From IMG/VR virus record IMGVR_UViG_3300037882_001257, positions 888 through 64,887 of that record: a DNA stretch of 64,000 nucleotides. The stretch is one strand, 5' to 3'. The position numbers and the translations under genes are program-made. Below the pieces are notes generated by a model. The model saw only the letters and a list, made by a program, of their open reading frames with translations. It was not told where the DNA came from and ran no database searches. Below are positions 1 through 64,000 of the stretch, one piece after another. The stretch comes from a virus. How positions within the stretch are numbered: position 1 is the stretch's first letter; each line of letters opens with the position of its first letter.

Positions 1-24
1 CTCAAAGAGACCCATCAAAATGCG

Positions 25-495
25 ATGGATGCCCTGTTTCTTAACATGTCTTTAGAGTGCCAAATCACATACGGTTCAACCAAATGGACCGATTGTGAAA
101 ATTGCATTTATGACCCAGTGGGTAAAAAGTCCTCTAATCGTTATCAACCGGGGGGTCCAGTCCCATTTACCAACGGCCAGTGTCCTTACTGTGCTGGTTT
201 AGGTAGAACTCCCGATGACTCTACAGAAGCCGTAGACTTGGTGGTTCTATGGAATCCTAAAGACTGGGTAAATGTTAGTCACAATAAAATTGCTGTCGCA
301 GAAGGAAAAGTGCAAACTATCAGCTTCCTACCAACCTATGCTAAGCTGAAACAAGCTAAAGAAATAATAGTTGATGTCAGTCTCAATAATCTAAATAGAC
401 ACGTTTACGTGCGCGATGGCGAGCCTGGGTGGATTGGTTTGGGCGAGTCCCGCTACGTCGTAACTATGTGGAAAGAGGCGGGAAGTGGCGGCTAG
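25..495 (+). CDS. Putative head-closure/neck protein with two CxxC pairs; probably 5'-truncated by the window edge
   Basis: Frame is open from nt 1 with no stop. It contains CENC and CPYC motifs and is the first gene of the neck-tail operon, overlapping the next ORF. Confidence 0.5.
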   Translation: MDALFLNMSLECQITYGSTKWTDCENCIYDPVGKKSSNRYQPGGPVPFTNGQCPYCAGLGRTPDDSTEAVDLVVLWNPKDWVNVSHNKIAVAEGKVQTISFLPTYAKLKQAKEIIVDVSLNNLNRHVYVRDGEPGWIGLGESRYVVTMWKEAGSGG

Positions 496-1135
496 TACCA
501 GCATCAAGATTCCGCTCACAATTAGGGTCAACTACCAGGAAATTAAGAACGGAATCGGCAAGATAGTAGCCGATGTAATGAACAAGGCTTTTACAGATAG
601 TCAAAAGCCCATTCGTGCTTTTGTGAGTGTCTCAATTCGAGACGCGATTAAGTCGTCAGATGAATACCGGGAAATGGCGGCGGGAACCCTACAGCAAGAA
701 TTGGGCGTTCCAGACTTACAAGCTCGCATCGACCGGATAATTGACTATTGGGCCAACATAAATATTAAGGTTATTCCAGCTAGAGTAGTTGGCACAAAGG
801 TAGTGGGCGGCATGAGGATAACGGCTGTGAGGGCCAACTTTCAGGATGTGTTAATCTCTCGTGATGCGACGTTCATCACTGAAAATGGCACGGTGCTTCC
901 TTGGTTAGAGTGGATGCTATTAAGGGGCAGTTCCGTTATTATCATGGACTACGAAATAGGCATTGGTTTGGGTAGAACCGGTAACAACGTGATGATTCAC
1001 GCTCCTGGGAGCCACTGGTCTATTCCTCCACAGTTTGCCGGTACTAAAGACGATAACTTTGTGACGCGGTCACTAGACAAGGTGCGCCAACAAATCGCTG
1101 ATAAAATTGAAGAAGAGATTTTCAAGAGAATATAA
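485..1135 (+). CDS. Putative neck/tail-completion protein (HK97 gp10-like position)
   Basis: 216 aa; overlaps both neighbours; lies upstream of the terminator-like and tube genes. Assignment is from synteny only. Confidence 0.45.
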   Translation: MAASTSIKIPLTIRVNYQEIKNGIGKIVADVMNKAFTDSQKPIRAFVSVSIRDAIKSSDEYREMAAGTLQQELGVPDLQARIDRIIDYWANINIKVIPARVVGTKVVGGMRITAVRANFQDVLISRDATFITENGTVLPWLEWMLLRGSSVIIMDYEIGIGLGRTGNNVMIHAPGSHWSIPPQFAGTKDDNFVTRSLDKVRQQIADKIEEEIFKRI

Positions 1136-2094
1136 TGGCCGTTGAATCTTACAATCCGAAATTTAAGCTGGCATCTCATTATGGAGATGACCACTATATT
1201 CAGCATTTAGAGAACGGTCTAGTATCGTTCACTGAGTGGGGTCTGCTTAAAATTGGTGCGTGGCAAGAGGTTCCCCTTTCTACATCGGGGATTGGTGGCG
1301 GGGATTTTAGTAGACTTCGACTCGGTGACGCCCCTGGATACTCTGCTGGTCAGGTGTGGGAAGGGGTCCGCAAACAGTGGGTGTATGAAACCGGTGTTAA
1401 TCACATAGATGGCACCGGTGGCACGCAAAACCCCCTTCCTGTGGGAACCCCCACAATAAATGGCGTTGCAGCAACAGGAGCATACCATGTGGACTATCCA
1501 AATGGTCGCATTATCTTTGATACTGCCATCTCTTCTTCTGCGACAGTAAAAGTGGCCCATTCTTTCAAGAACGTCCAAATTTACAAAGCAGATGAGTGCC
1601 CTTGGTATAACGAGATTCAATATCGGTCTCAAAGTCCAGAGTCTACACACTTTCAACAGCAGGGTAGCGGAAACTGGTCTGTGGGTCCAAACCATCGTAT
1701 TCAAATGCCTACCATAGTCATAGGGGCCATTGCAAGAGGTAATACGGCTCCGTTTGAAATAGGCAACGGTAAGCTATGGGGCTATCAAGACGTTATGTTT
1801 CATGTGTTCGCTGAAAACCGGGCCGATAGGAACAAGTTGGCATCTATTTTGATGGCTCAAACCGAGCTTAATATATGGCTGTATGACTCTAATATTGTAT
1901 CTGCTAGCGGAGCTTTTCCACTAGATTATAGGGGTGAATTTGTCGGCTCTAATATGTATCCTGATATAGTGTCGGAAACCAACTATAGATATAGACGGGC
2001 TAAGTTTAGAAGTGGGGTTTTACTAGGGGTAGAGTCCCGGCACCCCAATCTGCACGAGGGTTTGGTTAAAATGACTATGGAATTAGATTTGTAG
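1135..2094 (+). CDS. Putative tail terminator/completion protein
   Basis: 319 aa; contains a beta-rich YHVDYPNGRIIFD motif typical of virion proteins; directly precedes the tube gene. Confidence 0.45.
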   Translation: MAVESYNPKFKLASHYGDDHYIQHLENGLVSFTEWGLLKIGAWQEVPLSTSGIGGGDFSRLRLGDAPGYSAGQVWEGVRKQWVYETGVNHIDGTGGTQNPLPVGTPTINGVAATGAYHVDYPNGRIIFDTAISSSATVKVAHSFKNVQIYKADECPWYNEIQYRSQSPESTHFQQQGSGNWSVGPNHRIQMPTIVIGAIARGNTAPFEIGNGKLWGYQDVMFHVFAENRADRNKLASILMAQTELNIWLYDSNIVSASGAFPLDYRGEFVGSNMYPDIVSETNYRYRRAKFRSGVLLGVESRHPNLHEGLVKMTMELDL

Positions 2095-2104
2095 GTGTAT
2101 TATA
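2094..2104 (+). promoter_or_regulatory. GGTGTATTATA putative phage promoter motif
   Basis: The same 11-mer recurs on the - strand at 54415-54425 and 57164-57174. This copy is about 45 nt upstream of the tail tube start. Confidence 0.5.
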
Positions 2105-2149
2105 ACTACGCGGTATCAACCTTTGATAAAAGTGTTTCGGAGAAACTAA

Positions 2150-3343
2150 ATGGCTAATAAGAGAATTTACTTTGCAACTCACGCTGCTGCTATCAAGGGT
2201 GATGGCGGTTCTTATGACTTTGTGGCTGCTGATATGCTGCATGGTTTGCAAAGCGCAGGTGTTACTTCTAACTTCAACATTACCCCTATCTTTACACTGG
2301 GGCAACTGGAAACCTACGACAATGTCGAAGAAATTCCAGAAGTGGAAGTGTCTTTGCAGAAGGTGTTGGACGGTTATCCTTTGATTTACCATCACGCCAC
2401 TCAAGACACCACAACTGGTCCTACCCTTGCTAATAGAAGCACTTCTAAGTGCATGTTGGGTCTTGCTATCTATGAAGATACCAACGACTCCGCAATCGCT
2501 GGCGCGCAATCTGCCCCAAGCATTGCAGTGAACTCCGGTTTGTTCGTGGGCTCCTTGGCTTATAACTTCGGCCTAGACGGTGCGTTTACCGAAGATGTCA
2601 CCCTTGTTGGTAACCACCAAATCTGGAAGAACCAACCTGGACACGGCGCTGTTCTAAAGACTTTGCCAAGCCCATCTTTCGATACCGATGGAAGCAACCT
2701 AGATACAAACGACGACTCTCCAATCGGTAATGGTGGTGTTAACACCAGAGAAGACATGTTGTTCGACTTCGTAGCGGCTTCCGGCACAGACGTTAACGGT
2801 GCTGTTGCCGACCCTGATGCTACCATTCTCCCGTTTGACGTTGAAGGTATCACCAACAGCGGTACAAACGAAGAAGGTCTTGATGGTTCTTTCGGCGCTC
2901 ACTTGAGTTCTATCTCTGTGTCCGCTGACCTTTCTCGTGAGCCTTTGACTGAACTTGGTCGCAGACTTCCATATACCCGTAACATCAACTTCCCAATTCA
3001 GGTCACCACTGAAATTTCCGCTACTTCCCGTTCCGGTACTATGGTGTCCTTCATTGAAGAGGGTGTATACGGAACTGGTACGGGCGTTTGCGTGGCTGGT
3101 ACTAACTTGCAAAACCGCACTATCCGTATTGCGACTTGCGAAGGCACCAGAATTTACCTAGGTAAGAAGAATAAGCTTTCTGGTACTTCCTATTCCGGCG
3201 GTGACGCTGGTGGTGGTAACGTAACTGCAACTTATACCTACATTAACAACAACATTTTCACTGTTATGCACAGTGGCGAGTCTAACATCAATGCTTCGGC
3301 AGCTACTTGGTGGACTCAACGTGGCGCTTATTTGGTAGACTAG
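2150..3343 (+). CDS. Major tail tube protein
   Basis: 397 aa, G/T/N/S-rich. Carries tube-type motifs LQSAGVTSNFNITPIFTLGQ and LSSISVSADLSREPLTELG. Lies upstream of chaperones and the TMP and is followed by a terminator. Confidence 0.7.
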   Translation: MANKRIYFATHAAAIKGDGGSYDFVAADMLHGLQSAGVTSNFNITPIFTLGQLETYDNVEEIPEVEVSLQKVLDGYPLIYHHATQDTTTGPTLANRSTSKCMLGLAIYEDTNDSAIAGAQSAPSIAVNSGLFVGSLAYNFGLDGAFTEDVTLVGNHQIWKNQPGHGAVLKTLPSPSFDTDGSNLDTNDDSPIGNGGVNTREDMLFDFVAASGTDVNGAVADPDATILPFDVEGITNSGTNEEGLDGSFGAHLSSISVSADLSREPLTELGRRLPYTRNINFPIQVTTEISATSRSGTMVSFIEEGVYGTGTGVCVAGTNLQNRTIRIATCEGTRIYLGKKNKLSGTSYSGGDAGGGNVTATYTYINNNIFTVMHSGESNINASAATWWTQRGAYLVD

Positions 3344-3423
3344 TCACTAAGGCGGCTAGTTAAGGACATAATCTGTATAGGACTAAGAACCCAATGGAAA
3401 GGTTCTCAACAAGAATTTCTATT

Positions 3424-3463
3424 GGTCGGCTTAGTACCTTTGTGTATTAAGGCCGACCTTTTT
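3424..3463 (+). terminator. Intrinsic terminator after the tail tube gene
   Basis: GGTCGGC-TTAGTAC / GTATTAA-G-GCCGACC stem followed by TTTTT. Confidence 0.75.
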
Positions 3464-3887
3464 GTTTACAGGGGCAGATATGTGTGATTTGAGGGAACCG
3501 CCCACTCATCGGCGGGACGAGAACGGTAAGTTGCAACCTATTAGTCTACAAGGCCATGTAGCATACAATCAAGACATTGCAGAGCATTTCGGCTATCCTA
3601 CTAAAGACCAAATTACCATCGAAGGCTTATATTTTGTATGTGCCACTGGCGCTGGATATGATTATTACGATGGTGAAAAGTGGACAGGATATGATGGTTT
3701 AGTTTTTGCTGAGAGCCCCACTCCTTCTTGCGGCGGGCATTATTCTACTATGCTTCAAAGTATCAATGTATCTGCGGACCTTAGCAGAGAATCACTTGAT
3801 GAATTAGGAAGGCACTCACCATATGTTAGAAATGTGACTTTTCCGATAGACTTACTAGGACCACCGGAGGAACTATTAAATGGATAA
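3462..3887 (+). CDS. Small protein carrying a tail-tube-derived segment (likely ATG at 3480)
   Basis: aa 100-129 (SINVSADLSRESLDELGRHSPYVRNVTFPI) match tube aa 254-283 at 22/30 positions. Confidence 0.6.
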   Translation: MFTGADMCDLREPPTHRRDENGKLQPISLQGHVAYNQDIAEHFGYPTKDQITIEGLYFVCATGAGYDYYDGEKWTGYDGLVFAESPTPSCGGHYSTMLQSINVSADLSRESLDELGRHSPYVRNVTFPIDLLGPPEELLNG

Positions 3888-4044
3888 TGAGCTATATCTA
3901 TATATAGGTCGATTGTATGTTCAAGTTGTAAAAGACCAGGAACAGTTTGAGCAGGTGAAAGAAATCATCAAGAAAAAAGATGCTCAAATTGAAGAGTTAC
4001 AAAAGCAACTAAAGACCAATGGAACTGAGCAAAAGCACGTATAG
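3880..4044 (+). CDS. Small coiled-coil protein (54 aa, not in the ORF track)
   Basis: MDNELYLYIGRLYVQVVKDQEQFEQVKEIIKKKDAQIEELQKQLKTNGTEQKHV. It overlaps both neighbours and fills the gap exactly. Confidence 0.6.
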   Translation: MDNELYLYIGRLYVQVVKDQEQFEQVKEIIKKKDAQIEELQKQLKTNGTEQKHV

Positions 4045-5047
4045 AATATGCTGCGGTTACACACGTTGTTTTGTCGCAGATAAGACATACATAGTACATG
4101 CGCCAACATATGATATTTTGTATCTAGCTGAGGAAGCCTACGAGAAAGCCCTCGATAATCAGCGGTTTTCTAGCTCCTTACACAAGCCGGATGCTGTGCG
4201 GTTTTTAGTGAGTCAGGGCATCTGGTATGTTGACGGCGAAAAGCAACTTACTAAAGTTGAAAAAGACATAGAAGATGTTAAGGTGAACATGTACCGGTCA
4301 TATAGGATGGAGACCAAGTACAAATCCTTACTAAAAGACCTGGGTAAACTAAATAGATTACAGCAGAATCTCTTAGAGCGCAAACATAAGTATGACCATA
4401 CTACTAAAGAGGGGTTTGCAGACTATGTTAAGAGTAATTTCATACTGTTGAATTGTATTTATGGATTAGATGGTAATAGAGTTTGGAATAATATGGATGA
4501 GTGTAATCCTTCGTTATTAAACCAAATCTCTGTAGAGTTTAAGTCTAATCAACTGTCACACGATGAATTGAGATTATTAGCCCGAAGTGAGCCGTGGAAA
4601 ACTATATGGCGCGTTGAGGGTATGAAGGTTTTCAAGAACACTTACTTAGACGATGAGCAAAGAAGTCTTGTGTTGTATTCCCAAATGTATGATAGCATAT
4701 ATGCTCATCCAGAGTGCCCCCCGGACGTAGTGATTAAAAACGATGATTTGCTAGATGGCTGGCTGATTTCTAACCGCAGAGAAGCGGAAAAGAACAGGGC
4801 AGACAAAGATAAGGATTCAAATGTTCCAGAAAATCTGAAAAACCACAAAGAGGTATTTTTGATGGCTCGGAACCAAAAGGAAGCTCAGGAAATTTTTGAG
4901 CTGAATGATGCAGAGTCGAGAGAGGTAGTGAAGGGGCGGCAGGCTATGGCAAAGAAGCACGGCGAAGTGAAGCTTTCTCAGATGCCTGATGTACAGATGG
5001 AATTAAGAAATCAGCTACAACAACAGTTACTAGCAAAAGGAAAATAA
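4019..5047 (+). CDS. Hypothetical protein, possible tail assembly chaperone-like
   Basis: 342 aa, charged and helical; lies between the tube and TMP genes. Confidence 0.35.
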   Translation: MELSKSTYRICCGYTRCFVADKTYIVHAPTYDILYLAEEAYEKALDNQRFSSSLHKPDAVRFLVSQGIWYVDGEKQLTKVEKDIEDVKVNMYRSYRMETKYKSLLKDLGKLNRLQQNLLERKHKYDHTTKEGFADYVKSNFILLNCIYGLDGNRVWNNMDECNPSLLNQISVEFKSNQLSHDELRLLARSEPWKTIWRVEGMKVFKNTYLDDEQRSLVLYSQMYDSIYAHPECPPDVVIKNDDLLDGWLISNRREAEKNRADKDKDSNVPENLKNHKEVFLMARNQKEAQEIFELNDAESREVVKGRQAMAKKHGEVKLSQMPDVQMELRNQLQQQLLAKGK

Positions 5048-5048
5048 A

Positions 5049-5450
5049 ATGACCGAAGAAGAATCTGGTGCATTAAGTGTGTTTCAAACACAGGAGATTA
5101 TCCAAGAGCGTAAGAAGAAATTGGCTGAGAGAGAAGAAGCAGCCTCTAAGCAACGCCTAAAGAACGACATTCAAAAGAAAATGAAAACCACCATGATTGG
5201 TGCGTTAGCTTCTTTTGAAGAAACATTCGGCCACTTATGGGGACATAATAAGAGTGTGAGTAGCCTCACAAAGGACGAAAAACACATGCGGGAATTGTGG
5301 GACATAACAAGAACGGAAATTCTCGACAAAGGAAATAATCAGGTGCGTATGGCATTGAGTGAAATCTCGCAATACTCACTTAAATGGAACAAGTATCACG
5401 TAGATTTAACCATCAAGAAATTTGAGGAACCGAAAAATGAGCGCAACTAA
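5049..5450 (+). CDS. Hypothetical helical protein (tail chaperone region)
   Basis: 133 aa; starts 1 nt after the previous stop and overlaps the next ORF. Confidence 0.4.
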   Translation: MTEEESGALSVFQTQEIIQERKKKLAEREEAASKQRLKNDIQKKMKTTMIGALASFEETFGHLWGHNKSVSSLTKDEKHMRELWDITRTEILDKGNNQVRMALSEISQYSLKWNKYHVDLTIKKFEEPKNERN

Positions 5451-6279
5451 AGAGAAGAAACTGACTTTCAAGGCCACTGTTGGAGAACAAGAAGTTGAGT
5501 TGGCAATAACCGACCCAACTTGGCAGGAACAGCTTGAGGCACAAGACAAGTATAATGAGACCTTTTTCCGGTCGTCTAAGACAGCCATGTTGCGTCCGAA
5601 GCTGGATGAGTTCCTGCGTACACAAGGGGTTTGGACGCCAGAAAAGGAAGCGGAACTAACCACACTTGAAAAAGAATTGGATGAAACCATATATTCTATG
5701 GTAAAAGGCAATATTAAGCTGTCAGACCTTTTGAAGCTCCATTTGCGGGTTAGAGAGCTGAGAATAGAGATTAATCGTATTGCTAATATCAAGGAGCAAT
5801 ACATTTCCACAACTGCGGAATCTCAAGCTGAAAACATGCGTTTTGCCTGTCTGGTTTCCTCTGCTACGGTGTATAATGACACGGGTAAAAGGTACTGGCC
5901 TACCACTGAAGCTTATTTAATTGAAGCTGGTTCTGAAGTTGCTAATTTAGCTGCTAATAAATATGCTGCTGCGGCTGTTGGAGCTGGTGAAAACCCACAG
6001 GCAGAAAGAACCGAGAATAAGATACTCATCAAGTATGGCCTGATGGATAAGAAATGTCGTTATATTGACAGCAATAAAAAGCCTTATTCATATGCCTATC
6101 TTGACAACACATGGAAGAAGTTACTCGTAGATGACGAGGGTAACTGGGTGAATGAGAAAGGTCAGTATGTCGATGATGAGGGGCGTCTCATTGACAAAAA
6201 GGGTCGCTTTGTAGAAGAAGAAGGTACTGTCTTTTACGATGACGAAGGCAACGTAGTAACGCCGGTAGCAATAGAGTAA
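5422..6279 (+). CDS. Putative tail assembly chaperone with C-terminal DxxG beta-hairpin repeats (likely ATG near 5437)
   Basis: Immediately upstream of the TMP. C-terminus is DDEGNWV-NEKGQYV-DDEGRLI-DKKGRFV-EEEG. Confidence 0.4.
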   Translation: MRNRKMSATKEKKLTFKATVGEQEVELAITDPTWQEQLEAQDKYNETFFRSSKTAMLRPKLDEFLRTQGVWTPEKEAELTTLEKELDETIYSMVKGNIKLSDLLKLHLRVRELRIEINRIANIKEQYISTTAESQAENMRFACLVSSATVYNDTGKRYWPTTEAYLIEAGSEVANLAANKYAAAAVGAGENPQAERTENKILIKYGLMDKKCRYIDSNKKPYSYAYLDNTWKKLLVDDEGNWVNEKGQYVDDEGRLIDKKGRFVEEEGTVFYDDEGNVVTPVAIE

Positions 6280-6297
6280 AACTCAAATTACCTGGAT

Positions 6298-6350
6298 AAT
6301 GGTCATACCGGAGAGTGCTTAACAGCGCTACTGGCATGACCATTTTTATT
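6298..6350 (+). terminator. Long hairpin/terminator-like element before the TMP gene
   Basis: AATGGTCAT...ATGACCATT outer stem, inner AGTGCT-TAAC-AGCGCT stem, then TTTATT. Confidence 0.55.
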
Positions 6351-6363
6351 TATAGGTGCAAAA

Positions 6364-9300
6364 TTGGCTAATAGTTTCAATATCAATGCTAACGTCAAGA
6401 TGGGTGGACCAGCGGGTTTAGCTCAAATCGCTCGCTCTATTCAATCATCGTTGAGCAACATTAAAACAAACGTCCAGATTAATATAGACCCCAAAGCTGC
6501 GCCCGCTGTTTCCAAGCTGAATTCAGAACTTCGTAAGCTCAACCTTACGATGATGGATACTACCAAGAATATGCGAGCGATGACCAGCGCGCTCAATAAT
6601 CTACAAAAAGCCGCCACTTCTGGAAACGCCGGCATTGCTGCCGTATCTAAAGCAGCAAACAATCAGGCTAAAAGTACCAAGAAAGCCGCAGACGAAACTG
6701 GAAAACTTACCTCGGAGATGGCAGAGTTCGGGCGTATCTCCGGTCTAGCTGTCCGTAGATTTGCTGGCTTTAGCATTGCCACCGGCCTTATCTTTGGCCT
6801 CATCGGCGCTATGAAGAGTGCCGGCAAGGAAGCCTTTGATTTCCAGGGCCAGCTAGTTAAGATTTCGCAGGTTGAAGGCAGCACTGTGAAAAGCCTTAGA
6901 GGGTTGCAGGACGAAGTTACTCGATTAGCAACCACGCTAGGTGTAAGTTCTAAAGACCTGATTAACACTGCTCAAATTTTAGCTCAGGCCGGTTTAAGTG
7001 CCAGAGATACTAAAGTCGCTATGGAAGCGTTAGCTAAAACAACTTTGGCTCCGACTTTTGAAAACATTAATAGCACGGTAGAAGGTTCTATCGCTATTAT
7101 GTCTCAGTTCGGCATCGCAACTAAAGACCTTGAAAAAGCCCTTGGCTCCACTAATAAAGTGGCGGCAGAATTCGCCGTGGAATCTGATGATATTATCCAG
7201 GCTGTTCGCAGGGCCGGTGGTGCTTTTGCGGCTGCGTCAGCGGGCGTTAGCCAGGGAACAGACGCATTCAATGAATTCATTGCTGTGTTTACTAGTGTTC
7301 GTGCTACTACCAGAGAAAGCGCGGAATCTATCGCAACCGGCTTACGTACAGTCTTTACCCGTTTGCAGCGCACTTCTACCATTGACCAACTTGAGGAGTT
7401 GGGCATTGCTATGTCCGATGTAGAGGGAAAATTTATTGGGCCGTTCAAGGCTATTAATAATATCGCTAAGGCATTAGAAAGTATTGACCCAAGAGATAGA
7501 CGTTTCGCTGCGATTGCTGAAGAACTTGGTGGTTTTAGACAAATTTCCAAAGTTATTCCATTGTTATTGCAAACAGAAACACGTATGAAGGCGTTGGCTG
7601 CTGCTCAGGCCGGTCAGACTTCTCTTAGCGAGGATGCTGCTAAAGCTCAAGAGGCTCTTTCTGTTCGTTTCACTAAGGTACGCGAAGAGTTTGTTGCTCT
7701 CATTAGAGAAATCACGCAAACTGATACATTCAACGCTCTAGTAGATATAACCCTTGAGCTTGCTAAGAATCTAATCAACTTGGCTAGAGTATTCAAGCCG
7801 CTTATTCCGCTCATCACTGCTTTTGCTGCGATAAAGCTTGGTTCTGGCTTTGTGCAGTTTGGTCAGGGCTTTAAGAAGGGTGTGACTGGTGCTGGTGGCT
7901 CTAATGGTATGGGCCTTGGCCTAGCTAATCTACTCGGTGGACAACGCTTTAATAGTGGTGGTTTGGTTCCAGGTAGAGGGCCAAACAAGGATAGTATTTA
8001 TGCCCACTTGACTCCTGGTGAGTTCGTTATTCAGCGTCCTGCTGTGGACGCTTTGGGTGTGAGCTATCTCAATGCTATCAACCGTAACAAGGGTGGTATT
8101 GTACCTAAGTTTGCCACCGGTAGCACAGATAAATTCACCTTATCTAAGAGCCATATAAGCAACAACACGAAAATCCAAGATGAGTTTGGAAATCTTGAGC
8201 TAAGTCGTTCCGCTTCTAAGTCCTCAAAGGCATATAAGGCTGTCGCTCTATTCTTACAGCCACAAGGTATAGATAGACACATCTCTGGTAAACTGCCAAT
8301 TTCTGCATTTGCGGGTAAAGAAGGTCTACCAAAAGGCTCTACCCAAAGAACCGAAAGAAGTCTAGTTGCTTCGCAATTTGGCGGCTCTGATGGTGTGCCA
8401 TTTGAGATTATCTCTGCAAGTCTGACCAAGAACGCTTCTAGGGCTTTTGAGAGTCAACTTAAGACTGCTTTGACTGGATTCTTACGAAATCAAAGTTCTG
8501 GCTTGGTTGGTCCAGAATATGCGTTTTCTAAGCAGAAGATTAGACAGTCTTTGTCAGCGGGTCAATTTAACTTCCCAAGCATCTCTGGAAACATGTTTGA
8601 AGCGATGTTGGCTTCTTCTAGTCAACCATTTGATGATAAGAGGGCTTCTAATTCCACTTTTGACTTTGCTTCCACTTCGCCACAAGTTGCGAAGTCATTT
8701 GGTTTAAACACAGACGAATCTACCTATCGAGGAGATGCGAAAAGAAGCTATAATGACGACGCTATCGGTTCTCTTTCCAAAAAAGTCAGAAACCAGATTC
8801 GCAATGATATTAAGCTATCCAGGAAAGCTGTCGGGGGTTCTGTAGGTGAAGATGAAGCTAACGCTATGGTTGCTCCTGGTGAGTATATCTTGGGTCGCCC
8901 TGCCGTGCAACGGCTTGGGGTTGGCGGCGCTAGAAAACTTAATAACGCTCACAAGAAGGGATTTGTTACGGGTGGTTTATTTGGTTCTTATCCAGGATTT
9001 GTTGACGGAGACGAGGTCAAAAAAAGACAGGAAGAAATCAAGAGACAGGCCGAAATTAGACAGAATCAACAACGCATAAGAGAAGAGGCTGCTCGAAAGA
9101 AAAGGGAAAGGGTGTTGGGACCAACGCCTAGAAATCCTACCCTGGCAGACATAAAGAACCGTGCAAATGCTAGAAAGTTAGGACAAGCGCCAAGAATTCC
9201 CGGTTCTATTCCGGGGGCTTTTAGGCCAGAACCTATCGTTCCGGTTGCCCCTATTATTGTACCTCCACTCGCAGATAGTGGTGTAAACCGAGCGGGTTCA

Positions 9301-12300
9301 AGTGTAGGTATAGACTTAAGCAAACCCCTCGCTGTTGTCCCTCCACAACCAAATATTACAATCACCTCAGAACCAACAGGGGTAGTTCGCGCAAATCCTC
9401 CTCGCCCAACAGCGGCAGGGAGACCGATTCCATCATTTGCTGCAAGCAGACAACAAGCTAAATTTGCTGAAGCTGCTAAAGCTGCTAACGCTCCAGACCC
9501 ACAATTACAAAAGCAGCTTGATGCTATTAAGAAAAATCCTGCCGCTAATGCTGCGTTTATCGAGGGGCCTCTAGGTGGTAATTTTACACCTAAGACAACA
9601 AAAGTAACGAGCCTAGACGCTAAGGCGGCTGCTGCGGCTGCTAAAGAGGCATCTCTAAGCAGTAGAGCGTTTAAAACTCTAGCTGGCAGTATGAAGAAAG
9701 CTAAAGACGGCACATCTAACATGGTTAGTGGTTTGGGCCAATACGTAGCAAAAGCTCAAGCAAAGGTCAAGGCAGAGGATGCGCTATTAGCTAAGATTTC
9801 TAGCGGTAAAGCTTCTGATAAAGAGATAGCTCAGGGCCAATCTATTACTCAGCGAAGGGAAGCTAAGTCAACCCGACGAGCTATAGCTTTAGCTGGTACT
9901 ATTGCTGCCGCTGGTTTTCTTCAGCAGGGTTTACAAGCTGAAGGCGAAAGAACCGGTAACGCAAATCTTTCCGGTGTTGGTGCCGCCCTTGGTGGTGGTA
10001 TAACAGGTGCCGCTCTTGGGGCACAAGTGGGTGGTCCGGTCGGCGCCATTATAGGTGGAACACTTGGTGCAGCATCGTCTGGTATTAGCGCGTTCAAGAA
10101 TGCATTAGAAAGTATAGCTAATAAAAAGCACGAAGATTCTATTAACAAACTTACCAATTCGTTGGATAAGCTGTCTTCATCTAGTACGGATTTTGCTGAA
10201 AACCTTAAGGGTGTTAGTGCAGCTATTGGACAAGCTAGAGAAAGCGCTATTAATGTTGCGGCTACTCGGAATCAAAATGAATTAGGAACTTTTGGACAAC
10301 TTACTAATGTTGGCTTAGCTTTTGGTGCTTTTGGAGACACTCGTGAAGAAAACGATTCTTTCAAGACTGATAATAAATTAGCTGCTCTTGGTGGTGCTGG
10401 CTTTACCACATTTATAGGTGAAAGAATCGGTAATATCTCTAGTAAAAGAGAAAGAAGAGAGGCGGCACGTAGAGGTCGTTCACTTCTTGGTGGAGAAGTC
10501 TTAGAGGGTCACAGGGTCGAAATCGGCGCAGCAGAAAATAGCGTACAAGAAGCACTAAAGAGAGGCGTCTCGCTTGACGACCTTCTAAAAGATAGAGATT
10601 TGGTAGCTGGCCTAGCATTTAAAGATAAGAAAGCCGGTGAAGCGTTTTCTTTGCAGGACAGAATAGATGACTTAGATGTAACGCCCGCTGAAAGACTCAC
10701 CATTCTATACAAAGAGGGGGAGCCAGCCCTACGGAAATATGCTGAAGAATCGTTAAAACGAATCACTCTTGAGAAAAAACTAGCTGACGCTTCTAAATTA
10801 GCGGCTGAGTCTGTTGATTTAATGATTAAGAGATTCACAGATTTGAATTCTAGAATTCAGGCCAGCAACGAACAGCTAAGCTACTTTTTTATAGAGAGTC
10901 AAGCAAATTTGGCTGCTTTAAGAGGCGAATTTGAAGCCAAGCAAGAACCAGTCAATGTATTCAAAAACATCAGAGGGTTTTCCGAAGATAGAGTTAATCA
11001 AGAAGCTGCAAGTCTTGCCAAGGTATTAAACCGCGCTGGTAAAACACAAGAAGCTAATGATATTACCACTAGCGTTTCTGTTGCTAAGCAATTGCAGACA
11101 GTTCTTCCAAAAGCTATTGGCGATGTATTAAATACTGGCTTGTTAGAGGGGAGTAGCGCCACTGAGGTCTTTAGCACCATCGAAGATGCTTTAACTAGTC
11201 GTTTAGGTGTAGCTGAGCTACCAAAAGCAATTAGAGATAGCTTGCGTAGCCAAGTATTTAAAACCTTAGAAGGAGACAGACAACAGCAGGTTGGAGCAGA
11301 AGAAAAAATACAAGAGCTGCGGGACATTGATACCACTTCTATAACTGAAGCTGCTCTCTCTAACGCCGCAACTCTTGCTGACGGCCTTGCCGCTTTCAAT
11401 AAGAAGTTTTCCGATGTTCTAACTCAAAGACTAGAAATAGAGAGACGTATCACCGATGGTGTTAATCAAGCAGCCGCCGGGAGAATTGATGCAGATGCGA
11501 AAATCTCTGCTTTGTTAGACAAGGATACTCCTGATAATATCCGCGCGTTTGGAAGAAGACGAGCCAGTGTCTTTACGGGTGGTGAAACAGACCCATCTAA
11601 GATTTTAGCAACTATAAAAGCACAGGGTACTCAACTACAAGCAGCTAGGGATTCGTTCTCTAGTAATCCTAAAGATATTGTAGCTTTTACTGAAATAGCC
11701 AGACTTACTAATGAAATGGCTAAGAATAGAGAGGCTCTAAAAGCACTGACTGATACAAGTGCTGAGCTAGAAGCTACTCAAAAGGAATTAGCGGAGCTTG
11801 ACAGAAAGAAAGAAACAGCGGGTAAAACCCTAAAGCAATTAGCTACTGGCGGTCCAGAGGAACAACTGGAATTCAGACGTAGATTAGCTCTAGGTGGTAG
11901 ATTAGCAGCGGGTGGTCAACTAAGGGGTGATGCTCTTGGGCAAGGTCTAGCTGGATTAGAGGAATTCGGAGACCTACTAGAAAGCCTCGATATAATTAAG
12001 AAAGACAAACGTAAGAATCTAGACAGGGCTGGTAACGAGGCTATCGTCGGTGCCCTACCTCAAGATTTAAGGGACTTCTTTGCTAAGCAAGGAAAGAGCG
12101 AGGATTTTATTGCAGATAGACTATCTGGAGACGATAGAGGTACTGTCGTTGAAAAGCTTAAAGAAGCCCAAGACAAAGCTTTGATAGCACAAGGTGCGCT
12201 AACACAAGCAACAGATTTGAATCGAGAGGCTCTCGATGCTAATACCAACGCACTAAGAAGATTATTTGCTTCTCGACCAACAGAGGAAATTGGTAAGTCT

Positions 12301-14544
12301 GCTGGTGGTCGCATTTTTGGTTACGGAAACAAAGACAGTGTAAGAGCTAGGTTAACTCCGGGTGAATATGTTGTAAACAAAGCATCGGCTAGTAAGTACA
12401 TGCCTCTATTGGCTGCTATAAATGCCGGTGCTGTGCCCTCTCAGAAAATGGCTAGTGGTGGTGTTGCTCAGCGGCGATATATTAATGAATATTCATCTGG
12501 AGGACAGCAGCGGGGCTATAATTCTGAAATCGAATACCAATACGCAAACACAAACGCTGTTGACAAAGTTTTAAATAGGGGCTTTAACGATGATAGCCTA
12601 CCCTTCAATCAGAGATTTGTTCCTGGCGTGGGAGCGGCTGGTCCTTATGACATTATGCAGGACGGTGTTCTTTATAGAGCTACGCCAGCAGAAATAGCCC
12701 AAAGAGAACAAGCTGATGCCGTTGAGCGTGCAGAAGAAGAAGCAAAAAGACGTAATTCAGATTCGTATCGAAACAGACGAGACCCTGTACGTCCACCTGT
12801 TCCGGTGGCAAGAGGAGCTAGCGATTTTATCAGTGGTATTGTCTCTAGAGGGGGGGTTGCTCTATCGGATGGCATATCTAACGCAGCAACCAATATAGCA
12901 AATGGTATTCAAAGCCCAAATCAAGTTTCTGGTGGCTATTTGCCTCCTGGCTTAAAACTAGACACTGAAACGCAAAACCAAATAGTGGCAGATGCTCGAC
13001 TAGCTGCGGGTTACCCTGGCCCAGGAGCGCATTTACCAGCCGGTCCTCAAACAGCACCTATTGTATCTGGTAGAAAACTTACACCGCAAGAAATGTTAGA
13101 TAATCGTGCGGCTCGTAGATACAATAGCCAGACTCCATTGTTTAGAGCAGCTAATACTTTTGACCAATTCCAAGAACAGATTAAGGCTGGCCCAGTAGGT
13201 GCTATCGCTTCTAGAACGAATAGAAGAACGGCAGAACAGGAAAAGAGAAAGCAAAGAGCCGCAACTAGACTATCCAATGACTCTAAAGTAGGAAGTACTA
13301 AGCCCGCTGCGAATAGGCTAAGTCGAGATGAAATAGCGGCTAAGGTAGCTGCTGCTAAACAAGCTGGTTTTGGTGCTGGAACAGGGGCGGCCGGTAAGGC
13401 CGCCGGTAAGGCCGTCTATAAGACATCTATTAGCGGTGACGGCACTGAAACTGTTACGTATCAAGATGGTTCTACTGAAGTGCGTAGAAGAACAGCCTTA
13501 AATAACAGAAGTGGTCAAGCTTCTCGTTTTGATGGTACGGCTTTAGCTGCCGCTAGAGAAGCTACTATAGCTGGTGATGAAAGACGAGCAAAAGAAGCGG
13601 CAGACGCTCCTGGTCGTAGACAGAAAACGGCTGCTCAAGCAGCAGCTATTAGGAACGCTAGAGCTACACTGAAGGGTGTTGCTACTTTCGGGTTTACTCC
13701 TTCTCAAAAAGCCGCAGCGCGTAGTGCAAGACAACTGTTGTTAGATAACGGCTTGGTAAGAGAAGCAGAACAATTTACCAATGCTGGTAGACGACTTCAA
13801 GAGACTAACCAAGAAAGAGCTTCTAATAAATCGTTTCAAGCGCTCTATCCGGGCTATGACTCATCTTCGCCAGAAGAAAGACGAAGCAAAGACATTGTGA
13901 CTATAAATTACCTAGGCACTGGATATTCTAGTAAAGAAGAAGGAGAAGCTAAGCTTAAAGGCTTACGCAGTCAATTGGAAGAAGCCAACAAACCTAAGAA
14001 ACCACAATCTGTCAACGGTTTTAGAACTAGAACCAGACCAAGAGGTTACGCACTTGGTGGTGGTGTTCCAGGTATTGGCAACAGCGATATTGTTCCTGCA
14101 ATATTAACACCAGGAGAATTCGTTCTAAACAAAAAGGCTGTTCAAGCCCTTGGTATGAATAACCTACACACCTTTAACAACAAGTTTAACAAGGGTGGCT
14201 CGGTTGTGCCACAAAGACTTAATAGTGGCGGTGCTGCATCTGGAGGGTGGAACTTCTCTGGTCTGGAAAGAATATTGCCGAGTTTTGCTACTTCTATAAC
14301 ATTAGCAAGTGACACACTCACAAAAACCGTAGATGCACTAAATAAATTAAGCGGTTTGAAAGTCACGCACGAAGTTACTATTGCAAGACAAGAAGTGGTG
14401 GTTTCTACTCCTGACCTACAGGGAAATTTTGAGGCTCAGATATTGGATAGAGTTACTACTATGATTCAACAAGTAGTTGGTCAACAGCAAGTGCTAGAGA
14501 ATGCCCCAGGCGGTGTCGAGAATATTCCAGGTAGGAGCGCATAA
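6364..14544 (+). CDS. Tape measure protein (TP901-type core), 2726 aa
   Basis: Ala/Gly/Lys-rich and helical. N-terminal TP901-like core (VKISQVEG...LATTLGVSSKDL...AQAG...TNKVAAEFAVES). Four copies of a GGxV(P)G...D...LTPGE(F/Y)V motif. Canonical position after tube and chaperones. Confidence 0.9.
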   Translation: MANSFNINANVKMGGPAGLAQIARSIQSSLSNIKTNVQINIDPKAAPAVSKLNSELRKLNLTMMDTTKNMRAMTSALNNLQKAATSGNAGIAAVSKAANNQAKSTKKAADETGKLTSEMAEFGRISGLAVRRFAGFSIATGLIFGLIGAMKSAGKEAFDFQGQLVKISQVEGSTVKSLRGLQDEVTRLATTLGVSSKDLINTAQILAQAGLSARDTKVAMEALAKTTLAPTFENINSTVEGSIAIMSQFGIATKDLEKALGSTNKVAAEFAVESDDIIQAVRRAGGAFAAASAGVSQGTDAFNEFIAVFTSVRATTRESAESIATGLRTVFTRLQRTSTIDQLEELGIAMSDVEGKFIGPFKAINNIAKALESIDPRDRRFAAIAEELGGFRQISKVIPLLLQTETRMKALAAAQAGQTSLSEDAAKAQEALSVRFTKVREEFVALIREITQTDTFNALVDITLELAKNLINLARVFKPLIPLITAFAAIKLGSGFVQFGQGFKKGVTGAGGSNGMGLGLANLLGGQRFNSGGLVPGRGPNKDSIYAHLTPGEFVIQRPAVDALGVSYLNAINRNKGGIVPKFATGSTDKFTLSKSHISNNTKIQDEFGNLELSRSASKSSKAYKAVALFLQPQGIDRHISGKLPISAFAGKEGLPKGSTQRTERSLVASQFGGSDGVPFEIISASLTKNASRAFESQLKTALTGFLRNQSSGLVGPEYAFSKQKIRQSLSAGQFNFPSISGNMFEAMLASSSQPFDDKRASNSTFDFASTSPQVAKSFGLNTDESTYRGDAKRSYNDDAIGSLSKKVRNQIRNDIKLSRKAVGGSVGEDEANAMVAPGEYILGRPAVQRLGVGGARKLNNAHKKGFVTGGLFGSYPGFVDGDEVKKRQEEIKRQAEIRQNQQRIREEAARKKRERVLGPTPRNPTLADIKNRANARKLGQAPRIPGSIPGAFRPEPIVPVAPIIVPPLADSGVNRAGSSVGIDLSKPLAVVPPQPNITITSEPTGVVRANPPRPTAAGRPIPSFAASRQQAKFAEAAKAANAPDPQLQKQLDAIKKNPAANAAFIEGPLGGNFTPKTTKVTSLDAKAAAAAAKEASLSSRAFKTLAGSMKKAKDGTSNMVSGLGQYVAKAQAKVKAEDALLAKISSGKASDKEIAQGQSITQRREAKSTRRAIALAGTIAAAGFLQQGLQAEGERTGNANLSGVGAALGGGITGAALGAQVGGPVGAIIGGTLGAASSGISAFKNALESIANKKHEDSINKLTNSLDKLSSSSTDFAENLKGVSAAIGQARESAINVAATRNQNELGTFGQLTNVGLAFGAFGDTREENDSFKTDNKLAALGGAGFTTFIGERIGNISSKRERREAARRGRSLLGGEVLEGHRVEIGAAENSVQEALKRGVSLDDLLKDRDLVAGLAFKDKKAGEAFSLQDRIDDLDVTPAERLTILYKEGEPALRKYAEESLKRITLEKKLADASKLAAESVDLMIKRFTDLNSRIQASNEQLSYFFIESQANLAALRGEFEAKQEPVNVFKNIRGFSEDRVNQEAASLAKVLNRAGKTQEANDITTSVSVAKQLQTVLPKAIGDVLNTGLLEGSSATEVFSTIEDALTSRLGVAELPKAIRDSLRSQVFKTLEGDRQQQVGAEEKIQELRDIDTTSITEAALSNAATLADGLAAFNKKFSDVLTQRLEIERRITDGVNQAAAGRIDADAKISALLDKDTPDNIRAFGRRRASVFTGGETDPSKILATIKAQGTQLQAARDSFSSNPKDIVAFTEIARLTNEMAKNREALKALTDTSAELEATQKELAELDRKKETAGKTLKQLATGGPEEQLEFRRRLALGGRLAAGGQLRGDALGQGLAGLEEFGDLLESLDIIKKDKRKNLDRAGNEAIVGALPQDLRDFFAKQGKSEDFIADRLSGDDRGTVVEKLKEAQDKALIAQGALTQATDLNREALDANTNALRRLFASRPTEEIGKSAGGRIFGYGNKDSVRARLTPGEYVVNKASASKYMPLLAAINAGAVPSQKMASGGVAQRRYINEYSSGGQQRGYNSEIEYQYANTNAVDKVLNRGFNDDSLPFNQRFVPGVGAAGPYDIMQDGVLYRATPAEIAQREQADAVERAEEEAKRRNSDSYRNRRDPVRPPVPVARGASDFISGIVSRGGVALSDGISNAATNIANGIQSPNQVSGGYLPPGLKLDTETQNQIVADARLAAGYPGPGAHLPAGPQTAPIVSGRKLTPQEMLDNRAARRYNSQTPLFRAANTFDQFQEQIKAGPVGAIASRTNRRTAEQEKRKQRAATRLSNDSKVGSTKPAANRLSRDEIAAKVAAAKQAGFGAGTGAAGKAAGKAVYKTSISGDGTETVTYQDGSTEVRRRTALNNRSGQASRFDGTALAAAREATIAGDERRAKEAADAPGRRQKTAAQAAAIRNARATLKGVATFGFTPSQKAAARSARQLLLDNGLVREAEQFTNAGRRLQETNQERASNKSFQALYPGYDSSSPEERRSKDIVTINYLGTGYSSKEEGEAKLKGLRSQLEEANKPKKPQSVNGFRTRTRPRGYALGGGVPGIGNSDIVPAILTPGEFVLNKKAVQALGMNNLHTFNNKFNKGGSVVPQRLNSGGAASGGWNFSGLERILPSFATSITLASDTLTKTVDALNKLSGLKVTHEVTIARQEVVVSTPDLQGNFEAQILDRVTTMIQQVVGQQQVLENAPGGVENIPGRSA

Positions 14545-16091
14545 TGGCTATAACTTTAACATATGGTTCATATAACTTCTCTCCAATCCCAATGATTTCC
14601 TACAATAAGGAATACATTAAGAGCGGGGATGGTACTCATATTGGTACTACTTATAGTGGTTCTTTGACAGGAACTTTACAGCTACCGTCTGGTACAAGTG
14701 GTATCACATCCCTTATTGCGCTACAAGACAGCTTGAGAGAGGCATTCTCCCAAGAGGGCAAGTGTTTAATTCTGACTTGCGACGCCACAGTATTATTGCA
14801 AGTGGCCCCACGTATTACTAGTATATCGTTTAGTGAATCCAACAATAATTGGGTTATTAACATGCCTTATACTATTACATTAGAGTGGGACGAGGAGCCT
14901 TCATCTGGTGGTGAAGATGGAGACTTGATGCCTCCATATATCCAGAGTATTACTAGCGACTGGAATATTGAATTTTTAGAAGATAGTAACTACCACACTT
15001 GGACACTAGAAGATGGTGGGAACACCGTAGATACGATTCCGTATGTGGCTCGTATTTCACAGACTTGCAGCGCAGTCGGAAAGAGGCACTATGAATGCAC
15101 CGGAACCGGGGCGGGTTTATCCTCTACCGGTTGGGAACAGGCTCGCACCTGGGTTCTAGCTAACTTACCAGCAACTCCAACGACTGCGTATGTAGTTCAA
15201 TCTGGCATCATTAACCTAGACATTGACGAGATGGGGTTTTTCAACCATACCAGAAGTGTTGTGCTGAATGAACATGCGGGCGAAATAAGTGTGGCTCAGT
15301 CCTGGCTAGTGTTTCCAAGTGGATTAAATGGCGTTCCAGGTAATGCTTTAGAAGATTATAGCGTAGAGATAGGAAGTTCTATAGATGGCGGCACTTCTAG
15401 CGTGAGCATCAACGGCACTATCAACGGATTAGAAACTAGAAGCTATGGCTCTAGCCCTGGTGATTTTACCGTAACAGCCACGAAGTATGATAGGGCACTC
15501 ACCTATTGGAATGCCATGCAAAGCCGCCTATATTGGAGAGCGCAAAAAGCCCTCGAAAATAGCGGGGCCACCATTTACAACCCTCTTAACCTATCAGCAC
15601 TAAACACTTCGTTAGGTCATAATCCAAAAGCGGGGACAATTACATACTCATATCAATACGACACGCGGCCATGTAATTATGTGACCGGTGCCCTAATTGA
15701 AAACATTACAATGGATGACCAGCATCCTACAGATGTAATTGCAGAGATAGTGGTTCCTGGTAGAAGCCGTGGTCCAATCTTGCAAGAGATTTCCACTGTT
15801 ACCGCTGGAAGCCGCTCTGTTAGTGTCGATGTAGTAATGGCACCAACAAGCGGCAATTGCACCAGTGCATCAACTCTGTTTTCCTCATTGATTAGTAAGG
15901 ACAATGCACCGGTTGCTCAAGTGGAAGGTTTGATGTGCGCCCTAGAGACAGAACTAGTGGCAGCATATAGTCAAGTGTTTAAGGTTAGCGACACGGACAA
16001 TTGGCAACCAAAGTCTAGTAGATACACTAGAAATGTTACATGGCAGTTTACCAACTGTTCTGGTACTCCACCAAGCACATCGTTTTGTTAA
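14544..16091 (+). CDS. Putative distal tail/baseplate-hub-associated structural protein
   Basis: 515 aa, S/T/G-rich beta protein; its start overlaps the TMP stop. Confidence 0.5.
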   Translation: MAITLTYGSYNFSPIPMISYNKEYIKSGDGTHIGTTYSGSLTGTLQLPSGTSGITSLIALQDSLREAFSQEGKCLILTCDATVLLQVAPRITSISFSESNNNWVINMPYTITLEWDEEPSSGGEDGDLMPPYIQSITSDWNIEFLEDSNYHTWTLEDGGNTVDTIPYVARISQTCSAVGKRHYECTGTGAGLSSTGWEQARTWVLANLPATPTTAYVVQSGIINLDIDEMGFFNHTRSVVLNEHAGEISVAQSWLVFPSGLNGVPGNALEDYSVEIGSSIDGGTSSVSINGTINGLETRSYGSSPGDFTVTATKYDRALTYWNAMQSRLYWRAQKALENSGATIYNPLNLSALNTSLGHNPKAGTITYSYQYDTRPCNYVTGALIENITMDDQHPTDVIAEIVVPGRSRGPILQEISTVTAGSRSVSVDVVMAPTSGNCTSASTLFSSLISKDNAPVAQVEGLMCALETELVAAYSQVFKVSDTDNWQPKSSRYTRNVTWQFTNCSGTPPSTSFC

Positions 16092-16100
16092 AGGTTTTAT

Positions 16101-16472
16101 ATGGCAGCAACTAAAGCAACATCTACACTATTTAGTAATCAGGTTCTCACCGGTGGTACAGGAACTACTACGAGTAGCGCAGCGACAATAAGCACGTCGT
16201 TTGGTGCCTCTATGTTCTTGAAAATTACCAATGGGGCAACTGCGCCCGCCACTGGTGCCGCTATGACCATAGAGGTAAGCCCGGACGGTAGTAACTACTA
16301 TAAATTCACCGGAAGTGCCGACCTGCAAGGAAGCACAGTAAATAGCGCTGTTGTATCCAAGCAGGTAGAGCTACCAATTGGCGTAGGATATGTTCGAGTC
16401 CAGGCGGACCACGGCAACAGTCAAAATGTCACCATAAGGGCTGAAGTAACCCATATTACAGCAATCACTTAA
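16101..16472 (+). CDS. Small beta-sandwich virion protein
   Basis: 123 aa, Thr/Ala/Ser-rich (ITNGATAP...IEVSPDG...VGYVRV); within the tail operon. Confidence 0.45.
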   Translation: MAATKATSTLFSNQVLTGGTGTTTSSAATISTSFGASMFLKITNGATAPATGAAMTIEVSPDGSNYYKFTGSADLQGSTVNSAVVSKQVELPIGVGYVRVQADHGNSQNVTIRAEVTHITAIT

Positions 16473-17926
16473 TGAGCATTGTACACTACATGGCGGCAGT
16501 CCTTCGAGATTCTGTCTCGCGGGGCCGCTTAATTCACCACTACGATATGTTAGAGGAATCGGGAGCTATATCCCATGATGATGTTGGCTTATTGGACGCG
16601 GTCATAGATGGGGCCACATGGGACGCTAATGCGCCCTCTTTTGCTGCGACATCCTCCCTGTTGTTTGACGGAACGAATGATTATTTGTCTATAGCTCAAA
16701 GTGATACAGTTTGGGATTCGGCTGAAGAACGCTCTATCAGCTTTTGGGTGAAGAGTGATGAAATTGGTGGTGTGTCTAGCCCTCACGAATTCCCTTTTAT
16801 TGTAATGCTTAAGAGTGATAGAACAGACCCGTTTTCTGTGTGGCTGGATGCCTCTGGATTAAACTTTGGGTATTATAGTGACTTCAAGAAGGTGGCTAGT
16901 AGTTATGTCACCTTCCAAAACAACTGGGTAAATGTTGTTATTACATATGACGGCACAGGGGCAACCGATGTCTCTAACTATGTAGTCTATGTGAGTGGAG
17001 TGTCTGTTGCTATTAGTGCTGGGGGCACTTGGCCCGTTACTTCTCAGGTGACGCAGATAGGAAAAGGTGGTGTGCCAGAAAGCTACTTTGATGGGCGGCT
17101 ATTTGACATACGCATATACGACAAGATTTTAACGGCTAGTGAAGCCTATGCTTTGGCGAACGGCTACACAAACGCCTGGGTGGGTTCTCAGGGCGACGGC
17201 ACTTGGGAAGATGAGGATTGTTGGCCTTTGAGTGGGCTTCCAACATCTAGTGATACCGTGATATTTAGTGGCGACGATACTAATTGTACAGTTGTAAGCA
17301 CCAATCAAATTGTCTTGGCCGGTTTGTATGTCGATGGGGGTTACCTGGGGACATTAGATTTAACATTCTGCTACCTTACGGTTAACGGCGACTTTAACCA
17401 CCTAGGGGCAGCGATAGTGGCTTATCCACAAGTTCTCAAAGTGAGCGGGGACTGCATAGTGACCGCTGTAGATGTGATTGACAATATAAAGAGAACCACT
17501 ATAGAATTGTTTGGCGACACCAATGCAAACTTTGGTCTACCAGACAACAACGTAGAAATTTTCGGGGTTATCGTTTCGGCTGATAGCGGAGTAACTAAAA
17601 CCCTGACCGGAACCAATACTCACTTACAAACAAGAAGCCTGCATGTGTCGAGTGGTATCTTAGATATAAACGACAAGTATATAACCGTAGCTAATGATTT
17701 TACCGTAATTGGTGGGTCGTTTGTTAATCCTTCTGCGTATGTAAGCCATACTATTAGTGGTAACGCTTTGTGGTACGGACAGAGTAAGCTTAACAAGCTG
17801 GACTTAGACTTTGATAGTATTGTTACGTTTGACGTGAGTGGAGCCTTTTTAATTAGGAACGCAATAGTGGGAAACCTTAATGATGCGGGTACAACCGCGA
17901 AATGTTTGAATTGCGAGGAGGCTTAG
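16472..17926 (+). CDS. LamG/concanavalin A-like domain tail protein (candidate adhesin)
   Basis: Motifs LLFDGTNDY, SISFWVK, WVNVVITYDG and YFDGRLFDIRIYDKILTASE, followed by a beta-helix-like C-terminus. Confidence 0.75.
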   Translation: MSIVHYMAAVLRDSVSRGRLIHHYDMLEESGAISHDDVGLLDAVIDGATWDANAPSFAATSSLLFDGTNDYLSIAQSDTVWDSAEERSISFWVKSDEIGGVSSPHEFPFIVMLKSDRTDPFSVWLDASGLNFGYYSDFKKVASSYVTFQNNWVNVVITYDGTGATDVSNYVVYVSGVSVAISAGGTWPVTSQVTQIGKGGVPESYFDGRLFDIRIYDKILTASEAYALANGYTNAWVGSQGDGTWEDEDCWPLSGLPTSSDTVIFSGDDTNCTVVSTNQIVLAGLYVDGGYLGTLDLTFCYLTVNGDFNHLGAAIVAYPQVLKVSGDCIVTAVDVIDNIKRTTIELFGDTNANFGLPDNNVEIFGVIVSADSGVTKTLTGTNTHLQTRSLHVSSGILDINDKYITVANDFTVIGGSFVNPSAYVSHTISGNALWYGQSKLNKLDLDFDSIVTFDVSGAFLIRNAIVGNLNDAGTTAKCLNCEEA

Positions 17927-17927
17927 G

Positions 17928-20900
17928 ATGCCTAGTTTTACAACTTTAAATCAACCAGTACAGAACCTATGTTCTCCGGCAACTGTCTATGGTGGATACG
18001 ACCAAACCCTGTTCTTAGGGTGTAGTGTGCGCTCGTTCTCTACCAGCCTAGGATGGGACGAACAGGTTAGCGAAATAACCGTGGAATTGGTAAGAGACCC
18101 ATGCCCTGCTCTTGAGGCAAAGCCAAAAACCTATTGGGATGCGTCTCTAAATAAGCAAACCACTATAGCCGTAGACCCAGGTTTTATTGGGTACGATGTT
18201 CCGTTAAGTGGTCGCCCTGTCTTCTTTAGGATGGGAGAGTTTGAATTTTCCGGCATCTTACAGGACTGGACCGAAACCGAGGGCACTGGTGGCTATCCAG
18301 TATATACTGTCAAGCTTATTGACCCGCGCTCTATCTTAAGCGGCGTCCATCTAATCACAGGTGACTACGCAGGAAGTGTCGGTTCCCAGTTCAACATTTT
18401 CAATTGCTATGGGTATCTAGAAAGCCTTGGTTCTGCTTGTCCGTTGACGGATATTAACGGTGGTACATTTGGAAGTCCCGCTGGTGGATTCGGTGGCGCT
18501 AACACTACCGGTGGCGGTATGCAAGTCAGCTCTATCGTAGCTGCCTTTAATGTATTAGCTAACGGCGTGCCTCGCGTTGTTAATCAATTCTCACCATATG
18601 GGCGCGTTCTATACAACGGTACAACCGGCGGTAGCTATGGTTCATTAAACGAAGACCTAAATTTGTTCGGGTCTTCATTCTCTGAGTATTTTATTGATTT
18701 GAGTGAGCTACCAACTACCCCAACCTATTATAGATTGCCGGGTCCTAGTGTGACTCTTCTAGAGTTCGTAAGTCAAATATGTGTAGACTGTGGATATAGC
18801 TTCTATTGGGAAATGATTCCTATCAAGAATGCCAGTTCTCTTGCTGGTAGTGGCATTGCTAAGTTTCTCAAGCTCCGCACGGTATCTCGCCTGACTCAAC
18901 CGGCCTTTGGCGCTATTGAAAACTTTGTAAGTGGTGTTGAAGGTGCAATCTCTACATCTGTTGGTAGAGAGACAGTGCAAGAGCAAACCGCATCTTTTAT
19001 CATCGGTGGGCCGGTTGAAAGCATCTATCAGGCGGAACAAAACACCGATGTTCCTTTTGATGGAGACCCTCTATGTGACGAAGAAGATAATATGATTCTT
19101 CCTTACGTTGGATTAGACGCTAATAACGACCTTATTATTCCGTGCTTAGATGATGACGACCTCTGGGAATTTGACTTAGATACCGCTGATATAAACGCTA
19201 CGTTAACACATGTGGCGTTACCAGCTACGGTTACAATCAAAGAGAAAGAATTGCTGGCTGTTGCAGGTGGAGAAAGCACATGGTTAGCATGGGAGGGGTC
19301 TATCTATGATGGTGGTAATCCCACTACTGATATTGGCGCTGAGCTGTTTGGTCCCGGTAAGATTTTCCCAGGTGGTAAAATCAATGTAAATGCTATCATT
19401 GACCGCGCTAAGACCGGCAAGCCAATGCACCCCCATGAAATTGCCAATCCTCACGATGGGTTCATGGGGGTGGTTACAGATATAGAGCAACAGAATGATG
19501 TCCGGTTAATCTATGATTGGCTCAATTCATATGCTCAGGGTTTCGGCACAAAATACATGGTGCGTGTTCCTTACACATGTGCTAAAAGAGACACCGACAC
19601 TAACTTAATCATTACAAGCGAAGTTCCCCAACAGGATGGGTGGACCGATTACGCATCTGTTCTTGGTCTAGCTACTGACGCTCTTGCTATGGAATTGTTC
19701 CGTAATGACAGTGGTAAGATTGAAGCAATGGTTCGTTATGACGGAATAGCCAACCTAAGCATCGCGGACCTTAATCCTGGCGAATACGCAGTCGCCCTTG
19801 ATGAAGAACCAGAGGACGAAGAAGATACTAGTAAGGTATGGATAAAAGCGTCCGTGGAGCCGAAATATGTCTACCACGACTCTAGCACATTGTTCGTGCC
19901 TCGCGCCGTTGTTACTATTTCAACTCCAATTCGTGAAAGCGTTAACAATCCTCAGCCGTACATTATGGGTTTAGCTGAGTTGATTCGGGCTGCTGCCGAG
20001 GGGCCTCCTGCTGATATTGATACTGCTATTCCTGGTGTGCCCGCAGAATTAAACACTGCTAGAAAGCTGGCACAAAACCTAATAGGAAAGGCCGGTGGGG
20101 ACGAACTATTCTTCGATTTTCCTGATTTGTCAAAAACACCTGATGCTGTCTCCTTTGGGTTGAAAAGCACTGTAACTACCTATGGTCCTTGGACAGTGGT
20201 TGGTTTGCCAGGGCAAATCAAAGTAGAGACTGACCCTTCACTAGTTCCGTGGGAGTTCGGCAGCACTGCCAATATGAATCTTGCGGGCAACGCTCTTGCT
20301 GCGGAAGGTGTCATAGGTATGAAGGTTGCCGAAAGTGGTTCTGTACAAGTTCCTGGCTATCCAACGATACCTCTTGGAGCGGAATTAGGCGCTTACGCTG
20401 GTGGATTTTTTGGTGGTGGTTCTCATCTAGTTGAAAATAGAACACATAGCGAAGGTGGTGGTTCTGCTCACTTTAATTATAGTGGTAACTGGACCGGTTT
20501 GTATGGGCCGAACATTACCAATATCAGCATGTCCAATGGGGCGCAAGGGGCTACTACTAACTACGAATTCAGAACTTACACACCCCGTAGAGGTACGTTT
20601 GCTAAGCTGAATGCAGACCGGCTTCGTAACCAAGGCAGAATGAGAATTGCCGCCCTTAGAGAAGCTAGGCTTAAGGCTCTTTCTAAGGTAAGTGCGAGAC
20701 TAGATGTGGCTGTTGGTAATAGAGAAACTAGAAAAAAATACGCAGAGCAATTTAAGAAGCACTCTAGCTCTACATTCTTAGTGGCTGACTATGGGGAAAG
20801 TGCTTATCCTACCGTCACATTAAAAAGCAGTACCTATATCGAAAATGATATGGGTGCTTCTGGAATCGAGCGCCGTTCTTTGGTGGGGTTAGATAGCGTC

Positions 20901-22514
20901 TTTACCCCTGTTTCCTTACGGCCTCAAGGTGGTGTTGGTCCATATGGTACAGGTCTACCTAATTTGGTCGGTAACTTAGCAGGATGGGAAGATTCTTTTA
21001 GAAACTTTACCAGGGCAGCACTTCCATTGGCTATCAACGAAACAGGAGGGCAAAGCTGGGGTCGAGCCATTGGAGGAAGGCATTCCAACCCTTGGTCTAA
21101 TCCAACGGGAGGATTTGAAAACGATGAAGTAATGAACTATCAACTAAGTGGCAAGGGTAGCGGGCACAATAACACTTATGCCGTAAGAGACAATCAAAGT
21201 GGCCTGACTTTGTCTATGTATAATGAAGCGTCTGGTGACAAGACATATAGTAACACATATAACGTAGTTGCCCTAAAGGGCCCAATAATCATTCAACAGT
21301 GGGGATATGACACAGATGGTAAGCCAGTACCTAATGCCGCAGATGATGAAGCGGCTTGCTTAGAAGGTACATTTGAACATGAATTTCTTACTGATAATTT
21401 TATGCCTGGGTGGCTACAAAAACCAAAAACTTGGCCGGTTGCCCCTCTTGATGTTAGATTAGACCGTATGAGGGGTGTGTGGGTTGCTCCTCCTCCAAGA
21501 AGTAAGTTAACCGTTGTATTAGAAGCCTGCTTGAGCCCCTATGAAGTAGTTACTGCTTTAATCACGGGTTATAACGATAGTGACCCAAGCCCTATTATCT
21601 ACGATTCTGGCGGTATGATAGTAGACCAGCCTCGTATCCATGTATATGATAATGTTGGTTCATACTATGCAAGCGGCACGCGCCTATATGTAGATTTTGA
21701 TAGCACTCAAAATAGATACTATCCTGTACAAGCGCGTAACGGCTTTAACGCAATGGGTACAACGTGGGTCAGTGGTAATAATAGTGAATATCAAATTTAT
21801 ACTACAGGAACGTGGACTCCACTCACTTACTTTGCCGAAGGGGTAAGTAGCGGTGTCAGTGTAAACTGCAAGCATATAACCAATTTGCTTGCTGGACCGG
21901 GAATTATTTTTGAAGAAGAGGTTCTCGATGATTTTATTACTGACTTCAGAGACCGCTGCGGGGAATCAGGTTCGGGTTGCGGGTGGGAACAATCAATAAG
22001 AATAACAGCTCAAAATTATGTTACAAATTCAGGCGGCTGGGTTGGCAATTCAGGAATGAGCTTCGGTGGAGAAAGATACAATGGCGGTTTAATTTTTGGG
22101 AATAATATTTCTACCAGCGGATTTGAGGAAAGTTCCCCGATGGGTAACGTCGTACATATGACTGCCATAGGGGCTCACATGACCTACGGTTGGGTGACCG
22201 GTGTACCTACCGGGGCTATGGACCCGTCATCTGATTTTTCTCCAACTAGAAACGCAGTGCGAATAGGTTCTTTCTATGTAGACAACTCAGTTTTCTCTAT
22301 GAAGATTGGCAGTTACGACTATGATGGAGCCGGATGGAGTGACGGTGTATGCACTGGTTATCTTGGACTCACAGAACTACATCCTCCAACGGGAACCGGC
22401 ATTGAGGTTGTAACTAGCGTGGTGTGTAACACAGGTTCTGGCGAGTCAGGTATTACCGTGTCATATAAAACTCTAAACTTTGACGCTTACGGCAGACTGA
22501 CGAGCGTATCATAA
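17928..22514 (+). CDS. Large baseplate hub/central tail protein, 1528 aa
   Basis: Beta-rich, with FLGCSVRSFSTSLGW and FEFSGILQDW motifs at the N-terminus; positioned after the TMP and distal tail genes. Confidence 0.6.
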   Translation: MPSFTTLNQPVQNLCSPATVYGGYDQTLFLGCSVRSFSTSLGWDEQVSEITVELVRDPCPALEAKPKTYWDASLNKQTTIAVDPGFIGYDVPLSGRPVFFRMGEFEFSGILQDWTETEGTGGYPVYTVKLIDPRSILSGVHLITGDYAGSVGSQFNIFNCYGYLESLGSACPLTDINGGTFGSPAGGFGGANTTGGGMQVSSIVAAFNVLANGVPRVVNQFSPYGRVLYNGTTGGSYGSLNEDLNLFGSSFSEYFIDLSELPTTPTYYRLPGPSVTLLEFVSQICVDCGYSFYWEMIPIKNASSLAGSGIAKFLKLRTVSRLTQPAFGAIENFVSGVEGAISTSVGRETVQEQTASFIIGGPVESIYQAEQNTDVPFDGDPLCDEEDNMILPYVGLDANNDLIIPCLDDDDLWEFDLDTADINATLTHVALPATVTIKEKELLAVAGGESTWLAWEGSIYDGGNPTTDIGAELFGPGKIFPGGKINVNAIIDRAKTGKPMHPHEIANPHDGFMGVVTDIEQQNDVRLIYDWLNSYAQGFGTKYMVRVPYTCAKRDTDTNLIITSEVPQQDGWTDYASVLGLATDALAMELFRNDSGKIEAMVRYDGIANLSIADLNPGEYAVALDEEPEDEEDTSKVWIKASVEPKYVYHDSSTLFVPRAVVTISTPIRESVNNPQPYIMGLAELIRAAAEGPPADIDTAIPGVPAELNTARKLAQNLIGKAGGDELFFDFPDLSKTPDAVSFGLKSTVTTYGPWTVVGLPGQIKVETDPSLVPWEFGSTANMNLAGNALAAEGVIGMKVAESGSVQVPGYPTIPLGAELGAYAGGFFGGGSHLVENRTHSEGGGSAHFNYSGNWTGLYGPNITNISMSNGAQGATTNYEFRTYTPRRGTFAKLNADRLRNQGRMRIAALREARLKALSKVSARLDVAVGNRETRKKYAEQFKKHSSSTFLVADYGESAYPTVTLKSSTYIENDMGASGIERRSLVGLDSVFTPVSLRPQGGVGPYGTGLPNLVGNLAGWEDSFRNFTRAALPLAINETGGQSWGRAIGGRHSNPWSNPTGGFENDEVMNYQLSGKGSGHNNTYAVRDNQSGLTLSMYNEASGDKTYSNTYNVVALKGPIIIQQWGYDTDGKPVPNAADDEAACLEGTFEHEFLTDNFMPGWLQKPKTWPVAPLDVRLDRMRGVWVAPPPRSKLTVVLEACLSPYEVVTALITGYNDSDPSPIIYDSGGMIVDQPRIHVYDNVGSYYASGTRLYVDFDSTQNRYYPVQARNGFNAMGTTWVSGNNSEYQIYTTGTWTPLTYFAEGVSSGVSVNCKHITNLLAGPGIIFEEEVLDDFITDFRDRCGESGSGCGWEQSIRITAQNYVTNSGGWVGNSGMSFGGERYNGGLIFGNNISTSGFEESSPMGNVVHMTAIGAHMTYGWVTGVPTGAMDPSSDFSPTRNAVRIGSFYVDNSVFSMKIGSYDYDGAGWSDGVCTGYLGLTELHPPTGTGIEVVTSVVCNTGSGESGITVSYKTLNFDAYGRLTSVS

Positions 22515-22963
22515 TGAGAACAGTAGAAATTCCTAATTGTATATGCTGTGGACCTGCTGCTGCCCCGTGCGAAGAGTGTGTGGCTTGTAGTGAAGGTGAA
22601 GTATCAAGCACCATAGACGTAACTATTGCCGGGGTTACGGGCATAGATGCCGCTGATTGGAATACAACCCATACTATAGATTGGTCACCAGGAACATATG
22701 ATTGCCAATGGTATAAGAGCTTCACCGGTTCCGGCTCAGGTCAAACATTGCAAATAATTGTTGGTGTTTATTTGACTACCTTTCCTGATGAGTTTAACAT
22801 TATCTGTCAATGTATTGATAATGGTGTGTACAATGGATTTCTTTCAACAGCGGCAGGAACTAGTGGTACATGTGTGTGGACTTCTAAAAATCTACCCAAA
22901 ATATATAATAACGACCCCACTTTTGCGGCGGCTACAGTAGCGGTAACTTCAACAGCGTGTTAA
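22514..22963 (+). CDS. Cys-rich small tail-associated protein
   Basis: 11 Cys in 149 aa (NCICCG, CEECVAC); overlaps both neighbours. Confidence 0.5.
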   Translation: MRTVEIPNCICCGPAAAPCEECVACSEGEVSSTIDVTIAGVTGIDAADWNTTHTIDWSPGTYDCQWYKSFTGSGSGQTLQIIVGVYLTTFPDEFNIICQCIDNGVYNGFLSTAAGTSGTCVWTSKNLPKIYNNDPTFAAATVAVTSTAC

Positions 22964-23592
22964 GACAAATGGAAAAGAAAATACATCAGGTATGGCTACA
23001 CGAAGAGCCGTCTCCCAAATATAAGAAATTTGCAGAAAAATGGCAAGCCCTACATCCAGATTGGCTATATCAAACATGGTCGGCTAAAAATCTACCAAAG
23101 CTAGTTAATCAACATTTGTATGACCATGCTATAGACTTTGCACGATTCGATTGCGTGTATCAGATGAGAGCAGATATTGTTAGGTATGAAATTCTAGCAG
23201 AACACGGTGGGTTTTATTGTGATTACGACACCGAACCATTAAAACCCATAGACAAGCATGTGCTACCACATAAACTATGGGGTGCTGAATACATGCACCA
23301 CGTAGACCCGGCGTATTTAGGTTGCGAAGCCCATCACCCTGCTATGGTTGCCATAGTAAATGACTTAGAGGCTTCTGTCGTTTCCCATAAAAAGCGCATT
23401 TCCGTTTCAGCATTAACCGGGATGGGCTACATCACTCCGTACTGGATAAACTACGATGGCTATGTTGCTGAACAAGCTCTGTGGTATCCCTTTAACCACA
23501 GCGACGTTAGAAAGCTAAACTTTATACCAAACATTAGCGATGAAGTTATAGCTATCCACCACTGGGCTAGTCAGCAGTTAATTAAGGAGTAA
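22957..23592 (+). CDS. Glycosyltransferase, GT32/OCH1-like (DxD sugar-binding)
   Basis: Motifs KKIHQVW, WQALHPDW, RADIVRYEILAEHGGFYCDYD and AIHHW. Confidence 0.85.
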   Translation: MLRQMEKKIHQVWLHEEPSPKYKKFAEKWQALHPDWLYQTWSAKNLPKLVNQHLYDHAIDFARFDCVYQMRADIVRYEILAEHGGFYCDYDTEPLKPIDKHVLPHKLWGAEYMHHVDPAYLGCEAHHPAMVAIVNDLEASVVSHKKRISVSALTGMGYITPYWINYDGYVAEQALWYPFNHSDVRKLNFIPNISDEVIAIHHWASQQLIKE

Positions 23593-23596
23593 GAAT

Positions 23597-23941
23597 ATGG
23601 ATGACGAACAGCCTAAAAGTATATTAGACAAAGTTAGTGCATACAACGAGGCGCGTAAAAAGTGGGTAAAAGCTGGTAAGCCATTACGCAGCAAGAAAGA
23701 TATACTAGACATATACGAGAACACATGTAAGCCCTGTGAGCATTTCGAGGGTAATTCATGCGGGCTTTGCGGGTGCCGTCTATCTACTGATAGGACCAGT
23801 TTTAATAAGATAGCGATGGCTACAGAAGAGTGCCCGATTGGGAAATGGCTGGCAACCGAGAAAGAGCCGGAAGCGGCCCTAGGGGAGAAGCGAAATGGGC
23901 GCGAGAGGGGCGGTAGCTGCGGTTGTGGCGGGTCTAAATAA
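23597..23941 (+). CDS. Cys-rich metal-binding protein (DUF6171-like)
   Basis: CKPCEH, CGLCGC and KIAMATEECPIGKW motifs. Confidence 0.55.
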   Translation: MDDEQPKSILDKVSAYNEARKKWVKAGKPLRSKKDILDIYENTCKPCEHFEGNSCGLCGCRLSTDRTSFNKIAMATEECPIGKWLATEKEPEAALGEKRNGRERGGSCGCGGSK

Positions 23942-23965
23942 AAAAGGCGGGACTTTACCCGCCTT
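23936..23965 (-). terminator. Terminator at the convergent junction of the two transcription blocks
   Basis: AAGGCGGG-ACTTTA-CCCGCCTT perfect 8-bp stem; the A-run at 23940-23945 gives a U-tract on the - strand. Confidence 0.8.
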
Positions 23966-23973
23966 AGTTTAAA

Positions 23974-24099
23974 TCATCGGTCTCTGCGCCTGATGTCTCG
24001 AATAGCAGTCCAAAATTCGATGCCTAACCCCATCACGATTGTTGATACCAGTATGGTAAACATCACAATGAGCATAACGCCTAAAATCCAGTCGGCCAT
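23974..24099 (-). CDS. 41-aa single-pass membrane protein (not in the ORF track)
   Basis: MADWILGVMLIVMFTILVSTIVMGLGIEFWTAIRDIRRRDR. Starts 2 nt after the upstream stop and has a positively charged tail. Preferred over the overlapping 23969..24178 ORF. Confidence 0.6.
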   Translation of the reverse strand: MADWILGVMLIVMFTILVSTIVMGLGIEFWTAIRDIRRRDR

Positions 24100-24101
24100 T
24101 A

Positions 24102-24464
24102 TTATGCCATTTCCCCAGTTTCCTGGTTGTACTGCAACCAACCATTATCCTTGAGCCATACCTTCTTGCCATCGACAATAAGTGGCTCAGTTCCGTTCAT
24201 CTTATAGCGGCGTGGATAGATACCAGCATCAGACTGTCCAAATTGTAGCACGGCCTTGCAGTCCTTACAGCGTATTTCATAGTAGGTGAATTTGCCTACT
24301 GTTCTCACTTGAAATACCACGTTGTTCTTCTTACACTTACCACAGGTGTTTTCACCTAGAATTTCCTGTAGTTTGGCTAGATTTGAGAAGATGTCTTTTT
24401 GGTCGCCGGCCTCAAATTCAATGCATACTTCTGGACTTGGCTTATAAGATACTTTCATTTGCAA
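24102..24464 (-). CDS. Zinc-ribbon protein
   Basis: CGKC...CKDC; abuts the annealing-protein gene. Confidence 0.55.
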   Translation of the reverse strand: MQMKVSYKPSPEVCIEFEAGDQKDIFSNLAKLQEILGENTCGKCKKNNVVFQVRTVGKFTYYEIRCKDCKAVLQFGQSDAGIYPRRYKMNGTEPLIVDGKKVWLKDNGWLQYNQETGEMA

Positions 24465-25313
24465 CTAACCTTTCAATTCATTTTTCCAGCCTGAGTCGTA
24501 ACCTAACATTTCTTCGGGCACTCCCATCTGCTGATAAACCTGTAGAGTTCTAAACAGGTCCAAGGCATCAGAGTGCCGCAAGGTATCTATATTATGGCAG
24601 TCTGGAAAGAATTTGTGGACTAATTTCGCCACGTTTACGTTCAGTTTGTCCCTACACAATGTCTCCAAGTGTATGAGCTGAGGTTGACTGATATTGCCGA
24701 CGTTTTCCCCTAAGATGTTATCTTCCAGCTTATCCACTTTTTCATCTGCGGTAAGAACGTCAATGTTCAACAGCTTCTTAAGCGCCCTACCTTCTGCTTT
24801 TGTTTCAGCGGTCGCAACTGGGTGATTACGGTATGGTTTATCGGTGTTGCCCCAGTATGTATCTGATGCTCCATCGGCCCTGACATACACCTCACCATCT
24901 AAAACAGTAACAGCAACAACAACAGACGCCCTCTGTTCGTTTTCAGGGGTTGGGCACTGAGCAATGTGCGTAGTAGTCGTCACAATTGGACCAAGGAACT
25001 TTTTCACCATGCGTCTAAGCCCCGGTATGCGTGGATACTTACCCTCCGACTTTTCTTTGTCAGTAAGTAGAGACATTACATAATCGGTCCATCCCTCGTC
25101 ATCTTGGCAAAGCACAACTGGTTTCTCAGTGTCTACGGGCGCGGCCACTTCTATCAGTTCTGGAGAATCACTAGCTATATCTTCCGAAATAGCATCTAGG
25201 TTCTTCTCTTGTTCTAATAGCGAGGTCGCTAGTTCTTCGTCTGTGAGTTTGTTAAGGCTTCTCTTAACGTAGCCGTGTGACACCAATTCAGCAATCATTT
25301 CAGTCCTATTCAT
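24465..25313 (-). CDS. Putative single-strand annealing protein (Rad52/Sak-like)
   Basis: RIPGLRRMV and PVATAETKAEGRALKKLL motifs; C-terminal ISQPQL small domain. Confidence 0.55.
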   Translation of the reverse strand: MNRTEMIAELVSHGYVKRSLNKLTDEELATSLLEQEKNLDAISEDIASDSPELIEVAAPVDTEKPVVLCQDDEGWTDYVMSLLTDKEKSEGKYPRIPGLRRMVKKFLGPIVTTTTHIAQCPTPENEQRASVVVAVTVLDGEVYVRADGASDTYWGNTDKPYRNHPVATAETKAEGRALKKLLNIDVLTADEKVDKLEDNILGENVGNISQPQLIHLETLCRDKLNVNVAKLVHKFFPDCHNIDTLRHSDALDLFRTLQVYQQMGVPEEMLGYDSGWKNELKG

Positions 25314-26163
25314 CTTTATCTCCTAGAATGATGTACCGATGTTCCCGCTCAGGAAACTTCGCTTGAATTTCCACCAACTTGTCGTGCAACTCTTTCCACA
25401 AATCCCGCTTATACTTCTCGGTCAAACCCCGTGAATGTCTAAGCCTAATAACACACAATCCTGCTCCCAGCAGGAGACCGTTCTTAACTTGGTCTGACCG
25501 CTGATTCTTAGCCAACATGTCAGCGCCCCAAATCGGCAGAAAGTGACTTGGCCCGTCTACTTCAATAGCTACTTTGTCGTGAGGTAGCACAATATCAATT
25601 TGAAGGTTCTCGTTCTTAATGGTCCGCTCAACATGGAATTGTGGGCGGAATCCATGTTCTACTAATTTCCCGAATAGAAACCGCTCCAACTTAGACCCTT
25701 CTTTTGCTGCGACACGAACCGCATCGCCTGCCTTAGCGGACATTTCCGTTTTTTCTTCTACACTCATACTGTCCCAATGGTCTTTACCTATCTGCTTACG
25801 ACGTTCCAATTCCTCGTCAGATAACGCAGCCCAAGAAGCTGACACTTTTTCGCTAATCTTGTATTTAACTTCCTCTGAGCGGTGTTTCCCCTTGGTTGGA
25901 TGTTGTTTGGTCCCATCTGCAAGGGCTTTCTTTTGAGCCTCAGAGCGGGTTCTGATGGGAACTTTAAGCTTCAGTGCGTGGCGACGAATAGTATTACCAT
26001 ATTCTCCGCACAAGTCCCCTATAGCAGCCCAAGTCATACCTTGTATAAAGTGGGCATCATAAAGGAAATCGTATTTAGCTTTATCATCAAGTCCTTTATA
26101 GTTTGCCGCTTTCTTTTTTAATAAAGGCATTGAGGTCGGTTGCAGAGAAATTTTCAATGACAT
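25306..26163 (-). CDS. NUMOD3-type DNA-binding region plus Vsr/DUF559-like endonuclease (homing-endonuclease-like)
   Basis: HPTKGKHRSEEVKYKISEK; IDIVLPHDKVAIEVDGPSHF; DQVKN...GLCVIRL. Confidence 0.75.
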   Translation of the reverse strand: MSLKISLQPTSMPLLKKKAANYKGLDDKAKYDFLYDAHFIQGMTWAAIGDLCGEYGNTIRRHALKLKVPIRTRSEAQKKALADGTKQHPTKGKHRSEEVKYKISEKVSASWAALSDEELERRKQIGKDHWDSMSVEEKTEMSAKAGDAVRVAAKEGSKLERFLFGKLVEHGFRPQFHVERTIKNENLQIDIVLPHDKVAIEVDGPSHFLPIWGADMLAKNQRSDQVKNGLLLGAGLCVIRLRHSRGLTEKYKRDLWKELHDKLVEIQAKFPEREHRYIILGDKDE

Positions 26164-26596
26164 AAGTAGGCTCTTTCCAATAGCGTTTTAACACATTAGC
26201 GTGTTGTGTGGTTCTAGCAATTAACTCTACCTTATCGTTAAGATAAGCAGGGCTAATGTAATCATACATAAACTGTGTATATATCCACTCCAGGTTCCAC
26301 ACGTAGAAAAACTTTTTATGAGCGGACGGAATAGATAGCATCGTGTGGGTAGTTTCAATGTCGGTAGACACAAGTATGCCGTCGAAGCCCCGCAGTTGCG
26401 CTGTTTGCATCATCGCAAAAGCTGTGGGTTCTGGAATAATGTCTAGCTCATTATAGAACACCGTTAATCGAGGCGCGTTAGGCAGTTTCAGCAGTTTATT
26501 GCCCTCTATGTTGAGATAGCAACCAAGCTGATTCATTCCTATTCGTTGGGTGATTATACCAAGAGTGTTTTGTGCTTTTGTGCTTCGGCTTTCCAT
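26096..26596 (-). CDS. Glycosyltransferase-like protein (GT-B N-terminal-like)
   Basis: GILVSTDIETT and KKFFYVWNLEW motifs; last gene of the GT cluster. Confidence 0.4.
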   Translation of the reverse strand: MESRSTKAQNTLGIITQRIGMNQLGCYLNIEGNKLLKLPNAPRLTVFYNELDIIPEPTAFAMMQTAQLRGFDGILVSTDIETTHTMLSIPSAHKKFFYVWNLEWIYTQFMYDYISPAYLNDKVELIARTTQHANVLKRYWKEPTYVIENFSATDLNAFIKKESGKL

Positions 26597-27465
26597 TGGC
26601 TCTCTTGTAGTGCGGCACCAAGTTCCATAACGCGGTCTAAGTAAGTATGTTCAGAAATAACAGCTTTGTGCGCTTTCTTTGTGATATTGCGACGGGCGCG
26701 CTCATTAGGAAGAAAATCATTCAGTAAAGAAAACAACTCTTTAGTGTTGTTGTAATGGGGGAATAGGGGGTTTGCGACATTACTCAATACGAAAGTTTTA
26801 TGAGCTGCACACTCCAATAATAAGTCAGTATCGGAGTCCAAGTAAATTTTGGTACTTGCTAAGAAACTGGCAATTTTCCCAGGTTGGATAACTCCTAGAT
26901 ATGCAGGAGTTGGATAGGACACGTCTCCCAAGATTTTCAATTTGTACATAAAGAGGTCGCGGCTCAATACGTTTACCATTTTAGGATTTGGAGACAACGA
27001 CAAGTAACCAATATCTGTTTCGTACTGGGCATCAAAAGTTCCTGGTGGGAACCTGAAGGTGTCTGCTGCCTTATGGAGAATCATCTTATTGTGGTCGATG
27101 TTGTTGAATATCACCTTTGGTACTATGTCGTTGACCAGTACCAGCTTTACATACTGCTTGATACTGTCGGGGGCCTCAACGCCATAGATAATAACCGCTG
27201 GCTTGAATTCATTAATAGCTAAAATAGTGTCTTTTTGTATATCTTCTCTAGTAAGTATCACGTAGTCTGGTTTTTGCTCCTCGAACATATCGAACGTGGG
27301 CTTTCGTGTTTTATCCCACAGTATGATATTCATGCCGGGCAACACAGATAACGCTGTGATGAGACCGGTCATGTTTCTATCTATTTTACTACTAACTGTG
27401 ATGTTCACTTTTAAAGACCTTCCTAACGAATGCGTAGTCCTTGGAGCAGTCAATATCAAAAGCAA
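26554..27465 (-). CDS. Glycosyltransferase-like protein (CgeB/Glyco_trans_1_2-type C-terminus)
   Basis: FEEQKPDYVI motif; C-terminal ERARRNITKKAHKAVISEHTYLDRV. Confidence 0.6.
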   Translation of the reverse strand: MLLILTAPRTTHSLGRSLKVNITVSSKIDRNMTGLITALSVLPGMNIILWDKTRKPTFDMFEEQKPDYVILTREDIQKDTILAINEFKPAVIIYGVEAPDSIKQYVKLVLVNDIVPKVIFNNIDHNKMILHKAADTFRFPPGTFDAQYETDIGYLSLSPNPKMVNVLSRDLFMYKLKILGDVSYPTPAYLGVIQPGKIASFLASTKIYLDSDTDLLLECAAHKTFVLSNVANPLFPHYNNTKELFSLLNDFLPNERARRNITKKAHKAVISEHTYLDRVMELGAALQESQWKAEAQKHKTLLV

Positions 27466-28135
27466 ACATAGACGGGTCTGGAGAATAGACTCTAAATTTT
27501 CCGCCCTTGTCTATAATCTTGTTGACAATCTCAAAACTAAATAGGTGGGCATTCTCTTTCTTCCATGTTATCTGCCGCAGTAGGTCGGCCTCTTTGCCCG
27601 TGAAGTATGCTATCTGTGCCCACTTGTTCGGCAGGCCATAGAACATCTGCTCAACGTATGTTTTGCCACTGGTGAACCCGATTTCATTTTCCTTAAGGTG
27701 TTCAGACGTATTAGCTACTATACAAGATTCTCGGTCGAAAGGCAAATTCAGAGCAGTCTTGTTAAAAGCTAAATCGCCCTGGATAGTTATTATACGGTCT
27801 GTTGTCGCAGCGCGCAGACCTAGGCCGATACTTCTTGCTATATTTGTGTCTGCGTAACCTTCGTTTTCGACTTTAATGACCTCTTTAGGGGCGTGGTTCA
27901 TAACCTTGTCTGACTCGAAGCCTGTGACCAAGATAATTTCCACCACTGGAAACACCGAATGTATATGCTTGACTTGTTCATCTATAAGCAGGTTATCGCC
28001 TATTGGAGCCAACGACCGCGCACCAAACGTGGTCATTCTATTGCCTGAGCCAGCAGCCAGTAGTATAACGCTGTACTTTTGGTTGACATGCGGCACCTTG
28101 ATAAGTGACACGTTCTTTATAGCTTTGTTAGACAT
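27392..28135 (-). CDS. Nucleotidyltransferase (NTP_transferase, LicC/MobA-like)
   Basis: VILLAAGSGNRM, IILVTGF, TNIARSIGLG, IQGDL and FDIDCSKD motifs. Confidence 0.85.
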   Translation of the reverse strand: MSNKAIKNVSLIKVPHVNQKYSVILLAAGSGNRMTTFGARSLAPIGDNLLIDEQVKHIHSVFPVVEIILVTGFESDKVMNHAPKEVIKVENEGYADTNIARSIGLGLRAATTDRIITIQGDLAFNKTALNLPFDRESCIVANTSEHLKENEIGFTSGKTYVEQMFYGLPNKWAQIAYFTGKEADLLRQITWKKENAHLFSFEIVNKIIDKGGKFRVYSPDPSMFAFDIDCSKDYAFVRKVFKSEHHS

Positions 28136-28671
28136 TCTCTCACAACCTTTATTTCTTCCGTAATATTGCCGTTGGTGTGTTCACTACTCAGTAACGGTAT
28201 TGCTACGTGGTGCAATAGGTGCCTCATGCCGTACTGTAACAAGAATTGGAAGTGGTATAAAACCTTGAGTTCCTCATTAAACTTTATCAGTGGGTCCGGC
28301 TTGAATAGTAAAGGTGTATTGACAATTTTACCACTAGTAACTACGTCAAAGGACCAGTATGGATAGTATTGTATTATGTCTCCGGCAATATTATCGCAGT
28401 ACACTCCCTTATTTAGATTATACTCAATAAGAGGTATTATGAGTTCCTCTAAAGAATGCTCACTGACGAAATCATCCTCTTTAGACAAGCATATCACGTA
28501 ATCAGAGAATTCTACATTCCTAAGCCCTTCATTGAATACCAACGGGGCGTTTTCATTCGAGTTATAGAGCATGTCATAGTTGGGATACTTTTGCTTAATA
28601 AATGACCCATTGGTAATGACAGTTACTCTGGGAAATTTTGCACTACTTTGGTCACCGGTATTGTCGGGCAT
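28117..28671 (-). CDS. Divergent GT2-like protein
   Basis: FPRVTVIT, FNEGLR and DYVICLSKEDD (GT-A-like); located in the cluster. Confidence 0.45.
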   Translation of the reverse strand: MPDNTGDQSSAKFPRVTVITNGSFIKQKYPNYDMLYNSNENAPLVFNEGLRNVEFSDYVICLSKEDDFVSEHSLEELIIPLIEYNLNKGVYCDNIAGDIIQYYPYWSFDVVTSGKIVNTPLLFKPDPLIKFNEELKVLYHFQFLLQYGMRHLLHHVAIPLLSSEHTNGNITEEIKVVRECLTKL

Positions 28672-29393
28672 CCTAATTCTTTCAATTTGACTGGTAGAGG
28701 AAATTGCTTGTTACCCATGAAATAATCATACATAATTCGCGGTACAGTCCATCCGTTACCGGTGGAGTTTGGAGTGAGAGCTGTGAATTCTAAGAACTCA
28801 TTGTTCACTTGTTTGTTTATATCCTCACCGAAGGTCTCTGGAACAATAAACCCCGCTTGGAATGTAGAGTAGAAGTTTGCATCCTTGTAAGCTGGCGAAC
28901 TCACAATCAAATCTTCCCATAGGCACTGTTCTAGGTCGGGGTCGTCGATACGTTGTACCCGCCACGGAATAGGTATGTGCTGTAATAGAGTAGCTAGATG
29001 CCTCAAGCTATACTTTGCCATCGGAGGGCGAACCACCCCAATGTACTTAGGTGGTAGTGTTTGGTTAACTAGCGAATCTACAGTTAGCTTGATAGAATCG
29101 TACTCGTCATTATTACCAAAAACAATGTCTATGAAGCGGAGCGCAATTTCTTTCTGGATAAGCCCTAGCCGCTTTGGCAGGGATTTTTCTTCTGCATGAA
29201 TCCAGTTCTTAGTGCGCTTAGACATACAGATACGGTCAGGAATCACATAAAACTCTTTTTCTTCGTCGTAGCATTCCATAATTGGTAAGCCCTTTGACCT
29301 GTACTTATCCAGTATATTCAGGTCGCACCCAGTTTGGGTAATGTCTTCATAGGTTGCAAAGATACAGTCTTTACACGATGTAAAATTACGCAT
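28623..29393 (-). CDS. Hypothetical GT-A-like protein with N-terminal Cys motif
   Basis: Start taken as MRNFTSCKDC. Contains TVDSLVNQTLPPKYIGVV, a GT2-like N-terminal pattern. Confidence 0.4.
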   Translation of the reverse strand: MRNFTSCKDCIFATYEDITQTGCDLNILDKYRSKGLPIMECYDEEKEFYVIPDRICMSKRTKNWIHAEEKSLPKRLGLIQKEIALRFIDIVFGNNDEYDSIKLTVDSLVNQTLPPKYIGVVRPPMAKYSLRHLATLLQHIPIPWRVQRIDDPDLEQCLWEDLIVSSPAYKDANFYSTFQAGFIVPETFGEDINKQVNNEFLEFTALTPNSTGNGWTVPRIMYDYFMGNKQFPLPVKLKELGCPTIPVTKVVQNFPE

Positions 29394-29790
29394 GTTTAAA
29401 TTTCTTGGCTGATATAACGTATTGTTGATGATAGATTTCGGAAGTGGCAACAGTAAAGCCACGACTATTCAATTGGTCAATTAGGGTACTCATACACGTA
29501 GCTGATTTATGATTGTTGCTAAAAAGGGTCTGAATGGCTTTTTGGCTATTGATAACACCAAAGGTCAGGGAGTGCGCTATTTGATATATGTCTACACCAG
29601 CAAAGTGAACAGTGCCGCCATACCGAACCTTACTTAGTATAGTATCTAGTACGGTCATTTGAGATTCGTATTCTACATGGTCTAATAGGTCCCCAACTCT
29701 AATTTCTGAACAAGAGCCGTCCACAATGTCGGGAATTTGGTTAATGTCTATCTCTTGTTGACCCTCTAAACCCGTGATGTTGATTTTCAT
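29386..29790 (-). CDS. Class I SAM-methyltransferase-like protein (truncated fold)
   Basis: DIVDGSCSEIRVGDLLDHV...ILSKVRYGGTVHFAGVD resembles the post-motif-I segment of Methyltransf_11. No clear GxGxG motif. Confidence 0.45.
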   Translation of the reverse strand: MKINITGLEGQQEIDINQIPDIVDGSCSEIRVGDLLDHVEYESQMTVLDTILSKVRYGGTVHFAGVDIYQIAHSLTFGVINSQKAIQTLFSNNHKSATCMSTLIDQLNSRGFTVATSEIYHQQYVISAKKFKHA

Positions 29791-30659
29791 GCTAAGAATA
29801 CCTCATATCTGTGCTTTTCTAAAATGGTGTTCCATGTATCGACAAATTCCTTGATAGGCCCGTGGTGAGTGTGGACGTACTCCAAGGCTTGCTTTTGCAA
29901 GAACGGAACTTCGTCTTTTATGCTATTCACAACCGCAGGAGCTTCCGCGACCGAATTGAAAAATCGCACGTTGTCTTTCAGGGTCTTGCTGAGGTAGTCT
30001 GTTCTATTACTAACAATAGCGCAGCCACTTTTCATAGCGGTCACAAGACTATCAGATATGTGGTTAAGAGACGACAGATTGACGAATATCTTGGCTCGCG
30101 CAAACAGGTTGTAGTGTTCCTTGTCGTATAGCTGAGTAGACAGTCCAGGATTATTGCCGGAGATTACCAAGCTCGGTATTGCGGCTTGTAAGCTGCGTAG
30201 TAGATTGTAGTCCTCTGGCAAAAAGTGCCCATGCACCAATACTATGTCTTTTTCCTCTGCTGCATACGCTTCATCTGAATATGCTCTAGGTATAATAACA
30301 GAGTCGTTGATTACGGATGTTAGTTCATTATCTGATATGGATGCCACTATTGATGGAATGGCCCTGTAATTCATTTCCTGTATCGCGCGGGCTGGTAGTG
30401 CCTCGTGAGACACCATAATAGTCGGTAGATGCAATCCTAAGCCAAACTTTTTAACAAAGTCCTGATGTACGGGAGATTGATTAATCAGTAGATGGAAAGG
30501 CGTCGTATCTCGCCAGTTGTAGGTTGACGGGTCTATTAGATGAATATTATCAGGTACGTTTTTTGTGGTTGGATACCAGCCAGCAGGAGCGTAGCTGGCC
30601 GCCCCGTAAATGTTGTGGCCGGTTTTGGCTAAATCTAAGCAATAACACCCGTCATACAA
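29787..30659 (-). CDS. GT4-like glycosyltransferase
   Basis: FARAKIFVNLS...SLVTAMKSGCAIVS (GT-B C-terminal motif). Confidence 0.65.
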   Translation of the reverse strand: MYDGCYCLDLAKTGHNIYGAASYAPAGWYPTTKNVPDNIHLIDPSTYNWRDTTPFHLLINQSPVHQDFVKKFGLGLHLPTIMVSHEALPARAIQEMNYRAIPSIVASISDNELTSVINDSVIIPRAYSDEAYAAEEKDIVLVHGHFLPEDYNLLRSLQAAIPSLVISGNNPGLSTQLYDKEHYNLFARAKIFVNLSSLNHISDSLVTAMKSGCAIVSNRTDYLSKTLKDNVRFFNSVAEAPAVVNSIKDEVPFLQKQALEYVHTHHGPIKEFVDTWNTILEKHRYEVFLA

Positions 30660-30718
30660 ATAGCAGAGTATATTGAGCGGGCTAGTGTGCTTAACACACT
30701 TATTTACCAGGTTTTTGA

Positions 30719-31870
30719 TTATACTAATGGTAGGCCATCCACTCTTCCATCAATGATGGATAAATGCTGGTTAATTAACGTAGCAATACTGTCGCAGGAA
30801 AAAGAGTCGAGGCGATGCTGTGCCTTCTCTCTGCGGGCTGTTCGCGCTTCGTCCGAGCTTTCATACGCTGCCCGCATCTGTCTTTGTAGGTCAATAATAC
30901 TTGGTTCTCTCCAAGTTTCCCACGAAGTGTAAAGATTAGCAAGTGGCGGGTCTGGAACATAAACGGGAGTCTCGTGGCTTTCTACAAGAAAACCGCAGTC
31001 TCCTACCAAGTCGGCCATACCAGTATCATTGGTCACAATCACATCGTTACCCATGTACATAGCTTCCATGACCGGTCTTGACAGTGACTCACCCCGACTT
31101 GGAAGTACTAAGCAATCACCTAGTTTATGTAATCCAGCTAGTTCCTGTTGATTGAGAAAATCCGTAATGAGGAATTCTGATGCATACAGGTCTTCGTTCT
31201 GATACAGCCTCATTTTGGATTTAATGTCTGATATTTGTTGCTGCATTACAACAGACAACTCTTCAGACGAATGCAACAACTTAGTTGTTTTAATAACGAG
31301 CTTCACTGGTTCATTCTTGGTGAACTCTCGATGGAAAGCTATTATTAGCCCTTCAATGTTTTTTCTATGAATCATTTCACCTATGTAGTAGAATACATAA
31401 GAGTCGTCAATGTTTGGGATGTCAAGCGGCGCTGCGTCCTTAGATAGCCACGATGTATCTATAGGCATTGGAACAATTGAAATGCGTGTCTTAACCCCGC
31501 TCTTGCGTAGTATGTTCTCTTCGGCTTTACTAGACACCCATATCTCATCCATTAGGTTGCAATAGCTGTGCCAATTAATCTGTGTCCATTTCGCAGATTC
31601 AAAATAGGCAATGCCGATGTTCCAACAGTCAGGCTGGCGACTAAAATAGTGAGGTAGGGCATTCTGAATAACAACATCTGGATATGTGTCTAATACATTG
31701 CTTTCAGCTTCGTATAGTTCTGCCGGTAAAGTGGCTTCAATGTTGGCGGCCATAAACAGGGGCTTAGCAGATATATTGTGGCCGGTCTTTACTAAGGACT
31801 GTAGGTAACTCTGGCTAGATTTTCCCCAGCCGTCCCGCTGTCTAAAAGGCCCTATGAATACTATGTTCAT
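30719..31870 (-). CDS. GT4 glycosyltransferase
   Basis: DGWGK, MDEIWVSS, HRKNIEGLIIAF and GDCLVLPSRGESLSRPVMEAM motifs. Confidence 0.85.
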   Translation of the reverse strand: MNIVFIGPFRQRDGWGKSSQSYLQSLVKTGHNISAKPLFMAANIEATLPAELYEAESNVLDTYPDVVIQNALPHYFSRQPDCWNIGIAYFESAKWTQINWHSYCNLMDEIWVSSKAEENILRKSGVKTRISIVPMPIDTSWLSKDAAPLDIPNIDDSYVFYYIGEMIHRKNIEGLIIAFHREFTKNEPVKLVIKTTKLLHSSEELSVVMQQQISDIKSKMRLYQNEDLYASEFLITDFLNQQELAGLHKLGDCLVLPSRGESLSRPVMEAMYMGNDVIVTNDTGMADLVGDCGFLVESHETPVYVPDPPLANLYTSWETWREPSIIDLQRQMRAAYESSDEARTARREKAQHRLDSFSCDSIATLINQHLSIIDGRVDGLPLV

Positions 31871-33528
31871 TTGTTCGCGTACTCAATATAGTCGGTGTGT
31901 GGAGGCTTCAAAATACCACAGCGGATTTTCTCACACAATATCTTGTTCTCTGCGACAGCCCTAAATAGCTCAAAAATTTCCTGCGGGGTAACAGGTTGCA
32001 TTCTGCCACCGTCAGTTACAAAACCCAAATTTAAATCCTTAGTTAAGTTGAGGGCTTCAACGCTATTAATACGATGAGGCTCACGAATAACCTCCATGTA
32101 TAGCCAGTTTACAAAACCCTTAGTGGTGTTGATGCTGCCTGGGATTTTATTTGGAACACGATATAGCTCAGGCGGGGAATCCCAGCGACCTTGTCTATTT
32201 TCTAGGACCAAGCTATCAAAGTGTTGAATGAGCTTGTCCCCTGTCTTGTCCCAGTCGAAATACTTTTCGGCGGCCTTACGTGAATTTTTACTGTAGATTG
32301 ACCGCTGTTCCTTGGTCATGTTGACAAACCTAGCAAATGTATCAGCACAGTAATCATCATCTGGTAAAGCTCGAATAGCACCGGTGCCGTGGTCGAAAAA
32401 CATACGCTCTACCTTGAGCGGAAAACCCTTGGTCTTAGCCACTATATCAGCCATTCCACTATAGTCTACAGCCATCAGTGGAAGCCCACACGCCGCCGCC
32501 TCTAGTTGAGGCATTCCAGCCCCCTCGCAGGTAGCGTATTGAATATATGCGTCAAACAGGTTGTACATATCCCCCATTTGTTCTTCCGTGTATCCATAAG
32601 ATACCGTTGGTAGAACTCCGGTCGCAGCGTTGGAGTATGGTGAATATGTCTTAGAGTCTTGGAACTTAGAAGCGAACGGTAGACGGGTCTGCATACATAC
32701 GTAGCTAAATAGAACGCGGTCTTCTACTCCAAAGAACTTCAACCAATATGGAATATCCCATCCGGCTGTGTCTGGATAAGCAACGTGGCAATACAAATAG
32801 ACATTATCACTGATTTCAGGATATTTATCTAAGAAGAGACGTAGAGCGTGGAATAGGTCTGGATAGAGCTTTCTCATCTGATTTCTCATCACTGTCCCGA
32901 TGATGATAGCGTCCTCGTTAAACCCGTGGGCTTTACGGTGTGCTTTCTTGTCTGCGACAGGTTTGAGAACATCAAGATTAACACCGGGAGAAGCAGACCC
33001 TATATACTTGATGGTGCCGTGGCTTTGCTTACGCATGATTTCGCCACCCCAGTCGGTATATGCAAATACTGAATCAGCAGTCTCAAACATTTCAATCCAT
33101 TGCTCGCGTATGGGCGCTGAATCACAAGTAGGCATGATACTCCAATGGTAGTACTTACGCAGCGGAGAGATAGCCTCAAACGTGAAGTTGTAGGGGTCTC
33201 TTGGGTCAAAGACTATATCGGCATGATAGTCTAGCAAAACTCTATTGAAACGCCACTCTCCAAAGTGGTTGTTCCTGTTTTGCATGAACTCTCGATAGCG
33301 CCCGTCACTCTCTTGGACGTTATTAGCATAGACTCTCCACGGGACAGGATTAGCTCTAACATGCTCTAGCGATGCACCAATAGCAAATTCAGCAATTTCA
33401 AACTTGTTGCTCTTGTACAGTCTCGATAGAATCTCTTTGCCGTAGGTGCCAAAGCCCGACAGGACAGATGAAGATTCATTAACGAATAATATCTTTTTCT
33501 TCATATTGACCGTCTTGAATTTTGACAA
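31867..33528 (-). CDS. GT4 glycosyltransferase, 553 aa (likely start MKKKILF)
   Basis: SGFGTYGKEIL, RNQMRKLYPDLF and CEGAGMPQLEAAACGLP motifs. Confidence 0.85.
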   Translation of the reverse strand: MSKFKTVNMKKKILFVNESSSVLSGFGTYGKEILSRLYKSNKFEIAEFAIGASLEHVRANPVPWRVYANNVQESDGRYREFMQNRNNHFGEWRFNRVLLDYHADIVFDPRDPYNFTFEAISPLRKYYHWSIMPTCDSAPIREQWIEMFETADSVFAYTDWGGEIMRKQSHGTIKYIGSASPGVNLDVLKPVADKKAHRKAHGFNEDAIIIGTVMRNQMRKLYPDLFHALRLFLDKYPEISDNVYLYCHVAYPDTAGWDIPYWLKFFGVEDRVLFSYVCMQTRLPFASKFQDSKTYSPYSNAATGVLPTVSYGYTEEQMGDMYNLFDAYIQYATCEGAGMPQLEAAACGLPLMAVDYSGMADIVAKTKGFPLKVERMFFDHGTGAIRALPDDDYCADTFARFVNMTKEQRSIYSKNSRKAAEKYFDWDKTGDKLIQHFDSLVLENRQGRWDSPPELYRVPNKIPGSINTTKGFVNWLYMEVIREPHRINSVEALNLTKDLNLGFVTDGGRMQPVTPQEIFELFRAVAENKILCEKIRCGILKPPHTDYIEYANK

Positions 33529-33952
33529 TAGCCGAATGGAAAACTTTATTGGCCCAAAACCGCGTCTTACCGAATGAGTCGCCTATAGCACTAAAGCTGT
33601 GGTTCGCTAACCTCATTTTGATAATCTGGCGCTCGGTATCTGTGAGAGAATTGGGTAGAGCATCTTCAATAGATTCGGCAGGGATATTAATCTCTTCTGC
33701 TACCGAATCTAGCGAACACATAACGTGCTTATTCTCTTTCGTTATGTAACGCGCTATCTCCCCGTGAATATAATACCATGCATAGGTACTCAATTTCCCT
33801 ATGGATGGATTATACCTTCGTATAGCCTTTAACAAACCAATCCTACCTAATTGGACGTATTCATCCAACTCCGTAGGATTGCGAGGTTTGAAATTTTTTG
33901 CTATCTTAACAACTAAACCAGTGTTAGATAGGATTAATTCCTGTTCAGTCAT
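33479..33952 (-). CDS. Sigma-70-family RNA polymerase sigma factor (small, regions 2 and 4)
   Basis: LVVKIAK...DEYVQLGRIGLLKAIRRY...KLSTYAWYYIHGEI; region 4-like LTDTERQIIKMR...SFSAIG. Confidence 0.85.
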   Translation of the reverse strand: MTEQELILSNTGLVVKIAKNFKPRNPTELDEYVQLGRIGLLKAIRRYNPSIGKLSTYAWYYIHGEIARYITKENKHVMCSLDSVAEEINIPAESIEDALPNSLTDTERQIIKMRLANHSFSAIGDSFGKTRFWANKVFHSAIVKIQDGQYEEKDIIR

Positions 33953-34383
33953 TAGAACGGGATTTCTTCGCCGCTCTTTGGTTCTTCTGCTGGCGCTTCA
34001 GCAGGGGCACTATTTTCTTCCTCGCTTGGTGGTGAGTTGTCAGGCGACGGCTTACCGGACTTAGGACGCACTACATCGAAGCGTTCTACCGAAACGAACG
34101 TCTCATTACGCGGTGTTCCATCTTCTGCGGTCCACTTGTTATTCTTGAGTCTGCCATAGACCAAGACTCCGTCTCCCTTTGCAGCGCGAGCCACAATGCG
34201 TTCAGCTACACTGTTCCATGCTTCACATCGAACAAATGTTGCAACATTTTCCCATTCACCAGCCGCGTTTTTGCGGCCTTCGTTGATAGCTACCGTGAAC
34301 TTTGTCAGAGGGCTTTTTTGCGCCCCAACGTGCTTCAATTCCGGGTCCGCTGTCAAATTTCCGTTTCCAAACCAACCTTGCAT
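33952..34383 (-). CDS. ssb: Single-stranded DNA-binding protein
   Basis: GNLTADPEL, FVRCEAWNSVAE and KGDGVLVYGRLKNNKW motifs; acidic C-terminal EEIPF. Confidence 0.95.
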   Translation of the reverse strand: MQGWFGNGNLTADPELKHVGAQKSPLTKFTVAINEGRKNAAGEWENVATFVRCEAWNSVAERIVARAAKGDGVLVYGRLKNNKWTAEDGTPRNETFVSVERFDVVRPKSGKPSPDNSPPSEEENSAPAEAPAEEPKSGEEIPF

Positions 34384-34461
34384 TGTCTTACCTCCGGTTT
34401 TCGTACTGTAAAAATCTCGCTACCATATACTATACAGGGCGACTGCCACAAGGCAAGCCCG

Positions 34462-36186
34462 TTAAAGCTGTAAAGCCGTATCGACCTGGAAAACCCCGTC
34501 CCGCCCGCGATTGCCGGTCAAGAGCAGGGTATTGCTTTCAATCATCAGGTGTTGAAACTCCTTCCATATTTCTGGAAAAATTACCACGGATTCTAGTACA
34601 CCCGTAATGTCACTTATTTGTAAGAAAGCCATCTCTTGTCCAGGGTTCTTGCCCTTTTTGGTTTTCACCCTACGTACAGAATCTAGGTCGCAGGCAATCC
34701 TAATAGATTCCGCAAAGAACCCGTCCATGTATGCTCTGATAGTGCAATTTGCCTTATCAGCGTCGGCACACGCTTCGACTGCTGTACATGAAATCGGTAT
34801 GCCTAACAGGCCAGTCTCAATACTAGCAATCCACCGAATATCATCTGATAGCTTGTGTGGTGGGTTTTCCAGTGTAAATAGTAGGTTCTTAATCTTATCT
34901 AAGCGTGACGCATTAAAACATATAGCATCTTTACCTGTGCCCTTAGCGACTATAAATTGCAGAACTTCTCTCAGGGTTTTCATCGGATACTTTGCCGACG
35001 TTCTATGTCCCTCTTCATCGTAGTTATACAGCAGCAATAGTCGCTCTAATTTCGGCAGTTCTGTCTTGTTGATTTCGCTAAATACTTTGTACTGAAAAAG
35101 CATCTCGGTGCGAGACACCCCCATATATGACAAAGCCCCCGATTTAATCATAGCCTCTATACAGGTCTTAGACACTTTAGGCGTTAGATAGAGCAAGAAT
35201 TCCAGCCAAGTCCACTCTTTACGAGATTTCCCCAGCACCTTTTCGACTGCGTTAGTACGTTGGACCATTTTATCATAGACCTTAACCCCCACACCTTTAA
35301 TGTCTACAAACCCAAAGTAAATATCACCATCAATAATCTTGAAGTGATTATTCATCTTTCGATAGTCTGGTGCTAGTACATTGATTCTAGCGTTTTTGGC
35401 GTCGGACACTAATTCCCTAATCTCTACTTGCGGCTTTTGCTTAGCCTTCGCATAAAACAAGTATGAACAATAGAATGTTCTTGGAAAGTGGGCCTTAGTA
35501 TACGCTGATAAATATCCATTAATAGCATACGTCACAGCGTGCGATTTGTTAAAACTGTAACGCTGAGACTTTTCTATCCAGTCGAAGATTTGTTCTGCTT
35601 CTTCTAGGGTGACAATCTGAGTTTTGATACAACCTTCTATAAACTCCTTTTTGACCTTTGCCATAAGAGCGGGCAATTTCTTACCCATCGCCTTGCGTAG
35701 AACGTCAGCCTGTTGTAGATTAAATCCTGCTATGTCTCTCGCAATTTGCATAGCCTGTTCTTGGTATATCATCTCACCGTAGGTAGGTGATAAGCTAGCT
35801 TCTAAAGCAGGATGATAATACGTCACAGCCTCTTTATTATTCTTACGGTCAATGTAGTGTTGAGTCACACTTTTCTCTGGACCGTCACCATCCTTACGCA
35901 AAACTTCGCTGGAACCGGGGCGAATAATAGCCGCCAACGCAGCCAACTGCTCTATATTCTCAGGTTGTAGTTTCGCAGCAAGAGACTGTCCTAGTCTGCT
36001 TTCAAGCTGAAAGACACCCTTAGTCTTGCCAGAGGCGATGAGGGCCCATGTGCGGGGGCAATCCAGAGGAATTTCACTTACGTCGGGATTTAATAGGATG
36101 ACCGGCTTTCCATTAACCTCCCCTTTACGGTGAAATTCGCACCCGCACCCAGGGAATTTATATAGCTTTTCCTCGACCGTACTCAT
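34462..36186 (-). CDS. dnaE: DNA polymerase III alpha subunit, C-terminal half (fingers, HhH, OB)
   Basis: KGVFQLES, AIIRPG, MIYQEQAMQIA, ADVLRKAMGKK, YSFNKSHA, GFVDIKGVG and MAFLQISDITG. Start taken as MSTVEEK. Confidence 0.92.
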   Translation of the reverse strand: MSTVEEKLYKFPGCGCEFHRKGEVNGKPVILLNPDVSEIPLDCPRTWALIASGKTKGVFQLESRLGQSLAAKLQPENIEQLAALAAIIRPGSSEVLRKDGDGPEKSVTQHYIDRKNNKEAVTYYHPALEASLSPTYGEMIYQEQAMQIARDIAGFNLQQADVLRKAMGKKLPALMAKVKKEFIEGCIKTQIVTLEEAEQIFDWIEKSQRYSFNKSHAVTYAINGYLSAYTKAHFPRTFYCSYLFYAKAKQKPQVEIRELVSDAKNARINVLAPDYRKMNNHFKIIDGDIYFGFVDIKGVGVKVYDKMVQRTNAVEKVLGKSRKEWTWLEFLLYLTPKVSKTCIEAMIKSGALSYMGVSRTEMLFQYKVFSEINKTELPKLERLLLLYNYDEEGHRTSAKYPMKTLREVLQFIVAKGTGKDAICFNASRLDKIKNLLFTLENPPHKLSDDIRWIASIETGLLGIPISCTAVEACADADKANCTIRAYMDGFFAESIRIACDLDSVRRVKTKKGKNPGQEMAFLQISDITGVLESVVIFPEIWKEFQHLMIESNTLLLTGNRGRDGVFQVDTALQL

Positions 36187-36850
36187 CTGATAGTTCTTTC
36201 CATGTAGTAACCTTAGAAGCACATTCTCTATGCAGCTTCATAAAGCGTATGATTAATTCTGCCTCGTCCCGAACGTCTTTAAGGGCATCGTGCCCGCCAT
36301 CTGTTTCCATTTTGAAGAATTGCCGGAGCGTATCCATCTTATAGTTTACCGGACCAAAAGTAAGGCCCTCAAACCACAAGAATATCATATCCTTCAGGTC
36401 CACCTTATCACGACCGTTAAACATGGTATTCACACCGTATTTAGCATTCAGTCTATCAGCTATAATAAGGTCGAAGTCTTTTAGGTTTACACCGGCAGCA
36501 ATAGGGGCTGTGTGCATACTCTTAGTTGGATTGTGCTTATTAATGTAGTCTGAGAATAGCCCCCAGGCGAATCTAGTGTCAGCCCCTCTTTTCCAGGTAG
36601 CTATAACATCTTCCCTGGTGATGTTCATAACCCTGGCATGGAAGTTGATAGTATCACTAATCTGCTCAGTGATGTATTCCGGCTTCTCAATCCCAGGCGG
36701 CTTGACCCTAATGTTGAACTCACTATCAGGTATAATCTCCAGCTTGATAGGGTTGATTGCCACAGCCCCTATTTGCACGATGTTACAGATAGAGGGGTCT
36801 GTTGAGTCTGTTTCAAGGTCAAATACTACTATTGTTTTCTTGTTCGCCAT
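36158..36850 (-). CDS. DEDDh 3'-5' exonuclease (DnaQ/epsilon-like)
   Basis: ExoI VFDLETD, ExoII AGVNLKDFD and ExoIII HDALKDV. Confidence 0.88.
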   Translation of the reverse strand: MANKKTIVVFDLETDSTDPSICNIVQIGAVAINPIKLEIIPDSEFNIRVKPPGIEKPEYITEQISDTINFHARVMNITREDVIATWKRGADTRFAWGLFSDYINKHNPTKSMHTAPIAAGVNLKDFDLIIADRLNAKYGVNTMFNGRDKVDLKDMIFLWFEGLTFGPVNYKMDTLRQFFKMETDGGHDALKDVRDEAELIIRFMKLHRECASKVTTWKELSDEYGRGKAI

Positions 36851-37022
36851 ATGGTTCGACTAGCATTATATGCCCGCATAGTATTCCACTACCATCCACT
36901 TCATCCAGCGCGTTCCATTCGGCCTGACAGCACTTGTCTTTAAAAAACGGCTCGGTCTTACGATATACGCGCCCGCCATACAAAAACAACCCGTCAATAG
37001 GAAGCTCGCTAAAACGAATCAT
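36819..37022 (-). CDS. Small hypothetical protein inside the split dnaE operon
   Basis: 67 aa; overlaps both neighbours (MIRFSELPIDGLFLYGGRVYRK). Confidence 0.55.
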   Translation of the reverse strand: MIRFSELPIDGLFLYGGRVYRKTEPFFKDKCCQAEWNALDEVDGSGILCGHIMLVEPYGEQENNSSI

Positions 37023-38991
37023 AAAACGCCTCGTCTATAGACTCTCTTTCGTCTGCAATAATATCTCCGAATTCTAGTATTTGTTGCGCACCCATAATCT
37101 TGTCAAGAAGAGTCAGACCTAGAATATCCATTTTAACCATTCCTATAGCTTCCAGGTCATTCATTTCCATACCAGCTACAACCGTCTTTTTCTTGGGGTC
37201 GTAAACCATTGGACAGCATTGAGATAGGGGTTCTTGAGAAATGATAACACCAGCAGCGTGCTTTGACTGGATAATCTTTGTGCCTTCCAGTCGCATAGCT
37301 TGCTCGAAGCGGTGTGCTAAAGGCCCTTGCAAAACCCCGTTGTCATTCATGGTACACCACTCAGCAAAGTCGCCAGCTTTCTCTTCCAGGGCAAATCTAA
37401 TAAGAGAAGCTTCGCCGGTTTCTTCCTTCATATGTTGAAGTTCACCAGCTACCTTAGAAGGTTCCGGGATAAGCTTTGTAATGCGATTTATCTCGTCAAA
37501 TGTCATATCCCCATAAGCGGAGAATACATCCTTAAGAGCCGCTCTACCTTTCATGGTTTGCAGCGTAATCATTTGACAAACTTTATCATGTCCATACTGT
37601 TGCTTGATATAGTCAATCACAGCATCTCTCTTGGTAGCTGGAACGTCCATATCAATATCAGGCAGTGAAATATTTTCCGCCGTATTACGACCCGCATTGT
37701 AGAACCTTTCAAATAACAAATCGTACTTAATAGGGTCTACGCTTGTAATGCCTGTGAGGCGCGATATGATGCTGCCGCCGCAACTGCCCCTAGAGCTACC
37801 CGCCAACCACCCGTTCTTTCTAATGAAATTAAGAATGTCTTGGCAAATGAGAAAATAACCCGATAGGTTAGCGCCCTCAACCACGTCTAATTCGTGCTTT
37901 ACTCTGTCTCCATAAAGCCCGTACTTGCTCTTATCAATTCTCTTGGCTAATCCACCCCATCCCTCTCGGCACAAGTATCTTAGGTACTCTTTAGGTTGCC
38001 CCTCATACGGAGCAGGACAAGCGAACGGCGGCAACTGCGGGTTCTTGGTAATCTCATAAGACTCAATCTTATCTGCTATTTCTAGCGTGTTATCTAGTTC
38101 TTCCTCGGTGTGCCCGAACCCTATCATTTCTTCTGCGGAAGGAATGTAGAATGCGTCACTGTTAAAGAACGAATTAAGTTGAAAGTCTGGTTTCTTGCCA
38201 CGAGCTATCGTCACGCCCATGCTGCGGCACAATAAGATAGCTTGGTCACTAGCTTGTTCTTGAAAGGCGTAGTGTGCATCGGGGGTGCAAATTACCGGAA
38301 TACCAGTCAATTGTGATAGCTTAGTAATGCAATCTGACAATTGAATTTGTATGGGAATAATACGCTTAGCATACCTTTGAGATTCCAAATAGAAGTTTCC
38401 CTTGCCAAACAAAACCTGTAGATAGTTGGCAAGAATGACCGCATCCTTTTCCCAGTTGGGCTTTATCTTATCATCCTCAACTATAGCGTTGGCGATATGA
38501 GAACCTAAGTGCCCACTGAAGCCTATGATAGAACCATCTAAGTAGGTGGCAAGCTGTTCCAGAGAGAGACGAGGGTGATAATAGAAGTGGTCAGGGTCAT
38601 TAGACGCCGATGTAATCTGGATGAGCTGTTTCCATCCGTGATAACTTTTGCTTAAGACCGGTATATGAGCCAGCTTTTTGTTCTCTGGAACTTTTAGCTT
38701 GGCATCATCTTTACTGATGTATAGCTCACAACCAATAATAGGTTTTAGTTTCGCAGGAGAAAAGGTCTCCATTGAACAAGTTAATGTAGGATGGTCATCC
38801 TTTTGCTTGCCGCACTGACACACGTTTTTGATGGCTTTGTGGAACTGGACCACGCCTGAAACAGTGCCGTGGTCCGTAAGCGCACAACTCCCGGAACCTA
38901 TCTCAACCGTTCTCGCAGCCATATGTTTAGGCTGAGAGAGTCCATCCAGCAAACTAAAATGGCTATGAGCATGTAGGGGAACGTATTTCAT
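37009..38991 (-). CDS. dnaE: DNA polymerase III alpha subunit, N-terminal half (PHP plus palm/thumb)
   Basis: YVPLHAHSHFSLLDG, ALTDHG, TPDAHY, GSSRGSCGGS, LLFERF, LPDIDMD, SKHAAGVII and KMDILGL. Confidence 0.93.
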   Translation of the reverse strand: MKYVPLHAHSHFSLLDGLSQPKHMAARTVEIGSGSCALTDHGTVSGVVQFHKAIKNVCQCGKQKDDHPTLTCSMETFSPAKLKPIIGCELYISKDDAKLKVPENKKLAHIPVLSKSYHGWKQLIQITSASNDPDHFYYHPRLSLEQLATYLDGSIIGFSGHLGSHIANAIVEDDKIKPNWEKDAVILANYLQVLFGKGNFYLESQRYAKRIIPIQIQLSDCITKLSQLTGIPVICTPDAHYAFQEQASDQAILLCRSMGVTIARGKKPDFQLNSFFNSDAFYIPSAEEMIGFGHTEEELDNTLEIADKIESYEITKNPQLPPFACPAPYEGQPKEYLRYLCREGWGGLAKRIDKSKYGLYGDRVKHELDVVEGANLSGYFLICQDILNFIRKNGWLAGSSRGSCGGSIISRLTGITSVDPIKYDLLFERFYNAGRNTAENISLPDIDMDVPATKRDAVIDYIKQQYGHDKVCQMITLQTMKGRAALKDVFSAYGDMTFDEINRITKLIPEPSKVAGELQHMKEETGEASLIRFALEEKAGDFAEWCTMNDNGVLQGPLAHRFEQAMRLEGTKIIQSKHAAGVIISQEPLSQCCPMVYDPKKKTVVAGMEMNDLEAIGMVKMDILGLTLLDKIMGAQQILEFGDIIADERESIDEAFYDSF

Positions 38992-39548
38992 TCATAGTCT
39001 TTCTTTATGTTTGGCTGTAAACCCGGAACTCTTTGCCCTAGAACGCTTTCGTCTAATTGACCTTCCTCTCCCTTTGGTTTGGGTTTCTGTTCGCCTTCCT
39101 TTGGTGGTAGCTTCTTTTCCATGACAATAGCTTGCCCCTCACCGAGTCCCTTCATCATAGCTTGGACCTTTTTGTGGGTGTCTCTTGAGTAGGGGATTTT
39201 GTAGACGCGAGGCTCCCGCTTTTTAATGCCGAAACCGGCAATCGTAATTACATCCTTTTGCTGTACAGAAAGGTCTGAAGCGGTTAGATAGATTTGCCCT
39301 AAGCCGGTAGTTGGCCCTGGTTCCACTACAGAAGCGCCGAAGAACCTATACTTTTGTGGTAGTGGGTCATCTATGGGCCAGCCTTTAATTTCCTGGATGG
39401 AGAACCACACGAACACACTCAAGAACGCTGTGGCCGCACACGCCCCTATCTTCAATAGCCAGTGAGTGCTGGACCCGTGGAAAATAAGCCACAGTAACAA
39501 AAGAATTACTGCGCTGATTGTGATTGGAATAATCATGGACTCAATCAT
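38988..39548 (-). CDS. Membrane protein (two N-terminal TM helices plus soluble domain), third gene of the ExbB-like trio
   Basis: Hydrophobic aa 5-50, then GWP and EPRVYKIPYS motifs. Confidence 0.55.
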   Translation of the reverse strand: MIESMIIPITISAVILLLLWLIFHGSSTHWLLKIGACAATAFLSVFVWFSIQEIKGWPIDDPLPQKYRFFGASVVEPGPTTGLGQIYLTASDLSVQQKDVITIAGFGIKKREPRVYKIPYSRDTHKKVQAMMKGLGEGQAIVMEKKLPPKEGEQKPKPKGEEGQLDESVLGQRVPGLQPNIKKDYE

Positions 39549-40165
39549 GGCTGTAGGCCCTCATTGATTGCTGTGAACGACTTAGGTACGGTCTTTGTTA
39601 TCTCTGCTACGTTGCCAGCCCTGTCTAGTGTAAAGCGACAAACGTGCTTTTCGTCTTTCTCTGCTGATAGAATTAGTTTGTCCTCAAAGACAGTCCTTAC
39701 ACTAGGATTCAACTGTTCAATTCTCACCTGCACCGGGGTATCGCCAAGGTGGAGTTTTTTAGCATAGAGCTGAACATTAAAGATGTACTCTCCCGGCAGG
39801 AACCCTCGTATGGTAAGAGTTTCCTTATTCTCTTTGAAAATCTTTCGTTCTCCATCGACAGTTATATATTGGTCGCTACTATCACCAATATCGTCCCTAT
39901 CCAGGTGCATTAAGCCGGCGTCTTTCTTGCCAAACCACGCAATGTTATGAGCAGGGTCTTCCACGTAAGTATCGACATCTACATTGATGTTTTCCGGCCA
40001 TTCAACCGTAATCATGTAGTCTGCCTTGACCACTATCTTGCGGTCCTGTTCTATCTTCTTTTGAAAGCTGACAAACGCCATGACTACTAGAAAACATATC
40101 ATCCAGTACATGCTAAGATTGGTCATAATATCGACCATTGCTGTGTCGTCGTCATTCTTATACAT
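39545..40165 (-). CDS. ExbD/TolR/MotB-like membrane-anchored protein
   Basis: AMVDIMTNL (Asp before/within the TM helix) followed by a TM helix and a beta-sandwich (DVDTYVEDP, GEYIFNVQLY). Confidence 0.5.
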   Translation of the reverse strand: MYKNDDDTAMVDIMTNLSMYWMICFLVVMAFVSFQKKIEQDRKIVVKADYMITVEWPENINVDVDTYVEDPAHNIAWFGKKDAGLMHLDRDDIGDSSDQYITVDGERKIFKENKETLTIRGFLPGEYIFNVQLYAKKLHLGDTPVQVRIEQLNPSVRTVFEDKLILSAEKDEKHVCRFTLDRAGNVAEITKTVPKSFTAINEGLQP

Positions 40166-40691
40166 CCTTTTCCTCCCTGTCTAGAATCTCACGGACTTTC
40201 AAAGCCTTTTCTAGATTAAAAGTTTGCAGAACGAGAAACATATTGATGACCAAACCGGCAATGGTAGTATACAGGGCAGTCGTAACGCCGACACCGGTTT
40301 CATTAAGAACGAGCCGCAGGCTGTCGGGGTTTGCAGTATCTAGCTTAGAGAATGCTTCTAAAGCCATCACGATGCCAATACCTGTTCCTAAGAACCCTAA
40401 TTTAGATGCTATACTAGCACCTAGCCAGCCCTCTTCTTTGGCGTTCTGGTAGATACTGACTAACTTAGACTTTTTATCTGTAATGTAATGCTTACCCATC
40501 GCATACAGATAAGTGATAACACCGAGTCTCAATGATAGTGCAGTACCACCAACGATAATGCCCCATGTTATAAACGTAGGGTCATTCTTGTTGATTAGGG
40601 TTGACAGTCCCGACAAGTGCCCTACAATAAACACAGTTATCATACCAACAAATACCAACAGCCATCTCAAAAACACGATTGGGTTTTTCAT
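40158..40691 (-). CDS. MotA/TolQ/ExbB proton channel family protein
   Basis: LGFLGTGIGIVMAL and ALYTTIAGL signatures; 3-4 TM helices. Confidence 0.8.
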   Translation of the reverse strand: MKNPIVFLRWLLVFVGMITVFIVGHLSGLSTLINKNDPTFITWGIIVGGTALSLRLGVITYLYAMGKHYITDKKSKLVSIYQNAKEEGWLGASIASKLGFLGTGIGIVMALEAFSKLDTANPDSLRLVLNETGVGVTTALYTTIAGLVINMFLVLQTFNLEKALKVREILDREEKDV

Positions 40692-41753
40692 CTAAATACT
40701 CCCTGGGTTCCTATACTCCGTAAAGTCGTATCCATCCTTCTTCATATGTTGAATAACCTTATCCATTGGTCTGTGCTTCAAAGCAAAGTGAATCTGGTCA
40801 CACTGATTCATAAAATTACCATTGGAATACGTTAGCGGGACCACGTTGGTTCCCTCGAAGGTATTTTTATTAAGCGGGCAAAATGCACACGGTGACTTAA
40901 ACAAGGGGACGTTTCTGTGAATGTCCTTGAATCGGAGAGGATTTGTAGTAGCCTTAATAATTTCAATCTTCTCTCGAATCTGTTGCAGGGTGCCTACTAT
41001 ATCGTTCTTTTCAAAAAACATGGTAAAAGGTCCACCGTCTTTGATGTAAAAAACGGTGACTACCAAGTGTTCTATTTCTGGAAACAATTTAAAAACAGCT
41101 AAGTGGTATAATCTCAACTGCAAATCAACTAGAAAATCATCGTAGGTCTTTTCCGGTCTACCTACTTTACCCCAATTCACACGCGAGCCAGTTTTCCAGT
41201 CTACAATCTCATAGACACCCTTAGATATTTCCCGTATGAAGTCTATGCTTCCCATTGCGGCAATAGTGCCGTCAAGTATCGTTCCATCTACTAACTCATA
41301 GCGATATTTAGCCCATTCTTCTGGCAGCGGAAAGTCGAACTTCCCTTCGGTTCTAATGATGTGGCTTTTTCTAGGGTCATAAGCTCCGTTCTTATAAGAG
41401 ACTGCTTCATGGGCCCACTTCTTACAGTCTCTCTTGTCGGCCTTAGCCCACTTGTGATGTGAGAAAGCGGTGCTATAATAGTCATAGACTTCGTCAATCA
41501 AGGGGTCTAATTTTATCTTCTCGACCTTGGACGTTACCTCTCCAAAGACTTCATCTTCAAAGTGTGGCAGTCCGTCCTGTTGAGCTTTCTTAGCACTGGC
41601 AAGAATCTCCATCACTTTGTGTACAATGGTGCCTTTGTCTGCGGCCTTATTAGAGGGCCCAGCCCATCCTAAAATGTACTCTCCAAACATTTTCATTTGG
41701 CACATTTCGTGAGTGCCATACATGGAGGAGCGTAAGTAAGTAATGGGAATCAT
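40692..41753 (-). CDS. Cas4/RecB-like PD-(D/E)xK exonuclease
   Basis: GTIVHKVME, GSIDF, IVDWKTG and LQLRLY motifs; Cys at HEMC and CAFCP...QC give a 1+3 Fe-S pattern. Confidence 0.8.
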   Translation of the reverse strand: MIPITYLRSSMYGTHEMCQMKMFGEYILGWAGPSNKAADKGTIVHKVMEILASAKKAQQDGLPHFEDEVFGEVTSKVEKIKLDPLIDEVYDYYSTAFSHHKWAKADKRDCKKWAHEAVSYKNGAYDPRKSHIIRTEGKFDFPLPEEWAKYRYELVDGTILDGTIAAMGSIDFIREISKGVYEIVDWKTGSRVNWGKVGRPEKTYDDFLVDLQLRLYHLAVFKLFPEIEHLVVTVFYIKDGGPFTMFFEKNDIVGTLQQIREKIEIIKATTNPLRFKDIHRNVPLFKSPCAFCPLNKNTFEGTNVVPLTYSNGNFMNQCDQIHFALKHRPMDKVIQHMKKDGYDFTEYRNPGSI

Positions 41754-42476
41754 TTACCGGTTCTTCCGAAGGTATGTAGTGAACCAGTCGAACACCATCG
41801 TATTCTTTTCCAAAAGGGTTAGTGACTCGTTCTCTATCACTAGGTCAAAGTTTCTCCAGCTAAAATTATGTTGGTCAAGCGCAGTCTCAGAGTGATGGTC
41901 AGATTGGTAGGGGTCTCTACAAAGCCTAATAACAATGCCTCCCTTGTCTTTAATGCCGTGTACTTCGTTAGGGAAACGAACATCAGGTATGAAGATTATA
42001 TCAACAGAGGGTTTCTTGGCGATTGTTCTGAATGCTGTCTCTACCCATATGTTGGGGTTCATCTTGCGAAAGATTTCAGTGCCAACATATTGCATGACTT
42101 CGCGTGCAGTCATAGCTCCGCTATCGTGAGGGACTAAGTCCCAATCGTAACAAATGTTGCCCCATTTATCTTCAAAAGAAGGGTTAACAACCCCTGGCAT
42201 ATCCTCCCACTTGTACTGCGTAGCAGTATTCTTTTGCTCGTCAGTCCCATAAACCTGTTCATGGGTCAACCCCATAACATTCTTGATTAAATCCTTCAGA
42301 GGTTCTGCAAACGTAAAGATGTCACACTTGTCGTGTAACTCGTTAACCAAAAACTCCGCTGTCGAACTCTTACCTGATTGTTTTCGGCCTGAAATGCCAA
42401 CTATTAATGGTTTGCCGCTCATGTATTCAAATAGCCTCCATAAACATCTAGTTTTTGTAGTATTGGCCTTAACCAA
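41754..42476 (-). CDS. Deoxynucleoside monophosphate kinase
   Basis: GISGRKQSGKS, FAEPLK, AREVMQYVGTE, IPDVRFPNE and HHSE motifs. Confidence 0.88.
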   Translation of the reverse strand: MVKANTTKTRCLWRLFEYMSGKPLIVGISGRKQSGKSSTAEFLVNELHDKCDIFTFAEPLKDLIKNVMGLTHEQVYGTDEQKNTATQYKWEDMPGVVNPSFEDKWGNICYDWDLVPHDSGAMTAREVMQYVGTEIFRKMNPNIWVETAFRTIAKKPSVDIIFIPDVRFPNEVHGIKDKGGIVIRLCRDPYQSDHHSETALDQHNFSWRNFDLVIENESLTLLEKNTMVFDWFTTYLRKNR

Positions 42477-43588
42477 TCGTTTACGTCCGAAGGACTCATA
42501 TCTCCAACATCCGACTTATTAGGCTTGATGCCAATAATATTGTATTGGTCGTTACACTTCTTCTTTACGTCTGCAATTAGAGTGTCCCCACCGGCGTCGT
42601 TATCGCCTACTACTAATATACTGAGCGCACCGCTGCCGTCAAGCAACCTTTTCTGGCCGCTCGACAAGCTAGTACCAAAAGTAGCCACGGAATTGCAAAT
42701 CTCCGCTTCCTCAATTCTCCATACGTTTCCAGGGCTTTCTACCACGATTACGATACCGCTTCTCTTAATGCAGACTTTCGCAGAAGAAAAGTTGTATAGC
42801 GTGTTCTCCCCATCAAACCCCTTAGAGTGTTTCCATTTTGAGTATAACCACCGCTTTTCGACTGCCGGGCATTCCCCTTCGTGGTAAGATTGGCACTTTG
42901 GGCACTCACTGAACAAACTCCGACCTGTGCAACCCACCAAAAAATGCCCTGTGGCGTCGTACACGGGCACTACGGCGCGTTTATAAAAGGGTTTGGCCGG
43001 ATTGAGGCACGTTCCTACGTCGTATTTAACCAAGACCTCTGGCGAATAGCGACGATTTAGGTAGTAGGGGCACGGAATAACTAACCCCGACTTTAACACG
43101 TCGTCTCTAGTGGCCTCGTACTGTTTTAACTGATGTTGCCCAGTAATCTTACTTAGGCTCGTAAACTTCTTCTTTTCTACTTCTTCTTCCGTTACAGAGT
43201 GTAAGGAATAGTCTTTGTTTAAGATAGAGGTGCAATAGTCAACAGCATCCTGAAATGATACTGCCTCATCACCGGGAAATTCCCAGTTGTGCCTAACATG
43301 TGATAAAACCCCTCTAATGAACCCGATTGCTGTTGCTACAAATTCCTTTTCGCAACCACGAGTATTACATCTCCAATTACCCTTGTATGTTTCCCCGGTC
43401 AGATAAAGATTGACCGCGCTGTTCTTATCCCCGCCATGAACAGGACAAGGCCCGATTAGCATTTTGCCAATGGGCCTGATGTCTATATTCAGAGCATGTA
43501 TAAACAAGTCTATGTTATCGACTATGTCATTGCCAAGCTCATATAGCTGTTCTTGATTTAGATTAGGTTTCCCAGGCGATTTTGTCAT
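42419..43588 (-). CDS. dnaG: DNA primase (CHC2 zinc finger plus TOPRIM)
   Basis: GPCPVHGGD...WRCNTRGC; IVVES; VGDNDAGG; KSDVGDM. Confidence 0.85.
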   Translation of the reverse strand: MTKSPGKPNLNQEQLYELGNDIVDNIDLFIHALNIDIRPIGKMLIGPCPVHGGDKNSAVNLYLTGETYKGNWRCNTRGCEKEFVATAIGFIRGVLSHVRHNWEFPGDEAVSFQDAVDYCTSILNKDYSLHSVTEEEVEKKKFTSLSKITGQHQLKQYEATRDDVLKSGLVIPCPYYLNRRYSPEVLVKYDVGTCLNPAKPFYKRAVVPVYDATGHFLVGCTGRSLFSECPKCQSYHEGECPAVEKRWLYSKWKHSKGFDGENTLYNFSSAKVCIKRSGIVIVVESPGNVWRIEEAEICNSVATFGTSLSSGQKRLLDGSGALSILVVGDNDAGGDTLIADVKKKCNDQYNIIGIKPNKSDVGDMSPSDVNDWLRPILQKLDVYGGYLNT

Positions 43589-45050
43589 CGTCCGCTATTT
43601 CTGTAGAGAATCCCTTAGCACTCTTTTTTCCTGCCTGAGATTTCAGCCCCAGCTCTTTAATCTGACCACACCACAGCCTAGCATCTACATTGATATAGTC
43701 ACCAAACATCATACCGCTGCCGTGGCGAGCGTCAGTAACGACCATCTTATGTGTGCCATTCTCAGGACCGTCCTCAGCTATTTCTTCGTCGGACTTACGC
43801 TTGAAGATGGTGAAATTGCTACACAACCAAACAATACGGTCAGAACCCGCCGCTGCGCTGTTCTTCTCGCTGTCAATACCGTCTCTATTGAGTTGCATCA
43901 ATGTAAGAAACGGTACGTCATACCTGACAGAAAAATTATGTAAGGCGGTCATCATAAAACCTAAGAGTTGGTATTCCTTAATGTCGCCCTTTATCTCACT
44001 AGCATCCATGAGCTTGAGATAGTCATAGATAATAACACAGGGCTTAGCTTTGCCCTCACCATCTAAACCCACTTCCTTAACAATCCACCGTCTCATCGTA
44101 GCGATAATTTCTTCAAACGGTGCGCCGGCAATGGACTTGTGGAAATAGGGGATTGATTTAAAACCTTTTGCGGCCTCTCTGACCTTGGTAAGTTTATAAG
44201 GGTCTTTCCCTATTTGACCGGTTTCAATGTCGTTGATAGCTACCCCACTTAACATCGCCAAGGTGCGGTCTTTGTGGTCTGACCCCTGCATTTCAGTGTC
44301 GAGGTTTAACACTGGCATATCATATGTTTTAGCTATATGATAACCCATGCTGTCAGTGAGGAATGTTTTACCGGTCTTAGTTCTAGCACCAATGATATTA
44401 ACAGTGCCACGTCTTAGACCACCACCAATGGCCCTGTCATACTCTGGAAAACCCGTTGGTATACCCAACTGAGTGACCGGATTATCTATTAGGTGCTGTA
44501 GATAATCTTCAATGCCCTCACCTAGCTTTTTCGGCTCGTTGTCATTATCATTGAGCAGCGAAGAAAAATCAAAGATAGCATCTTCTGCAATGCCTAGAAT
44601 TTGCACCACTGGCTCAGTGCCCTGAATCTCTAGGATGCGCCCCTGTGCCCCCTCTAATTGTTCATGGAGCAACCGAGCAATCTGTAGCTTGCGAATCTTT
44701 GCCGCAAACATACGCACGTTCTGTATGCTGACCGGAAACTGAGCAATGGCATTCATATGCTCTAGTTCTGTCTGTTTCTCGAAAAGCCCCTCCAACCCCA
44801 ACTCTTTTGCTGCGGAAAGAACAGAGGGCAAATCGGGTACGAAGTTCTTGTTAGACTCGAACTTGTGCTTGAGACACTGATAGATAACAGTGTTAGAATT
44901 AATCGTAAAAGTGTCTGGATTGAGCAAGTCTACAACATCGTAAAACGCCTCTTCTCCAAACTTAAAAATGCCCGCTAGTACCGCACGTTCAGCCGCCTTA
45001 TCCCGTAACGCTGCTGTGACTGCTGACATTAACCTCTCCCTCGGACACAC
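43563..45050 (-). CDS. dnaB: Replicative DNA helicase
   Basis: AAERAVLAGI, GIPTGFPEYD, GARTKTGKT, IIYDYL, QLNR and DARHG. Confidence 0.93.
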   Translation of the reverse strand: MCPRERLMSAVTAALRDKAAERAVLAGIFKFGEEAFYDVVDLLNPDTFTINSNTVIYQCLKHKFESNKNFVPDLPSVLSAAKELGLEGLFEKQTELEHMNAIAQFPVSIQNVRMFAAKIRKLQIARLLHEQLEGAQGRILEIQGTEPVVQILGIAEDAIFDFSSLLNDNDNEPKKLGEGIEDYLQHLIDNPVTQLGIPTGFPEYDRAIGGGLRRGTVNIIGARTKTGKTFLTDSMGYHIAKTYDMPVLNLDTEMQGSDHKDRTLAMLSGVAINDIETGQIGKDPYKLTKVREAAKGFKSIPYFHKSIAGAPFEEIIATMRRWIVKEVGLDGEGKAKPCVIIYDYLKLMDASEIKGDIKEYQLLGFMMTALHNFSVRYDVPFLTLMQLNRDGIDSEKNSAAAGSDRIVWLCSNFTIFKRKSDEEIAEDGPENGTHKMVVTDARHGSGMMFGDYINVDARLWCGQIKELGLKSQAGKKSAKGFSTEIADDDKIAWET

Positions 45051-45415
45051 TTGTTACAAATATACCCAACATCCTTACTCTCATCGTCTCGAATCAAGAA
45101 CTTAGGATGTACGCTCTTTTCAGTTCCACACCGGAGACATTTACTTAGAACAAATTGCACCTTGGGCCGTCTTTGGGTGGGCTTCTTCTTGTTCTTGTAG
45201 ATAGGGTCAATCTTCTTTTGCCAAGCAGTATCAGCCTTGAACATATCCTTGACATCCATATCATCAAAGAGATTGGGTCGTACCGCTGGCTCGGCCACCT
45301 TTTTCTTAGGTCTACCGCGCCCCTTCTTTACAGGGGTTTCATCTGCAATGATTTCCTGTATATCGTCCTCTGTTAACTCCGCTAGAAGTTTCAATAATAG
45401 TTCTTTCTTACTCAT
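45029..45415 (-). CDS. Hypothetical protein with C-terminal zinc ribbon
   Basis: CLRC...CNKC; AT-hook-like KKGRGRPKK. Confidence 0.5.
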   Translation of the reverse strand: MSKKELLLKLLAELTEDDIQEIIADETPVKKGRGRPKKKVAEPAVRPNLFDDMDVKDMFKADTAWQKKIDPIYKNKKKPTQRRPKVQFVLSKCLRCGTEKSVHPKFLIRDDESKDVGYICNKCVRGRG

Positions 45416-45900
45416 CTGTTTTCAAAAGCCTTTGCTCGTTGATTGTTTTCAAAAGACCGCGACAAAGATTGTAAACTGTCCGCTAGGCTCTTAAGCCTGA
45501 GAGACCGCTGCTTGGACTGGCTGTGTAATTTCAAAAGCTCTTGCAATGGAGCATTGTCCTTTGCAATCATAAAAGCTTTGACTTCGTGCTTACCGTAGAC
45601 ATCCTTATAGGATAGCCATTGCTTAGCGACTATATCGTTTGCCGCATCATCCGACCACTGGGCCGTCGCGGTCTCTCTATTATACATGCGCTGGATGTGA
45701 AAAGCAAAGGCCGACAGGCGAGCGGCAATTGCCGAGCATTGAGAGGGGGTTAAAGCCTCTATATCGGTTCTAGAAAGATTGAGGTAAGCCTGAAGCTCGT
45801 CCTCACTTCCAGGTGGAAAAGCAATCGGTAATCCAGTCTTAACTTCGTACAGGTCTAAAGCCTTCTGTACATCCTCGTTCCTATCAGATATGTTCTTCAT
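45412..45900 (-). CDS. Hypothetical helical protein (possible UvsY-like mediator)
   Basis: All-helical with a coiled-coil C-terminus; lies near recA. Function inferred from position only. Confidence 0.35.
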   Translation of the reverse strand: MKNISDRNEDVQKALDLYEVKTGLPIAFPPGSEDELQAYLNLSRTDIEALTPSQCSAIAARLSAFAFHIQRMYNRETATAQWSDDAANDIVAKQWLSYKDVYGKHEVKAFMIAKDNAPLQELLKLHSQSKQRSLRLKSLADSLQSLSRSFENNQRAKAFENR

Positions 45901-46291
45901 TAAACTTATCTCTCCATTCCTCTATGCTCTCGTTATAGTTCAAAGATATAACTTGAATGTTGTTCAGTTCGCACCACTGTATTTTTTGTGCGTCCCTTTG
46001 CCTGTGTTGGAGAAACCCGTAAGCTGTCCCATGAAAGAAAGGCACAAACTTGAAATGCTGTTCTCCGTGTACTTCAACGGCGGTCCCTAACACAGGTATG
46101 TAAAAGTCCAGATACAGTCTGTCCTTTTTAGAAATGGGTATAGTTACCTCTTCTAAAATCATCACTGTAGGAAATATCTGATGTAGAAACTGGCGTGCCA
46201 GATTATGCCACTGACTACATTTAGTCTTAGCATTGCTCTTAGCCACGGGATTCCATTCTACTGAAACCCCGTCTATTGTTTGTACTTTCAC
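45884..46291 (-). CDS. PD-(D/E)xK (DUF559/Vsr-like) endonuclease
   Basis: LYLDFYIP...AVEVHGEQH; RDAQKIQWCELN. Confidence 0.7.
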   Translation of the reverse strand: MKVQTIDGVSVEWNPVAKSNAKTKCSQWHNLARQFLHQIFPTVMILEEVTIPISKKDRLYLDFYIPVLGTAVEVHGEQHFKFVPFFHGTAYGFLQHRQRDAQKIQWCELNNIQVISLNYNESIEEWRDKFNEEHI

Positions 46292-47343
46292 TTCATTCCT
46301 AGCATTTCTTGTAGCTGCTGGTAATAATGGTCGAACAAATTGTTGGCCCTGATGTATTCAACTAGATTCTCTAGCCCCTGGACCTTGCTACCGTCAGGCA
46401 TAGTAAACCACGAACCTCCCTTTTCAAACATACCTAAGTCTTTACCCAGGTCTGCCAGTTCAAAGACCTTATCTATACCGTGGTTGTATCTAAGGAAGGA
46501 AGCTCCTTTGCGCCCTGGCGGTCCTAACGCAGAAGTAAAGCACTCCCAGTGAACTATTTGACCTATCGGATTCCCTTCTTTAGGGTAAAATTCCCGATAC
46601 TTAGCGTTCAACTTTACATCCATCTGATACTGGATTTTTCTACCACTAGCTTCTGACCAAGGGCTTTGACCGGCCATCGCCGCCTGATTAGCAATCATGT
46701 GGGTTACACCCAACAAGATACACTTATTAACAGGAAGAACATTAGAGACCTTCTTGCAGAAATCCGCCAACATTAGCGGAACATCGTCTCTGAAACGGGT
46801 GGCGTAGTCACTGCCGAACCTAGCACCACTGCACAACTGAGAGAATGAGTCTATGACAAATATAGCTCCCGGCTTAGTATGTATATAGGACTCAAGGATT
46901 TCAAGATACTCTTCAGCCTTTAGAATGTGCCCAGGCTCCGATTTAATACAAGTGAACCTATCTTCTGCTAGGTTAAGTGTTTTAATACCGGCGAGGTCTC
47001 TATCTGAGATACGACCTTCGATATTGAAGAAGTAAACGTGTCTACCTTTTGGGCATAAATCAGTAGCATACTTCATATCTTGGGCTGTGCCAGCGAAGTC
47101 GAGCCAGAGAGTTGTCTTACCAACTTTTGGGGGGCCAGTAGACACACAGAAAGACCCCTCTGGAATACCACCATTCAGCATCATATCCAATACGGGACTA
47201 ACGGGAATTACCATGCGGGGGTTTTCAAGGATAGAAGCCCCACTTACAAAGATACCTTGTCCGAACTTTTTCCGCAGATGAGCATCTACATTCGCCGGAG
47301 TCAAGTCAACAATTGATTCAGCAGCTTCCTTTTTCTTTGCCAT
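46288..47343 (-). CDS. recA: RecA/UvsX-like recombinase
   Basis: GGIPEG, Walker A GPPKVGKTT, FNIEGR, VIDS, SGRKIQY and YNHGID. Confidence 0.88.
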   Translation of the reverse strand: MAKKKEAAESIVDLTPANVDAHLRKKFGQGIFVSGASILENPRMVIPVSPVLDMMLNGGIPEGSFCVSTGPPKVGKTTLWLDFAGTAQDMKYATDLCPKGRHVYFFNIEGRISDRDLAGIKTLNLAEDRFTCIKSEPGHILKAEEYLEILESYIHTKPGAIFVIDSFSQLCSGARFGSDYATRFRDDVPLMLADFCKKVSNVLPVNKCILLGVTHMIANQAAMAGQSPWSEASGRKIQYQMDVKLNAKYREFYPKEGNPIGQIVHWECFTSALGPPGRKGASFLRYNHGIDKVFELADLGKDLGMFEKGGSWFTMPDGSKVQGLENLVEYIRANNLFDHYYQQLQEMLGMK

Positions 47344-47789
47344 TATAACCCCTCTAATTTATCGAGAATGGATTTACCCTTATTCAAGGGTTTCCTTATT
47401 GTGAAACCTGCGGTTTCTTCCTTGACCTCAACCTGTGATAATTTCTCTAGATTTTCCTGCTCTTGATTGAGCAGAGCTTGCTTTTCGACTATTATATTTA
47501 CAAGCCAAGGTGCCATGAGACTGTAAGTTTTTTTTGAGCGGGGGTCTTTCAAGGCTCTGATGATAGCCTTCTCATCAAACTGTTTGAGTAATTTGTGGCA
47601 AGCCCGTAGTTGCATCTTGTAGTATTTTGCCCATTGCTCATTAAGCCAAAAGCGGACAGGTAAATCTCTACCTTCCGCTTTAGCCTTGTGTTCGCAAATT
47701 ACTTCAATGATGTATTGGGCGGCAGTAACCCAGCCCTGTGGACTGTATAAAGACGGATAGTTACTTTTGGTTGTTCTCTGCTTGGGCAT
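47343..47789 (-). CDS. Hypothetical protein
   Basis: 148 aa; overlaps both neighbours in the operon. Confidence 0.5.
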   Translation of the reverse strand: MPKQRTTKSNYPSLYSPQGWVTAAQYIIEVICEHKAKAEGRDLPVRFWLNEQWAKYYKMQLRACHKLLKQFDEKAIIRALKDPRSKKTYSLMAPWLVNIIVEKQALLNQEQENLEKLSQVEVKEETAGFTIRKPLNKGKSILDKLEGL

Positions 47790-48240
47790 AATCAGGGTCG
47801 TATGCTACTTGTGGAATGTATCCACAGGGAGAGGGTAATTCTAGAGCGTCCCAAAACGATTGGGGAACCCCACGAAGATATTCTTCTCTGTATACATGTG
47901 GGTTTGTTAAGTAATCAGCAAACCTTTGTTTCATATTGTTGGCTACTTTTAGAACATCAAGTAGCTCCATCTCGTTGTGAGCTACTAAAGCATCTACTCT
48001 CACGTCAATCGCAGAACCAAAAGTATTACTTTCTGTGTTGGGTGATTGATGGGTCGCAAAAGCGTACCAACCCCTGCGTCGTTGGCGTCTCAGGGTCTCA
48101 TCGTAATAAAACTCAAAGTATGTAATATCTTCGGGCTTTATCTTATGGTCTTCGACATAGCGAACCATAGCTGCCACTAAGATTCTTTCCAACTCATTAA
48201 TGATGGGTGTGCTACTCAAGTGATTCTCCCGTCTTAGCAT
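47761..48240 (-). CDS. Hypothetical protein
   Basis: 159 aa; fills the operon gap and overlaps neighbours. Confidence 0.45.
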   Translation of the reverse strand: MLRRENHLSSTPIINELERILVAAMVRYVEDHKIKPEDITYFEFYYDETLRRQRRRGWYAFATHQSPNTESNTFGSAIDVRVDALVAHNEMELLDVLKVANNMKQRFADYLTNPHVYREEYLRGVPQSFWDALELPSPCGYIPQVAYDPDYAQAENNQK

Positions 48241-48718
48241 TAAACAAAGTACCCCTTGTCATTCTGTTGGTAGAGAGGGATTTCTTCTTACCTTCGTCTC
48301 CCCTTGCAGACGCAGCCTCAGTCATAATAGCAACCCCACCATTACCTTCGCCGGTATTGGTAATCATAATTTCCTGTGGGCCTATTTCCTTAGAGGCTAG
48401 TCTAGCTAGATGCTTCGCAGATGGAATGTCTCCCGTTGACTTTCTAAGGGCTTTAGCTACCAAGTCCTTAGCTTTCTTCAAATTGAAGCCTGTACTTTGT
48501 CTAACAAGATTGACTGCGTCTCGCACAATGTCGGGGTTTGTCACAGTTACCTCTTGGGTCGGGGCTTGCTTCTGTATGGTAGTAACGGGTACGTCAAACT
48601 GCTTGGCAATTTGCTCCGGTGTGAAGCCTTGGTCAGTCAGCGTTCCTATCATTTCCTTTTGGACTTTCGTAAGTCTCTTGCTCATTATACTAGCTCCCTT
48701 TCGGCGTGGCTTAACCAC
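48212..48718 (-). CDS. HTH protein with a RuvA-C/UBA-like (or L7/L12-like) helical insert
   Basis: HTH GFTPEQIAKQFDVPVTTIQK; insert VRDAVNLVRQSTGFNLKKAKDLVAKAL. Confidence 0.5.
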   Translation of the reverse strand: MVKPRRKGASIMSKRLTKVQKEMIGTLTDQGFTPEQIAKQFDVPVTTIQKQAPTQEVTVTNPDIVRDAVNLVRQSTGFNLKKAKDLVAKALRKSTGDIPSAKHLARLASKEIGPQEIMITNTGEGNGGVAIMTEAASARGDEGKKKSLSTNRMTRGTLFNAKTGESLE

Positions 48719-49116
48719 ATTACTGTTTTTGTACGTAGAAACTGCAAATAAAAATCAAACACCTTCTGGTTGACTTTTCTCCATTTAGCCTCGGCAATAC
48801 CCATTCTCACCTTATTATGGCGGAACTGATTAGACCCGGAAACAGGATTGTAAATATGACCGTCACTAGTCAGTTTTAGAAAATACATATCCCGGCCATC
48901 AACCTTAGTCTTATAAGCGAAAGCCCTGTCTTTAGCGACGGGATTCTCATCTATGACTAGCGGGTTTTTCTTGCGGTCAAGCGCGTCATGCAACCCTATA
49001 ACAGTGTACACGATAAGCGAATCTTCCACATCTTCTAATATGGGAACATTTGCGTTTCTAATAGGAGAGCAAGCCGCCTCCGCTTCACTCTTAGTTGGCC
49101 TCGGCATTTTTAACAT
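48685..49116 (-). CDS. Hypothetical protein
   Basis: 143 aa, overlapping operon gene. Confidence 0.5.
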   Translation of the reverse strand: MLKMPRPTKSEAEAACSPIRNANVPILEDVEDSLIVYTVIGLHDALDRKKNPLVIDENPVAKDRAFAYKTKVDGRDMYFLKLTSDGHIYNPVSGSNQFRHNKVRMGIAEAKWRKVNQKVFDFYLQFLRTKTVMWLSHAERELV

Positions 49117-49291
49117 CCTCTATGAATTTTACCACTTGTTTAACAACTTCTTCTCGGTCCTTACCCTCAAACACTCTTAGCTGACTAGGATACTTTTGCA
49201 TCTTAGCATTAGAGGCGTCGATAGTATTGTCAATAGTTAACTCACTAACAACACACTCAAATCGCACATTTAGAATAGCCTGATACATCAC
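49091..49291 (-). CDS. Small hypothetical protein
   Basis: 66 aa; overlaps both neighbours. Confidence 0.45.
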   Translation of the reverse strand: MMYQAILNVRFECVVSELTIDNTIDASNAKMQKYPSQLRVFEGKDREEVVKQVVKFIEDVKNAEAN

Positions 49292-49635
49292 TTAACCTTT
49301 CGGTTTTGTATAGAATGAGAATGGGTTCCTCGCGTAGGCTTACCCAGTCCCGGAATCTCAATGTCCTTTTTGATGTTCAGCTCTTTGTCTCTAGTGTCTA
49401 TAAGATGCTGTTTTTTATCCTCGCTAAACCGGTCTGTGTTTCTGTCTGCGCGACCACCTAGTGTCTTAGGGGTTGCGTCTACCCCTCTAATAGAAATGCA
49501 CTCGTTGTAGTTACGAGTGCATCGTCGCTTGCCGCAAGCTGGACAAGAAGGACGAGCCACTAAAGATAGGCTCATCGGTACAGATTTTTCAAAGATGCTA
49601 TTGCATCGACTACAATCGAATATGTAAACGGGCAT
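49288..49635 (-). CDS. FmdB-family zinc-ribbon protein
   Basis: MPVYIFDCSRCNSIFE...CPACG. Confidence 0.8.
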   Translation of the reverse strand: MPVYIFDCSRCNSIFEKSVPMSLSLVARPSCPACGKRRCTRNYNECISIRGVDATPKTLGGRADRNTDRFSEDKKQHLIDTRDKELNIKKDIEIPGLGKPTRGTHSHSIQNRKVK

Positions 49636-50100
49636 TTACGCCAGTTCTCCAATAGCTTTAACTAGGTCAAGCGCTGTAGGGTACTTGATAGATGTGCCAC
49701 CCTTTGGCAACAGTGAGTGCATTGCGTGGTCCAGGACTACCTGCCCCTTATCAGTCGTGAAGTATATACGACCGAAAGATGTAGAGACCTTCAATTCTGA
49801 TAAAGGTTTATATGCGACAACATTTGTTTGTTGTCTGACTACTTTATAGCCCTCATCATTAAATGCCTTTTCCAGGGTTTTAACCACTGAAATTGGCAAC
49901 ACATTAGTATCTACTATCTTAGTAGGCAACTTCTCTAGGCGAGAGGTTTTATCCTTGATGAATCTACGATAGCTTTGACGGTTAATATCAAAACCCTCAA
50001 TCGCATCACTGTCCTCTTTAGACACTAGCAAATAGCGTCTTTCTCCAGGTGAGTTACCACCACTATACACAAACGAGACTACTTGAGCTTCCTCTGACAT
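49636..50100 (-). CDS. Putative WYL-like domain protein
   Basis: VSFVYSGG...ERRYLLV...IEGFDINRQSYRRF resembles the WYL pattern Y...R.....(G)FD..R...R.F. Confidence 0.45.
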   Translation of the reverse strand: MSEEAQVVSFVYSGGNSPGERRYLLVSKEDSDAIEGFDINRQSYRRFIKDKTSRLEKLPTKIVDTNVLPISVVKTLEKAFNDEGYKVVRQQTNVVAYKPLSELKVSTSFGRIYFTTDKGQVVLDHAMHSLLPKGGTSIKYPTALDLVKAIGELA

Positions 50101-50125
50101 AATTTCCTTTTCCTTTCAAGATAAC

Positions 50126-50251
50126 TTAACTAACCAACATAGCTCCACATAGACACAACACACCTACACCAATCGGCAAGGCAGTGAAAAACGATACAAC
50201 AGTGAATACAACAGCTAAAACAACAAGAGCAGTCTTTAGATTAGCACCCAT
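50126..50251 (-). CDS. 41-aa hydrophobic membrane peptide (not in the ORF track)
   Basis: MGANLKTALVVLAVVFTVVSFFTALPIGVGVLCLCGAMLVS, with a GGAG RBS upstream. Confidence 0.65.
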   Translation of the reverse strand: MGANLKTALVVLAVVFTVVSFFTALPIGVGVLCLCGAMLVS

Positions 50252-50261
50252 AAAATCTCCA

Positions 50262-50295
50262 ATAAAAGAAACAGAAGCGGGAGGAATCTCCCGCT
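50262..50295 (-). terminator. Intrinsic terminator downstream of the HNH gene
   Basis: AGCGGGAG-ATTC-CTCCCGCT stem followed by TCTGTTTCTTTT on the - strand. Confidence 0.65.
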
Positions 50296-50319
50296 CCTAT
50301 AGTATACACCCCGAATCCG

Positions 50320-50919
50320 CTAAGGCAAGTCGATTCCCTCGCGCAACTTCAAGATTTCGTGATACGACCTCGGCAAATAAGGCTCCCATTCTGGCTCAAT
50401 TAGATGCCAAGGCTTTAGACCGAGAACATAATGAGCAGCCGGTGGTTGCACCGGAGCCTTCTTGAGCTTTAGTCCACACTTTTCTAGCGTGGTATCAGCT
50501 TTCTTTCTATTGCAAGCATAGCAACAGGTTACAATGTTAGTCCAGTGCGTAGGACTTCCCTTACGCTTTTCTTTGCACCACTGGGCACGCGATATAACGT
50601 GGTCAAAGGTTAGGCTACCCATTGTAGGGTCAACTACACCACAATACTGACACTTTAGCCGGTCTCTGATATAAATGTTAGACCGGGAAAAGGCAACCTT
50701 GTCCTTGCGCTTGACGTATTCAGGTACTCTGACTACGGCAGGCACAGGAAACTTTCTATCGTTAGTAGCTTTAACGAAATCATTCTTAAAGAAGTCTACT
50801 ACCTGATAAGCAGGGTTTTCAATAGCTCGTTTCCACGAAACCATAGACATAGCACTAAAGTCCGCATTTAGTACAAGGGCTCTTTTGTGAAGATGTCCTA
50901 GTTTGTTCTTCTTCATCAT
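50320..50919 (-). CDS. HNH endonuclease (McrA/HNH_5-like)
   Basis: ALVLNADF, PAVVR, SRSNIYIRDRLKCQYCG, TFDHVI and NIVTCCYACNRKK. Confidence 0.9.
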   Translation of the reverse strand: MMKKNKLGHLHKRALVLNADFSAMSMVSWKRAIENPAYQVVDFFKNDFVKATNDRKFPVPAVVRVPEYVKRKDKVAFSRSNIYIRDRLKCQYCGVVDPTMGSLTFDHVISRAQWCKEKRKGSPTHWTNIVTCCYACNRKKADTTLEKCGLKLKKAPVQPPAAHYVLGLKPWHLIEPEWEPYLPRSYHEILKLREGIDLP

Positions 50920-51586
50920 ATTTTTCCATTGCGTTTACAATGGCCTCTACTAAGGGGTCTCTGACAATATCCTTGTTTGCCAACTGAACGAACGCGACGT
51001 TTTCAATGTCTTTCAATGCACTACCAAAGTAGCTCAAAGAACCCCTCTTATGCATCGGTAAGTCAGATTGTGATTCATCACCGTTAATAATCAGCTTACT
51101 ACCAGGGCCTATGCGTGTCGTTAGCATTTTAACCTGTTCTTGAGTAGCATTCTGTATTTCATCTGCAATAATGAAAGCCTTCTTAAATGTTCGACCTCTC
51201 ATATATGCAAATGGACATATTTCTATAATATTCGCTTCTTTTAGTAGGCTTATCTGTTGTAAACTGAGATAGTTCTCCATCTCATCGTAAATAGGTCTCA
51301 AGAACGGATAGCTCTTAGAGTTAGTGTCACCTGGAAGAAACCCCAAATCTTCACCTGCGGTAACAAGGGGTCTCGTAATAATAATCTTGTTGAATTCGCC
51401 TTTGGCCCAAGCTAAAACCCCCAACGACGTTGCTAGAAATGTTTTACCTGTTCCGGCAGGACCGGTGCAGAACACCATTCTATTTGTTTGTATCGCCTGA
51501 ATATACTCCTTTTGGCCCTCGCTCAAACCCTTGACTGAATACTGCTTTAGAGGTACCGTTACCTCGCTTGCCCTGGCTTTACGCAT
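50855..51586 (-). CDS. phoH: PhoH-family ATPase
   Basis: GPAGTGKT, LGFLPGD, YMRGRTF, ADEIQN, GDESQSD and DIVRDPLV. Confidence 0.95.
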   Translation of the reverse strand: MRKARASEVTVPLKQYSVKGLSEGQKEYIQAIQTNRMVFCTGPAGTGKTFLATSLGVLAWAKGEFNKIIITRPLVTAGEDLGFLPGDTNSKSYPFLRPIYDEMENYLSLQQISLLKEANIIEICPFAYMRGRTFKKAFIIADEIQNATQEQVKMLTTRIGPGSKLIINGDESQSDLPMHKRGSLSYFGSALKDIENVAFVQLANKDIVRDPLVEAIVNAMEKYDEEEQTRTSSQKSPCTKCGL

Positions 51587-51653
51587 AATCTAAAGCCCCT
51601 TTATTAAATTGTCAATCGTAAGTTCCTACATTATACTCCCAAAAATTTCTGTG

Positions 51654-53999
51654 TCAAGCCCTTTCGCACGAACCGCCCGTGCAGGCTACAGCTTGAGAAA
51701 TCGTGGTGTTGTCCTCAGTCTCAATCATCATTTGGTAATCAACGGTTGCCAGCGAGGACGCCAAATCACAATACAGCTTCCAATTATACACATCTTTCAT
51801 GCAGTATGTGAGTTTTTTCACATCTGAACCCATGTATTTATTGGCAAACTTAATCATCTTATGAAGAAATTCCACCTTTTGGTGTGACAAACGGTTAAAT
51901 TCCAAGAATTGTTCGGGTGTTTCTGCCTTCCAGTTAAAAGCACTTTTCCAGTCATTATCTACGGCAAACTTGCAGGCTTCCCACAGATTATCCTCGAAAG
52001 CCCCCAAAGCATCGCTAATTAAACCGCTGGTCCAAATGGCGGCATCGCCGTATTCCTTCACAATCTCTTTGGTAGTCAAAACCGCCACAAACGGAGCCTG
52101 CGGATAGTCCTTATCGCCTGACTGAGGCAGCAAAGAAATACCACAGAACATATCTCTATGGTCATAGATATACTCAGTAACTTCCGCCCACTCGTGAGGC
52201 ATAACAGTGATAGTGTTACTTACATTGTGTCTAAGCCACGGTTGAGTACATAAGTCCAAGTTAGTGCCAGCACAAACCCAGTTTTCTTGAGTGGATTTTA
52301 CAACCCCTAATAGTTCTATAGCACCAATTTGATTCTTGAGTTTACTACCATCAGGAACTTCAATAGGGAACGTGATAATATCATCAGTCTTAGCAGATGA
52401 CCACACAGACTCTTCACAATGATTAGGGTTGACATTCTTGAAATACTGATAGACTACTTCATCCTTATTCGCCTGCATACGACGCAGGTATCGCTTGGCG
52501 TGATGAGGATGAATTCCAGAACTAGTGCCCAACAGACACGAGGTAGTACCTTCTGGCTTACACACAGTTGTTCTAGCAGCAGGGTTAATACCAATCAAAG
52601 CCGCCACTCTCTTATTGACAGCCTTAACGTGTTCCGCTACTTTTCTTTGATTCTCAGGGTCTAATACAATCTCTGGCTTCTCCATCACGCCAGTCATAGA
52701 AACCCCTAAGAGGGCTTCTCGTTTGCAAATAGCTTCTGAAACAGGACCAAGGTAATCAAACTTTGTATATCCGGCCTGTAGCGTCCCGATAATAGCAGCG
52801 GCCTCTCCGCGCTCCATAAAGTCCTCAACACTTTTAATTGATGAGGCATTAATCGTGGACAGGTTGCAAAATTCCCAGCCGGATGCAAGTCCAATATCTT
52901 TGAGGGGTTTTCTATATCCATTCCCGTCATATGTCTCCATGAACTTAGAATATTTGTCCTGGTCCACAATTTGGTAGCACCAGAATTCTACTTCCACACA
53001 CGGATTGAAATTTGCCTCCGGGTCATCTGCCCATACGAACCCAGGCTCGCCCCACTGTTTAGTATTTTCTATCAGCGCTTGGAACTGCTCAAAGGAGGTT
53101 TTATCACGCAGCAACAGAACAGAGTTGTTTGAGCGCGCCCGCTGTGGATTTTCTATCATCCAATTCCCTGTTTTTGCCTGCAACATTTCAATGTCATCTG
53201 CACTGAAAATGGCAATGGTGGCTGAGCGGCGAACACCACCGGAGAGAACCGCATCGGACGCGAACATTGTAATGTCGTAAGCATCAATGGGGCGAAGTCT
53301 AGTTTGGCCCTTAATCACACAGCGGTCCAGCAACTTACGAATTTCTTCTATGGAGGTCTTAAGACCACCTGGACCTGGGGCTTTACCGACACCGGAACTA
53401 AGTACAGAACCCTTTGGGCGGATTAGAGAATAGTCGAACTTTACAAAGTCTACGTTAGCATATTCTGCAAATGCTTCCATCCCAGGCTGCACACCAAAAT
53501 AATAGGTGAGCAGTACGCCTAAAGCGTCAGCCCAGCCTTCAATAGTATCTGGTATTACAAATGTTTTTTCTACTAAACAATCAGTTACAAAAAATCCTGG
53601 TAACCTACGAGCTTGGAATTCTGGCAACTTCGCTACGTGATGCTTCTGCACAGAAAAACCGGTTCCGCAGCCACAGAGAAGTAGCCAGAAAGTTTCTTGA
53701 AAGAAACGAAGGCGGTCACAGTATGACGCACAACAATTGTAGCCCCTGGCGTTAGTCTTAAGCATGGGAGCGCCCCCGTATTGGAGGGCTCTTTGTGAGC
53801 CTAATACCTTCTTCTTGAGCATCATGTCGTATGCGAAGTCAATGTCAGCATCGACACCCTTAGAGGCATAGGTGTCAACCATCATACCCTTCACTCTACT
53901 GACCGCCTCTTTCCACTCTTCTCTTCTATACTCACTTTTCAACCATCTTGCATACTTAGATGTAAAAGTATAATCCATCATCTCGTTCAATGCCGACAT
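51654..53999 (-). CDS. nrdJ: Class II (adenosylcobalamin-dependent) ribonucleotide reductase, monomeric RTPR type
   Basis: SQRALQYGG, GYNC, GCGTGFSV, VLSGGVRRSA, GEPG, NPCVE, FCNLS, TVCKPEGTTS and C-terminal CTGGSC. No beta subunit is visible. Confidence 0.92.
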   Translation of the reverse strand: MSALNEMMDYTFTSKYARWLKSEYRREEWKEAVSRVKGMMVDTYASKGVDADIDFAYDMMLKKKVLGSQRALQYGGAPMLKTNARGYNCCASYCDRLRFFQETFWLLLCGCGTGFSVQKHHVAKLPEFQARRLPGFFVTDCLVEKTFVIPDTIEGWADALGVLLTYYFGVQPGMEAFAEYANVDFVKFDYSLIRPKGSVLSSGVGKAPGPGGLKTSIEEIRKLLDRCVIKGQTRLRPIDAYDITMFASDAVLSGGVRRSATIAIFSADDIEMLQAKTGNWMIENPQRARSNNSVLLLRDKTSFEQFQALIENTKQWGEPGFVWADDPEANFNPCVEVEFWCYQIVDQDKYSKFMETYDGNGYRKPLKDIGLASGWEFCNLSTINASSIKSVEDFMERGEAAAIIGTLQAGYTKFDYLGPVSEAICKREALLGVSMTGVMEKPEIVLDPENQRKVAEHVKAVNKRVAALIGINPAARTTVCKPEGTTSCLLGTSSGIHPHHAKRYLRRMQANKDEVVYQYFKNVNPNHCEESVWSSAKTDDIITFPIEVPDGSKLKNQIGAIELLGVVKSTQENWVCAGTNLDLCTQPWLRHNVSNTITVMPHEWAEVTEYIYDHRDMFCGISLLPQSGDKDYPQAPFVAVLTTKEIVKEYGDAAIWTSGLISDALGAFEDNLWEACKFAVDNDWKSAFNWKAETPEQFLEFNRLSHQKVEFLHKMIKFANKYMGSDVKKLTYCMKDVYNWKLYCDLASSLATVDYQMMIETEDNTTISQAVACTGGSCERA

Positions 54000-54001
54000 T
54001 A

Positions 54002-54244
54002 CTACTCCGTATCGTTATCTCTAGTCTGTTGCTTTTCTTCTGCGTAAGTCCCAACGTCTTTAGCCAGCTTCTCAGCTTCCGACGCAGATGGTAAAGCCCG
54101 TTCGACTTTCTTCTTGCGTGGCTTTCTGGTTTGATGCCGGTCCCAAAAATCAGAAAGTGTATCAGCGCTATCAGTCTTGATAACTTTCTTTTTGCCAGTT
54201 GGTTCACCTTTAGCATTCCGAATCTCAATTGCTAGTTCAAACAT
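54002..54244 (-). CDS. Small basic hypothetical protein upstream of nrdJ
   Basis: 80 aa with an AAGGA RBS; its stop is 2 nt before the nrdJ start. Confidence 0.6.
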   Translation of the reverse strand: MFELAIEIRNAKGEPTGKKKVIKTDSADTLSDFWDRHQTRKPRKKKVERALPSASEAEKLAKDVGTYAEEKQQTRDNDTE

Positions 54245-54274
54245 TTCATTGTCCTTGTTAAGAAAAACCCACTG

Positions 54275-54310
54275 AAAAAAAAGACCCGTCTACAACAAAG
54301 TAAACGGGTC
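54275..54310 (-). terminator. Intrinsic terminator upstream of the 80-aa gene/nrdJ block
   Basis: GACCCGTTTAC-TTTGTT-GTAGACGGGTC (11 bp, one G-U) followed by T8. Confidence 0.85.
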
Positions 54311-54409
54311 GTGATTGTCTCAGCGACACTTTAATAAGTGGCTTGTCGGAGGTGTCGCTGTAACTTAAATGATGCCACGCAGGGCACAAAGTTCTTTATT
54401 CCGACCCAC
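54275..54409 (-). ncRNA. Candidate structured cis-regulatory RNA (riboswitch/attenuator-like) or sRNA
   Basis: Perfect 9-bp hairpin 54321-54329/54352-54360 whose loop is complementary to the 5' segment 54400-54409. That segment is also complementary to the terminator arm. A promoter-like motif lies 6 nt upstream. Confidence 0.45.
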
Positions 54410-54974
54410 TACTATATAATACACCGGAGAGGTCAAGCTCTCTAAATTTCAAACGGCCACCGGCCACGAATTGAAATATCTCGAAGAGCGTATCATACTC
54501 TTCATTGTGGTATTTGTTTTTCAATTCAGCATCTTTAGGAAAGACCGCTTCTTTGACACCAGCTTGCCACAAAAATAATGTGCATTGTGAACATGGTTTG
54601 TGGGTGCAATATAGAACCGTGTCTTTGGTGGAATTACCAGCCCTGGCAGCATTCAATAAAGTGTTGATTTCGCTATGAATCATCCACTGGTATTTGTGCC
54701 CATTTGGGTCTCTAACATTGGGCAAATACCGGTCATCTATGTCACGAGGAAACCCGTTATACCCCTGGGCTATCACTTGATGGTCCCGCACTAAAACTGC
54801 ACCCACTTGCGTACTGGCATCGTGGCTACGCTTAGCAGCGTCAAATGCCTGCCTTATAAAGAAGGTGTCCCAGGAGTCTCTCGATTCTAAACGAGCCTCG
54901 TCACGAAGTGCCTGATACTCTCTGAGGCGTTCTCTGGCGGCACCGCTTAGCAAAAGGTCTTGGGAGATTCGCAT
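54396..54974 (-). CDS. dCMP deaminase
   Basis: SHDASTQVGAVLV, GYNGFP, HSEIN and THKPCSQC. Confidence 0.92.
   Translation of the reverse strand: MRISQDLLLSGAARERLREYQALRDEARLESRDSWDTFFIRQAFDAAKRSHDASTQVGAVLVRDHQVIAQGYNGFPRDIDDRYLPNVRDPNGHKYQWMIHSEINTLLNAARAGNSTKDTVLYCTHKPCSQCTLFLWQAGVKEAVFPKDAELKNKYHNEEYDTLFEIFQFVAGGRLKFRELDLSGVLYSSGSE
54415..54425 (-). promoter_or_regulatory. GGTGTATTATA putative phage promoter motif (inside the 3' end of the dCMP deaminase gene)
   Basis: Identical to the copies at 2094-2104 and 57164-57174. Confidence 0.45.
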
Positions 54975-55014
54975 ACCATATTATACGGGTGGGTGATAGG
55001 TAGGCAACAGGATT

Positions 55015-55764
55015 TTATTTCTTCACGGTGACGATGGCTTCTCCCGTGTCAACCGGAGCCACCACAATCACAGCCGGTTCCTCGGCTATCACAGGGGTCA
55101 CAATTTCTTTTGGTGTTTCTGTCTGGTCAAATTCGCCTAGGGTAAACAGATAATTAAGGCGGGCTGACTTTGATATATCAGAAGGCTCAGTCCATTCGTC
55201 CGAGCGGTTTTTAATCAGGTCGAAGTTGAATAAGCTAAAGCAATAGGAAACCACGTTACTGCATACCGGATACACTATATGCTTCACGGTATCATCAGTC
55301 AGAATTCCAATAGGAATGAGATACCGAATAAAGGGCATCTTAAAGACAGCAATCCACAAGATACGCAGCCAGCCGTAAGGCAGTCCGGTCATGCGTCTCA
55401 TTTTGTTTGTAACCTTATTTGGTTCAAACGGTATGCGCTTAAAATTAACCTCGTCTGTAGTTTCGTCAAAGTTTAAATCGCTAAAGAACGGGACTGGACG
55501 ATATACGTCGATAGAACCCTTGTAATTTTCGGCATAGTAATCTAGATTGATAGCCCGTCCACCACGCCATTCTTTAAACTCAACACATTCCAGCAGCCCC
55601 TCTGGTGTATTTGGGGGACCAACCCAGGAGGCAATTCCCACATGAGAATATTGACCGACAGAAGCTCTTTTAATCAAGAACGAATAAATAGCCGTTCCTT
55701 TAAAGAGCAATACGTCACCTTCTTGAATAAGCTGCCGAGCGCGTGAGTAGTTCAGTATTGGCAT
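55015..55764 (-). CDS. Permuted papain-like amidase (YaeF/YiiX, peptidase C92-like)
   Basis: IQEGDVLLF, YSHVGIA, GLPYG and VCSNVV (His before Cys, i.e. permuted NlpC/P60). Confidence 0.8.
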   Translation of the reverse strand: MPILNYSRARQLIQEGDVLLFKGTAIYSFLIKRASVGQYSHVGIASWVGPPNTPEGLLECVEFKEWRGGRAINLDYYAENYKGSIDVYRPVPFFSDLNFDETTDEVNFKRIPFEPNKVTNKMRRMTGLPYGWLRILWIAVFKMPFIRYLIPIGILTDDTVKHIVYPVCSNVVSYCFSLFNFDLIKNRSDEWTEPSDISKSARLNYLFTLGEFDQTETPKEIVTPVIAEEPAVIVVAPVDTGEAIVTVKK

Positions 55765-56219
55765 TATTCAGACAACCCTTCTAGCTTTGCTATTCTTGCA
55801 GACAGTGCTGATATGTCTTTGTGGAGGCTACTACCTTCCATATCAAGCTTTGCTTTTAACATGCTAAGCTCTTGTGACATATAGGCATTTTGCAGTTCCA
55901 GTGTTTTGGCGGTAGTAATACTAAGAGAGTGCAGCTCACTCACAGCAGAAGAATACTCTCTCTCTGTTACTGCCCACCTGTCATTATTTTCTCTGGAAGT
56001 TTGCTCTTGTCTCTCATATCTAGCATTGTCGTTTTGGATATATTGATTTACCGGAGCCATAATCAAACTACTGTGGTACAAAACCACGCTAAGCATCAAC
56101 GCTGCTATGGTAGCCATCTGACCATAATTGGTCTTGGTCGCAGCAGCAACTCTTTCTTGAGTGTCGCGGTTTTGTTGCAAGAGGGCTTCCATGCTTTCAG
56201 TTGTAAGTTGAGTGGACAT
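55764..56219 (-). CDS. Membrane-anchored coiled-coil protein
   Basis: TM segment MATIAALMLSVVLY followed by heptad-rich helices; GGAG RBS. Confidence 0.55.
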   Translation of the reverse strand: MSTQLTTESMEALLQQNRDTQERVAAATKTNYGQMATIAALMLSVVLYHSSLIMAPVNQYIQNDNARYERQEQTSRENNDRWAVTEREYSSAVSELHSLSITTAKTLELQNAYMSQELSMLKAKLDMEGSSLHKDISALSARIAKLEGLSE

Positions 56220-56230
56220 TTTATATCTCC

Positions 56231-56266
56231 AAAAAAAAACGACGCAAGAGACTAACTCCTGCGTCG
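56231..56266 (-). terminator. Intrinsic terminator after the 273-aa gene
   Basis: CGACGCAGGAG-TTAGT-CTCTTGCGTCG followed by T9. Confidence 0.85.
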
Positions 56267-56287
56267 CTATTTGTTAAGCCTAGGTTA

Positions 56288-57109
56288 TTAAGCCACGCCG
56301 GAACGTGCTGGGTAGTTACCCTGAACTGGGACTGGCTTACCAGTCTTGTAGATGATTTCGCCAGGGACAGAAGCGGTTGGGTTGGCGGCTTCGTCAGTAC
56401 CAATGGTTTCCCAAGTGGAAATGTCGTTAGCCAGAGTTGGCGCAGTAGACCAAGTGCCGTCGTAGATGGAATAGTAACCAGCTCTAATAGCGGTTGCTAC
56501 TCTACGAGTGCGAACACTTTCTACCTGATGGATGCTTCTGCGGTTTCCAAAGTTAGAAGCACCGGTCAGCAACACGGTGTTAGCAACGCCAGCGAGACTT
56601 GTGGTAACTCTGCGTATCACGTAAGAGCCGGCTGTCAACGTCGCAAAGTTACCGGAAGCGGGATAATAGGTCACAGTACCAGCACCAGAAGTATAAGCCT
56701 TGGTGGTGGTGAAAGTATTAGTATCCTTTGCGGTAATTCTTTGAGTACCGTTAACCTTAGAGTTGGTGTCTGTTACATTAACCACAGCACCGACAAGCAA
56801 ACCGTGAGAGTTCTTGGTGTATACGGCAAAGCCAGAAGCGGCAGCCACAGACACACCAGCGGATACGTTAGTACCCCACTGAGCAGAACCAATGTCATTA
56901 CCTGTGACAACTTGGGAGGCAAAGACACCTAGATTAGGTGTACCAGCGGCGACCTTACCCATGTTGGCGCTAGTGGTAGCAGAAGAACCACCCAAAGCAG
57001 TAGCGCGGCCATTGTTTACGGCTGGCTGAGAAGCAGCACCTACAGCAGCACCCGCGACTGTGAAATAGTCGTTACCAGCAGCAGGATTTACAACAAGATA
57101 TTGACCCAT
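56288..57109 (-). CDS. Putative virion structural/decoration protein
   Basis: Ala/Gly/Thr-rich. Beta-barrel motif HGLLVGAVVNVTDTNSKVNGTQRITAKDTNTFT is common in phage fibre/decoration proteins. Bracketed by its own promoter-like motif and terminator. Confidence 0.5.
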   Translation of the reverse strand: MGQYLVVNPAAGNDYFTVAGAAVGAASQPAVNNGRATALGGSSATTSANMGKVAAGTPNLGVFASQVVTGNDIGSAQWGTNVSAGVSVAAASGFAVYTKNSHGLLVGAVVNVTDTNSKVNGTQRITAKDTNTFTTTKAYTSGAGTVTYYPASGNFATLTAGSYVIRRVTTSLAGVANTVLLTGASNFGNRRSIHQVESVRTRRVATAIRAGYYSIYDGTWSTAPTLANDISTWETIGTDEAANPTASVPGEIIYKTGKPVPVQGNYPARSGVA

Positions 57110-57162
57110 TTATAGTGTTCCATTATAAGGTGTGTTTGAGACAGCAAGCCACTGCTCATACT

Positions 57163-57819
57163 CTATAATACACCAAGTACAGTTTCGGCACTAAAAACGG
57201 AGTCAGCAAAGCCGTAGTAGATGGCTTCCTCTGCGGTCAACCACCAATCGCTCTTTTCCTTGATTTTGGCGTCTAAGAACTGGCGAGCAGCCCTTTCATT
57301 CTTGAATAGGTTAGTTTTCATGGTGGAAGCCACATAAATATCCAACATTCTTTCCCTACATTTAATGGCATATTCACCATATGACATAGCTTCGGTATGT
57401 GTACCGAACATACTTTCATAACCGTAGTGGATTAGAAAGGACGTGTGAGGCATAAGAATGCGATTATCAGCGGCCTGCATGATAATGGTTGCCATAGAAC
57501 CAATCAATCCATAGCCCAACATAGTAACTGGCACCGGACAGGTGGCAATAGCATCGTAAATGCCCATACCATCATAATAGCTGCCGCCCACGCTATTGAA
57601 ATGGATTGTGATTGGCTGAGTATTAGACAAACCCAACAAAACCCGCAACCCCTTCATAAAGGTGTCGGCCTGCCTATAGTCAATGGCAGGGTCTTCGTCG
57701 GCGTAGTGACTGTGTAGAAAAATCTCTCTAGTGTCGATTGAGACACTGTTTTGAAAGACTTCGTCAAGCAACAGGCTTTTTTGATTGCGGGTTATTCGCT
57801 TCGACATTCCACCAACCAA
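57163..57819 (-). CDS. clpP: ClpP-family serine protease
   Basis: FNSVGGSYYDGMGIYDAI, GSMAT (Ser), FLIH (His), SDWWLTAEEAIYYGFAD (Asp). Confidence 0.9.
   Translation of the reverse strand: MVGGMSKRITRNQKSLLLDEVFQNSVSIDTREIFLHSHYADEDPAIDYRQADTFMKGLRVLLGLSNTQPITIHFNSVGGSYYDGMGIYDAIATCPVPVTMLGYGLIGSMATIIMQAADNRILMPHTSFLIHYGYESMFGTHTEAMSYGEYAIKCRERMLDIYVASTMKTNLFKNERAARQFLDAKIKEKSDWWLTAEEAIYYGFADSVFSAETVLGVL
57164..57174 (-). promoter_or_regulatory. GGTGTATTATA putative phage promoter motif
   Basis: Identical 11-mer about 55 nt upstream of the 273-aa gene, overlapping the clpP stop. Confidence 0.5.
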
Positions 57820-58301
57820 GGTGCTTTTTCTAGTAGGCTCTTATCGGCTAGAATTTGCCCGATAAATCTCTTAGGGGGTTTCGTATCAATAATCTTCAAT
57901 TCCCCAAAATAGTCATTGACATTTTGAGAAATCAGATTCATAGTCTGTCCGGGTTGATAGAGCGTTGCTACAGCGACCCTCATTCGATATGGGGAAATTA
58001 CCTCGAAAGACTCAACTCCGTCTGTTTCACCTATAATGCGACAGATAGGATTGTTGAGCTTGAAGTTCGTTTGACCAATCCAAAAATTCATCAACTCCTC
58101 GATTGCTCTTGGAGTCATTAAGGTGACAGCGCCCATTGGGCTTACCAGTACCTTTTGGCCGGTTTGCTTCTTGTGGGCGTGTTCTTCAAAGGAGTCTTTG
58201 TATGGTTTATCCTCTTGTTCTTCGTCGTCCTCTTCATAATTGGTATAGTCGTTATCCCAAGGATTGTACCACTTACTCCAGGAAATAGTCTTTGCGGTCA
58301 T
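57792..58301 (-). CDS. Hypothetical protein
   Basis: 169 aa with an acidic N-terminus; overlaps clpP. Confidence 0.5.
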   Translation of the reverse strand: MTAKTISWSKWYNPWDNDYTNYEEDDEEQEDKPYKDSFEEHAHKKQTGQKVLVSPMGAVTLMTPRAIEELMNFWIGQTNFKLNNPICRIIGETDGVESFEVISPYRMRVAVATLYQPGQTMNLISQNVNDYFGELKIIDTKPPKRFIGQILADKSLLEKAPWLVECRSE

Positions 58302-58313
58302 ATGTACTCTCCA

Positions 58314-59237
58314 TTAGACAGAGATAGGGAACTGTATCTTTTCGTGATGCTGATAGTTCGTGATGTTTATTTGGTGGCTCTGCCACTCGTAAATACTAAA
58401 GGGTTTGTTAGGAGGATGAACAATTTCAAGTTCTGGTAAGGCTTTTGGCTCTCTTGTTAGTTGGAGCTTAGCCCCTTCAACATGGTCCTCGTATATGTGG
58501 CAGTCACAAAGTGTGCCACTTAAGTTTCCTGGCGTAAGCCCCGATTCTTCACATAGTAAGAGTAATAATGTTGCATAGCTTGCTATATTAAAAGGCACAC
58601 CTAACATCAGGTCACAAGAGCGCTGCGTCCAGTGTAGGCTTAATGTTCCTTGAATATGAGTCAATATCCACATCAAGTGGCACGGAGGCAAGGCCATCCT
58701 ACTAAATTGTCTTGGATTCCACGCACTCACCACCATTCGGCGGTCGTCAGGATTGGTTTTCAGAGTGTCTACGACATTCTTGAACTGGTCTATACCTTTG
58801 ACTGCGCCATCGTCATCTTCGTCGTAAGCCTCATCAAACCTACGCCATTGGTAGCCGTAGATTGGTCCTAAGTCATCGCAAAGTTTTTGCATTAATTTTC
58901 TATCTGGCTCTACCGGTGGCTCAATAGGCCATTCACAAACAGGATTCAGAAGGTAGTATATATCCTGGTCTATAGACCGTGGATTCGCCCAGTCATCCCA
59001 TATGTGACATTTGCGCTCCTTATACCAATTCTTATTGGTAATCCCCTTGATAAACCCCTCTAACTCGACAAGCATGGCATTGACCGCCATTTTCTTAGTC
59101 GTCAACAGAGGAAAACCATCCTTCATATCATGCGAGAAGAATTGATTTGCAACCGTTAAGGCCCTAGTCCCTGTCCTGTTGTTTTTCCATCTTCCCTTGC
59201 CTAAAACTGCCTCTACAATATCCAAGTAAGCCTTCAA
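58314..59237 (-). CDS. thyA: Thymidylate synthase (ThyA, dUMP-type Asn retained)
   Basis: NRTGT, FPLLTTKK, LGPIYGYQWR, RRMVVSAWNP, ALPPCH, QRSCDLMLGVPFNIASY and DCHIYEDH. Confidence 0.96.
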   Translation of the reverse strand: MKAYLDIVEAVLGKGRWKNNRTGTRALTVANQFFSHDMKDGFPLLTTKKMAVNAMLVELEGFIKGITNKNWYKERKCHIWDDWANPRSIDQDIYYLLNPVCEWPIEPPVEPDRKLMQKLCDDLGPIYGYQWRRFDEAYDEDDDGAVKGIDQFKNVVDTLKTNPDDRRMVVSAWNPRQFSRMALPPCHLMWILTHIQGTLSLHWTQRSCDLMLGVPFNIASYATLLLLLCEESGLTPGNLSGTLCDCHIYEDHVEGAKLQLTREPKALPELEIVHPPNKPFSIYEWQSHQINITNYQHHEKIQFPISV

Positions 59238-59254
59238 AAGTCCTCTCCTATGGT

Positions 59255-59716
59255 TTATTGTTGGTTGGCTTGTGATTCGTACAACATCTTACGAAGCGTT
59301 AGATGAGACGGAACAGCCGCTACATCAGCCTCTTCTTCGGACGCTTCATCCCACGCCGACAATATGTGTTTAATAGCAGCCTGCTTGTTGGGGAACTGAT
59401 TGCCGTGATTCATTAGGATGTTGAAAATACTCTCGACGTACACACCATGTGTAACATCGTTAATCATGGAGCCAAGCCCCTCCAAGACTTGCTCAGAAGC
59501 CCGACTTTCATCCCAATCAATCAAAATACGTGGCCGCCCATCATCATCGGCAAAAAACTTAAGGCAGTACAAATCCTTTTTCTTCGGTTGTTGTGACTGG
59601 GCGCGCGCCTGCATTCTCTGTTCAAGCTTAAACTCTTGAATTCGTTCCTCTTGTTCAGCCTCTATTTCATCAGCACTAGGTATGCTGATTCCTCTAAACA
59701 GATTACACCAATGCAT
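59255..59716 (-). CDS. Hypothetical protein
   Basis: 153 aa, in operon. Confidence 0.5.
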   Translation of the reverse strand: MHWCNLFRGISIPSADEIEAEQEERIQEFKLEQRMQARAQSQQPKKKDLYCLKFFADDDGRPRILIDWDESRASEQVLEGLGSMINDVTHGVYVESIFNILMNHGNQFPNKQAAIKHILSAWDEASEEEADVAAVPSHLTLRKMLYESQANQQ

Positions 59717-60193
59717 TTAAATCTCCTGTTGCTGTGCTAGTTTGTTTACGACTTCTATTGTCATTTCCTGGAATATGGCCGCCAAAAGTACGTCCGCTTT
59801 ATACAGGTATAAAGTTGCATTATCATCGCCACCGGCAGCTATGATTCTATCTGGTGGATTCTTCTCAATGTACTCACGTAATGATTTAGTTAAAGTAATG
59901 TAACACCTATCAGTATTGTGAACCCAAAATAGCGCTTCTGTGGCCCCTAATCCGCTCGGCTTACAACTCTTAGGATTAAACACTTCGATAGCGATATTGC
60001 CGCTTTTATTGGCATAAATATCGTTCTTAACCTCAAATGTGAGTGGCTCTTCTATATCAGGGTGTTCCGCTAGAATATCATACTCTTTTTCCTTACAGAT
60101 AGTCACACTGAAACCGCACTCAGTTAGAAGCTTAGACACTTGTTGCTCTATAGCTTTGCCCAGGGCTAAATCACGCACAAATGTTTTTCTCAC
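59717..60193 (-). CDS. PD-(D/E)xK nuclease-like protein
   Basis: GKAIE...EYDIL...TFEVKND...SGNIAIE...GLGATEA. Confidence 0.65.
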   Translation of the reverse strand: MRKTFVRDLALGKAIEQQVSKLLTECGFSVTICKEKEYDILAEHPDIEEPLTFEVKNDIYANKSGNIAIEVFNPKSCKPSGLGATEALFWVHNTDRCYITLTKSLREYIEKNPPDRIIAAGGDDNATLYLYKADVLLAAIFQEMTIEVVNKLAQQQEI

Positions 60194-60800
60194 GAGCTAG
60201 TTCCCTAAGTTTGTTGATGCCATTCTTGATAGAAATCCTAACAGCCTCTTTCGTGGCACCGGTTTCATTGGCTATTACCTGCAAGGTTTTTCCCTGAATA
60301 TAATACTCCATAATAAAGTGGTGCTGCTTATTGGTTATCACATCCGAGTCCATAAGCGACTTTAGTTCCTCCATGCGTTCGGCATACTGCATGGATTCAC
60401 TCGCATCTGGCTCTAACGAGGCCATTTCCGGTAGAATATCGCCCAGGATGTTGCCAAATTCTAGTTCGTGGCTAAGGGATACCTTTTTCTTGTTGTATGC
60501 TGCCTTAGAACGGTTTAGATAGTGCTGTATTCGCCACTTAATAGCCTGCTTGCGAAAGCCCTCTTTCTTACCCCTACCATCAAACTGCCAATCTGCCATC
60601 ATAAGCTCGGTAGCAAGATTAGACACAATATCTTCACTTTGCATAAGCCTATGGATGGTTTTAGCCCCGAAGATATGGGCCAGAGAATAGGCTATCTTTT
60701 TAGTGATTACCAAGTAGTCTGATAAGGACTCACAAACTTGGTCATTATGAAGCGTCTTACTCTTGTCGGGGATGTGCAGATTTACAATGTCCACCGTCAT
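60171..60800 (-). CDS. Second sigma-70-like factor (divergent region 2, clear region 4 HTH)
   Basis: ELMMADWQFDG...FRKQAIKWRI; ITNKQHHFIMEYYIQGKTLQVIANETGATKEAVR. Confidence 0.7.
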   Translation of the reverse strand: MTVDIVNLHIPDKSKTLHNDQVCESLSDYLVITKKIAYSLAHIFGAKTIHRLMQSEDIVSNLATELMMADWQFDGRGKKEGFRKQAIKWRIQHYLNRSKAAYNKKKVSLSHELEFGNILGDILPEMASLEPDASESMQYAERMEELKSLMDSDVITNKQHHFIMEYYIQGKTLQVIANETGATKEAVRISIKNGINKLRELAREKNICA

Positions 60801-60840
60801 TTGGTTGTCTCCTAAAGGAAAATTTCTTCACTTTTCCCCA

Positions 60841-61911
60841 TTATACACTCAAATTTTGCAGATACAAGAGGAGCTTGCTGGCAATTTTCCCCCAGGTGAG
60901 CTGTTCGGCGGTTTCGACACCTGCGGTGTTTGCTGGCCTGTTCTTATAGCAATATCTCATGTGTTCTATCAATTGTTCTTCCTCTTCGTAGTCGAGAGTC
61001 ATCCAACTGCCCACACCGCTCTTGAAAAACGCCCCATCTTGCGCAATTTCCAGGCCATTTTGCGGCTCGATAAGATAGGCGTTTTCTTTGGTGCAATACT
61101 CTGTATGAGCAGAATAATTTGTGGTAATAACAGGCTTACCACAGGCCATAGACTCCAAGAGTTCCATATTCCAGCCCTCGGCCCGCGCTGGAAAAACCCC
61201 GCAATCTGCCTCTTGTATAAACGCCGCTATGTCTCGGTGGGAACTAAGTGGACCAATAAACTCAATCTTACTAGCAAGCTTTAACTGTCTGTACTGGTTT
61301 ATCCACTTGAAGTTACCATCTTGCCCGATGAAGACATTGTAGTTAGCCATTCTAAGCTTAACTTTATCCTTCATAGTAAACGCCTTATCAAAGCATCTAC
61401 CTATAATGTCGTGACCCTTGCGCTTCTCCCACTTCCCTGTGTTGAAGAACACATACTCACCGGCCTTGTTTTCTTGTAACGCAGGACAGAAAATGGTAGT
61501 GTCCACACCAAGCGGAAAGGTGCTGGCAAAACGCTGGGTATCCTTGTTTACTACAGTCTGTGCCCATTTAGAGCAAACTATCAACTCATCGGGGGCCGTT
61601 AGGTGTATCTTTTCGACTGCGTTAAATTCATCTAGCTCGAAGATGGGCCAGCCAATATAAGGGCCTTTACCAACGTGTTCCAAGAGGTCATGCTGATGCC
61701 AGATTTTAAGGAAGGGGGCATTTAGATTACACGAGGTAATTCTATCTACCATCGGCTGAAAGCATGTAAGCTCTTCTGGTCTATTGACACCGAGCGGACC
61801 CTTTGGAATCAACGTAATTTCTACGCCGAGCTTATCCAGTTCGGTTGTGATGTACTTAGTTGCTATACCATAGCCGGTATTGCTGATACTACCGTTGATA
61901 ATTAGATGCAT
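60841..61911 (-). CDS. GT4 glycosyltransferase (paralog of 30719..31870)
   Basis: TGYGIAT, APDELIVCSKW, EKRKGHD and ADCGVFPARAEGWNMELLESMACGKPVITTNYS. Start taken as MHLIING. Confidence 0.88.
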   Translation of the reverse strand: MHLIINGSISNTGYGIATKYITTELDKLGVEITLIPKGPLGVNRPEELTCFQPMVDRITSCNLNAPFLKIWHQHDLLEHVGKGPYIGWPIFELDEFNAVEKIHLTAPDELIVCSKWAQTVVNKDTQRFASTFPLGVDTTIFCPALQENKAGEYVFFNTGKWEKRKGHDIIGRCFDKAFTMKDKVKLRMANYNVFIGQDGNFKWINQYRQLKLASKIEFIGPLSSHRDIAAFIQEADCGVFPARAEGWNMELLESMACGKPVITTNYSAHTEYCTKENAYLIEPQNGLEIAQDGAFFKSGVGSWMTLDYEEEEQLIEHMRYCYKNRPANTAGVETAEQLTWGKIASKLLLYLQNLSV

Positions 61912-62077
61912 AATATGCCCTGGTAAAACAATAGCCAATAAACCAAGCGGAAAATAACAATATTGACCCTAAAAGAAAATGGGCATAATTAGGTATGATA
62001 TATGATGTAAACCATAATAAAATACCAACACCAACACTAACCAATCCGCCGATTACTGCTTTTATATGGTCGCTCAT
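61889..62077 (-). CDS. Small two-TM membrane protein
   Basis: 62 aa with two hydrophobic helices. Confidence 0.55.
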   Translation of the reverse strand: MSDHIKAVIGGLVSVGVGILLWFTSYIIPNYAHFLLGSILLFSAWFIGYCFTRAYYASNYQR

Positions 62078-62080
62078 TCG

Positions 62081-62386
62081 TTAATCCTGGCTCTCCGGTG
62101 GCGGAAACGCAGGTATCACTTCCTCAAGTTGATTGAACTGGTCCCTTAGAATGTCTGTTCGTCTCAAGGCTTCTCTTAACCCGTTGTTATTGTTGAGGCA
62201 CTGAGCTTCTATGTTCGCCAAAAATTTTTGATTTTCATCTACAGATTTTTGCAGAGCAAACACTTCCTTCTGGAATTCCTTGACTGTGGCATTATCGTTA
62301 CCGAATTTGCGTTCGACCTCACGGTAGCTCAGTAATCCAAGGGCTACCGTTTCAAAAATGATTACCAGTGTAAGAAATAGTTTCAT
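62081..62386 (-). CDS. Signal-anchored coiled-coil protein
   Basis: MKLFLTLVIIFETVALGLL followed by heptad repeats. Confidence 0.55.
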   Translation of the reverse strand: MKLFLTLVIIFETVALGLLSYREVERKFGNDNATVKEFQKEVFALQKSVDENQKFLANIEAQCLNNNNGLREALRRTDILRDQFNQLEEVIPAFPPPESQD

Positions 62387-62751
62387 TGATTTACTCCCTT
62401 TTGTCTTTCAGACTCAGCTAAAACTTGTTCGTAGGTACGGATACCCTTACCCCACAGACTCTCATTATCGTCCTCTTGGGCCTCAATCATCAAATCTAAG
62501 TCAGACTGTGATAGCTCTGGCTCTAAGGATTCAATCCGCTTTATGGCATTCTTTATGTCGTCCACTGGGGGATTACTCACAAGTATGCGCTGATGTAGAG
62601 ACACCCACTTCTTAAGCGCGTATGCATGGAAGTGCCGGTCGTCAACATCGGAGCGCTCAGTCAAACCCGCCAACTTCTTAATGTAGTACCTACAGTTAAT
62701 AGATACATACGAATCTGCCGTTTCAATATCTTCAATCTCATCTGGATTCAC
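62383..62751 (-). CDS. Hypothetical acidic protein
   Basis: 122 aa; overlaps both neighbours. Confidence 0.5.
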   Translation of the reverse strand: MNPDEIEDIETADSYVSINCRYYIKKLAGLTERSDVDDRHFHAYALKKWVSLHQRILVSNPPVDDIKNAIKRIESLEPELSQSDLDLMIEAQEDDNESLWGKGIRTYEQVLAESERQKGVNQ

Positions 62752-63236
62752 TTGTGTAACCCTCCTAATTCAAAAGTGGCGGTTAAGTAATTAACTACCT
62801 TCTCGTATATCCCCTTAGACGTTTGCTCTGAATTACCCGCCACGTTAAGCGTTTTGATATGCTTATCTACCAACCACTTAAGTAAATCACCGGGATTGAC
62901 CTCTAAGTTTAAGTCTACATCAAAATGTGGTCTGCCATGAGCATTGATAGCATTTAGTGTGCATCTTTCACCAGGGGAATACTGCTTTGTGAAGAAGCGA
63001 ACAGTTCCATCAGAAATAAAGACATTATCCCAGGTTCGCTCTTGATAGCCTTGACTACTATGCTCTTGTAAATTGTATAGCTTAGCAAGGTCTGGTCTGA
63101 ACCCGCTCAAAGTGCGAAAGTATTTTGGCATGTAGCCACCGGTTTTTAAACCAAAGCTTTTAGCTACGAAAAGACCAGCGCAATCACTCCCGGTCTGCCC
63201 ACCGCTCACTATCTTACTAAGAACCAGCTTTTGCAT
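62748..63236 (-). CDS. SLOG-superfamily protein (cpYpsA/'putative molybdenum carrier' type)
   Basis: KIVSGGQTGSDCAGL, TGGYMPK, RTWDNV..SDGT and TLNVAGNS. Confidence 0.8.
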   Translation of the reverse strand: MQKLVLSKIVSGGQTGSDCAGLFVAKSFGLKTGGYMPKYFRTLSGFRPDLAKLYNLQEHSSQGYQERTWDNVFISDGTVRFFTKQYSPGERCTLNAINAHGRPHFDVDLNLEVNPGDLLKWLVDKHIKTLNVAGNSEQTSKGIYEKVVNYLTATFELGGLHK

Positions 63237-63912
63237 GGTCTGCCACCCTTATACAATACTCTATAAATAGTGATTGTGTGTATGCTTGTTTCATCATATT
63301 AATATGCTTATGTACCCACTGCACATTACCAGCAATATAACCAAGTTTACTGTCAATTCTATCAAGCGAGGCGGTTTGCTTATACCTATTATTAGAATTG
63401 TACGAAGTAAAATGTATATCTAAACCAGATAAAGCGCATTGCTTGTGTTGAGCTATATATAAATTCCAGGCATACTCTATCGTAATATCAAAAAGCCTAC
63501 CAGCCTTACTTGCTGTGCCTTGCAGTCTTTGCCAATACTTACCGCTTATCTCTTCGTATCCATGATACTTAATCATTTCTTTCAGCCTGCACCCACACGA
63601 TTTTATCTTTTTACCATTCAGGTGCTTACCATTGATAACTTTTTTTTGGCCGCACTTTAAGCATAGACAGTTCCAGTACCTTATCTTCCCTGTCTTATCA
63701 ACCTTATCCGTAATACTTTCGACGAATAAACTGTGAATAGTCTGGCCGGTAAGGTCAATGAAATTGTGGGCGTGCCTCTTGACCTTCTTAATTCCATACT
63801 TTTTACAAAGTTTAAAGATATTACTTTGCGTGCATCCTAAAAGCTCTCCTATTTGCCTTTGAGAGTTCTGAGATAGCATAAACTCTAATTCTTCTTTGGT
63901 CACTTTAATCAT
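63217..63912 (-). CDS. HTH plus HNH-like protein (homing-endonuclease-like)
   Basis: FIDLTGQ, WNCLCLKCG, SCGC, CALSG, SLDRIDSKLGYIAGNVQWVHKHINMMK. Confidence 0.75.
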   Translation of the reverse strand: MIKVTKEELEFMLSQNSQRQIGELLGCTQSNIFKLCKKYGIKKVKRHAHNFIDLTGQTIHSLFVESITDKVDKTGKIRYWNCLCLKCGQKKVINGKHLNGKKIKSCGCRLKEMIKYHGYEEISGKYWQRLQGTASKAGRLFDITIEYAWNLYIAQHKQCALSGLDIHFTSYNSNNRYKQTASLDRIDSKLGYIAGNVQWVHKHINMMKQAYTQSLFIEYCIRVADHAKAGS

Positions 63913-64000
63913 TTTGGGTCTCCATAACAGGTGTAGATACCATATTATGCACCCAAAACAACTATTTGTTGCCGCGAATTAATCTAGACTCTGTATTAGT

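Follow-up and report, generated by a model that had tools for sequence, protein, structure and literature searches.

INTRODUCTION

Phage DNA synthesis depends on ribonucleotide reductase for its rate-limiting precursors, and the cellular control of this enzyme is known mainly at the protein level, through allostery and NrdR. To our knowledge, the only clear RNA precedent for reductase control comes from Mesoplasma, where 2′-deoxyguanosine (2′-dG) riboswitches, which are variants of the purine riboswitch, lie upstream of the ribonucleotide reductase genes of Mesoplasma florum. Some cobalamin riboswitches control nrd genes in bacteria as well. Two further groups of described RNAs are relevant by architecture or layout: the SAM-II, SAM-V and preQ1-II riboswitches, and the phage-encoded put and nut sites of HK022 and lambda.

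Here we analyze a 64,000-nt stretch of an uncultured virus (IMG/VR record IMGVR_UViG_3300037882_001257, positions 888 to 64,887; hereafter the window), in which an earlier reading of the letters alone, which we call the sequence-only reading, had proposed a transcription switch in front of a class II ribonucleotide reductase block. Like the 2′-dG riboswitches, the RNA at this locus is a structured leader lying between a putative promoter and a reductase operon and ending in a predicted intrinsic terminator, and those riboswitches set a precedent for RNA-level feedback on reductase expression. In contrast to the bacterial riboswitches, which are three-way junctions with the purine fold and kissing loops, the phage RNA is an H-type pseudoknot with no visible conserved antiterminator. 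With SAM-II, SAM-V and preQ1-II it shares the H-type pseudoknot and its interleaved helix strands, A-rich single strands placed for the helix grooves, one helix strongly conserved in sequence and a tolerance for variable loop insertions. However, the second helix of those riboswitches hides a ribosome-binding site whereas that of the phage RNA precedes a terminator or U-run, and no sequence or model match connects the phage RNA to any of the three. To HK022 putL and putR and to the lambda nut/N system it is likened by layout alone: all are phage-encoded, adjoin a promoter, have terminators downstream that must be passed and need no alternative RNA pairing, and just as p80, the gene of a small basic protein, comes after the phage RNA, lambda has its small basic N gene after nut. 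Unlike put, which consists of two stem–loops, and nut, which is a small hairpin, the phage RNA is a pseudoknot, and p80 shows no similarity to lambda N in Pfam, PHROG or Foldseek comparisons. Finally, the cobalamin riboswitches are likewise reductase-linked leaders and the window's enzyme is of the B12-dependent type, but the phage RNA also precedes class Ia nrdAB operons, which use no B12.

What is new is therefore a widespread, strongly covarying and uncatalogued RNA tied to the operons of three reductase types in large uncultured aquatic phages, which probably has a part in controlling or serving the provision of DNA precursors in the phage. A compact RNA with defined helices and terminator passage as its putative read-out makes a concrete candidate for a control, at the RNA level, of how DNA precursors are supplied during infection and, whichever mode of action applies, the family gives annotators of phage genomes a new landmark and Rfam a possible seed alignment.

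RESULTS

Architecture of the RNA element

We re-read the sequence of the window and found every element listed in the sequence-only reading, all on the minus strand (Table 1). This includes the central pairing of that reading, in which the 5′ segment pairs with the loop of the 9-bp hairpin (GUCGGA with UCCGAC, extended by GUGG with CCAC) to form the P1 helix of a pseudoknot, as well as the dCMP deaminase reading frame ending within the 5′ part of the RNA.

Table 1. Positions in the window of the RNA element and the genes beside it
Feature	Position	Strand	Remarks
Promoter-like −10 box GGTGTATTAT	54425-54416	-	Predicted transcript start ~6-8 nt downstream, near 54410
P1 5′ strand GUGGGUCGGA	54409-54400	-	Core GUCGGA 54405-54400; extension GUGG 54409-54406
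J1/2 AUAAAGA	54399-54393	-	Conserved single-stranded junction; includes deaminase stop UAA 54398-54396
P2 hairpin	54393-54362	-	From nested fold prediction
P2 basal stem AACUU/AAGUU	54393-54389 / 54366-54362	-	
P2 distal stem GUGCC/GGCAU	54387-54383 / 54376-54372	-	The small hairpin of the sequence-only reading
J2/3 A and P3 5′ strand CAGCGACAC	54361-54352	-	Sequence highly conserved
P3 helix CAGCGACAC/GUGUCGCUG	54360-54352 / 54329-54321	-	Perfect, 9 bp
P1 3′ strand	54350-54338	-	UCCGAC 54350-54345; bulge AAG (3 nt); CCAC 54341-54338
A-rich loop end UUAUUAAA and P3 3′ strand GUGUCGCUG	54337-54321	-	GUGUCGCUG at 54329-54321
Linker AGACAAUCAC	54320-54311	-	Family pattern: A-rich stretch, then UYAC
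Predicted intrinsic terminator	54310-54275	-	11-pair hairpin 54310-54283; U8 54282-54275
dCMP deaminase gene	54974-54396	-	PF00383, E = 4e-22; last codons overlap promoter-like box, P1 and J1/2
p80, 80-aa basic protein	54002..54244	-	First gene downstream of the RNA
Class II ribonucleotide reductase, monomeric RTPR type, 781 aa	51654..53999	-	PHROG 367, E = 7e-93

The folding energy of the element is unremarkable, with z = −2.6 for a 156-nt stretch and z = −0.2 for the 90-nt core. Since the core is no more stable than its shuffles, thermodynamic stability was dropped as evidence, and the case against chance rests on comparison with other sequences. A 43-codon TTG ORF inside the RNA (54389-54258) was considered as a conserved small gene and rejected, as the members described below show paired changes and insertions of very different lengths.

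Conservation and covariation of the fold

In ∼45 distinct contig sequences of uncultured phages we find the same series of promoter-like box, 5′ segment, small hairpin, 9-bp helix and terminator. They form a family of pseudoknotted phage RNAs that had not been catalogued before, and the element in the window is one of its copies. A covariance model built without the window (R2) scores the window copy at 33.2 bits (E = 2e-4), and covariance scoring separates members, at 29 bits or more, from pattern-matched coding decoys, at 25 bits or less. From the 5′-end, the family order is the P1 5′ strand, AUAAAGA, the P2 hairpin, GUUA, the P3 5′ strand AGCGRCAC, 1-5 nt and the P1 3′ strand, followed by a variable loop or hairpin domain, an A-rich stretch, the P3 3′ strand GUGUCGCU and then either a terminator or, in some lineages, a direct U-run. 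The P3 5′ block has the family consensus GUUA-A/C-AGCGRCAC and its downstream partner the consensus GUGYYGCU, both of which are present in the window together with AUAAAGA; within J1/2, AaaGA is almost invariant across a 39-member alignment. Most members have a hairpin domain of 60-140 nt inserted before the P3 3′ strand, while the compact form, a minimal core of 90 nt, is seen only in the window and in one other member, L206.

Pairing was assessed in alignments that had been fitted to the model, which biases the counts toward the structure; with that bias, P1 is 97% paired over 38 distinct sequences and 97.5% of the pairs are standard, where shuffles give 77% and sliding of the partner columns gives 28-40%, and the basal pairs of P2 are 98% paired across members. 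All seven modelled P1 pairs show changes on both sides, and the P1 covariation score of 0.69 (0.27 in shuffles) was reached by none of 500 shuffles. Two of the four basal P2 pairs covary, and the distal part of P2 differs in length and sequence between members, such that the hairpin keeps its position through a complete change of sequence. In P3 there is covariation at two positions, the outer pair changing from A-U to C-G and the sixth pair occurring as A-U, G-U and G-C, and in one member (L173) the helix is wholly swapped. Judged from these comparisons, the fold is under selection. Its conservation is not protein-coding, because the deaminase stop codon precedes the promoter in two members (L083 and L084), the upstream genes differ and the inserts range from 22 to 142 nt. 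Of the two mutually exclusive pairings that the sequence-only reading had assigned to the 5′ segment, the pseudoknot is conserved in relatives with compensatory changes, while the antiterminator is at chance level outside the window.

Searches of catalogued RNAs and genomes returned no described counterpart. Rfam 15 models run with cmscan at permissive thresholds on the window region, two further members (L084 and L041) and six member loci gave nothing relevant. The cobalamin riboswitch models had no match at E up to 10 in 53900-54700 of the window or at E up to 1 in the six member loci, in keeping with the sequence-only reading, which had recognized no cobalamin consensus, and the purine and 2′-dG riboswitch models gave no match either, even at E up to 10. 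The best Rfam row, the PyrR binding site RF00515, was rejected at 23.1 bits (E ∼ 1) against a gathering cut-off of 54 bits, its match lying mostly on the terminator. A type III toxin–antitoxin RNA of the ToxI kind was also rejected, there being no tandem repeat in 54150-54500 and no family match for p80. Among GenBank phages, blastn with the window region and two members found no real match and no cultured phage with the motif, and tblastn with p80 found none. An RNA pattern scan of bacterial and archaeal genomes gave at least 120 matches; among the matches listed, none has both the P1 and the P3 partner. A literature search found nothing on such a motif; a paper on methylophages (PMC9004378) describes a glutamine riboswitch at a tmRNA gene.

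Linkage to ribonucleotide reductase operons

Members were found by RNA-only patterns and the covariance model, and each of them immediately precedes a reductase operon with which it shares its orientation; a second, independent sample gave 18 of 18. The reductase link proposed from a single locus is thus borne out in a much stronger form. Three types of reductase follow the RNA, namely the RTPR-like class II enzyme as in the window, another class II type, and class Ia nrdA with nrdB, and the genes upstream of the RNA differ among members. Between the end of the RNA and the ribosome-binding site or start codon of the operon there are ∼15-35 nt in most lineages, whether p80 is present or absent. 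In the window, the distance from the U-run to the p80 start codon is 30 nt, p80 abuts the reductase gene and there is no −10-like box between, so the downstream genes must be read through the terminator.

The window's reductase has no Pfam match; it matches the ribonucleoside triphosphate reductase of PDB 1L1L (E = 2.5e-21), and its phage relatives carry the annotation AdoCbl-dependent RTPR. The 126-kb genome from which the window comes has a single copy of the RNA, at the reductase gene. Run on 81 loci of more distant relatives, with RTPR genes 58% identical to that of the window, model R2 detected no member.

Promoter-like and terminator-like sequences

The −10 box of the family, GGTGTATWAT, is of the host type, and in the member alignment its ATAATA part is almost invariant and stands at a fixed distance upstream of P1. 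The window holds 11 matches to the box with at most one mismatch, a count possible by chance, about seven of them at gene ends on the coding strand. The box was also considered as an NrdR operator and rejected, since it gives only a partial half-match by eye to the NrdR box consensus and recurs before unrelated genes.

The window's predicted terminator was also picked up by a terminator scan; its hairpin has 11 pairs, six of them G-C, followed by U8, with a folding energy of −18 kcal/mol. Across the family, 28 of 39 members have a separate terminator hairpin with a U-run, and nine more members, and in effect a tenth one, have a U-run right after P3, such that 37 of 39 end in one of these two arrangements. 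The terminators are strong, carry A-tracts and look constitutive. The A-tract of the linker is able to pair with the terminator's U-tract. Elsewhere in the window, at 56268-56238 and 50300-50271, hairpins with U-runs likewise stand just upstream of the ribosome-binding site of the gene that follows, so this arrangement is not peculiar to the reductase locus.

DISCUSSION

The reading that we favor, with about even confidence, is that the RNA represents a new family of cis-acting leaders gating transcription into phage reductase operons. We infer that a host-type promoter would start the transcript, the first bases of which would be strand 1 of the H-type pseudoknot, and that the RNA would set, in cis, the share of transcription that passes the terminator into p80 and the reductase gene. 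The input may be a metabolite of the nucleotide pool that binds the pseudoknot, it may be p80, or the RNA may act on RNA polymerase directly.

The main rival, possible although we think it rather unlikely, is the alternative already named in the sequence-only reading, a small RNA gene that stands by itself (∼135 nt in the window and 200-280 nt in other members) with its own promoter and terminator, the product of which would act in trans, for instance by binding a protein or a host mRNA. In that case the RNA would merely travel with the reductase module, and the downstream genes would be expressed by leaky read-through or from other promoters. The order of promoter, RNA and strong terminator is the classic layout of a small RNA gene, there is no conserved antiterminator, and in nearly all members the 5′-end of the fold begins a few bases past the predicted transcript start. 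One group of nrdA loci (L364, L426, L418, L358, L439 and L440) moreover has ∼85 nt between the terminator and nrdA, and this spacer contains a conserved GGTACAAT/GGTACTAT box which resembles the −10 box of the family and was not called by a sigma-70 scan; if the box is a promoter, nrdA in this group would be independent of the RNA's transcript. Against a small RNA gene, the RNA adjoins the first gene of the reductase operon, in the same orientation, in all members, across three reductase types and changing upstream neighbors, and in most lineages the 15-35 nt separating the terminator or U-run from the start codon leave no room for a promoter. Furthermore, in about ten members only the U-run after P3 parts the RNA from the coding region, so the RNA there is effectively a 5′ UTR.

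More speculatively, and with a low probability, phages may carry a new class of riboswitch in which the pseudoknot is the sensing part, binding a deoxynucleotide or another DNA-precursor signal and adjusting reductase expression. Such a riboswitch may need no classical antiterminator; the ligand-bound fold itself may, for example, decide whether the polymerase halts at the terminator or U-run downstream of P3. If metabolite binding is true, the class would be new and phage-specific; a small RNA or a partner of p80 would instead mean a new phage RNA or RNA–protein module.

We regard it as doubtful that the RNA serves to bind p80 or, alternatively, RNA polymerase itself. In one version the complex would make the polymerase resistant to terminators, as lambda N/nut and HK022 put do, and in another the terminator would set the ratio of RNA to protein in an RNA–protein pair. 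In most lineages, regardless of the type of reductase, a homologue of p80 separates the RNA from the reductase gene and is the first gene past the RNA; p80 is basic, with a lysine/arginine-rich stretch typical of nucleic-acid binders, and processive antitermination needs no alternative RNA pairing, consistent with none being conserved. However, several lineages have the RNA without an adjacent p80, and on five such contigs p80 was not found elsewhere, although these contigs are only 11-34% complete. Conversely, two loci (L177 and L178) carry p80 and not the RNA. The protein also resembles no known fold or family: it has no match in Pfam or PHROG and no Atlas lead, and its AlphaFold2 model (mean pLDDT 81), which consists of a beta-hairpin, a helix, a basic linker and a C-terminal helix, has no Foldseek match in the PDB below E = 1. 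Among sequencing runs, none was listed for the window, and for one further locus (L085) a marine metatranscriptome gave a single contig of 156 nt, all inside p80.

The switch of the sequence-only reading, taken as valid for the window's phage, is improbable. It would have the 5′ segment toggle between the pseudoknot and an antiterminator formed with CGACCC(GUU) at 54311-54303, under the influence of a ligand or of ribosomes ending the deaminase gene. The antiterminator pairing is present in the window, where it extends to 9 bp including G-U (AGUGGGUCG with CGACCCGUU; p ∼ 0.05 versus shuffles), and the deaminase stop codon does lie inside J1/2. In 12 other lineages with a separate terminator, in contrast, the pairing has only 3-6 bp (p ≥ 0.7 in 11 and 0.06 in one), and a single p of 0.05 among 13 tests places the window's antiterminator at the level expected by chance. 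Pairing between the P3 3′ strand and the terminator arm was rejected as well, being at chance level outside the window. No conserved alternative pairing between fold and terminator was found in the window and the 12 lineages, which leaves bypass of the terminator without an explanation of that kind. Nor is a response to ribosomes completing the deaminase gene a general feature, as the stop codon comes before the promoter in L083 and L084 and other members have no deaminase gene upstream. Lastly, an intergenic region with nothing specific in it, where hairpins arisen by chance lie between a common promoter and a common terminator, would fit the folding energy of the core and the similar hairpins with U-runs elsewhere in the window, but this explanation is already contradicted by the recurrence of the fold with compensatory changes in ∼45 sequences, by the separation of members from coding decoys and by the linkage to reductase genes.

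The window element and its surroundings

Every element listed in the sequence-only reading was found in place when the minus strand was read (see the table of features), and pairing of the 5′ segment with UCCGAC-aag-CCAC within the loop of the 9-bp helix is possible in the window sequence. The downstream gene order also held, with p80, the gene for an 80-aa basic protein, followed by the reductase gene and then by phoH and the HNH gene. The folding energy of the element alone is unremarkable, and its copy number is one in the window's own genome, a 126-kb IMG/VR virus estimated to be 84% complete. This phage is without close relatives: among reductase proteins the nearest, encoded at loci L083-L085 on other phage contigs, are 62% identical, and the nearest deaminase is 55% identical. 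Beyond the matches in the table, the window reductase matches phage proteins annotated as AdoCbl-dependent RTPR, the monomeric class II type, and gave no match to Pfam-A at E up to 0.001. It is part of a large divergent phage clade, with >550 matches each in viral and metagenome collections.

Features of the window element and the adjoining genes
Feature	Position	Strand	Basis or remark
Promoter-like box GGTGTATTAT	54425-54416	-	sequence reading
5′ segment GUGGGUCGGA	54409-54400	-	sequence reading
Small hairpin	54387-54372	-	sequence reading
Perfect 9-bp helix CAGCGACAC/GUGUCGCUG	54360-54352 / 54329-54321	-	sequence reading
Terminator hairpin, then eight U	54310-54283	-	sequence reading and terminator scan
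dCMP deaminase gene	54974-54396	-	PF00383; upstream, ends within element
p80, 80-codon gene	54244-54002	-	downstream of element
Reductase gene, 781 codons	51654-53999	-	PHROG 367; Lactobacillus RTPR structure 1L1L; after p80

A family of pseudoknotted RNAs

To collect members, we used DNA patterns drawn from the RNA only, a p80 protein alignment search and two rounds of covariance-model building, which brought 39 members into one alignment and the total of distinct sequences to ∼45. R2, a covariance model built without the window, scored the window copy at 33 bits (E = 2e-4), while decoys, that is search-pattern matches inside coding regions, reached 25 bits or less. Members share a plan that runs from a -10 box, ∼6 nt and the purine-rich 5′ strand of helix P1 (5-9 nt) through AUAAAGA and the P2 hairpin, of variable length, to GUUA, an A or C, and AGCGRCAC, the 5′ strand of the 9-bp helix P3. 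After 1-5 nt come the P1 3′ strand, a variable loop (of 13-15 nt in L206 and the window, and in the other members a hairpin domain of 60-140 nt), an A-rich stretch, GUGYYGCU as the P3 3′ strand, an A-rich linker and the terminator. Since P1 and P3 interleave, the fold is an H-type pseudoknot.

The deaminase gene and p80 are ∼300 nt apart in L084/L085, and their spacer has in common with the window the promoter box, the 5′ segment, a hairpin at the same position, the AGCGRCAC...GUGUCGCU helix and the terminator. There the deaminase stop precedes the promoter, and the conservation is therefore not protein-coding. P1 reads ACCGGA/UUCGGU in L084 where the window has GUCGGA/UCCGAC, the partner lying directly after the helix 5′ arm in both.

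The pseudoknot pairing, proposed from the window alone, proved to be conserved with compensatory changes among relatives. In A11, the member alignment used for pair counts (38 distinct sequences), standard pairs fill 97.5% of cells, compared with 77% in shuffles and 28-40% with slid partners, counts in which the structure is favoured because A11 was fitted to the model. All seven P1 pairs changed on both sides, and the observed covariation score was reached by 0 of 500 shuffles. P3 is conserved in sequence yet covaries: its outer pair alternates between A-U and C-G, its sixth pair varies among A-U, G-U and G-C, and L173 carries a wholly different 9-bp helix at this position. Almost every lineage has a P1 of its own sequence, fully complementary, which is hard to explain otherwise, despite the alignment bias.

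A search of the window region against Rfam 15 returned nothing relevant at E up to 10; the best row, the PyrR site, reached 23 bits, where the cut-off is 54, and leans on the terminator. The cobalamin models, a class not recognised by eye either, and those for purine/2′-dG, SAM-II/V and preQ1 matched neither the window region nor the related loci. No description of such a motif was found in the papers searched, the fold was not found in cultured phage records, and none of the 120 pattern matches listed from bacterial and archaeal genomes was a member. The RNA adds a new family to a known kind of RNA, structured and promoter-proximal with a terminator at its end; what is unusual is that it is linked exclusively to reductase operons of phages, across several enzyme classes, and that no switch is visible.

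Linkage to reductase operons

A reductase operon on the same strand directly follows the RNA in all members; the genes upstream vary from member to member. In a sample found by the P3 helix alone, 18 of 18 adjoined a reductase.

Genes downstream of the RNA
Arrangement	Loci
p80, RTPR-type enzyme	window, L206, L204, L195, L198, L193, L172, L083/85, L370, L431
p80, another class II enzyme	L173, L196, L420
Class II enzyme directly, without p80 between	L186/188, L375, L445
p80, class Ia nrdA with ATP cone, then nrdB	L164-166, L189, L182
nrdA directly	L163, L184, L192, L199, L364 and others

Possible roles of the RNA

With about even confidence, we read the RNA as a leader acting in cis to gate entry into the reductase operon. 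Such a role would fit the complete linkage to these operons and the short gap from terminator or U-run to start codon, 30 nt in the window, where no -10-like box lies between the element and the reductase gene. In ∼10 members only a U-run follows P3, and the RNA there is therefore simply a 5′ UTR. A stand-alone small RNA is a possible but less probable reading. Points in its favour, or against a cis role, are the strong terminators with A-tracts, the lack of an antiterminator, a candidate second promoter before nrdA in one group and U-run hairpins directly before other genes too in the window phage. That the partner is the basic protein p80 or the polymerase itself, with a mechanism dependent on either, seems to us unlikely.

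The specific switch of the sequence-only reading is very improbable: its antiterminator, in which the 5′ segment pairs with CGACCC at the terminator foot, does form 9 bp including G-U pairs in the window (p about 0.05), but only 3-6 bp, the chance level, in 12 other lineages with a separate terminator, and the coupling to the deaminase stop codon occurs only in the window and in a small number of relatives. No pairing of the P3 3′ strand with the terminator is conserved across the same lineages, and since neither pairing is conserved, the family is without a visible classical switch.

The p80 family and other intergenic elements

p80 belongs to a new family of proteins of 60-110 aa, which share the N-terminal motif FE.x.L.V+D..GNPTGK.K, carry a lysine/arginine-rich stretch and in many cases end in a helix. 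Its predicted fold is a beta-hairpin, helix, basic linker and helix, and neither Pfam nor PHROG nor fold comparison gave a match. Homologues (L083, L085, L164-166, L172, L173, L182, L193, L195, L196, L198, L204, L206, L370, L420, L431) are mostly placed after the RNA and before the reductase gene, but in L177/L178 p80 occurs with no RNA. In L195 the RTPR-type ORF after p80 runs to at least 1046 codons, still open at the locus end, against the usual 775-782, so an intein or fused domain may be present.

In L364, L434, L426, L418, L358, L439 and L440, the ∼85 nt between terminator and nrdA hold a conserved box, GGTACAAT or GGTACTAT, with (T)TAGT after it. The box resembles the family promoter box and may give nrdA a second promoter; the GGTACAAT-like box was not called in a sigma-70 scan.

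At 50271-50338 (-) in the window, a sigma-70-like promoter (TTGCCT, 16 nt, TATACT) inside the HNH gene end is followed 5 nt on by a hairpin of 13 pairs whose tail is U-rich; then come the ribosome-binding site and the start codon for the next gene, a second promoter-hairpin-gene case. At 56238-56268 (-), two same-strand genes are separated by a hairpin with U7 that looks like a strong terminator; the next ribosome-binding site starts directly after the U-run with no promoter visible between, and read-through terminators therefore seem part of this phage's operon design. The box GGTGTATWAT (≤1 mismatch) recurs on the coding strand at gene ends before the next gene, at 2094-2103 (+), 57165-57174 (-), 60840-60849 (-), 63944-63953 (-) and 51630-51639 (-), and looks like the main promoter -10 element of the phage, often without a -35 box; it is also kept at the deaminase gene end in ∼150 distant relatives.

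In many distant relatives (L005, L008, L010, L011, L012 and L027 among them), a ∼40-codon hydrophobic ORF, and no RNA element, lies between the deaminase and reductase genes; the gap is 110-175 nt, and the ORF's ATG overlaps the deaminase stop (ATGA). Others (L021, L033, L041, L059, L068, L075, L090, L097, L113, L118, L130, L145, L148, L153, L158, L160) carry, ∼160 nt before the reductase start (e.g. L041:2850-3000), a second, different conserved RNA-like element that has a GGTGTA-type promoter box on one side and the RTPR-type gene's ribosome-binding site on the other. It is without a terminator, had no Rfam match on L041, and consists of an outer helix GGCC(C)/(G)GGCC around CUCUAACC and a hairpin UGAUUUAUCAUA...UAUGA..AAUCA.
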